Shown in pieces: positions 1-21,623 of a stretch of 21,623 bases of DNA (positions are counted from its first letter, which is position 1; the number at the start of each line of letters is the position of its first letter). This DNA is from Candidatus Nanopusillus sp. Its GTDB lineage: Archaea > Nanobdellota > Nanobdellia > Nanobdellales > Nanobdellaceae. Location of the stretch: positions 1 to 21,623 of the forward strand of contig JAPWTZ010000009.1 of NCBI GenBank assembly GCA_028275775.1, in the 5' to 3' direction. A program made the translations under genes and the position numbers. The notes under the pieces are model-generated. The model had not been told where the DNA came from. It was given only the letters and a program-made list of their open reading frames with translations, and ran no database searches.

Positions 1-77
1 ATATAACTATATTCATAATTATTAAATGAATAAACTTTTTCATAAAAATTTTATAAATATTTTTAATTTCATAATCT

Positions 78-84
78 AAAAAAA
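78..84 (-). terminator. oligo-T run (T7 on minus strand) directly after the stop of CDS 86..1330
   Basis: Plus-strand AAAAAAA at 78-84, one base from the minus-strand TAG (86-88). Oligo-T is the usual archaeal termination signal, but A/T runs are common in this DNA. Confidence 0.3.
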
Positions 85-85
85 G

Positions 86-1330
86 CTAATATAAAATAAT
101 AAAAACTACAACACCAGCTACTATTATTATAACCCAAATTGGTATTGAACTAAACAAAGATTTATTTGATGTTGTACTTATACTTGGTATTGAACTATAT
201 GAATATGTACTAGAAGTTGATGAAGTTGGTGTAGTAGAAATATTACTTATAGTATTAGTTGTTGTAGCATTTGTAGTTAATTGACTTACTTGATAAGGTA
301 ATGGTGTTATTGCCATATATATTGAGCCTTGACCATTTGAAATATTATTTAATCCAAACCATGCTAAATAAAGATCATTATTCAAAATTGTTGCTCCTGG
401 AATTATTGTAAATTGAACTGTATAATTAGCAATTGGTTGCAATTCTGTACTATTCCAATAATATACACTTAATAAACCAGGTCTCCATGCAATTATAATA
501 TATCCATTATTCCATGATATTGGAAATGCACTTTCATATATTGGCAAATTAAATGTTAAATTTTGATTAATTGTTAGTATTCCATTATAAAATTGATATA
601 AAGAATTACCAATAAAACCAATATCTGTTGCATTTACAAATTCAATATTTCCATTGTTCATGTTTATTAAAGCATAAGTACCATTTAGAAATTGAACAAC
701 AACCAAACCATTATTTGCAGAAACAATACCATTAATACCTGGAATATTTAAAGATTTAATAACATTGCCTGAAAGTGTTAATTCTTCAAGTATTGTATTA
801 TTATATGTAAGGGATATTGTAGGTTCATAAACTAAATATATATAATTTCCATCACTAGCATAACTTAATGCAACACCGTTGTTTGTTAAATTAATAACAG
901 GTCCCCAAACATTATTATTTAATATTGAAGCTTGAAGAAGAATTGTTAAATTATTTAAACTATAACTTCCCATTGGCACACCACCCCATAACATCATTAA
1001 TGATCCATTATTTAATTCAACTAATACTGGACTAGATTCTCCTAAATCATTGAAATTTGGTAAAGGTGCATTCATTTCTTCAGTTCCATTAAATACAATA
1101 CCATCAATAATTGTAGCTAAAGATGTTGGTTCTGTATAATAAATATAAACAAGACCATTATAACTAGTTATTGAAAATCCATAACCAAAACTAGTATTAT
1201 TAGTTATTATAATTATTGATGTATTTGTATATTGTTGACCATTTAAATTTGTTTGTGCTATAATTTTTGTACCCAACATTATCAAAGATAATATAAAAAA
1301 TATAACTATCGCCTTAATTTTATTTTTCAT
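86..1330 (-). CDS. secreted, C-terminally membrane-anchored surface (glyco)protein, function unknown
   Basis: 414-aa ORF with signal-like N-terminus MKNKIKAIVIFFILSLIMLGTKIIAQ. Recurring beta-strand-like motifs (GLVYIYYTE, GNYIYLVYE, GYIIIAWRP, DLYLAWFG) suggest a repeated beta-rich fold. Many N-x-S/T sequons. A Ser/Thr-rich stalk (TTNATTTNTISNISTTPTSSTSSTYSYSS) precedes a terminal hydrophobic helix IPIWVIIIVAGVVVFIILY that ends the protein. Confidence 0.8.
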   Translation of the reverse strand: MKNKIKAIVIFFILSLIMLGTKIIAQTNLNGQQYTNTSIIIITNNTSFGYGFSITSYNGLVYIYYTEPTSLATIIDGIVFNGTEEMNAPLPNFNDLGESSPVLVELNNGSLMMLWGGVPMGSYSLNNLTILLQASILNNNVWGPVINLTNNGVALSYASDGNYIYLVYEPTISLTYNNTILEELTLSGNVIKSLNIPGINGIVSANNGLVVVQFLNGTYALINMNNGNIEFVNATDIGFIGNSLYQFYNGILTINQNLTFNLPIYESAFPISWNNGYIIIAWRPGLLSVYYWNSTELQPIANYTVQFTIIPGATILNNDLYLAWFGLNNISNGQGSIYMAITPLPYQVSQLTTNATTTNTISNISTTPTSSTSSTYSYSSIPSISTTSNKSLFSSIPIWVIIIVAGVVVFIILY

Positions 1331-1421
1331 ATAATTTTTTAATAATTATTATTTTTAAGTATTATAATTATTGAAAATTCATTATAAAAAATTAATAAAA
1401 TCCAAGATTTTTATAAATGAT
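1331..1421. promoter_or_regulatory. divergent promoter region between CDS 86..1330 (-) and the 1422.. operon (+)
   Basis: 91-nt almost pure A/T spacer between two divergently oriented start codons, with several TATA-like runs (e.g. ATTATAAAAAA at 1381-1391). Both promoters must lie in or next to this interval. Individual boxes cannot be assigned reliably in this composition. Confidence 0.45.
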
Positions 1422-2630
1422 ATGAAATCTATAAGTGATAGTGTAATAGAACTTATTATTGTAATTATTATTATAATATTTGTAATAATTGTTTTCTTTA
1501 ATGTATTAAAAGGTCTTAGTTATGCTGGTAGACCAGAAGCAAAATTTGGATATGCATTAGCAGGAAGTATAAGTTTTATGGTAAATCCAGTAGCACAGGG
1601 AATATCTGATGCTGCAACAATTGCAAATGAAGTATTATTAGGAGTTGTTGCTGCTGCAACCGTTGCCGGTATATTTTCCGGAATTAAAACAAATTATGAT
1701 GAGAATGTAGAGTTTTTAGAGAGCTTAGGACTTAACGAAGAAGAGATAAAAGATATGGGTACGTCTAATCTGCTATTTAAAGATCTTGATGAGGGTGGAG
1801 GTCCTGCAATAGATGATATTGCATCTGGTGTTGGAAGTGCATATAAAACAGTATTTTTAAATCCTTTGGGTGCAGGTCTATTAGCTGGAACAATTGGTTT
1901 AGATGTTTCATCATATTTCTTAAATAATTTAGCACATGCGATGCAAGCACCAATTTTATATTATTTAGTCCCAGAAGGTGTAATAGCTGTGAATTTAAGT
2001 GATATTAGTAACTCTCAAGTAAATGAAATGCTTAATGATTTAAATGAATCATATGCAAAGAATATAGAACAATATTGTAATAATCCAACATCATCAGAAT
2101 GTCAAAATTTATATGCAACATATTTAGTTGCAAAATATTTATTTTATACATATGGAGAAACATTGGGACAGAGTGTAACTATAGCGGGTAATCATAATGA
2201 ATATGCACTATTATTATTTGATTATAACAGTAATAATAAATATAATGTTACATTAAATGATGTTTTATGTATGTTAGAAATGATGAGATATTATGGTTAT
2301 ATCCCATTAGAAGTTATGTATGGAGATAAAGTAATAGAAGAGAGTAGTAATAATGTTGCTTGTCAGGTTTTAAGTAGTATAGATCCGAATGCAATGTCAT
2401 CAAATCCTCAATATTCCCAGTTTGTATATAATAAACTATTAGTAAATTCATATAAAGTAAGCAAAAGCGGTACTCCTAATCAATTAAGTTCAACTTCAAA
2501 AAATTCCCCACCAAATGAAATTATAATTATTCCAGGTAATTTAGGATTACCAAATGGTATAATAATAGAATATACATATGAAGGAGGAAATAGAGTAATT
2601 CTATTAACATCAATTTCAGGTGAAAGTTAA
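1422..2630 (+). CDS. operon protein 1: N-terminally anchored membrane protein with Gly/Ala-rich hydrophobic segments, unknown function
   Basis: ORF track gives 1371..2630 from a TTG. The first ATG (1422) yields MKSISDSVIELIIVIIIIIFVIIVFFNVL, the same short-leader plus hydrophobic-helix layout as the downstream genes. Further hydrophobic Gly/Ala-rich stretches (VLLGVVAAATVAGIFSGI, LNPLGAGLLAGTIGL). 4 Cys, all distal to the helix. No family recognised. Confidence 0.75.
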   Translation: MKSISDSVIELIIVIIIIIFVIIVFFNVLKGLSYAGRPEAKFGYALAGSISFMVNPVAQGISDAATIANEVLLGVVAAATVAGIFSGIKTNYDENVEFLESLGLNEEEIKDMGTSNLLFKDLDEGGGPAIDDIASGVGSAYKTVFLNPLGAGLLAGTIGLDVSSYFLNNLAHAMQAPILYYLVPEGVIAVNLSDISNSQVNEMLNDLNESYAKNIEQYCNNPTSSECQNLYATYLVAKYLFYTYGETLGQSVTIAGNHNEYALLLFDYNSNNKYNVTLNDVLCMLEMMRYYGYIPLEVMYGDKVIEESSNNVACQVLSSIDPNAMSSNPQYSQFVYNKLLVNSYKVSKSGTPNQLSSTSKNSPPNEIIIIPGNLGLPNGIIIEYTYEGGNRVILLTSISGES

Positions 2631-2660
2631 TTTATAAATTGCAAAGTTTTTAGATTTATA

Positions 2661-2807
2661 ATGGAAACAGGAGAGCTTTTAAAAATAATTCTTGCATTAA
2701 TATTCATTGTATTAATATTAATACTTGTTTTTGTTGTATTCGGACCAAAATTAGGGCTAAATATAAATATATTTGCTAGATATCAATTAATAGGAGGAAA
2801 TGGATAA
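2661..2807 (+). CDS. operon protein 2: 48-aa single-helix mini-protein (not in supplied ORF track)
   Basis: Hand translation gives METGELLKIILALIFIVLILILVFVVFGPKLGLNINIFARYQLIGGNG then TAA. It overlaps the next start by 8 nt (ATGGATAA). TTTATAAAT at 2631-2639 lies ~-30 to -22 from the ATG. It has the same N-terminal architecture as its neighbours. Confidence 0.55.
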   Translation: METGELLKIILALIFIVLILILVFVVFGPKLGLNINIFARYQLIGGNG

Positions 2808-2982
2808 AAAAACACAAGTAAGTACATTTTTAATAGCAATAATATTATTTATTGTTGCATTAATATTGTTAGTAATATTTATGTATTTTTATTTTAAAGG
2901 TGGAGTAAAGTTATTCAATAGTATACCTCAAACAAATGGCACAAATGTTGTAAATAGTATAAATAGTAACAACTATGGCTGA
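2800..2982 (+). CDS. operon protein 3: 60-aa single-helix mini-protein
   Basis: MDKKTQVSTFLIAIILFIVALILLVIFMYFYF followed by a short Asn-rich tail. GGAGG at 2793-2797 lies just upstream of the ATG. The 3' end overlaps the next start by 8 nt. Confidence 0.6.
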   Translation: MDKKTQVSTFLIAIILFIVALILLVIFMYFYFKGGVKLFNSIPQTNGTNVVNSINSNNYG

Positions 2983-3133
2983 TAATGCAATAAACTTTTT
3001 AATATTTTTAATTATTGCAATAGTAATAATTGTTTTAGCAATAATATTTTATTATTATATAGTAGGTCATACTATGCAGGCAAATGTAACAAGTGTAGGA
3101 TATAAAATATTAAATCAATCTGGATTAGGATAA
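2975..3133 (+). CDS. operon protein 4: 52-aa single-helix mini-protein (not in supplied ORF track)
   Basis: Hand translation gives MADNAINFLIFLIIAIVIIVLAIIFYYYIVGHTMQANVTSVGYKILNQSGLG then TAA at 3131-3133. The start overlaps the previous stop (ATGGCTGA). The next gene starts at 3135. Confidence 0.55.
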   Translation: MADNAINFLIFLIIAIVIIVLAIIFYYYIVGHTMQANVTSVGYKILNQSGLG

Positions 3134-3134
3134 T

Positions 3135-4082
3135 ATGAAAGGAGATTTTCTTAGAATAATTTTTGATATAATAGTATTAATTGTATTGGCACTTTTAATA
3201 TACTATATTATTATGGTATTTATTGGATTAGCTATGGGAAATGAGGCAAAATATATTGGATATTTAAATACAATTGCTGATGATATAAATAGTGGAGGTA
3301 ATGGAGAAGTATTTATAAATAATTATGATTATAATTATGTTTTTGTATTAACATATAATAATGGATGGTATTTACAATTATATCATTGTCTTCCTCCAAA
3401 TTTTGTTGTAGGTCTCTTATCTGTTAAAGTAGCATATTGGAATGTTTCTACAATAAATAATGGAAATACTGTTATATTTGCACCGGCATTAGCATTTTGT
3501 AAATTAGTAAAGCAAAGATCATTAAATAATATAAATCAAATAAATATAAACATACAAGGATTAAATGATGAAGCAGGTTTATTAGTATATTCATCTAATA
3601 ATTATTTACAGATATTTCAAATTCTTATAAGTATAGAGGATTCCTTCTTTTCATTAGTATCACCAGCATGGAAATCAATGTTTCTTGCTATATTAAATGA
3701 TACAACAATAACATGTGATAGTAATGGATGTACATTTACATCAACAATTAAAGAAAATGGTAATACATATGAAGTAAATGGTAATATATATTGTGCTCCG
3801 AATCCAAATATAAATAAAAATAACAACAATTTACCATATAATCCATCAGTATGTGTAGAATTATCAGGATTTCCAAGGAATCCTCAGGTAGTTCTTAGTA
3901 ATTTTGTAGGTAGGATAATAGATTCTGCCACATTAGGTGGGCTCATTAGAGAAATCTATGGTATAGACTTTCCAATATTATATTTTGCAGGTTCTTTACC
4001 ACCAACAGTAATGGATATAGATGTAAATAGTAATGGAGGGACAGCAAATATTGATATATACATAGGAGAGACTGTTTCATAA
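3135..4082 (+). CDS. operon protein 5: N-terminally anchored Asn-rich protein with prepilin-like leader (MKG/DF...), unknown function
   Basis: 315-aa ORF. MKGDFLRIIFDIIVLIVLALLIYYIIMVFIGLAMG is followed by a sequon-rich domain. 6 Cys, all after the helix. Starts 1 nt after the previous stop. Confidence 0.8.
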   Translation: MKGDFLRIIFDIIVLIVLALLIYYIIMVFIGLAMGNEAKYIGYLNTIADDINSGGNGEVFINNYDYNYVFVLTYNNGWYLQLYHCLPPNFVVGLLSVKVAYWNVSTINNGNTVIFAPALAFCKLVKQRSLNNINQININIQGLNDEAGLLVYSSNNYLQIFQILISIEDSFFSLVSPAWKSMFLAILNDTTITCDSNGCTFTSTIKENGNTYEVNGNIYCAPNPNINKNNNNLPYNPSVCVELSGFPRNPQVVLSNFVGRIIDSATLGGLIREIYGIDFPILYFAGSLPPTVMDIDVNSNGGTANIDIYIGETVS

Positions 4083-4083
4083 T

Positions 4084-5187
4084 ATGGATATAGATGAATT
4101 ATTAGATGCAATAATAGCATCAATATTTTTAATAATTGTATCATTAATAGGAATAAATTTTCCATATATTGTTGCAAGAATATTTGGTACACATAATCCT
4201 TATTTAATATTAGAGGTTGCTGGTTTTATTACATATTCAACATCAGAACCTGGAAATATGGATGCAGCATTTTTAGTAACAAATGAACCAACTTTTTTCT
4301 ATGAATTTAGGATAATTCCTCCAATACATTCATCTTCCCTGTTCATTCCTTTATATAATAATAATGATTTTTTTGTCAGTATTGGAATATGCTATACATA
4401 TGATTTATGGCAACAACTTGCAGATGATGCATTAAATTCTTTTATAGCTGAAGTAGCTTCATATTTACCTGGACTTAAGAATTTTGGTGTTACAAAACCT
4501 TTACTGGATGTTTTAAATGATGTATCTAAAGCATTACCAGAAATTGCAAAACAGACAGCAATAAACTTTGTTGGTACATATGGATTATACACATTTCAAT
4601 CCGCATTTTTACAATATTCATATGGAAATCATAATATTTGGGGTGATATGTTTAATGCATTACAATCTTCGGTAGGACCTGCTCTATGGTCTACTGTAGA
4701 ATTTTCTATAATGCAAGTTGCAGATATGATATTGGATGAAACTTTACCACCTGGTTGGGATTTTGTAGCTGGTGTTGCATTTAATTTAGCATTTTCAGCA
4801 GCAATTACTTTAGTACAATATTGGCAAGCTACAACAAATCCATATGCGAGTTGCTATTATAATCAATTTATAAGTCAAGGTAACTTTCTTTATATATTTC
4901 CAAATGGAAAGTATACAGTATATCAACCATATTTAACATTGTCAATATATTATAATCCAAATTTTACATTTTATAATGGATGTAATGATTATTATTTATG
5001 TAATACAAGCTTTACATATATTTATAATCCAAATGATAAAAGTCAGGATAATATATTTAAACTAGATTTAGGAAATATAGATGATAAAGGTCAGCAAGTA
5101 TTTCCAGAGTTTATTATTTTATCAAAAGCGGGTTTTGAATATGGAGGCCCATATTTAAATGTATCAATATTACCTTCTAAAACATGA
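4084..5187 (+). CDS. operon protein 6: N-terminally anchored protein with a less biased, Gly/Ala/Leu-containing central domain, unknown function
   Basis: 367-aa ORF starting MDIDELLDAIIASIFLIIVSLIG. Central region (e.g. WDFVAGVAFNLAFSAAITLVQYW) is hydrophobic/amphipathic. 4 Cys. The start is 1 nt after the previous stop and the stop overlaps the next start (ATGA). Confidence 0.8.
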   Translation: MDIDELLDAIIASIFLIIVSLIGINFPYIVARIFGTHNPYLILEVAGFITYSTSEPGNMDAAFLVTNEPTFFYEFRIIPPIHSSSLFIPLYNNNDFFVSIGICYTYDLWQQLADDALNSFIAEVASYLPGLKNFGVTKPLLDVLNDVSKALPEIAKQTAINFVGTYGLYTFQSAFLQYSYGNHNIWGDMFNALQSSVGPALWSTVEFSIMQVADMILDETLPPGWDFVAGVAFNLAFSAAITLVQYWQATTNPYASCYYNQFISQGNFLYIFPNGKYTVYQPYLTLSIYYNPNFTFYNGCNDYYLCNTSFTYIYNPNDKSQDNIFKLDLGNIDDKGQQVFPEFIILSKAGFEYGGPYLNVSILPSKT

Positions 5188-6041
5188 GATCATTATCTTT
5201 AAAAGATATAATTGAATATATTGCTGCAGCGGTTGTTATAATAGTTACATTTTTCATTATAGCAATATTATATGCATTATTTAATGTTGAATCGTATTCT
5301 CAATATACATATCAACAATTTACAAATAGTTTATTAATTGATAGATTAAATTATTGTTTATATGAAAAAACTGGAAATCCATTATTATTATTTTATGCTC
5401 CAAATCCAAATATTATTAATGAATATAATAATATATATCAACAATGTTTTATGAATATATCTGGAACATTTTATTATTTTACTAATGAATCAAATCAGTC
5501 AAATGAATTTATATATACATATTTAAATTTTTCTTATGACGATTATATATATTTCTTTTTCTATAATATTAACAATATAAATTATTCATATTCTTATGAT
5601 CCATATAATCTTAGTTTTGAATATAATATAAGTGTAAATCCAAATTATGTTGCATATAATATTTATAATATAAATTATACATATGAAGATCTACCATCTT
5701 TAAACCAATTTTTAATCAATTACTTCTATAATTATAGTTTATATATATACAATGAAACAGAAAATGCTTATCAAAACTATCAAATTATAAATAATGACGA
5801 AGTATATCAAATATATCTTTCTGATTTATCTGGAGAAACTTATTATTATTATGAAACATATATTCAACCAATAACATCATATTATATTACTTTGCCAGAA
5901 TATGATAGTGGAGAACCAGTAATAGTATCTTTATATGGTGTAGGAGATCTCTATATGAATGGAATATATAATGAAACATGTGATATAATTGCTGGAGGCC
6001 AAATAAATATATCTTCATGTAAGATTACTCAAATAAAATGA
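5184..6041 (+). CDS. operon protein 7: N-terminally anchored Asn/Tyr-rich glycoprotein-like protein, unknown function
   Basis: 285-aa ORF starting MRSLSLKDIIEYIAAAVVIIVTFFIIAILYAL. I count 12 N-x-S/T sequons and 4 Cys. ATGA overlaps at both ends. Confidence 0.8.
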   Translation: MRSLSLKDIIEYIAAAVVIIVTFFIIAILYALFNVESYSQYTYQQFTNSLLIDRLNYCLYEKTGNPLLLFYAPNPNIINEYNNIYQQCFMNISGTFYYFTNESNQSNEFIYTYLNFSYDDYIYFFFYNINNINYSYSYDPYNLSFEYNISVNPNYVAYNIYNINYTYEDLPSLNQFLINYFYNYSLYIYNETENAYQNYQIINNDEVYQIYLSDLSGETYYYYETYIQPITSYYITLPEYDSGEPVIVSLYGVGDLYMNGIYNETCDIIAGGQINISSCKITQIK

Positions 6042-6523
6042 AAATACAAATTGGTTTCTTTTTATCATTTATTGCTGCAGTAATTATTGTTGTAGCTATA
6101 TTTTTTATATTTATATTTAATATTTTTTCATATGGGAATCCAACATTAAATAATATTGCAAGTTTAAATGCTGTTGGTATTGAATATAAATCTGCAAATG
6201 GTTTTTTAGATTCTTTAATTTATTTTGATAATGTAACTGTACCTGCAATAGATATATATGCAGGATTTAATAATAATAAAGCATTGGATAATTATATAAT
6301 AAATGAATTGGCAAATGAAGAATTATATTATTTAAATAATTCTGCTACAATTTTATCATTCTATTTTAATAATGATACAATTATTGGAGTATGTCCAAAT
6401 AAGGAATATATAAATTATAATGTTTATTTAAATGGTAAATCATATACATTCTATGTTTGTCCACCAACAGTACTATATAACTTTTATGTAAATTATAGTG
6501 TTATTAGTAATTATCTAACTTAA
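6038..6523 (+). CDS. operon protein 8: N-terminally anchored small Asn/Tyr-rich protein, unknown function
   Basis: 161-aa ORF starting MKIQIGFFLSFIAAVIIVVAIFFIFIF. 2 Cys (GVCPNK, YVCPPT). The start overlaps the previous stop (ATGA). Confidence 0.75.
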   Translation: MKIQIGFFLSFIAAVIIVVAIFFIFIFNIFSYGNPTLNNIASLNAVGIEYKSANGFLDSLIYFDNVTVPAIDIYAGFNNNKALDNYIINELANEELYYLNNSATILSFYFNNDTIIGVCPNKEYINYNVYLNGKSYTFYVCPPTVLYNFYVNYSVISNYLT

Positions 6524-6554
6524 AGTTAATAATTTTAAAATTTATTGAATTTAT

Positions 6555-8051
6555 ATGAAAACATCTTTAGCACCATTAGCATTATTTATAGGAGTAATAA
6601 TTTTAGTTCTCTTCGGTATATTTTATTTAAATTCTCAGATTCAGCTTGCAACGCAATCTTTAAGATATTTAAGTGAAGATTATATTGCATATCAGGGATT
6701 TTTATATATATTATTTGTTTATATTCCATTTGATATTAGATATAATTTATTAAATAATCTTTTTACAAATATTTTTTCAGGATCTACATATAATATAAAT
6801 TATGTATTTGGAAATAATGTTCCAGATTATTATTCTCAATGCGAAATTCCTTTTTTATTTAATTTAGAAAATATAGAAAATAATGGAAATAATTATAATA
6901 TAATTTATTCATTATGTGTTCCAATAATTCCTTTAAATAATATAAATAATTATCAAAATATTAAAAATATTCTTTATAATATTGGAAATACTTTAAATCA
7001 AGATTTAGAAGAAGAAATTAGATATTTAAATACAAATTTAAATTTTAAACATGCAAATTTTTCATATCAAGATTTTTATTATGATGATAAATATAATTTT
7101 GTATTATCAAATCCTCAATATTCTTTCTTTGTACAAAATAAATATGAAAGAAGTTTATCTTTTCCTCAATTAAATAATCAAATATATTATTCAATATATC
7201 CTTTTTTATTATATTATAATGAATTAATTGATTATTTATACAATCAAACATTCCAATTTATATATTATAATTTAACAAATCAATCAAATTATATATATTT
7301 ATATCAAAATTCATATTCTAATGAAACAATTGGAGATAATTTATACTTAAATTTTTCATTTAATAATACATATTATTATGTTTTAGATTTATATACATCT
7401 CAACTTTTACCATTTGAATATCCAAATATTACAAATGTAACAATTGTAATACCATGTGAATCAATTGGACAGATTGTAAATAATCAATGTATAGTAAATG
7501 ATACATATAGTGAATATATGTATACATGTTTATATACGAACGTAAATTCTTTTCTATCTTCTTTTAATTATCAAATATTAAATGAAACAAATATATTCAA
7601 TGGATCTTGGTATAATGTAACTGGTGTAAATATTATTAATGAAAAAAATGTAAAAGTTGATAGAAATTTTGTAGAAAAAATCTTAGAAAATTATGCATAT
7701 TATACTGATGGATATTATCCAGCTTTAATACCTTTAGATATTCAGATAAATTATAATAATGTAAGTTGCTCTATAAATAATGAAACATTGCAATTTGGGC
7801 CATATAAAACTTACTCTGACTGTTTAAATTCACAAAATTTATTGGAAAATTATTTATCAAATTCATGTACAATTGAATCTGGATGTTATAATGAAAATAA
7901 GATGTTTTATTTTAATGCTACATGTATTGTTCCAGAAACAAATATAAACAATCAATTTACATACAATTATTATTTATATGAATTTGTAGAAATAAATAAT
8001 GAAACAATGAATAATTATTGTGATAATTCATATTGTTATATAATAGGATAG
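6555..8051 (+). CDS. operon protein 9: N-terminally anchored large Asn/Tyr-rich, Cys-containing glycoprotein-like protein, unknown function
   Basis: 498-aa ORF starting MKTSLAPLALFIGVIILVLFGIFYL. Very dense N-x-S/T sequons. 12 Cys, 10 of them in the C-terminal ~210 residues, ending ...NYCDNSYCYIIG. The 3' end overlaps convergent taw3 by 24 nt. Confidence 0.8.
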   Translation: MKTSLAPLALFIGVIILVLFGIFYLNSQIQLATQSLRYLSEDYIAYQGFLYILFVYIPFDIRYNLLNNLFTNIFSGSTYNINYVFGNNVPDYYSQCEIPFLFNLENIENNGNNYNIIYSLCVPIIPLNNINNYQNIKNILYNIGNTLNQDLEEEIRYLNTNLNFKHANFSYQDFYYDDKYNFVLSNPQYSFFVQNKYERSLSFPQLNNQIYYSIYPFLLYYNELIDYLYNQTFQFIYYNLTNQSNYIYLYQNSYSNETIGDNLYLNFSFNNTYYYVLDLYTSQLLPFEYPNITNVTIVIPCESIGQIVNNQCIVNDTYSEYMYTCLYTNVNSFLSSFNYQILNETNIFNGSWYNVTGVNIINEKNVKVDRNFVEKILENYAYYTDGYYPALIPLDIQINYNNVSCSINNETLQFGPYKTYSDCLNSQNLLENYLSNSCTIESGCYNENKMFYFNATCIVPETNINNQFTYNYYLYEFVEINNETMNNYCDNSYCYIIG

Positions 8052-8624
8052 AAGATTTTTATAAAATATATCTATTCTATTTCTTACTCTTTTTAATTTT
8101 TCATTTGCTTCATTTACTAAATTATAAAAATATTCTTTACTTACCAATAATTTTCTATTTTTTGATACAATTGTTTCAATTTTTTCATTTCCAACAATTT
8201 CAACCATTACCCTTTTATCATTTATTAAAAATATTCCAGAATGCTTAAATCCAGATTTTCTTGCAATATTTAATATTTCATATGCTTTTTCTATATTTTT
8301 TGAAGATACATGTAAAATAAATGGTTCTTGTTTAAAGTATATTTTTTCATCATATTTTTTATATACTTCTAATAATTTATTCCATATATAATAAAAATTT
8401 ACATAATAGTGTGATTTAAATAAAAATTCTGCCTCAAATTTTTTTCCACTTTTTGGTATTTTTAACAAAATTATCCTACCTGCACATGAAGATGTTGTAA
8501 AAAAGAAATCTAATGAATTAATAAAATCTAAAATATAATATATGGGTTGATCTGCTAAATATTTTTCCTTAGCTTCTTCAAGTTTTTTCATATGATATAT
8601 TTTTAATTTATAAAATTCATCCAT
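8028..8624 (-). CDS. taw3: tRNA wyosine-derivative biosynthesis methyltransferase Taw3 (TYW3 family)
   Basis: 198 aa containing the TYW3 signature-like TTSSCAGRI, with size and overall pattern typical of archaeal Taw3. Assigned from motif memory, not a search. Confidence 0.7.
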   Translation of the reverse strand: MDEFYKLKIYHMKKLEEAKEKYLADQPIYYILDFINSLDFFFTTSSCAGRIILLKIPKSGKKFEAEFLFKSHYYVNFYYIWNKLLEVYKKYDEKIYFKQEPFILHVSSKNIEKAYEILNIARKSGFKHSGIFLINDKRVMVEIVGNEKIETIVSKNRKLLVSKEYFYNLVNEANEKLKRVRNRIDIFYKNLLSYYITI

Positions 8625-8629
8625 ATATT

Positions 8630-9103
8630 ATGGATAGAGAAAAAATAATATTAAATATATTATTTCTTGTATTTTCTATACCAGTAATTTACCTAATATA
8701 TTATTCATATTCAACATATTTTTCTGGAAATAAAATGGTAAATCCTGAAAATGTATATAATTTATATATATCAAATTTTAGTGTAAGTGGAAATTATTTT
8801 TCATTTAATGTAAATAATCCAAATAATTATTCTGTTGAAATATATTTTTCATATTTAGCATTAAAAAATTCATATCAAACATCATCAATAATAACTTCTG
8901 GAAGCTTTTTACAAAATATATATATAATACAACCAGAAAAACATATTACATTACAATATAATTTTGAATTAGATGATCAAACAAGATTAACAATTATTCA
9001 ATGGGAAAAGCTTGGTGGAATTCTATATTTAACATTATATTATTCATCTATAGGAAATAATTCTATTAGTGGAATAATAAATTATCAAATAGAAAAAAGC
9101 TAG
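8630..9103 (+). CDS. N-terminally anchored small protein, LEA_2/WHy-like beta-sandwich candidate
   Basis: 157 aa. The helix MDREKIILNILFLVFSIPVIYLIYY is followed by YISNFSVSGNYFSFNVNNPNNYSVEIYFSYLAL, which resembles the LEA_2 (NDR1/HIN1-like) strand-NPN-strand motif. The start is 5 nt from the divergent taw3 start. Confidence 0.6.
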   Translation: MDREKIILNILFLVFSIPVIYLIYYSYSTYFSGNKMVNPENVYNLYISNFSVSGNYFSFNVNNPNNYSVEIYFSYLALKNSYQTSSIITSGSFLQNIYIIQPEKHITLQYNFELDDQTRLTIIQWEKLGGILYLTLYYSSIGNNSISGIINYQIEKS

Positions 9104-10287
9104 ACTTTATCAAGATCGCTTATTGTATATATCTTTACTTTACTACTACTCTTTTGTATACTATCTAAACATACAACATATTTTATGTTTGTACTTTTTT
9201 CTATTAATTCTAATAATTCTCTTGTTAATATTCCGTCCATTACTAAATATGCTAAATTATTATGTTTCAATATTGTTTCATCCAATTTATCTACAGGTAT
9301 TTTATTTAATATATTAAAGTTTTCATCTAATAATAAAGCCTGATCTGTTTTAAATATATCATTCATATATGATTTTAATTTTTGTAATATTGGATCCTTT
9401 ATTTTCTTTTCACTTCTAATATTTTTTATATCTTCAGTAGTTCCTTCCAATTTTTCATAATATGCTCTAACTTGATCAAAAGATACTTTATTCTTTAATG
9501 CTTTTAATATTTCTTTTCCAGATAATTCTTCAACTTCTCTTCCAGGTTCTGGTTTTGCTACAAAATCAATATCAACTCCGCTTAACATACATTCTTTTAC
9601 TAATAAATCTCCACCTCTATCCCCATCAAAGAATGTTGTTACAATTTTTTTCTTTGATAGATCAATTATTGTTTTTGGTACATTTAATCCATTTAATGCT
9701 ATTACATTTGTAATTCCATATCTTAATAAATTTAAAACGTCTGCCCTTCCTTCTACTAATATTATTTCTTCAGATTTATCTACATCAGGTCCTGCAGGTA
9801 ATTTTTCTGGTCCATATTCAATCAAAGATTTCATGTTATATGAATATTCTAAATATAATAGTAATTCTTTTGGATCTGGTAATTCTTCATTTATCAATTT
9901 TGTCAATAATTCTCTAGCTCTTTCTAATATTTGTTGTACTTTTGTTTTTCTTATATCTTCTATTTTTTGTACTTTTATTGTTGCATGTGTTGGTCCAATT
10001 CTTGTTACAGTTTCTAATGTTGCAGCAATTAATGAAGTTTCAAATCTATTCAAACTTGTTGGTATTCTAATTTCTCCAATTGTTTTATCATTTTCTACCC
10101 TAAGATCTACATCTATTCTTCCAACTTTTCCAGATCTTTGTAATTCTCTTAAATCCATTTCTGATCCTAATAATCCTTCTGTTTGTCCAAATATTGCTCC
10201 TATTACATCTGGTTTTTCAACTACTCCATCAATATATACTGATGCATGTATCATATATTTTATGTAAGGAGGTGAACTCTTTGCCAT
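9100..10287 (-). CDS. dnaG: archaeal DnaG-type primase (Toprim domain; exosome-associated DnaG)
   Basis: 395 aa. The N-terminus IKYMIHASVYIDGVVEKPDVIGAIFGQTEGLLG is typical of archaeal DnaG. Toprim motifs ILVEGRADVLNL and FFDGDRGGDLL are present. Confidence 0.9.
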   Translation of the reverse strand: MAKSSPPYIKYMIHASVYIDGVVEKPDVIGAIFGQTEGLLGSEMDLRELQRSGKVGRIDVDLRVENDKTIGEIRIPTSLNRFETSLIAATLETVTRIGPTHATIKVQKIEDIRKTKVQQILERARELLTKLINEELPDPKELLLYLEYSYNMKSLIEYGPEKLPAGPDVDKSEEIILVEGRADVLNLLRYGITNVIALNGLNVPKTIIDLSKKKIVTTFFDGDRGGDLLVKECMLSGVDIDFVAKPEPGREVEELSGKEILKALKNKVSFDQVRAYYEKLEGTTEDIKNIRSEKKIKDPILQKLKSYMNDIFKTDQALLLDENFNILNKIPVDKLDETILKHNNLAYLVMDGILTRELLELIEKSTNIKYVVCLDSIQKSSSKVKIYTISDLDKV

Positions 10288-10383
10288 TATTAAATATTTT
10301 TAGGAAAGGTATTTAACTATTGAAATTTTTATACTCTTGGGTGGTATAATAATACTATAAAAAATGAAATTAAAAATTATTAT
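10288..10383. promoter_or_regulatory. divergent promoter region dnaG(-)/fbp(+)
   Basis: 96-nt spacer between divergent start codons. CTATAAAAAA at ~10355-10364 is centred ~-25 from the fbp ATG. TTAAATA on the minus strand lies ~-22 to -31 from the dnaG ATG. This fits short-leader or leaderless mRNAs, but the background is AT-rich. Confidence 0.45.
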
Positions 10384-11502
10384 ATGACATCATCAGAAAA
10401 AATAACAATAAGTGTTTTAAAAGCTGATATAGGAAGTTTAGTTGGAAATTCAACAATTCCAGAAATATTTGAAGAAATAGCTTCAGATATATTAGATAAA
10501 TATAAGGGAGAAAAAATATTTGATTATTTTGTATCACATGTTGGAGATGATCTAAATTTAATAATATTACATAATAAGGGGGAAAATAATAGAGAAATAC
10601 ATCAAATTGCATTTGAAATATTTAAGAAAAATTCTGAAATTGCAAAAGAAATGAATTTGTATGGTGCAGGAGGTGATTTATTAAAGAAAGAATTTACAGG
10701 TTCATTAATTGGAATGGGACCTGGGGTTGCAGAAATGGAATTTACATTAAGATCTTCAGAATCAATAATTGTATTTGCTGCAGATAAAACAGAATCTGGG
10801 GCATTTAATTATCCTTTATTTCAAATGTTTGCAAATCCATTTAATACACCAGGTTTAGTAATTGATCCAGATATGAGACCAGGATTTAGATTTGAAGTAT
10901 GGGATTTATATAATCATAAAAGGGTATATTTAAATTCTCCAGAAGAAATTTATGATCTATTATTATTAATTGGAACATCTGAAAGATTTGCTATAAAAAG
11001 GGTATATCCAAGGTCTGATAAATATCCAAAGGATGAACCTGTTGCGGTTTCTTCTACAGAAAGATTATATGAAGAAGCTGGAAGATATGCTGGAAAAGAT
11101 GATCCTGTAATGATTGTAAGAGCACAAAAAGGATTTCCAGCTGTTGGAGAAATATTGGAAGCTTTTTCATTTCCATATATGGTAAATGGATGGATGAGAG
11201 GATCATATTGGGGCCCATTATTACCTGTAAGTTTAAAGAATGCAAAAGCAACAAGATTTGATGGACCTCCAAGGGTAATTGCATTGGGATTTCAGGTAAA
11301 AAAAGATAAATTATATGGACCAGAAGATTTATTTGATGATCCTGCATTTGATTATACAAGAAATAAAGCATTGGAAATTGCAGATTATATAAGAAGGCAT
11401 GGTCCATTTGAACCACATAGGGTATCTTATGAAGATCTATTAACAACTACAGTAAAACCTATATTAGATAAATTAATTCAAAGATTCGAGGATATAAAAT
11501 AG
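10384..11502 (+). CDS. fbp: fructose-1,6-bisphosphate aldolase/phosphatase (class V FBPase)
   Basis: 372 aa with family hallmarks ISVLKADIGS, HVGDDLNLI, AADKTESGAFNYPL, NTPGLVIDP, RYAGKDDPVMIVR, KATRFDGPPR and LFDDPAFD. Confidence 0.92.
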   Translation: MTSSEKITISVLKADIGSLVGNSTIPEIFEEIASDILDKYKGEKIFDYFVSHVGDDLNLIILHNKGENNREIHQIAFEIFKKNSEIAKEMNLYGAGGDLLKKEFTGSLIGMGPGVAEMEFTLRSSESIIVFAADKTESGAFNYPLFQMFANPFNTPGLVIDPDMRPGFRFEVWDLYNHKRVYLNSPEEIYDLLLLIGTSERFAIKRVYPRSDKYPKDEPVAVSSTERLYEEAGRYAGKDDPVMIVRAQKGFPAVGEILEAFSFPYMVNGWMRGSYWGPLLPVSLKNAKATRFDGPPRVIALGFQVKKDKLYGPEDLFDDPAFDYTRNKALEIADYIRRHGPFEPHRVSYEDLLTTTVKPILDKLIQRFEDIK

Positions 11503-11543
11503 AAAGTATTATTTTTAAATATATTTCTTTTAACAATAATAAA

Positions 11544-11852
11544 ATGGGTCTTGAATATATATATGCAGTATGGTTATTACATGAAGCTAAAAAAGAAATA
11601 AATGCAGATAATATAAAAAAGGTATTGACATCAGTAGGAATTGAACCAAATGATGCAATGATAAATGCTGTATTAGCAAGTTTACAAGGGGTTGATTTGG
11701 ATAAAATAAAGGAAGAATCATTATCTTTTGCTCCAGTACAAACTGCTCCACAGCAAGTAGAGCAAAAGAAAGAGGAAAAACAAGAAAAGAAGGCAGAAGA
11801 AAAGAAAGAAGAGCAAGCATTAGAGGGTTTGTCATCATTATTTGGTTTCTAA
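11544..11852 (+). CDS. rpl12: 50S ribosomal stalk protein P1 (aP1/L12e)
   Basis: 102 aa. N-terminus LEYIYAVWLLHEAKKEINADNIKKVL, a Lys/Glu-rich hinge, and the conserved C-terminus EGLSSLFGF. Confidence 0.9.
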   Translation: MGLEYIYAVWLLHEAKKEINADNIKKVLTSVGIEPNDAMINAVLASLQGVDLDKIKEESLSFAPVQTAPQQVEQKKEEKQEKKAEEKKEEQALEGLSSLFGF

Positions 11853-11887
11853 AATTTATAAATTTTTATATATAATTTTATTTTAAG

Positions 11888-12748
11888 GTGACAGATTCAG
11901 ATAAGATTTATAGAAGCATTATCTCAGCAAAAAAAGAATTAATTAAGTTAGGAGAGGAAAAGGAAAATTTGTACTCTAGAAAGAAAGTTTTATATAAGGA
12001 AAGAAAAGAATTATTGGAAAAGTTAAAGGAATTAAGAAGTAAGAAAGAAGAATATAGTAAAATATTAGATAATTTAATGGAGGAAAGGCAGAAAACATTG
12101 GAAAAGTTAGAAGAATTAAAGAAAAAATTGGATGAAATAAAACAAGCAAGAAAAGATATATTTAAAAATAAAGATATTGCAAAAGATATAAATAAATATA
12201 AGAAAGAATTGGAAACATTAGAATATGTTTTACAGACTGAAGTTTTATCATATTCTCAAGAAAAGAAAATTTGGAATAGAATAAAATATTTAAGAAAACT
12301 TTTGGGTAAATATGAAGAAATATCTTCTGTTTTACAAGAAATTGATAAATTAAGAGAAGAATATAATGCTTATAGATCTAAATTATCAATAATAGGTCAA
12401 AATATTAGAAAAAATATTGATGAAAGAAAGATTGTAAAAGAACAAATAAAACAAATAAAGGAAAGATTAACTCAGATAATGGATGAATATAATAAAATCA
12501 AAGAACAAATAAAACAAATAAAAGAAAGAATAAGGGAACTTGAAGATAAATTATATGAAGATTTACAAAGATATATAAGTCAGAAGTTACAAAAACAATC
12601 AGTTGAAATATCAGAAGAAGAAAAGAATAAAATAATTGAAGAATATTCAAAGATACAACAAAAAATTATGAATGGTTCCGAATTATCAATGGATGAAATA
12701 TTAGTAATGCAAAAATATGAATTATTAAAGAAAAAGGGTGCAATCTGA
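11888..12748 (+). CDS. Lys/Glu-rich coiled-coil protein (COG1340-like archaeal coiled-coil protein)
   Basis: 286 aa from a GTG start. Heptad-like K/E/L/I composition throughout. The position between the P1 gene and alaS matches the neighbourhood I recall in other archaea. The start codon is uncertain because there is no nearby in-frame ATG. Confidence 0.7.
   Translation: MTDSDKIYRSIISAKKELIKLGEEKENLYSRKKVLYKERKELLEKLKELRSKKEEYSKILDNLMEERQKTLEKLEELKKKLDEIKQARKDIFKNKDIAKDINKYKKELETLEYVLQTEVLSYSQEKKIWNRIKYLRKLLGKYEEISSVLQEIDKLREEYNAYRSKLSIIGQNIRKNIDERKIVKEQIKQIKERLTQIMDEYNKIKEQIKQIKERIRELEDKLYEDLQRYISQKLQKQSVEISEEEKNKIIEEYSKIQQKIMNGSELSMDEILVMQKYELLKKKGAI
12437..12532 (+). repeat. 33-nt direct repeat (31/33 identical) with 63-nt period inside the coiled-coil gene
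   Basis: 12437-12469 aaagaacaaataaaacaaataaaggaaagatta versus 12500-12532 aaagaacaaataaaacaaataaaagaaagaata. Both encode KEQIKQIKER, 21 aa (three heptads) apart. Confidence 0.85.
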
Positions 12749-15344
12749 TTATGAAAAATTATATCCAAAAAAATCTTTAGAAAGTTTAGGGTTATTTAGA
12801 AAAAAATGTAAAATTTGTGGGAGATATTTTTGGACTTTTGATAAAAATAGGGAAATATGTGGGGATCATGAAAATTATGGTTTTATAAATAATCCTATTG
12901 GAAAGAAATTAAAATATAATGAAGTATGGGAAAGTTTTTCAAAATATTTAAATAAGAAGGGTTATGCAATAATAAATAGATATCCTGTTGTAGCAAGATG
13001 GAGGGATGATATAGATTTTGTAATTGCATCAATTGCAGATTTCCAACCATGGGTTGTAGAAGGATATACAGAACCACCCTCAAAAAAATTAACTGTTCCT
13101 CAATTTTGTTTAAGGTTTAATGATGTAAGAAATGTTGGATTAACTGGAAGACATTATACTGGTTTTGTAATGATTGGACAACATGCATTTGTAAAACCTG
13201 AAGAATATGATATAAATCAATATTTTCTAGATCTATATTATTGGTTTGAAGATAATAATTTTCCAATGAATGAATTTTTATTTCATGAAGATAAATGGGA
13301 GGGTGGAGGAAATGGTGGTACATCAATTGAATTTTTTATAAGAGGTTTAGAGGTTGCAAATCAGGTATATATGCAATATAAAATTGTTAATAATGAATGG
13401 ATAGAATTGGATAAATTGAAAGTTTTGGATATGGGAATGGGGCAAGAAAGGGTTGCATGGATTACAAATGGTACAAATACATCATATGATATTGTATTTC
13501 CAAATACAATAAAATTCTTATTAGATAATATAAAATATGAAATTGATATAGATTTATTATCAAAGATTTCAATGTATTCTTCATTATTCGATTTTGAAAA
13601 AAATGATATAAAGTCTTTTGAAGAATTTTTAAAAGAAAAGGGAATGGATCCAAAGAATAATATTGAAATAATGAGGGCAATATATTCAATTTCAGATCAT
13701 ATTAGATCATTATATATTGCAATATCAGATGGAGCATTACCTTCAAATATTGGTGGAAATTATAATTTAAGATTGATTGCAAGAAGGATGTTTTATTTTA
13801 TTGATAAATATTTTGAAATAAATGATATAGAAGATTTTTTAAGAAAATTATTAATAAAAATTTCTGAAGATTGGTATGAAGAAAAATTAAAGGAAAATAT
13901 AAATGAAATTGTTGATATATTAAAATATGAATATGAAAAATATTTGGAAGTAAAGAAAAATGCCCAAAAAATTTTAAATAATTTAAAAAATATTGATACA
14001 AAGAAAATATTTGAATTATATACATCATATGGAATTTCTTTAGAAATTATAGAAGATATAAATCCAAATATAAAAATAAATAGAGAAGAATTAAATAAAT
14101 TAATTGAAGAACATAAAGAAAAATCTAAAAAAATAAGAAAAGAAGAAAAATTAAATTTAAAATTAAATTATCCAGAAACATATAAATCTTTTTATGAATC
14201 ATGGAAAAAATATTATGATATTGGAAAATTGATTGGAATAGAAGATGAATACTTAATATTTGATAGAACTGTATTTTATCCAACAAAAGGTGGTCAAGTA
14301 AATGATACTGGATATATATTTAATTTAGATGAAATAAAAAATTATTCAAAAGATATTTTAAATAATTATGATTTTCCATATTATGTAAAAGAAATATTAA
14401 AAGATTATTTAAATGGTAATAAAATTGAAGGATTTGAAAATTATTTTGCAAAGGTTATTGATGTAATTGAATATGAAAAAATAATATTACATAAAGTAGA
14501 TAGGAAAATTAACTGGGATAAAAATTCAAATATTTTACAAATTATTGATAAAGATAGAAGATATAGAATATCAAGGCATCATACTGCAACTCATTTATTA
14601 ACATCTGTATTAAGAAAAATGTATGGAAATCATATATGGCAAGCAGGTGCTGAGAAAAATGAATATGAAGGAAAATTGGATGTTACGCATTATAAAGTAC
14701 CTTCATATAATGAAATAAAATTAATTGAAAGAGAATTAAATAAAATAATATTGGAAGGAAGAAAAATAAATAAATTTTATTTGTTAAGAAATGAAGCTGA
14801 GGAAAAATATGGATTTATAATATATCAGGGAGGATTTATACCAGAAACAAAATTAAGAATTGTTGAAATAGAAAATACAGATGTTGAAGCATGTTCAGGA
14901 ACCCATTTAGATAATACATTGGAAATTGGATTGGTAAAAATAAAAAGCGTAGAAAAAATTGCAGATGGATTAATAAGATTTAGATTTGTTGCTGGTGATA
15001 GGGTTATAGAAGAATTTGAAGATTATGAAGAAAAAATTTTAGATATAAGAAATAAATATAATGTTGATATAAATAATTTAAATAATTATATTGAGAAAAT
15101 AAATAAGGAAAGGGATGAATATAATAAAAAGTTAAATATAATATTAGAAGAATATATTAAAAACAATATAAAGGATGGAAAATTATATTTAGAAACAAAT
15201 TTATATATTTCTGATATAATAAAATATGTTTTGAAGTATAAAGATTTAATAAATGATATAAATTTAAAGTGTAAGGATGGAATAATTAATTTAAAAGAAG
15301 GAGAAAAGAAAGTTGATAAATTTTATATAAAGAAATTAAATTAA
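12738..15344 (+). CDS. alaS: alanyl-tRNA synthetase, archaeal type, single unsplit polypeptide
   Basis: 868 aa. Archaeal N-terminal motif CKICGRYFWTFDKNREICGD, a catalytic core (FQPWV, QFCLRFNDV, HYTGFVMIGQH, GMGQERVAW) and editing-domain motifs HHTATHLL and CSGTH. GTG start overlaps the upstream gene by 11 nt. No in-frame ATG nearby. Confidence 0.92.
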   Translation: MQSDYEKLYPKKSLESLGLFRKKCKICGRYFWTFDKNREICGDHENYGFINNPIGKKLKYNEVWESFSKYLNKKGYAIINRYPVVARWRDDIDFVIASIADFQPWVVEGYTEPPSKKLTVPQFCLRFNDVRNVGLTGRHYTGFVMIGQHAFVKPEEYDINQYFLDLYYWFEDNNFPMNEFLFHEDKWEGGGNGGTSIEFFIRGLEVANQVYMQYKIVNNEWIELDKLKVLDMGMGQERVAWITNGTNTSYDIVFPNTIKFLLDNIKYEIDIDLLSKISMYSSLFDFEKNDIKSFEEFLKEKGMDPKNNIEIMRAIYSISDHIRSLYIAISDGALPSNIGGNYNLRLIARRMFYFIDKYFEINDIEDFLRKLLIKISEDWYEEKLKENINEIVDILKYEYEKYLEVKKNAQKILNNLKNIDTKKIFELYTSYGISLEIIEDINPNIKINREELNKLIEEHKEKSKKIRKEEKLNLKLNYPETYKSFYESWKKYYDIGKLIGIEDEYLIFDRTVFYPTKGGQVNDTGYIFNLDEIKNYSKDILNNYDFPYYVKEILKDYLNGNKIEGFENYFAKVIDVIEYEKIILHKVDRKINWDKNSNILQIIDKDRRYRISRHHTATHLLTSVLRKMYGNHIWQAGAEKNEYEGKLDVTHYKVPSYNEIKLIERELNKIILEGRKINKFYLLRNEAEEKYGFIIYQGGFIPETKLRIVEIENTDVEACSGTHLDNTLEIGLVKIKSVEKIADGLIRFRFVAGDRVIEEFEDYEEKILDIRNKYNVDINNLNNYIEKINKERDEYNKKLNIILEEYIKNNIKDGKLYLETNLYISDIIKYVLKYKDLINDINLKCKDGIINLKEGEKKVDKFYIKKLN

Positions 15345-15353
15345 TTTTTATAA

Positions 15354-15437
15354 GCGGCGGTGCCCGAGAGGTCAAAGGGGGTCGGTTTAGGTCCGATTGG
15401 ATAAGATCCGCCAGGGGTTCAAATCCCCTCCGCCGCA
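15354..15437 (+). tRNA. tRNA-Leu (anticodon UAG), class II with long variable arm, no intron, no encoded CCA
   Basis: Hand fold: acceptor GCGGCGG/CCGCCGC, anticodon stem GTCGG/CCGAT with loop TT-TAG-GT, variable hairpin GGAT-AAG-ATCC, T arm AGGGG-TTCAAAT-CCCCT, discriminator A. Confidence 0.9.
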
Positions 15438-15547
15438 TTAAAAATTAATCAAATGTATTAAATATTTTAATGTTTAATGAATATAATTAATAATTTTTTA
15501 CAGGTGAGAATTTTGCATATAATTTTTATCTCCTTTAATTATATTTA

Positions 15548-16360
15548 TTAGCTACTGGAAGATGCATATACATATGACCTATAACTTCCAATTACCTTAT
15601 TAATATATTCTCTTACTTTATTAGCATATTTTAAGGTTGTATTAAATAAATAGCTGATAACATCGGATGTAGATCTTACGAATTCATCTACCATTTTCTC
15701 TGCTTTTTCCTCATTCATTCCTGGTAAATAACTTAAATATTTTTCTGAATATGTTAAAAAGTTAATTAATAAAGGATATAAAGGATGAATATACTTTCTT
15801 ATACGTTTTACATATTCTTCTTTACCCCACATATATGGGTCTGGAAGAGGCTCAATACAAATTGCATCTATTCCATATTTTCCCCTAAAGATTAAGTTAA
15901 ATGTATCTATAGCTCTATCACAATGAGGTTCTTCGGTTAATATTGCTACTAGTGTATCTTTTGGTGCATGTAAATTGCGAAGTATTTCTTTAGCATAGAG
16001 AGCATTATATAATGTGGTTTTTGATCTATCATCAACTATATATTTATCTATACCAGTATTCTTTATTATTTCTTTAGCAATAGGTGCATCATCTGTACCA
16101 GCAGTTACAATTAAATACTCTGCAATTCCTTGTTTAAACGCTTTTATTCCTTCTTTAACTCTATATGGAGTATGATCTAAACCTCCTCCCAAAACAATTA
16201 TAGCATAATAATGTGGTGTTTGAGAATAATTAGAGGTTATATTTTCATAATTTACATAATTTCCAGAACTATAACTATTAAGTATCCTATCAAGATTGGG
16301 ATTCAACTTTTCACTTTTTCCTTTTCTATCTGCAAGAAGTATGTTTGTTAAGCATTCCAT
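15548..16360 (-). CDS. DUF218 (YdcF/SanA-like) domain protein
   Basis: 270 aa. The pattern IIVLGGGL ... YLIVTAGTDD ... DDRSKTTLYNALYAKEIL ... VAILTEEPHCDRA matches the DUF218 signature (VLGGG, sG, s.nT.eNa, VTs..H..Ra). Confidence 0.6.
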   Translation of the reverse strand: MECLTNILLADRKGKSEKLNPNLDRILNSYSSGNYVNYENITSNYSQTPHYYAIIVLGGGLDHTPYRVKEGIKAFKQGIAEYLIVTAGTDDAPIAKEIIKNTGIDKYIVDDRSKTTLYNALYAKEILRNLHAPKDTLVAILTEEPHCDRAIDTFNLIFRGKYGIDAICIEPLPDPYMWGKEEYVKRIRKYIHPLYPLLINFLTYSEKYLSYLPGMNEEKAEKMVDEFVRSTSDVISYLFNTTLKYANKVREYINKVIGSYRSYVYASSSS

Positions 16361-16424
16361 TATATTTAATATAATAAAAAGATTTTTATTTATTACTATC
16401 TTTTAGTAACATAAAATTTATATA

Positions 16425-16499
16425 TGGACCCGCGGGGATTCGAACCCCGGACCTCTCGGACCGCAACCGAGAATTCTATCCATGCTGAACTACGGGTCC
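16425..16499 (-). tRNA. tRNA-Arg (anticodon GCG), no intron, no encoded CCA
   Basis: Reverse complement folds as GGACCCG TA GTTC AGCATGGATA GAAT T CTCGG TT-GCG-GT CCGAG AGGTC CGGGG TTCGAAT CCCCG CGGGTCC A. This is a clean cloverleaf. Confidence 0.9.
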
Positions 16500-16507
16500 T
16501 ATATATA

Positions 16508-16993
16508 TTATATCTTTGGTAGTATTAAATTTCCAAATTTTTCATATCTATTTAATTTAAAGAATAATCCGGCTAAATAGGATAAATATGCATCATAAAT
16601 ATCTTTATATTTAAATACTTTTGAAAAATATTGATATTTTAATTTTAATATTTTTTCTACTGCCCTTGGAAATGTTTCATATACTTCTATATCATTATTA
16701 ATTTCCATTATTTTATTTTTTAATAAATTAGCCCTTTCATATAATAATTTCATTGATTTTAAGGATAATGGTAATGGTTTGAATCCATATTTATATAATA
16801 ATCTTTCTTCTATCCTATATGGATATTCATAACTTAAAGGTGCATCAATAAATATATATTTGAATTTTTCACTTTCTATTAAATTTAATATTTCTTCATT
16901 TTTATTTAATATTCCAAATATTGGTTTTTTATTAAAGTAAAAATATCCAGTTCTATTATTTTCCTTTGCAGATAGATCTAAGCCAAGTATCAT
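16508..16993 (-). CDS. predicted RNase H-fold nuclease-like protein (DUF429/COG2410-like)
   Basis: 161 aa. N-terminus MILGLDLSAKENNRTGYFYF and IFIDAPLS resemble the acidic-residue motifs of RNase H-fold (RuvC/DUF429-type) proteins. Weak, motif-level assignment. Overlaps trmY by 4 nt. Confidence 0.4.
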   Translation of the reverse strand: MILGLDLSAKENNRTGYFYFNKKPIFGILNKNEEILNLIESEKFKYIFIDAPLSYEYPYRIEERLLYKYGFKPLPLSLKSMKLLYERANLLKNKIMEINNDIEVYETFPRAVEKILKLKYQYFSKVFKYKDIYDAYLSYLAGLFFKLNRYEKFGNLILPKI

Positions 16994-17607
16994 TCTCTAT
17001 AAACAAATTTATATGAAGTATCATATATATCCTTTTCAAAATTCATTTTATCTAAATAATAATTTAATATTACAATAACTTGTGATGAAAAATAATTAAT
17101 ATCTCCCAAAGAAATTTTTATTACATCATTTTCTATCTTTTTCTTTATATCTTTTGGTATTCCTAAAAAATCTCCAACAATAAATACAGGATTTTCAATT
17201 TTTATATTTTCAATAAATTCCCCATCTCTATCCAATAAATATATGTTCTTTCCATTATTTTTATATTCTCTTAATAAATCGAAAAAATCAATTTTATCAA
17301 CATATATACCTGGAAAAGGATTCTTAATATTCTTTCTATTATATTTTTTTAATGATATCGATAATAATGTAGATATATCTTTTTTTGACCATGGGGTATT
17401 TATATCAGATTCTACCCTTATCAATCTTGGGGGAACAGGTTTTCCATTTAAATATAGATCAAATCTAATATTTTTTCTTAATCCATTTGATACAAAAAAA
17501 GCATGTATAATTGAATTAATTGCTATATCTAGTCTTCCAGAATAATATATATTTTTAAAATTTCCATCAGTTCTTATTGTATTTGAATAAAAAATAAATG
17601 TTCTCAT
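16990..17607 (-). CDS. trmY: tRNA (pseudouridine54-N1)-methyltransferase TrmY (SPOUT, DUF358)
   Basis: 205 aa. MRTFIFYSN, SGRLDIAINSIIHAFFVSNGLR, PPRLIRV, PGIYV, NPVFIVGDFLGIP and ISLG follow the pattern of the characterised archaeal TrmY family. Confidence 0.75.
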   Translation of the reverse strand: MRTFIFYSNTIRTDGNFKNIYYSGRLDIAINSIIHAFFVSNGLRKNIRFDLYLNGKPVPPRLIRVESDINTPWSKKDISTLLSISLKKYNRKNIKNPFPGIYVDKIDFFDLLREYKNNGKNIYLLDRDGEFIENIKIENPVFIVGDFLGIPKDIKKKIENDVIKISLGDINYFSSQVIVILNYYLDKMNFEKDIYDTSYKFVYRE

Positions 17608-17658
17608 AATGAAATATTTAAATAAAACCTTATAAAAAATGAAAAATAATAAACTCTT

Positions 17659-19935
17659 ATGAATAAATTAAAATTGTTTTTCTTATTTATTTTAATATTT
17701 AATCTTTTTAATATATATTCTCAAAATTATTCACCAACATTATTTAATATTCCAGTAAGTTCTATAAATATAAATCAATTAAATCTATATAATCTTGGAC
17801 AGGGATCTTATGGTGATTTTTATATTTTATATTCCTCATATTACTTTTCTTATCCAATAAATTCATCAAATCAATATTTAAATATATATTTTAATTCATC
17901 AATTCCTTTATCTTTTTATATAATGAATCAACAAAATTATCAAAATTTTCAAAATGGTAGTAATTTTACATCAATTTATCAAGCATATACAAATTATATA
18001 AATCAAAGTATATTTTTATCTTCAGGAAATTATTATATAGTAATTTATAACAATAATACACAAAATGCATATTATTATTTTATATATAGTTTAACAAATC
18101 AGCCTGAAAATAATATTTATTCTCCAATAGGAGTTTCTGATTATGGTATATATATTAGCAATGGAAATATTTATGGATATAATATTACAACAAATGAAGT
18201 TATTGGGGAAGTTTATTTAAATAGTTTTAGTTCATATGTTGATCCTTTATGTTCTAATAATTTTATAGGAGAGAATTCAGGTTCTATACAATTAAATGCT
18301 ATTTTAGAATTAAGTAATGGTCAATATTATTGGTTACAAAATGTTTTATTAATAAATAATACTGGCGGATATTATGAATTTGCTGATAATGTATGGAATT
18401 TTACATCTTCAAACTCTTATTTATCAAATAATTTAATTGAAGGAAATGGAATAGTAAGTAATTATGATAATAAATATTTTTATGTATATGAAACAAACTA
18501 TTCTAATTTACAATATCCATTAAATGTATATTTAATAATTAATATTACTCAAAATAATTCTTATCCAGAAATACAATTTGGATATAGTTTTGATGGACAA
18601 AATATAAATTGGTACGATAATGTTACATTATTAATTCCATCAAATGGCAATATAGTTATTTCTCCATATTTTACAGGTTCTGATAATATAGAAGATTTAG
18701 AATTGGTTATTGGGGGACCAGGATATGGAACATGTATAGATATAAACAATATTGGTGGTTATTTGGGTTTATATTATTTATATAACAATCAATATATTAC
18801 TCCAGATCCTTCAATATTTAATTATGGTTTTAATACAGCAGAATATTCTTCAAATATTAATGAAAATATAATATCACAAGGATTTGTAAATTTATCTGAA
18901 GGTCCTTTTTATCCAGAATATTTGGGAAATACATATACTTTAAATTATAATATATCAGTTTATTATTCTTTCAATAATTCATATATAAATTATCAATATC
19001 CATTTGGGACAGTTTTTAATATAAGTATCCCAATATATATTTATCAAAATAATACATTATATTTACTAAATAATTTAACAATAAATGGAGAAAATTATAA
19101 TATTAATTATTCACAACAATATGTAAACATAAGTTTGTTAGTAAATAATAATTATAATATTTCTACAAACTATACAGAATATTATTTAGTTATTATAGAT
19201 GATAATATTGGAATAAATTTCTCAATTTCTGGAAATTATCTAAATGAAACATATTATAATAATACATATTCTTTTTATGCAAATAATTTATTGAATATTT
19301 ATTTAAATCAAACATATAATTTTGGAAATTATCAATATTATTGTCCAAATAATATAACATTAAATATAAATAACTCAGAAACTATTAATCTATCCAATTA
19401 TTGTTATTTACAATATCAATTAAATATATCTTTCCCATTTAATTATACAATAAACAATAATACATATTCTGGAAATAATAGTTTTTATATAAATGCAAAT
19501 AGCAATGTATCTATATTAATAAATCCAATTAATTATATAAATAATCAGGAAAGATTATATTGCAATATAACAAATATAACAATAAACATAACTTATCCAA
19601 TGAATGTAGATTTATCTAATTATTGTATATATCAATATTTAGTTACATTTTATACTCCTTTTTTAGTAAATGTTTCTATAAATAATTATATAAATATTTA
19701 TGGAAATACTTCTATCTTTTTAAATAATGGAACTATGATAAATATTTTGCCTTCAGAATATATTTATCCAGGATTCTTTTATAATACAATTTATTATGAA
19801 AATGGATATAATTATATTGTAAATCAGCCTTTAAATATTGTTATACAATTCAATAAAAAAATTCAATATAATTATTTAAATATTGGATTATTAATTGGAG
19901 GAATAGTTGGAGTAATAGTATTTGTTTTATATTGA
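17659..19935 (+). CDS. thermopsin-family (peptidase A5-like) surface protein with signal peptide, C-terminal repeat modules and C-terminal membrane anchor
   Basis: 758 aa with signal-like MNKLKLFFLFILIFNLFNIYSQ. The core SPIGVSDYGIY ... GSIQLNAILELSNGQYYWLQNVLLINNTGGYYEFADNVWNFTS matches the conserved thermopsin block (P.G.aDyG ... QLN ... YW.Q.V ... dN.WN). Two ~73-aa Cys-pair modules at aa ~561-705. Terminal helix LLIGGIVGVIVFVLY. Confidence 0.7.
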   Translation: MNKLKLFFLFILIFNLFNIYSQNYSPTLFNIPVSSININQLNLYNLGQGSYGDFYILYSSYYFSYPINSSNQYLNIYFNSSIPLSFYIMNQQNYQNFQNGSNFTSIYQAYTNYINQSIFLSSGNYYIVIYNNNTQNAYYYFIYSLTNQPENNIYSPIGVSDYGIYISNGNIYGYNITTNEVIGEVYLNSFSSYVDPLCSNNFIGENSGSIQLNAILELSNGQYYWLQNVLLINNTGGYYEFADNVWNFTSSNSYLSNNLIEGNGIVSNYDNKYFYVYETNYSNLQYPLNVYLIINITQNNSYPEIQFGYSFDGQNINWYDNVTLLIPSNGNIVISPYFTGSDNIEDLELVIGGPGYGTCIDINNIGGYLGLYYLYNNQYITPDPSIFNYGFNTAEYSSNINENIISQGFVNLSEGPFYPEYLGNTYTLNYNISVYYSFNNSYINYQYPFGTVFNISIPIYIYQNNTLYLLNNLTINGENYNINYSQQYVNISLLVNNNYNISTNYTEYYLVIIDDNIGINFSISGNYLNETYYNNTYSFYANNLLNIYLNQTYNFGNYQYYCPNNITLNINNSETINLSNYCYLQYQLNISFPFNYTINNNTYSGNNSFYINANSNVSILINPINYINNQERLYCNITNITINITYPMNVDLSNYCIYQYLVTFYTPFLVNVSINNYINIYGNTSIFLNNGTMINILPSEYIYPGFFYNTIYYENGYNYIVNQPLNIVIQFNKKIQYNYLNIGLLIGGIVGVIVFVLY

Positions 19936-20009
19936 TGGGACCGCCGGGATTTGAACCCGGGACCACCGGTACCCCAAACCGACATCCTTCCAGGCTGGAC
20001 TACGGTCCC
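19936..20009 (-). tRNA. tRNA-Pro (anticodon GGG), no intron, no encoded CCA
   Basis: Reverse complement folds as GGGACCG TA GTCC AGCCTGGAA GGAT G TCGGT TT-GGG-GT ACCGG TGGTC CCGGG TTCAAAT CCCGG CGGTCCC A. About 65% G+C (48/74 by my count). Confidence 0.9.
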
Positions 20010-20028
20010 AGATAAAATATATAAAAAA

Positions 20029-20619
20029 TTAAAATATATAAGGAATAAATCTAAAAGTTTCTTTCATATATTCTTCATATTCTTTTCCAAACTTTTCTAA
20101 CATATATTTTTCTTCTGGAATTACTTCTCCAGCATATACCATCAATGATACAATAAAAGCTCCTAATATTCCTAATAAACTATATGTTACAAATCCAAGT
20201 CCAAAAAATATTATTATTTCTCCTAAATATCCAGGATGTCTTATATATTTGTATATACCATTTTTAATTATTTTTTGACCTTCAACAGTTCCAATAGATG
20301 GTAAATAATATTTTCCAAGAGTTGCCTCTGCAACACCCTGTAATATTAATCCAATTATAAATAATAGAAATCCAATAATATAACCTAAATTATAATTAAA
20401 TAATCCAAAATTATAATAATAACCTATTGATGCTAATATTACTATAAAAGTCATTCCAACTAATACATATAATATAAAACCTACTAAAGAATATAATTTT
20501 AATTCAATTATTTTTTCTCTTTCTTCCTTTATTATTATAAATGGTAATATTAATCCAACTATTATTTCTGATACTATAAAAAGAAACAGATATTCTTCTA
20601 TTCCCATGTTTATTATCAT
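20029..20619 (-). CDS. isoprenylcysteine carboxyl methyltransferase (ICMT)/phospholipid methyltransferase family membrane protein
   Basis: 196 aa, multi-pass hydrophobic. C-terminal signature GIYKYIRHPGYLGEII ... EEKYMLEKFGKEYEEYMKETFRFIP is typical of the ICMT/PEMT family. Confidence 0.75.
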   Translation of the reverse strand: MIINMGIEEYLFLFIVSEIIVGLILPFIIIKEEREKIIELKLYSLVGFILYVLVGMTFIVILASIGYYYNFGLFNYNLGYIIGFLLFIIGLILQGVAEATLGKYYLPSIGTVEGQKIIKNGIYKYIRHPGYLGEIIIFFGLGFVTYSLLGILGAFIVSLMVYAGEVIPEEKYMLEKFGKEYEEYMKETFRFIPYIF

Positions 20620-20653
20620 TTTAATATTATTTTGTTTTTAAAATATAAATTTA

Positions 20654-20725
20654 TGCCACCGCCGGGATTTGAACCCGGGACCTCTACCTTACCAGGGTAG
20701 CGCTCTACCGCTGAGCTACGGTGGC
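20654..20725 (-). tRNA. tRNA-Thr (anticodon GGU), no intron, no encoded CCA
   Basis: Reverse complement folds as GCCACCG TA GCTC AGCGGTA GAGC G CTACC CT-GGT-AA GGTAG AGGTC CCGGG TTCAAAT CCCGG CGGTGGC A. Confidence 0.9.
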
Positions 20726-21623
20726 TATTTTCCTATCTTTTTTGATATAATATTTATATATTGTGGATTTATACTATAAATATATTCATTATTATTTACT
20801 TCTCTTAATAATATACCTTGTTTATACATTTTGTTCAAATATTTTGATACAGTGTTCCTTGGAAGATTTAATATTTTTGATATTTCCTTTGAAGACATTT
20901 TATTTTTATATAATACTTCTAAAATCTTTATTTGTGTATTAGATAATTTTATATCGCTTTCTAAATTCTTTATTTCTCCTAATTCTTTACTTATATTATC
21001 TATTCCTTCTTCTAATAAATTATTTAATTCAATAAATATCTGTCTAACATTATTATTATTTTTTCTTATTATATTTCTCAATATTTTTTCATCTATATTT
21101 ACCCTTCCCTTTAATTTTTTATTTATCAATTTTAATATTTCATCTTCCGGAGGGAATTTCATTTCAATTTTTCTATATAATCTATTTAAGAAAGATAAAG
21201 TAGCATTCATTATTTGTGGAGATGGTTGAATTAACATTATTGAATGAACAATTTTATTATCATATAAATATTTCAATTTTTTAGATACATCTTCTGGAAA
21301 ATTATAAAATTCATCTAATATTAATACTATAGGTAATTTATTTTCAAATTTAAAGAATAAAAACTTAATATATTTATTTTTCTCAATTATTTCATCTATA
21401 TCTTTGTCTTTTTCATATTCTCCATTTATATATATTACATTATAATCATCTGATAGATCTTTTTTAATTCTAAATGCTAAAGAAGTTTTTCCAGATCCAA
21501 TTGGTCCATATAATAGAAATATTTCACCATTTATTATAGAATCTTTTACCTTTTTTATTATATCATCTACTCCTACTAAATCTTCATTTGGCCTTATATC
21601 TAAAGGATTTTTAGAGAACCCGT
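20725..21623 (-). CDS. AAA+ P-loop ATPase with C-terminal winged-helix HTH (Orc1/Cdc6-like or archaeal-ATPase-like), 5' end outside window
   Basis: The frame stays open from the track's TTG (21276) to the window edge. My translation upstream reads ...DLVGVDDIIKKVKDSIINGEIFLLYGPIGSGKTSLAFRI (Walker A) ... PIVLILDEFYNF (Walker B) joined to the track's 183 aa. C-terminal wHTH: LSNTQIKILEVLYKNKMSSKEISKILNLPRNTVSKYLNKMYKQGILLRE. Confidence 0.6.
   Translation of the reverse strand, partial: GFSKNPLDIRPNEDLVGVDDIIKKVKDSIINGEIFLLYGPIGSGKTSLAFRIKKDLSDDYNVIYINGEYEKDKDIDEIIEKNKYIKFLFFKFENKLPIVLILDEFYNFPEDVSKKLKYLYDNKIVHSIMLIQPSPQIMNATLSFLNRLYRKIEMKFPPEDEILKLINKKLKGRVNIDEKILRNIIRKNNNNVRQIFIELNNLLEEGIDNISKELGEIKNLESDIKLSNTQIKILEVLYKNKMSSKEISKILNLPRNTVSKYLNKMYKQGILLREVNNNEYIYSINPQYINIISKKIGK

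Follow-up and report, generated by a model that had tools for sequence, protein, structure and literature searches.

Nine consecutive genes with no recognized relatives occupy one strand of a contig from Candidatus Nanopusillus sp., and the locus raises the question of whether their products form a single assembly at the cell surface and, if so, of what kind. The window, meaning the whole stretch of DNA analysed here (21,623 nucleotides), contained the following features, with positions counted from its first letter.

86-1330, minus strand: divergent surface-protein gene, 414 aa
1331-1421: AT-rich spacer of 91 nt separating g1 from the divergent surface-protein gene, presumably a promoter region for both
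1422-2630, plus strand: g1, 402 aa from the ATG; MKS, then a 19-residue helix
2661-2807, plus strand: g2, 48 aa, helix-only mini-protein; acidic N-terminus METGELLK, basic C-tail GPK...R
2800-2982, plus strand: g3, 60-aa mini-protein; N-terminus MDKKT|QVSTFLIAII
2975-3133, plus strand: g4, 52-aa mini-protein; one helix, tail with two conserved sequons (NVT, NQS)
3135-4082, plus strand: g5, 315 aa; MKG|DFLRIIFD, then a helix; ectodomain with six Cys, two of them invariant
4084-5187, plus strand: g6, 367 aa; acidic N-terminus MDIDELLDA|IIASIF
5184-6041, plus strand: g7, 285 aa; MRS|LSLKDIIEY, then a helix; Tyr/Asn-rich ectodomain with 12 sequons
6038-6523, plus strand: g8, 161 aa, pilin-sized; N-terminus MK-IQIGFFLS; two invariant Cys
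6555-8051, plus strand: g9, 498 aa; MKTS|LAPLALF; largest ectodomain, 17 sequons and 12 Cys
8630-9103, plus strand: g10, 157 aa, N-terminally anchored and poor in K/R, always just beyond Taw3

A Conserved Nine-Gene Operon

The preliminary description reported nine plus-strand genes between 1422 and 8051, and their coordinates and junctions (+30, -8, -8, +1, +1, -4, -4 and +31 nt from g1 to g9) agreed exactly with the ORF list. The surface-protein gene described as divergent from the block was also found, with a Sec-type signal, 17 sequons and a C-terminal anchor. A region start at 1371 had to be abandoned, as it corresponded to a TTG extension lacking ortholog support; all orthologs started at the equivalent of the ATG at 1422 (MKSISD, MKKGVSD or MRKKGQE). 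At the other end, g9 overlapped the convergent Taw3 gene by 24 nt. The view that such long ORFs would not arise by chance was upheld by 300 Markov-1 simulations of the 6.7-kb region, in which the longest open frame had a mean length of 85 aa and was at most 143 aa. Length is no guide for the mini-ORFs g2-g4, and for these we relied on the retention of position and sequence in seven further lineages and on dN/dS values of 0.10-0.21 (g2 and g3; 0.17 for g2) and 0.29-0.59 (g4), which indicated purifying selection. A GGAGG motif was located 4 nt upstream of the g3 start.

The contig belonged to a Nanopusillus/Nanobsidianus-type nanoarchaeon, an ectosymbiont of the kind that the preliminary description had considered. 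N. acidilobi, N. stetteri, Nanobdella aerobiophila (MJ1_0042-0050) and YN1 retained the block with its gene order and flanking genes (Taw3, DnaG, FBPase, AlaRS), as did three more divergent lineages represented by two MAGs and one Logan contig; near-identical junctions in the same order were found in Nst1, N. stetteri, N. acidilobi, Nanobdella, YN1, L004, L013, L014 and L015. Lack of conservation in related genomes, which the preliminary description had named as an objection to its own proposal, can be set aside, as a tightly packed unit was retained across divergent relatives. This distribution is best explained by vertical inheritance of a single operon within the thermoacidophilic Nanobdellales (Nanopusillus, Nanobsidianus, Nanobdella, YN1 and further relatives), and the block was not found outside these nanoarchaeal lineages.

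An integrated virus, a mobile-element remnant or an AT-rich gene-calling artefact was considered at this point, as archaeal viruses often carry groups of small single-helix proteins and the weak Pfam noise matches were to viral envelope proteins. This origin is already close to refuted: the g6 and g1 profiles had no relatives among 2.9 million viral contigs, no integrase, repeats or tRNA borders were found at the block, and the block lay at one chromosomal site between housekeeping genes in all lineages, with ORF lengths beyond chance and purifying selection.

Placement of the Products Relative to the Membrane

Each of the nine products began with 4-14 polar or charged residues followed by a hydrophobic segment, as had been claimed. 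The helices were 19-25 residues long, and the best 19-residue Kyte-Doolittle windows scored 2.7-3.8; these stretches lacked an AxA-type c-region, unlike the Sec signals of the same window. Lysine and arginine together made up 2-7% of g1-g9 (4% in both g1 and g5), compared with 12-25% of the cytoplasmic proteins of the window, while the two Sec-signal surface proteins had 1.7% and 0.8%. Cysteine counts were even (4, 6, 4, 4, 2 and 12 in g1, g5, g6, g7, g8 and g9), and several columns were invariant, among them C58, C88 and C279 of g7. The statement that the large domains are packed with sequons was accurate for g7 (12 against 4.5 expected from amino-acid composition) and g9 (17 against 9.5) and weakly so for g8 (4 against 2.4), but not for g1, g5 and g6, where the two or three sequons each were at or below expectation. 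The g3 tail also carried a conserved NGT sequon. Because of this composition, the even and conserved cysteines and the sequons, we argue that the bulk of each protein would lie outside the cell, as the preliminary description had proposed for the large domains.

Two products, g1 and g6, had extra hydrophobic segments. In g1, a second hydrophobic segment (residues 67-85) was followed by a variable acidic stretch and a conserved C-terminal domain (SY(S/A)GR..AKFGYAL, Q.PIL.YL.PEG, YGETLGQSV.IAG; four Cys), and the N. acidilobi ortholog, Nps_00220, was listed with three TM segments. In g6, residues 1-57 were nearly invariant (NPYL.LE.AGF.TYSTSEPG), the centre (108-251) was helical and hydrophobic, and the C-terminal part contained Cys and a conserved LNVS sequon. 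The acidic N-termini of g2 and g6 with basic residues after the helix, together with the three basic residues after helix 1 of g1 and its acidic loop, form a charge pattern by which some segments could face inward. A complex acting mainly in or under the membrane, in transport, secretion, lipid uptake or division, with substantial parts facing the cytoplasm, would also suit organisms that depend on the host for imported lipids and metabolites and in which hardly any transporters are known (PMC4935971). Such a complex is nevertheless improbable, as the low K+R content, the even or conserved cysteines and the conserved sequons, including that of g6, are unlike the window's cytoplasmic domains, and the block has no nucleotide-binding or polytopic channel-like protein.

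Pilin-Like Features of the N-Termini

Of 36 lineage-level orthologs of g1, g3, g4, g5, g7, g8 and g9, 26 (72%) had a small residue (G/A/S) after their first basic run, compared with 5 of 34 flanking-gene products (15%; Fisher p about 1e-6, uncorrected for kinship, with non-independent orthologs and mostly cytoplasmic controls). Classic pilin-type forms were present (MAYHKG|QISTFLVAI, MKG|QLSF, MRKRG|SLAP, MAADKA|LVAII). Orthologs of g3 read HKG|QISTFLV, KRS|QVS or DKA|LVA, those of g8 KKS|QIGFF or MKG|QLSF, and that of g9 in YN1 MRKRG|SLAP, while g1 orthologs in seven other lineages started with MKKG, MRKKG, MKRA or MRNSG. Alignments between profiles of different block families were confined to the first ~30 residues and were in register from the initial residue onward, and the first 35 residues were better conserved than the remainder in g1, g5, g6, g7 and, in most comparisons, g9. 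The better conservation of the N-terminal helices than of the ectodomains points to specific helix contacts. Against a pilin reading, the strict FlaFind-type pattern, proposed earlier as a check for class III signals, occurred in 11 of 75 orthologs, about the chance level; the window's own copies had T (g3) and I (g8) at the expected place and no basic residue there in g4, and the N-termini of g2 and g6 were acidic.

The mini-protein g3 had paralogs in g4 and in an upstream gene of 60-62 aa found in relatives. In L004 and L015, g3 and g4 were fused in a single ORF, whose product would be a two-helix hairpin unless translation also starts internally; g2 was also kept in these two lineages, as in Nanobdella and YN1. 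The JGI name "FtsL" for g4 has helix similarity as its only basis.

As previously stated, no product could be placed in a recognized family: none of the nine had a Pfam, NCBIfam, PDB-sequence or usable fold match. Pilin, archaellin and class III signal profiles matched none of the nine families in any lineage, and the 112 matches of a small-protein profile included no annotated pilin. An exhaustive profile search with g6 returned only 10 clusters, nanoarchaeal in all traced cases. Two AlphaFold models were of low confidence (pLDDT 49 and 61), and searches with them yielded no fold neighbours; in the model of g8 (pLDDT 61), a long N-terminal helix (2-31 and 35-57, ~55 residues in all) with a kink at GNP preceded beta strands, and Foldseek gave no match. 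None of the block orthologs (Nps_00220-00255) was among the proteins detected in the N. acidilobi proteome. The earlier pilus-like proposal gained some support from the N-termini and from the existence of helix-only pilins, and the helix-then-strand layout of the g8 model also speaks for it; the strict signal pattern, the pilin profiles, the low confidence of the models and the proteome count against it.

The block genes evolved fast (dN/dS 0.1-0.85 against 0.03-0.07; 0.67-0.83 in g5), which could be expected if they were co-transcribed but functionally loose, a set of anchored surface glycoproteins and small membrane peptides serving as envelope "decor", variable antigens or host-range determinants rather than one machine. 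The ectodomains were mutually unrelated, the adjoining divergent surface-protein gene differed from lineage to lineage, and nanoarchaeal genomes contain many orphan single-helix proteins (PMC4935971 Suppl. Data 1). A loose set is still unlikely, as gene number, order and overlaps persisted across the range from Nanopusillus to L004 and L015 despite a drop in protein identity to 20-30%, three helix-only proteins with no ectodomain to display were under purifying selection, and the N-terminal helices were better conserved than the ectodomains.

A Pilin-Like Assembly or an Envelope Complex

The reading that we tentatively prefer, with a probability of roughly 0.4, is that the block encodes divergent type IV pilin-like subunits whose assembly machinery has its genes in other parts of the genome. 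The nine products would be subunits of one cell-envelope assembly, their N-termini acting as divergent class III (pilin-type) signal-anchors and their helices packing side by side to make up the core of a short fibre, or of a stalk rooted in the membrane. Most of this core may consist of g3 and g4, and perhaps g2, acting as helix-only pilins of the Flp/Epd type, a kind known from Epd arCOG06620 and bacterial Tad (bioRxiv 10.64898/2026.04.22.720090), with g8 as a putative conventional small pilin. Minor or distal subunits would be g5, g7 and g9, the last a candidate distal or adhesive subunit, and their fast-evolving, disulfide-bonded, glycosylated ectodomains may bind the host surface. Because of their extra hydrophobic segments and strongly conserved motifs, g1 and g6 could form the membrane base, for which g1 is a candidate subunit.

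The preliminary description found no ATPase, platform protein or peptidase in the window; none was present there or within 10 kb of the block in lineages with that much flank recovered. Assembly would depend on a secretion ATPase and platform pair encoded elsewhere in the genome. The N. acidilobi gene list (PMC4935971 Suppl. Data 1) contains, apart from the archaellum, a further ATPase accompanied by a platform protein and two TadC genes, earlier surveys did not find the cognate pilins of one such pair, major and extra pilin genes often lie outside type IV pilus loci (PMC4858521), and a second, unassigned appendage type has been seen on Nanobdella (PMC11104419). The A24 prepilin peptidase was reported absent from two nanoarchaea (PMC4858521), which counts against a pilin reading.

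An envelope complex that is rooted in the membrane but forms no filament and has no relation to type IV filaments, in which the N-terminal helices are plain signal-anchors bundling in the membrane, is nearly as likely, although doubtful in itself. Such a complex could provide layers, a portal or a barrier of the Nanobdellales attachment organelle, or a scaffold from membrane to S-layer. The evidence for an extracellular, co-expressed, co-evolving set serves it equally, and it sits well with the missing pilin profile and fold support, the type IV filament genes not found nearby and the extra hydrophobic segments of g1 and g6. Two further carriers of the block, N. aerobiophila and YN1, have been seen to possess an organelle with a cone, a portal and a tube (PMC11104419, PMC11420986); in one description the cone consists of a repeating monomer stacked in layers (bioRxiv 10.64898/2026.06.04.730037), and archaeal cones can be built by small single-helix proteins, as in the virus-associated pyramids named in PMC11420986. 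The only link to the organelle is co-occurrence, and archaella and other appendages co-occur in the lineage too. The small residue after the basic run and the conserved Q of g3 and g8 would have no obvious reason in a plain anchor.

Comparison with Known Systems

Archaeal type IV pilus loci, such as the 11-gene Epd cluster of Methanococcus maripaludis and Aap/Ups of Sulfolobus, resemble the block in their several co-transcribed proteins, each with a short basic N-terminus ahead of a hydrophobic helix of ~20 residues, in N-termini that are the most conserved part, in divergent, often glycosylated ectodomains and large adhesin-like members, and in pilin genes that may stand apart from the ATPase locus (PMC4858521). 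Unlike them, the block has no ATPase, TadC-type platform or A24 peptidase in or near it, and its profiles resemble no pilin family of arCOG or Pfam; its cleavage motif is degenerate, two N-termini are acidic and g1 has extra membrane segments. The mini-proteins g2-g4 (48-60 aa) share with helix-only major pilins (Epd arCOG06620, Flp/Tad) a build of about one helix and a short tail, a likeness for which sequence relation is not established, but they lack a G/XXXXEY-type Flp motif, their tails carry sequons, and three different mini-proteins in a row with an upstream paralog replace one abundant pilin.

The bacterial type II secretion operon (gspG-K, then the bitopic gspL and gspM) similarly comprises about nine overlapping genes for single-helix membrane proteins, there forming a short fibre and a membrane base; it belongs to another domain of life and has no homology to the block, which lacks the G-F-x-x-x-E N-terminus, secretin, ATPase and GspF. 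The attachment organelle (cone, portal, barrier, tube) is known from cryo-ET alone, in N. aerobiophila and YN1, both carriers of the block, and in YN4; it is embedded in the envelope, consists of repeating units and has no assigned genes. PVAP of Sulfolobus viruses, compared by its description, is small, has one N-terminal membrane helix and self-assembles into a cone in the archaeal envelope (PMC11420986), whereas it is a viral single-gene exit structure and the block lies in the chromosome and had no counterpart in viral contigs.

The block, a packed orphan operon found at the identical genomic spot in every examined heat- and acid-loving nanoarchaeal parasite, is an undescribed candidate for a pilus-like or host-contact structure to which no genes have so far been assigned. 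Beyond Taw3, g10 is possibly associated with the block; it shared 92-94% identity with its N. stetteri orthologs, with dN/dS of 0.13-0.24.

Gene content of the block

The block under study comprised nine consecutive genes on the forward strand, designated g1 to g9.

Genes of the block (from the ORF list)
1422-2630, forward strand: g1, large protein
2661-2807, forward strand: g2, helix-only mini-protein of 48 aa
2800-2982, forward strand: g3, helix-only mini-protein of 60 aa
2975-3133, forward strand: g4, helix-only mini-protein of 52 aa
3135-4082, forward strand: g5, large protein
4084-5187, forward strand: g6, large protein
5184-6041, forward strand: g7, large protein
6038-6523, forward strand: g8, large protein
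6555-8051, forward strand: g9, large protein

The junctions between these genes were, in order, +30, -8, -8, +1, +1, -4, -4 and +31 nt. The nine ORFs reported in the preliminary description were recovered at the same forward-strand coordinates and went well beyond chance: in Markov-1 simulations of the 6.7 kb region (G+C of the window approximately 24%), the mean length of the longest open frame was 85 aa and its maximum 143 aa. As the simulated frames never passed 143 aa, chance was ruled out for the six long ORFs, while the ORFs of g2, g3 and g4 were validated by their conservation and by purifying selection. The region had previously been drawn from a TTG codon at 1371, which is not the start of g1; a start at that codon was rejected, as the N-termini of the orthologs, every one of which begins at the equivalent of ATG 1422, matched the latter instead. 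At the downstream end, the 3′ ends of g9 (forward) and the Taw3 gene (reverse) overlapped convergently by 24 nt (window 8028-8051), an overlap kept at about 24-29 nt in Nst1, Nanobdella and YN1.

Conservation and distribution

Synteny analysis, the comparison suggested in the preliminary description, showed that the order of the block and its flanks was conserved across divergent nanoarchaeal lineages. Order was the same, and overlaps nearly so, in Nst1, N. stetteri and N. acidilobi, and likewise in Nanobdella aerobiophila (AP019769, 37-44 kb; tags MJ1_0042-0050, extrapolated from MJ1_0039, the upstream 60-aa gene, MJ1_0045, which is g4, and gene order), strain YN1, a Nanopusillaceae MAG (L013), a MAG labelled Candidatus Nanopusillus sp. 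(L014), a Logan contig (L004) and GCA_038838455 (L015). In the most distant lineages protein identity was only 20-30%, yet the series g1, g2, g3/4, g5, g6, g7, g8, g9, Taw3, g10, DnaG was kept, g10 being a further anchored protein beyond the Taw3 gene.

A word-indexed search returned 55 relatives of g6, all at least 64% identical, and the named ones all belonged to Nanopusillus or Nanobsidianus. An exhaustive HMMER search of the g6 profile against 1.84 billion representatives returned ten clusters only, every traced one nanoarchaeal. For each of the ten window proteins queried, an identical sequence was present in records from NCBI, JGI or both (for g2 and g4, JGI and Logan); these records all lay on one and the same 21,623-bp contig and bore names that were uninformative or spurious. 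Their close relatives were labelled Candidatus Nanopusillus. The N. equitans genome gave no match to the g6 profile or to one DNA pattern, in a scan built on an 8-sequence alignment and a single peptide pattern, which suggested that the block is absent from that species. That the block derives from a mobile element or virus, or is an artefact, was barely credible: neither the g6 nor the g1 profile matched any of 2.9 million viral contigs, the window lacks an integrase, and every lineage has the block at the same chromosomal site. The block is a vertically inherited, lineage-specific operon and not a mobile element.

Several relatives carried an overlapping pair of genes upstream of the block, in a region that the window's contig stops short of. 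The first gene of the pair encodes a helix-only protein of 60-62 aa, paralogous to g3/g4, and the second an N-terminally anchored protein of 778-869 aa (500 aa in L004).

Upstream pair in relatives' loci
L001, 1892-4686: helix-only gene and large anchored gene
L003, 3935-6486: helix-only gene and large anchored gene
L011, 3656-6177: helix-only gene and large anchored gene
L004, 2111-4100: helix-only gene and 500-aa anchored gene

L004 had two more mini-genes (64 and 40 aa), which together with the pair continued directly into g1, giving approximately twelve consecutive genes of the type. The same locus (5544-5888, 114 aa) and L015 (2596-2922, 108 aa) carried g3 and g4 as a single ORF with an in-frame Met exactly at the start of the g4-like part (MKRSDTSISF...), which would mean that the two are fused into a two-helix protein or that translation starts internally. 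The annotation of a 607,503-bp record of "Candidatus Nanopusillus massiliensis" includes a homolog (P0253) of the 62-aa mini-protein encoded upstream; given this homolog, the system may also be present in that reportedly human-associated organism.

Predicted location and rate of evolution

Composition separated the products of the block from the cytoplasmic proteins of the window. Lys and Arg together made up 2-7% of g1-g9 and g10, versus 12-25% of the window's cytoplasmic proteins, and 1.7% and 0.8% of its two clear Sec-signal proteins; in an organism growing near pH 3 (PMC4935971), so low a content is the sign of a protein in contact with the medium. The six large proteins contained 4, 6, 4, 4, 2 and 12 cysteines, all even numbers, with invariant cysteine columns across lineages. 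Their domains had been described as packed with sequons. This held for g7 (12 vs 4.5 expected from composition), g9 (17 vs 9.5) and, slightly, g8, but not for g1, g5 and g6, in which sequons did not exceed compositional expectation. Conserved sequons included the C-terminal LNVS of g6 and those in the tails of g3 and g4.

The hydrophobic stretches of g1-g9 ran for 19-25 uninterrupted residues, with neither a signal-peptidase I site or c-region nor a C-terminal anchor. They were thus unlike the Sec-type signals of the secreted glycoproteins encoded at 86-1330 and 17659-19935; the features of that class (an h-region of 10-15 residues, a small-x-small c-region and often a C-terminal anchor) were absent from the nine. 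From the Lys and Arg content, the cysteines, the sequons and the hydrophobic stretches, we conclude that most of each protein is predicted to lie outside the cell, held by a helix that is either uncleaved or N-terminally trimmed. Additional hydrophobic segments were present in g1 (a second at 67-85 and possibly a third; PMC4935971 Suppl. Data 1 gives 3 TM for Nps_00220, its ortholog in N. acidilobi) and in g6 (a further helix at 226-244). An inward-facing membrane complex, substantial parts of which would be on the cytoplasmic side, we consider highly improbable.

Substitution rates were determined relative to N. acidilobi and N. stetteri. While dS was approximately 0.13-0.34 for all genes, dN/dS was 0.29-0.85 in the six large proteins, 0.10-0.59 in the mini-proteins (0.10-0.21 for g2 and g3, 0.29-0.59 for g4) and 0.03-0.07 in DnaG and FBPase. 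Against N. stetteri, g1 and g5 reached 0.83-0.85, versus 0.03-0.07 in neighbours of equal dS. Identity to Nst1 was 75-90% for the nine proteins and 94-97% for housekeeping genes. Such fast-evolving ectodomains would fit a function on the outside of the cell, perhaps one directed at the host. That the block encodes no more than a loose collection of surface proteins is a reading we regard as improbable. The interpretation offered in the preliminary description was supported in part: an extracellular, membrane-anchored assembly is well supported, and the proteins probably form it jointly; the pilin-like nature proposed for it is plausible only.

Family and structure searches

The statement that none of the nine belongs to a known family was confirmed. 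Searches of Pfam and NCBIfam with the nine proteins and 49 orthologs from divergent lineages yielded only sub-threshold single-helix (transmembrane) noise, PDB sequence profile searches with g1, g5, g6, g7, g8 and g9 gave no match with E < 0.2, and the small-protein profile found nanoarchaeal orphans only and no annotated pilin. A DUF7554 assignment for g2 (E 0.0016) was rejected, being below the family cut-off. The names given to the mini-proteins in JGI records (FtsL, FliL, PerM, RcsB regulator, cobalt-binding protein) were also rejected; they vary from contig to contig and are untrustworthy because they are based on the similarity of a single helix. AlphaFold2 models of g6 (30 sequences, pLDDT 49) and g8 (25 sequences, pLDDT 61) were too poor for fold assignment. 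The g8 model contained helices at 2-31 and 35-57, that is, an N-terminal helix of approximately 55 residues kinked at G-N-P, followed by beta strands, and Foldseek found no match for it below E 0.2 in the PDB or BFVD. The N. acidilobi orthologs, Nps_00220-00255 (equal to Nst1_038-047), lack an arCOG and were undetected in the shotgun proteome (PMC4935971 Suppl. Data 1), an absence that carries little weight, as tryptic sites are very scarce in these proteins. The block's locus tags were unmentioned in the searchable literature. Membership in a known family therefore could not be assigned to any of the nine, and the nearest description is of the type IV filament kind.

N-terminal segments and the pilin-like reading

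Our preferred reading is that the block encodes a divergent set of type IV pilin-like proteins, a tentative assignment to which we give a probability of roughly 0.4. Evidence for it comes from the N-termini. Across lineages, orthologs followed the pattern M-(K/R)n-(G/A/S)-polar-hydrophobic, as in the following examples, with a slash behind the small residue: MKKG/VSD and MRKKG/QES (g1), MAYHKG/QISTFLV and MAADKA/LVA (g3), MKG/DFL and MKRA/TES (g5), MRS/LSL and MRA/LGL (g7), MKG/QLSF and KKS/QIGFF (g8), and MRKRG/SLAP (g9). Under this relaxed rule, G, A or S came next after the first stretch of basic residues in 26 of 36 orthologs, counted per lineage, versus 5 of 34 products of flanking genes, a contrast that the p-value overstates because the orthologs are related and the controls mostly cytoplasmic. 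The three residues interchanged within families, as expected if selection acts on smallness. When family profiles were compared all against all, they aligned to each other only over the first 30 or so residues, in register from residue 1; the same comparison gave no sign of paralogy among the ectodomains. The first 35 residues were more conserved than the remainder in five of the six large families, and the first 57 residues of g6 were almost invariant. The low-confidence g8 model, with its long N-terminal helix ahead of beta strands, also speaks for the reading, the pilin fold being a helix of about 50 residues at the N-terminus packed against a beta-sheet domain.

Other tests went against the pilin-like reading. 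The strict FlaFind pattern ([KRDE][GA][ALIFQMVED][ILMVTAS]x3) was found in 11 of 75 orthologs (three of g3, six of g6, one of g5 and one of g9), which is near chance. Several of the window's own proteins did not fit the class III rule: g3 (Thr), g8 (Ile), g4 (no basic residue), and g2 and g6 (acidic N-termini). The bacterial pilin and pseudopilin N-terminus G-F-x-x-x-E (G at -1, F/M at +1, E at +5) was absent from the nine, and, as noted above, no pilin profile was matched. The joining of g3 and g4 into one ORF in L004 and L015 likewise counts against the reading. As the preliminary description had stated, the gene content of the window includes no secretion ATPase, platform protein or peptidase; the ATPase and platform (TadC/PilC/ArlJ) were also absent from the recovered flanks (up to 10 kb) of Nst1, N. 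stetteri, Nanobdella and L004. A non-filament module of the envelope or of an attachment organelle would be compatible with these negative results; we consider this somewhat less likely than the pilin-like reading.

Published data provide a context for the pilin-like reading. Pilin genes are frequently located apart from their machinery (PMC4858521). According to PMC4935971 Suppl. Data 1, N. acidilobi has, apart from its archaellum genes, an ATPase paired with a platform protein as well as two TadC genes. Makarova et al. described a nanoarchaeal ATPase of the type IV filament family (TFF) with pilins that "could not be identified" (PMC4858521). The A24 prepilin peptidase (PibD/FlaK/EppA) was reported absent from two nanoarchaea (PMC4858521), a point against the pilin-like reading, and none is listed for N. 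acidilobi (PMC4935971 Suppl. Data 1). Major pilins consisting of a helix only are known (bioRxiv 10.64898/2026.04.22.720090), and a preprint on YN4 called "YN4_047" type IV pilus-related, a tag number that falls in the range of the Nanobdella block (MJ1_0042-0050) and may do so by coincidence. Ced/Ted and conjugation systems differ from the block in having a two-helix VirB2-like pilin, while the mini-proteins have one helix each; the other features of those systems (a VirB4/HerA-type ATPase and polytopic CedA) were absent from the block and its flanks. Part of the evidence for and against a pilin-like nature would be reconciled if the N-termini were relic class III signals, with leaders cut to two or three residues and the peptidase lost or no longer recognisable, a proposal made by inference. 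If the proteins are pilin-like, they would also illustrate how much divergence of class III signals is possible in a lineage without a recognisable form of the usual peptidase.

Relation to host contact

Nanobdellales live attached to another archaeon and draw on its cytoplasm. Cryo-ET papers from 2024-2026 described in N. aerobiophila, YN1 and YN4 an "attachment organelle" made up of a cone, a portal, a barrier and a tube, reported thorned archaella, nanotubes and a rough second appendage as well, and assigned no genes to the organelle, the second appendage or the nanotubes. N. aerobiophila and YN1, both organelle-bearing, carry the block. This co-occurrence is a lead and not evidence, because the lineage shares everything else too. 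The nine genes and the upstream pair could encode structural parts of the organelle. Helix-only mini-proteins would then polymerise into the stacked layers of the cone, while portal and tube, which open the host envelope, would consist of the larger glycoproteins with their disulfide bonds; the upstream pair of a 60-62-aa gene and a large gene, which directly fronts the block in one lineage (L004), would belong to the set. We hold it distinctly unlikely that the block encodes such parts, which would amount to a host-piercing machine without known homologs.

The operon is conserved and lineage-specific, it evolves fast, its products are predicted to be extracellular, and the searchable literature does not mention it. 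It is a concrete candidate for one missing gene set, be it that of the organelle, the second appendage or the nanotubes, or the pilins that Makarova et al. did not find. Cultures exist of two carriers (N. aerobiophila and YN1), which makes the idea directly testable.

Other genes in the window

The rest of the window encodes TYW3, DnaG, an FBP aldolase/phosphatase, ribosomal stalk protein L12, a coiled-coil protein, AlaRS, four tRNAs, a thermopsin-like surface protease and an ICMT-like methyltransferase. Anchored proteins outside the nine include the following.

Further anchored proteins
8630-9103, forward strand: g10, 157 aa, N-terminal helix, 5% Lys+Arg
17659-19935, forward strand: thermopsin-domain protein, 758 aa, Sec-type signal, 42 sequons, 0.8% Lys+Arg, C-terminal anchor

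In every lineage g10 lies directly past the convergent Taw3 gene, and its end overlaps the 3′ end of DnaG by 4 nt. Its conservation exceeds that of the nine (92-94% identity to N. stetteri, dN/dS 0.13-0.24), and it may be part of the same system. Kato et al. proposed that thermopsin-like proteins attack the host S-layer. A tRNA-Leu at 15354-15437 (forward strand) was found by ARAGORN and missed by the whole-window Rfam scan at the gathering threshold; since a local scan scored it at 52 bits, the miss was a filter effect and the tRNA is not an odd one.

Follow-up and report, generated by a model that had tools for sequence, protein, structure and literature searches.

Do the hydrophobic N-termini encoded in this nanoarchaeal operon represent prepilin-type leaders, and what would their products then be for? 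The window analysed here, which is the whole contig (21,623 nucleotides), carries nine translationally coupled genes at 1422-8051. A first-pass annotation had suggested that some of the products are processed pilin-like subunits, and the N-termini that it quoted at 1422, 3135, 5184, 6555 and 6038, like the acidic starts METGE (2661), MDKK (2800), MADN (2975) and MDIDE (4084), all agree exactly with the translations. The genes are listed below, with a slash at each proposed cleavage site.

1422..2630, + strand: gene 1, 402 aa; proposed leader MKS/ISDS, the best-supported prepilin-type junction; N-terminus MKSISDSVIELIIV
2661..2807, + strand: gene 2, single-helix mini-protein of 48 aa; acidic METGE start, not prepilin-like by the K/R rule
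2800..2982, + strand: gene 3, mini-protein of 60 aa; proposed leader MDKKT/QVSTF
2975..3133, + strand: gene 4, mini-protein of 52 aa; proposed junction MA/DNAINF, the basic residue missing in the window
3135..4082, + strand: gene 5, 315 aa; proposed leader MKG/DFLR; Asp/Glu within the helix (IIFDII); N-terminus MKGDFLRIIFDIIV
4084..5187, + strand: gene 6, 367 aa; MDIDELLD start, acidic and not prepilin-like
5184..6041, + strand: gene 7, 285 aa; proposed leader MRS/LSLKD; sequon-rich ectodomain; N-terminus MRSLSLKDIIEYIAAAVV
6038..6523, + strand: gene 8, 161 aa; proposed junction MKI/QIGFFLS, with Gln at +1 and a non-canonical -1 residue; N-terminus MKIQIGFFLSFIAAV
6555..8051, + strand: gene 9, 498 aa; proposed leader MKT/SLAPL; large Cys-rich, sequon-rich ectodomain; N-terminus MKTSLAPLALFIGV

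These nine genes are a family-specific operon of a nanoarchaeon of the Nanopusillus/Nanobsidianus type. Synteny is maintained in 11 of 11 genomes of the genus and 14 of 17 of the family, the records compared including Nanobsidianus stetteri, Nanopusillus acidilobi 7A, Nanopusillus sp. and Nanoarchaeota YN1. Gene 3 shares 8 nt with gene 2 and another 8 nt with gene 4. All nine products possess one strongly hydrophobic 19-residue window that starts at residue 5-12 (mean Kyte-Doolittle value 2.7-3.8), and these hydrophobic stretches run unbroken over about 20 residues or more. Among orthologues of most operon proteins, identity over the first 30 residues is 0.4-0.7, compared with 0.2-0.3 over the remainder. 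Upstream of the operon, the product of 86-1330 shows the classic arrangement of a short hydrophobic region with AQT after it. The N. acidilobi counterparts, Nps_00225-00255, were assigned through gene order and are absent from the proteome table published for that species. By the same gene-order mapping, published N. acidilobi tables give one TMD for the gene syntenic to gene 1, and a positive signal-peptide call for the gene mapped to gene 8 and for the upstream glycoprotein gene.

Archaeal prepilins are processed at a junction with a charged residue at -2 and G, A or S at -1, directly followed by a hydrophobic domain (PMC4371748), and PibD is able to cut leaders of only 3-4 residues (PMC4187195). 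Judged by sequence, class III (type IV prepilin-like) signal peptides probably begin seven of the products, those of genes 1, 3, 4, 5, 7, 8 and 9. Their leaders in the window consist of 2-5 residues, with a basic -2 and a small -1 residue (or Gln at +1), and are directly followed by a hydrophobic helix about 20 residues long. Genes 1, 5 and 7 comply with the canonical rule as they stand, whereas the products of genes 3 and 9 depart from it with Thr at -1 and that of gene 8 with Ile. Across orthologues of genes 1, 3, 7 and 9 in 13 related genomes, where leader length ranges from 3 to 7 residues, K or R occupies -2 in 31 of 31 distinct leader variants and G, A, S or T occupies -1 in 30 of 31; these four small residues make up about 18% of the source proteome. 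The agreement with the archaeal rule claimed at first pass is supported, and the junction is kept across orthologues.

The individual families illustrate how the leader changes around a fixed junction. Orthologues of gene 1 read MKS/IS, MKKG/IS, MKRA/VS, MRKKG/QE, MKKA/ST and MKKRS/VS, and [KR][GAST] precedes the helix in all 15 divergent gene-1 homologues inspected out of 27 matches in a search space of 1.84 billion representatives. The gene 7 leaders MRS, MRA, MKG, MMRG and MKKS are each followed by [LFI][SG]x[KST]D, and those of gene 9 (MKT, MRKRG, MLSKLRS and MIKS) by SLA[PS]L, so that the K-T/ junction of gene 9 in the window is R-G/, R-S/ or K-S/ among its orthologues. Ten of the 11 gene 5 variants begin with M[KR](K/R)?[GSAT], and the remaining one has MKN. 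For genes 7 and 8 the conserved block of the orthologues starts exactly at the proposed junction.

For three products the first reading required revision. MDKK (gene 3) had been set aside as an acidic start, but MDKKT/QVSTF fits the rule and its orthologues read MDKRT/Q, MYHKRS/Q, MAYHKG/Q and MFRKRS/D; the junction, K-T/ in the window, is K-G/ or R-S/ elsewhere, and cleavage would leave a product of about 55 aa. The start of gene 4, MADN, is a poor fit in the window, as had been said, and close relatives have MA/D or MEA/D, but more distant species do carry a basic leader in two cases that keep Ser (MKS/D, MRRS/E) and in a third, MRL/D; Ala or Ser occupies -1 in 7 of the 8 variants. In gene 8 a cut after Gly6 had been envisaged, but the conserved block begins at Gln4 (MKI/Q, MMKN/Q, MVSKKS/QIGFFLS). 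QIGFFLS is invariant behind a leader that varies (MKI, MRI, MKF, MMKN, MVSKKS), one orthologue having K-S/Q, and cleavage before Gln4 therefore appears more likely than cleavage after Gly6. Genes 2 and 6, dismissed at first pass as poor fits, remain so: their N-termini are net negative and no orthologue of either has a basic pre-helix residue. Gene 2 orthologues start with METG, MDTG, MN, MDN, MEFG or MEFS and carry their K/R after the helix, and gene 6 has K/R before the helix in 0 of 11 variants, with Arg32 following it. Gene 2 is nevertheless weakly similar to genes 3 and 4.

Leaders of this kind are also found elsewhere in the genome, on about 41 of 644 ORFs. Among proteins with an M[KR] start and an N-terminal helix, Ser stands at position 3 in 14 of 41 and Gln at position 4 in 14 of 41; the corresponding counts in the other M[KR] proteins are 3 of 89 and 0 of 89. 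The [KR]x/Q leaders form a genome-wide class to which the gene 8 junction belongs, and about 20 further proteins, besides genes 3 and 8, have Gln at +1. The pattern in the quoted N-termini exceeds chance, because it is conserved among orthologues, recurs in distant gene-1 homologues and is matched by the genome-wide excess of Ser3 and Gln4. The archaellin of the same genome (MVRA/QFGLST; PF01917 at 36 bits, above cut-off) has a leader of the same kind as the operon products. Two Pilin_N-like proteins, MKS/ISPIIAS and MKIKA/VSPLIAT, have similar leaders and score 23-24 bits with PF07790, just under the 25.2-bit cut-off, and proteins adjoining T2SSE/T2SSF genes likewise begin with MKT/QLLLE, MKS/QSWIE and MKL/QTQL. 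A neighbouring N-anchored protein (8630-9103), a single contrast case, keeps EKI/I with no small residue.

Nearly all mature bacterial pilins carry an acidic residue at +5, and a subset of archaeal pilins do so too. The parallel drawn at first pass with this residue survives for gene 7 only, there as an Asp at +5 that is invariant in seven orthologues, down to 21% identity; it fails for the other products. The more general observation of acidic residues early in the helix stands for genes 2, 5, 6 and 7, where they are largely conserved, but not for gene 1, whose orthologues have K, R or S in place of the Glu. All orthologues of gene 5 keep its acidic residue, at +8 to +13 from the site.

Sequons are enriched in the products of gene 7 (12, against 4.7 +/- 1.9 in shuffled sequences) and gene 9 (17, against 9.3 +/- 2.7), and the C-terminal parts of both are therefore placed outside the cell. 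Gene 9, with 12 Cys in its large, sequon-rich ectodomain, is therefore a candidate adhesin or tip subunit. The tails of genes 3 and 4 contain one and two sequons, respectively. Gene 6 has three, all in its last 75 residues, which follow a hydrophobic stretch at about 222-245 seen by eye and lying below the scan threshold; its product is probably a membrane component that stays uncleaved or is oriented differently. In gene 1, residues 70-88 make up a second segment, moderately hydrophobic and rich in Gly and Ala, that recurs in the family, and extra hydrophobic segments would be odd for a filament subunit.

Searches for relatedness to known pilins were negative. None of the nine products or of ten orthologues matched the PF07790, PF04021 or PF01917 models at E <= 1, although other proteins encoded in the genome do score with these models; NCBIfam gave nothing relevant for the nine products, and gene 1 had no family match in either Pfam or NCBIfam. 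The pilin-like reading is supported in part: the leaders match the processing rule, and no pilin family model matches the products. A FlaFind-style pattern matched almost none of the nine products and missed the archaellin of the genome as well. The AF2 model of gene 7 is poor overall (pLDDT 63, pTM 0.47), with a confident helix at residues 6-34 followed by helices and beta strands, and in that of gene 8 (pLDDT 43) the N-terminal helix (residues 2-31) alone is confident. Foldseek with these low-confidence models returned nothing at E < 0.5, the best PDB match of gene 7 having E = 0.5.

A peptidase gene elsewhere in the genome had been named beforehand as a test, and a divergent A24 prepilin peptidase homologue of 327 aa was found on contig C26 (about 59135-60118, minus strand). 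It aligns with positions 4-102 of the 104 in PF01478 at 20.9-24.4 bits, below the Pfam cut-off of 26.5 bits, and phmmer links it to family members that exceed this cut-off (1e-57 and 3e-38) and to class-level A24 proteins (about 1e-13). Both catalytic Asp residues align, Asp22 and Asp79, the latter within an A-I-G-D motif where class-level relatives in the alignment have G-G-D, and the protein carries an Arc_PepC-like LVEGDW block. By length and domain hints only, it resembles the FlaK/PibD type and not the larger EppA type. This previously overlooked enzyme could cut the operon leaders. The genome also contains six strong T2SSE matches and six T2SSF matches over the Pfam cut-off. In three complete genomes no ATPase or platform gene lies beside the operon, the nearest strong T2SSE/T2SSF matches being about 45-170 kb away; archaea commonly have stand-alone pilin genes (PMC4858521).

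On this evidence it is tentatively favoured that the leader-bearing operon products are processed subunits of a surface minor-pilin, adhesin or short-filament set. We infer leader cleavage, filament assembly and a role in host contact along the following lines. The helix would enter the membrane with its N-terminus inside, and the leader would be removed by the divergent PibD/FlaK-type A24 aspartic peptidase of C26. The processed subunits would then be passed to one of the type IV filament ATPase/platform pairs encoded elsewhere in the genome and assembled into a minor-pilin, adhesin or short-filament set on the cell surface. In this set the three mini-proteins (about 50 aa) may serve as core subunits that consist of the helix only, the exposed parts may come from the glycosylated proteins of genes 7-9, and genes 2 and 6, with their acidic N-termini, probably encode uncleaved membrane partners.

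It is possible, though rather doubtful, that the products are plain uncleaved signal anchors (N-in, C-out) forming a nine-protein membrane-tethered surface complex unrelated to type IV filaments and to prepilin processing. The short MK/MR starts would then reflect no more than the positive-inside rule and AT-rich second codons. Plain signal anchors, too, look like a short basic tail ahead of a conserved anchor helix, and M[KR] starts are frequent even in soluble proteins of the genome (89 of 519). The unlinked ATPase, platform and peptidase genes, the lack of Pfam and NCBIfam pilin matches, the additional hydrophobic segments in gene 1 and the missing basic leaders of genes 2, 4 and 6 in the window point the same way, and the AF2 models of genes 7 and 8 are of low confidence. 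Simple anchoring leaves unexplained, however, why G, A, S or T follows the last K/R in nearly every variant of genes 1, 3, 7 and 9 and in all inspected distant gene-1 homologues while the leader is remodelled, and why the conserved block starts exactly at the junction. Nor does it account for the lack of a Ser3 or Gln4 excess in soluble M[KR] proteins, for the missing small residue in the anchor protein at 8630-9103, or for the similar leaders on the archaellin and the near-cut-off Pilin_N-like proteins.

Two other fates of the N-terminus were weighed. The unbroken, strongly hydrophobic stretches make it very improbable that they are Sec signal peptides cut by signal peptidase I past the hydrophobic stretch to give soluble or S-layer-associated products: no conserved A-x-A-like region was seen by eye after them, they are the best-conserved part of most proteins, which is unexpected for a discarded peptide, and the three mini-proteins would vanish almost entirely. 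The signal-peptide calls for the N. acidilobi counterpart of gene 8 and the upstream glycoprotein gene, together with the 86-1330 product, speak for such cleavage. Processing by an A24 peptidase might also yield membrane-retained proteins or a bindosome-like surface layer instead of a filament, as with the PibD-processed sugar-binding proteins of Sulfolobus. The large, varied ectodomains (285-498 aa) and possible extra membrane segments of gene 1 are like those of non-pilin PibD substrates (PMC4371748), and a cognate motor gene is absent from the locus, but this outcome is considered unlikely, since an operon with seven co-translated leader proteins and with three mini-proteins (about 50 aa) that are little more than a helix looks more like a pilin/minor-pilin set and no substrate-binding domain was detected in the nine products with Pfam or NCBIfam.

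The favoured reading, a set of processed filament subunits, can be compared with three known systems. In bacterial minor-pilin and pseudopilin operons, such as FimU-PilVWXE with PilY1 and GspGHIJK, several co-translated prepilin-like proteins of varied sizes and a large tip protein are encoded apart from the motor genes. The present operon is similar in its several product sizes, its large candidate tip protein, its distant motor genes and the acidic +5 residue of gene 7. It differs in its unrelated domains, in having archaeal-type basic -2 leaders in place of the bacterial G/F motif, in the lack of Glu+5 in most members and in two members with no basic leader at all.

Among archaea, the PibD substrates of the Sulfolobales (UpsA/B and AapA/B pilins, bindosome sugar-binding proteins) likewise carry short basic leaders in which K/R occupies -2 and G/A/S occupies -1, directly ahead of the hydrophobic domain, and the tetrads K-G/I-S and R-A/L-S of the gene 1 and gene 7 families are predicted or known sites of UpsB and AapA/B (PMC4371748). 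Those substrates, too, are large and vary widely, and the genes for many of them lie apart from the motor genes. In contrast, the operon products show no sequence or family likeness to them beyond the junction, their leaders are mostly only 3 residues long with some -1 residues being Thr, Ile or Asn, the C26 peptidase has A-I-G-D, and processing is predicted from sequence. The Epd pilus of Methanococcus maripaludis (EpdA-E, EppA) combines a major pilin of about 6 kDa with several minor pilins, and the operon similarly groups several pilin-like genes, including very small helix-dominated subunits. The Gln at +1 of genes 3 and 8 and of about 20 other proteins recalls the Gln +1 required by EppA (PMC4371748), and one gene 3 orthologue (G006) has K-G/Q-I, identical to the EpdE site. 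Unlike Epd, the operon products do not match PF04021/DUF361 and lack the conserved Glu +5, motor and platform genes are absent from the locus, and the C26 peptidase, again by length and domain hints only, is FlaK/PibD-like with its Arc_PepC-like block and not of the larger EppA type.

Because pilin-type leaders occur together with a peptidase in the same genome, the operon products are candidate surface or host-contact filament parts. If this is true, the operon would encode such parts in a tiny symbiotic archaeon of hot springs.

The nine plus-strand genes at 1422–8051 are closely packed, with overlaps of 8, 8, 4 and 4 nt, two 1-nt gaps and two gaps of approximately 30 nt. A TATA-like element, TTATAAAA, is located upstream of gene 1 at approximately 1383–1390, from which transcription is predicted to start a few bases 5′ of the ATG at 1422. 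The window makes up the whole of contig C29 in a genome of 536 kb, 23% G+C and approximately 80% completeness, and it also carries archaeal housekeeping genes for a DnaG-type primase, FBP aldolase/phosphatase, alanyl-tRNA synthetase and Taw3. Records retrieved through sequence similarity are named Candidatus Nanobsidianus stetteri, Candidatus Nanopusillus acidilobi 7A (CP010514.1), Nanopusillus sp., Nanopusillaceae archaeon and Nanoarchaeota archaeon YN1. Syntenic operons are present in 11 of 11 genomes of the genus and 14 of 17 of the family, and searches of two further families of the order did not recover it. A candidate gene 1 homologue in a 490,885-bp genome was rejected, as the weak match was to a protein with no N-terminal helix and no accompanying operon, and a subsequent profile search gave no hit. 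In N. acidilobi, the genes that match the operon in order are Nps_00225–00255, which have no arCOG assignment and no entry in the published N. acidilobi proteome. The archaellin genes of N. acidilobi likewise have no proteome entry in the same published table; thus, membrane glycoproteins seem to be poorly sampled there.

Each of the nine products contains one strongly hydrophobic stretch, starting at residue 5–12. The first-pass annotation had proposed prepilin-like leaders on several of these products, and every N-terminus that it quoted is exact in the window. When orthologues from 13 genomes were aligned, leader length and sequence were found to vary while the junction with the helix was held.

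Genes of the operon and their N-terminal junctions among orthologues (a slash marks the proposed prepilin peptidase cut site)
Gene 1, from 1422, plus strand: MKS/IS, MKKG/IS, MKRA/VS, MRKKG/QE, MKKG/VS, MKKA/ST, MKKRS/VS
Gene 2, 2661–2807, plus strand: acidic N-terminus
Gene 3, from 2800, plus strand: MDKKT/Q, MDKRT/Q, MYHKRS/Q, MAYHKG/Q, MFRKRS/D
Gene 4, from 2975, plus strand: MA/D in the window; MKS/D, MRRS/E or MRL/D in more distant species
Gene 5, from 3135, plus strand: acidic residue in the helix region of all orthologues
Gene 6, 4084–5187, plus strand: acidic N-terminus
Gene 7, from 5184, plus strand: MRS, MRA, MKG, MMRG or MKKS before [LFI][SG]x[KST]D
Gene 8, from 6038, plus strand: MKI, MRI, MKF, MMKN or MVSKKS before invariant QIGFFLS
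Gene 9, from 6555, plus strand: MKT, MRKRG, MLSKLRS or MIKS before SLA[PS]L

For genes 1, 3, 7 and 9, position −2 is Lys or Arg in 31 of 31 distinct junction variants and position −1 is Gly, Ala, Ser or Thr in 30 of 31, against a baseline of approximately 18% for these four residues in this proteome; the variants share ancestry and are therefore not independent trials. The −1 residue of these genes has switched among Gly, Ala, Ser and Thr several times, the switches never leaving that class. A gene 1 profile run against 1.84 billion representative proteins recovered only 27 relatives, and all 15 of the divergent ones inspected have [KR][GAST] before the helix and leaders of 3–6 residues. In contrast, the neighbouring N-anchored protein at 8630–9103, a single comparison, keeps EKI/I in all orthologues. 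The N-terminal 30–60 residues are the best-conserved part of most operon products, a figure inflated by their hydrophobic composition, and this conservation is consistent with pilins.

Type IV prepilin processing requires Gly, Ala or Ser at −1 and, in archaea, also a charged residue at −2, while an acidic residue at +5 is present in only some archaeal pilins (PMC4371748). The −2/−1 rule is followed in the window by genes 1, 5 and 7; at −1, the products of genes 3 and 9 have Thr there and Gly or Ser in other species. Listed processing sites include KAIS and KGIS (UpsA/B), RALS (AapA/B), KGQI (EpdE) and DAVS or RAVS (PilA) (PMC4371748). Comparable with the UpsA/B and AapA/B sites, gene 1 orthologues read K-G/I-S and R-A/I-S and gene 7 orthologues R-A/L-S, and one gene 3 orthologue reads K-G/Q-I, as in EpdE. 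Engineered leaders of three and four residues are cut by PibD, whereas FlaK needs five (PMC4187195); a PibD-like enzyme could thus feasibly process the 3-residue leaders.

Gene 8 has Ile at −1 followed by the invariant Gln and belongs to a genome-wide [KR]x/Q class in which −1 is relaxed (N, L, I, T or S). A cut after Gly6, as originally suggested for this product, is less likely because all leader insertions and deletions precede Gln4. The basic leaders of gene 4 in distant species indicate that the basic residue was lost in this subclade. Genes 2 and 6 had already been set apart as poor fits to the motif, and a basic leader was never seen in their orthologues. They share an acidic cap followed by E-L-L-x-(x)-I-I-x-(A/S)-x-I-F. 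Because the N-termini are acidic and Lys or Arg follows the helix, the positive-inside rule makes it more likely that these two products are oriented differently from the remaining seven, or are not processed. A 'leaderless pilin' arrangement for genes 2 and 6, which counts Glu5 from Met1 by analogy with mature bacterial pilins, was rejected since some orthologues lack the acidic residue and in others its position shifts among 3, 4 and 5. A D-A/I-I-A-S site in gene 6 was likewise discarded, being kept in only about half of lineages.

Of the early acidic residues noted at first pass, only the Asp of gene 7 is fixed at +5; the Glu of gene 1 is replaced by Lys, Arg or Ser in other species, and the Asp or Glu of gene 5 is present in all orthologues but at +8 to +13. 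Members of the gene 1 family contain a second, moderately hydrophobic segment (residues 65–89) and sometimes a third, so gene 1 may not be a classic filament subunit; the published table gives the syntenic N. acidilobi gene one TMD. No known domain was detected in this family. Residues ~230–262 of gene 1 are very strongly conserved (TYL(I/V)AKYLxYTxGETLGQSVxIAGxHxEY), and the protein also has four conserved Cys. Genes 2, 3 and 4 (2661–3133), joined by 8-nt overlaps, encode helix-only mini-proteins (48, 60 and 52 aa) with weak mutual similarity. Only one gene lies between the syntenic genes 1 and 5 in the N. acidilobi table, so two of genes 2–4 seem to be unannotated there. N-glycosylation sequons number 12 in gene 7 (4.2 per 100 aa) and 17 in gene 9 (3.4 per 100 aa) against a genome mean of 0.79 per 100 aa, exceeding shuffles of their own composition by 3.8 and 2.9 SD respectively. 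This richness supports an N-in, C-out topology for both, in which most of each protein would be extracellular.

Leaders of this kind extend well beyond the operon. Among proteins that begin M[KR], Ser occupies position 3 in 14 of 41 with an N-terminal helix versus 3 of 89 others, and Gln occupies position 4 in 14 of 41 versus 0 of 89. Gln makes up 2.2% of the proteome, yet it is found at +1 after the junction in 20 of 77 N-terminal-helix proteins. In total, approximately 41 of 644 ORFs (~6%) have [KR][GAS]/, [KR]T/ or [KR]x/Q before an N-terminal helix, a few of them obvious false positives; their leaders are 3–9 residues long, most commonly three, and they are spread over contigs C2, C5, C12, C13, C17, C24, C26, C37 and others. 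For a genome this small, the prepilin-like repertoire seems very large, and pilin-like clusters comparable to the operon were seen on other contigs as well. The repertoire includes an archaellin, MVRA/QFGLSTLIILIA, that matches PF01917 above cut-off (36 bits) and has the same kind of leader as the operon, and two Pilin_N-like proteins (MKS/ISPIIAS and MKIKA/VSPLIAT) at 23–24 bits, just below the 25.2-bit cut-off of PF07790. The same leaders are found on small proteins adjoining T2SSE-type ATPase or T2SSF-type platform genes.

Leaders of small proteins adjoining motor genes
Contig C24: MKT/QLLLE and MKS/IHIY
Contig C26: MKS/QSWIE
Contig C2: MKL/QTQL

The genome gave six strong matches to T2SSE and six to T2SSF that exceed the Pfam cut-off, and some may come from duplicate contigs. 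A few kb upstream of the operon in complete relatives lie genes for a 62-aa protein (MKNS/IAIDM) and a protein of ~780–850 aa (MRGS/IFDD, MKT/QFGS or MKS/DVLN), both with leaders like those of the operon products. This pair is at 4864–7592 of the N. acidilobi locus L030, with equivalents in two further loci (L031 and L032), and would sit on another contig here. Within the window, 17659–19935 encodes a 758-aa protein rich in sequons, with a putative signal peptide and C-terminal anchor; it is the putative gene-order counterpart of Nps_00325, annotated 'Thermopsin-like protease' in N. acidilobi.

The first-pass annotation had named the lack of a prepilin peptidase homologue among the findings that would refute it; an A24 homologue is encoded elsewhere in the genome.

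Candidate peptidase
Contig C26, ~59135–60118 (856–1839 of locus L001), minus strand: A24 prepilin peptidase homologue (PF01478), 327-aa membrane protein

This protein aligns with positions 4–102 of the 104 in PF01478 at 20.9–24.4 bits, below the cut-off of 26.5. Every genome of the genus encodes one PF01478-like protein, and the N. acidilobi orthologue lies at ~367–368 kb of CP010514.1; those of other genera of the family pass the cut-off (41 and 27 bits), and most genomes of the class have matches of 30–63 bits. The C26 protein matches the family members that pass at 1e-57 and 3e-38, and class-level A24 proteins at ~1e-13. Both catalytic Asp residues are conserved in the alignment, SYQD22IKYK with SYxDLKTRE and AIGD79L with GGGDVK, the second lying in A-I-G-D where class-level relatives have G-G-D-V-K. 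A C-terminal LVEGDW block, Arc_PepC-like, aligns with LTEGDW of the relatives. An NCBIfam scan and a PDB sequence search with this protein gave no match. A 'prepilin' entry is absent from the published N. acidilobi gene table and present in that of its host. According to a 2016 survey of type IV pili in archaea, an A24 peptidase was not found in two nanoarchaea, nor were the cognate pilins of one ATPase clade identified in nanoarchaeal genomes (PMC4858521).

On balance, the evidence leans towards most operon products being substrates of this divergent PibD/FlaK-like peptidase, and part of an unusually large pilin-like surface set in this genome. As such, they may form a filament, decorate one or stay tethered to the membrane. 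The main alternative, that they are uncleaved signal anchors, is possible but less probable. Pfam and NCBIfam scans of the nine products, and Pfam scans of ten orthologues, returned weak transmembrane-type matches only and no pilin family, and paralogues of the operon genes were not found in the genome beyond the weak similarity among genes 2, 3 and 4. A FlaFind-style pattern, not the original program, retrieved 2 proteins genome-wide and was dropped for this lineage because it missed the Pfam-supported archaellin. AlphaFold2 models were too poor for fold assignment, both for gene 7 (pLDDT 63, pTM 0.47; helices at 6–34 and 40–63, then mixed helix and beta strands) and for gene 8 (pLDDT 43; the N-terminal helix alone confident), and a Foldseek search of these poor models against the PDB gave nothing with E < 0.5. 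Motor and platform genes do not adjoin the operon in three complete genomes, the nearest strong T2SSE/T2SSF matches being ~45–170 kb away.

A bolder and unlikely proposal would see the operon as the source of a self-contained host-contact filament or pseudopilus specific to the Nanopusillaceae. Precursors would be cut by the peptidase with its altered active-site motif (A-I-G-D), which would tolerate 3-residue leaders and a non-canonical −1 before Gln. The shaft would then consist of processed mini-pilins of ~45–55 residues (genes 3, 4 and perhaps 2), capped by the glycosylated, Cys-rich products of genes 7–9, and assembly would be performed by an ATPase/platform pair that has no pilin-like neighbour. 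If this were true, these mini-pilins would rank with the smallest known subunits of type IV filaments. The favoured reading, of substrates for a PibD/FlaK-like enzyme, would make these products new, family-specific class III signal peptide proteins and not a novel type of system.

For the means by which nanoarchaea hold on to their hosts and draw on them, the authors of the N. acidilobi study looked to the conserved predicted membrane proteins (PMC4935971). The present analysis suggests that the Nanopusillus group has both a peptidase and pilin-like proteins, which escape standard models: the divergent peptidase scores just below the Pfam cut-off, and the short-leader proteins number ~40 (~6% of ORFs). 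Seven of these are products of this conserved, unannotated operon. Together they offer a concrete, testable set of substrates and an enzyme for the cultivable N. acidilobi–Acidilobus system.
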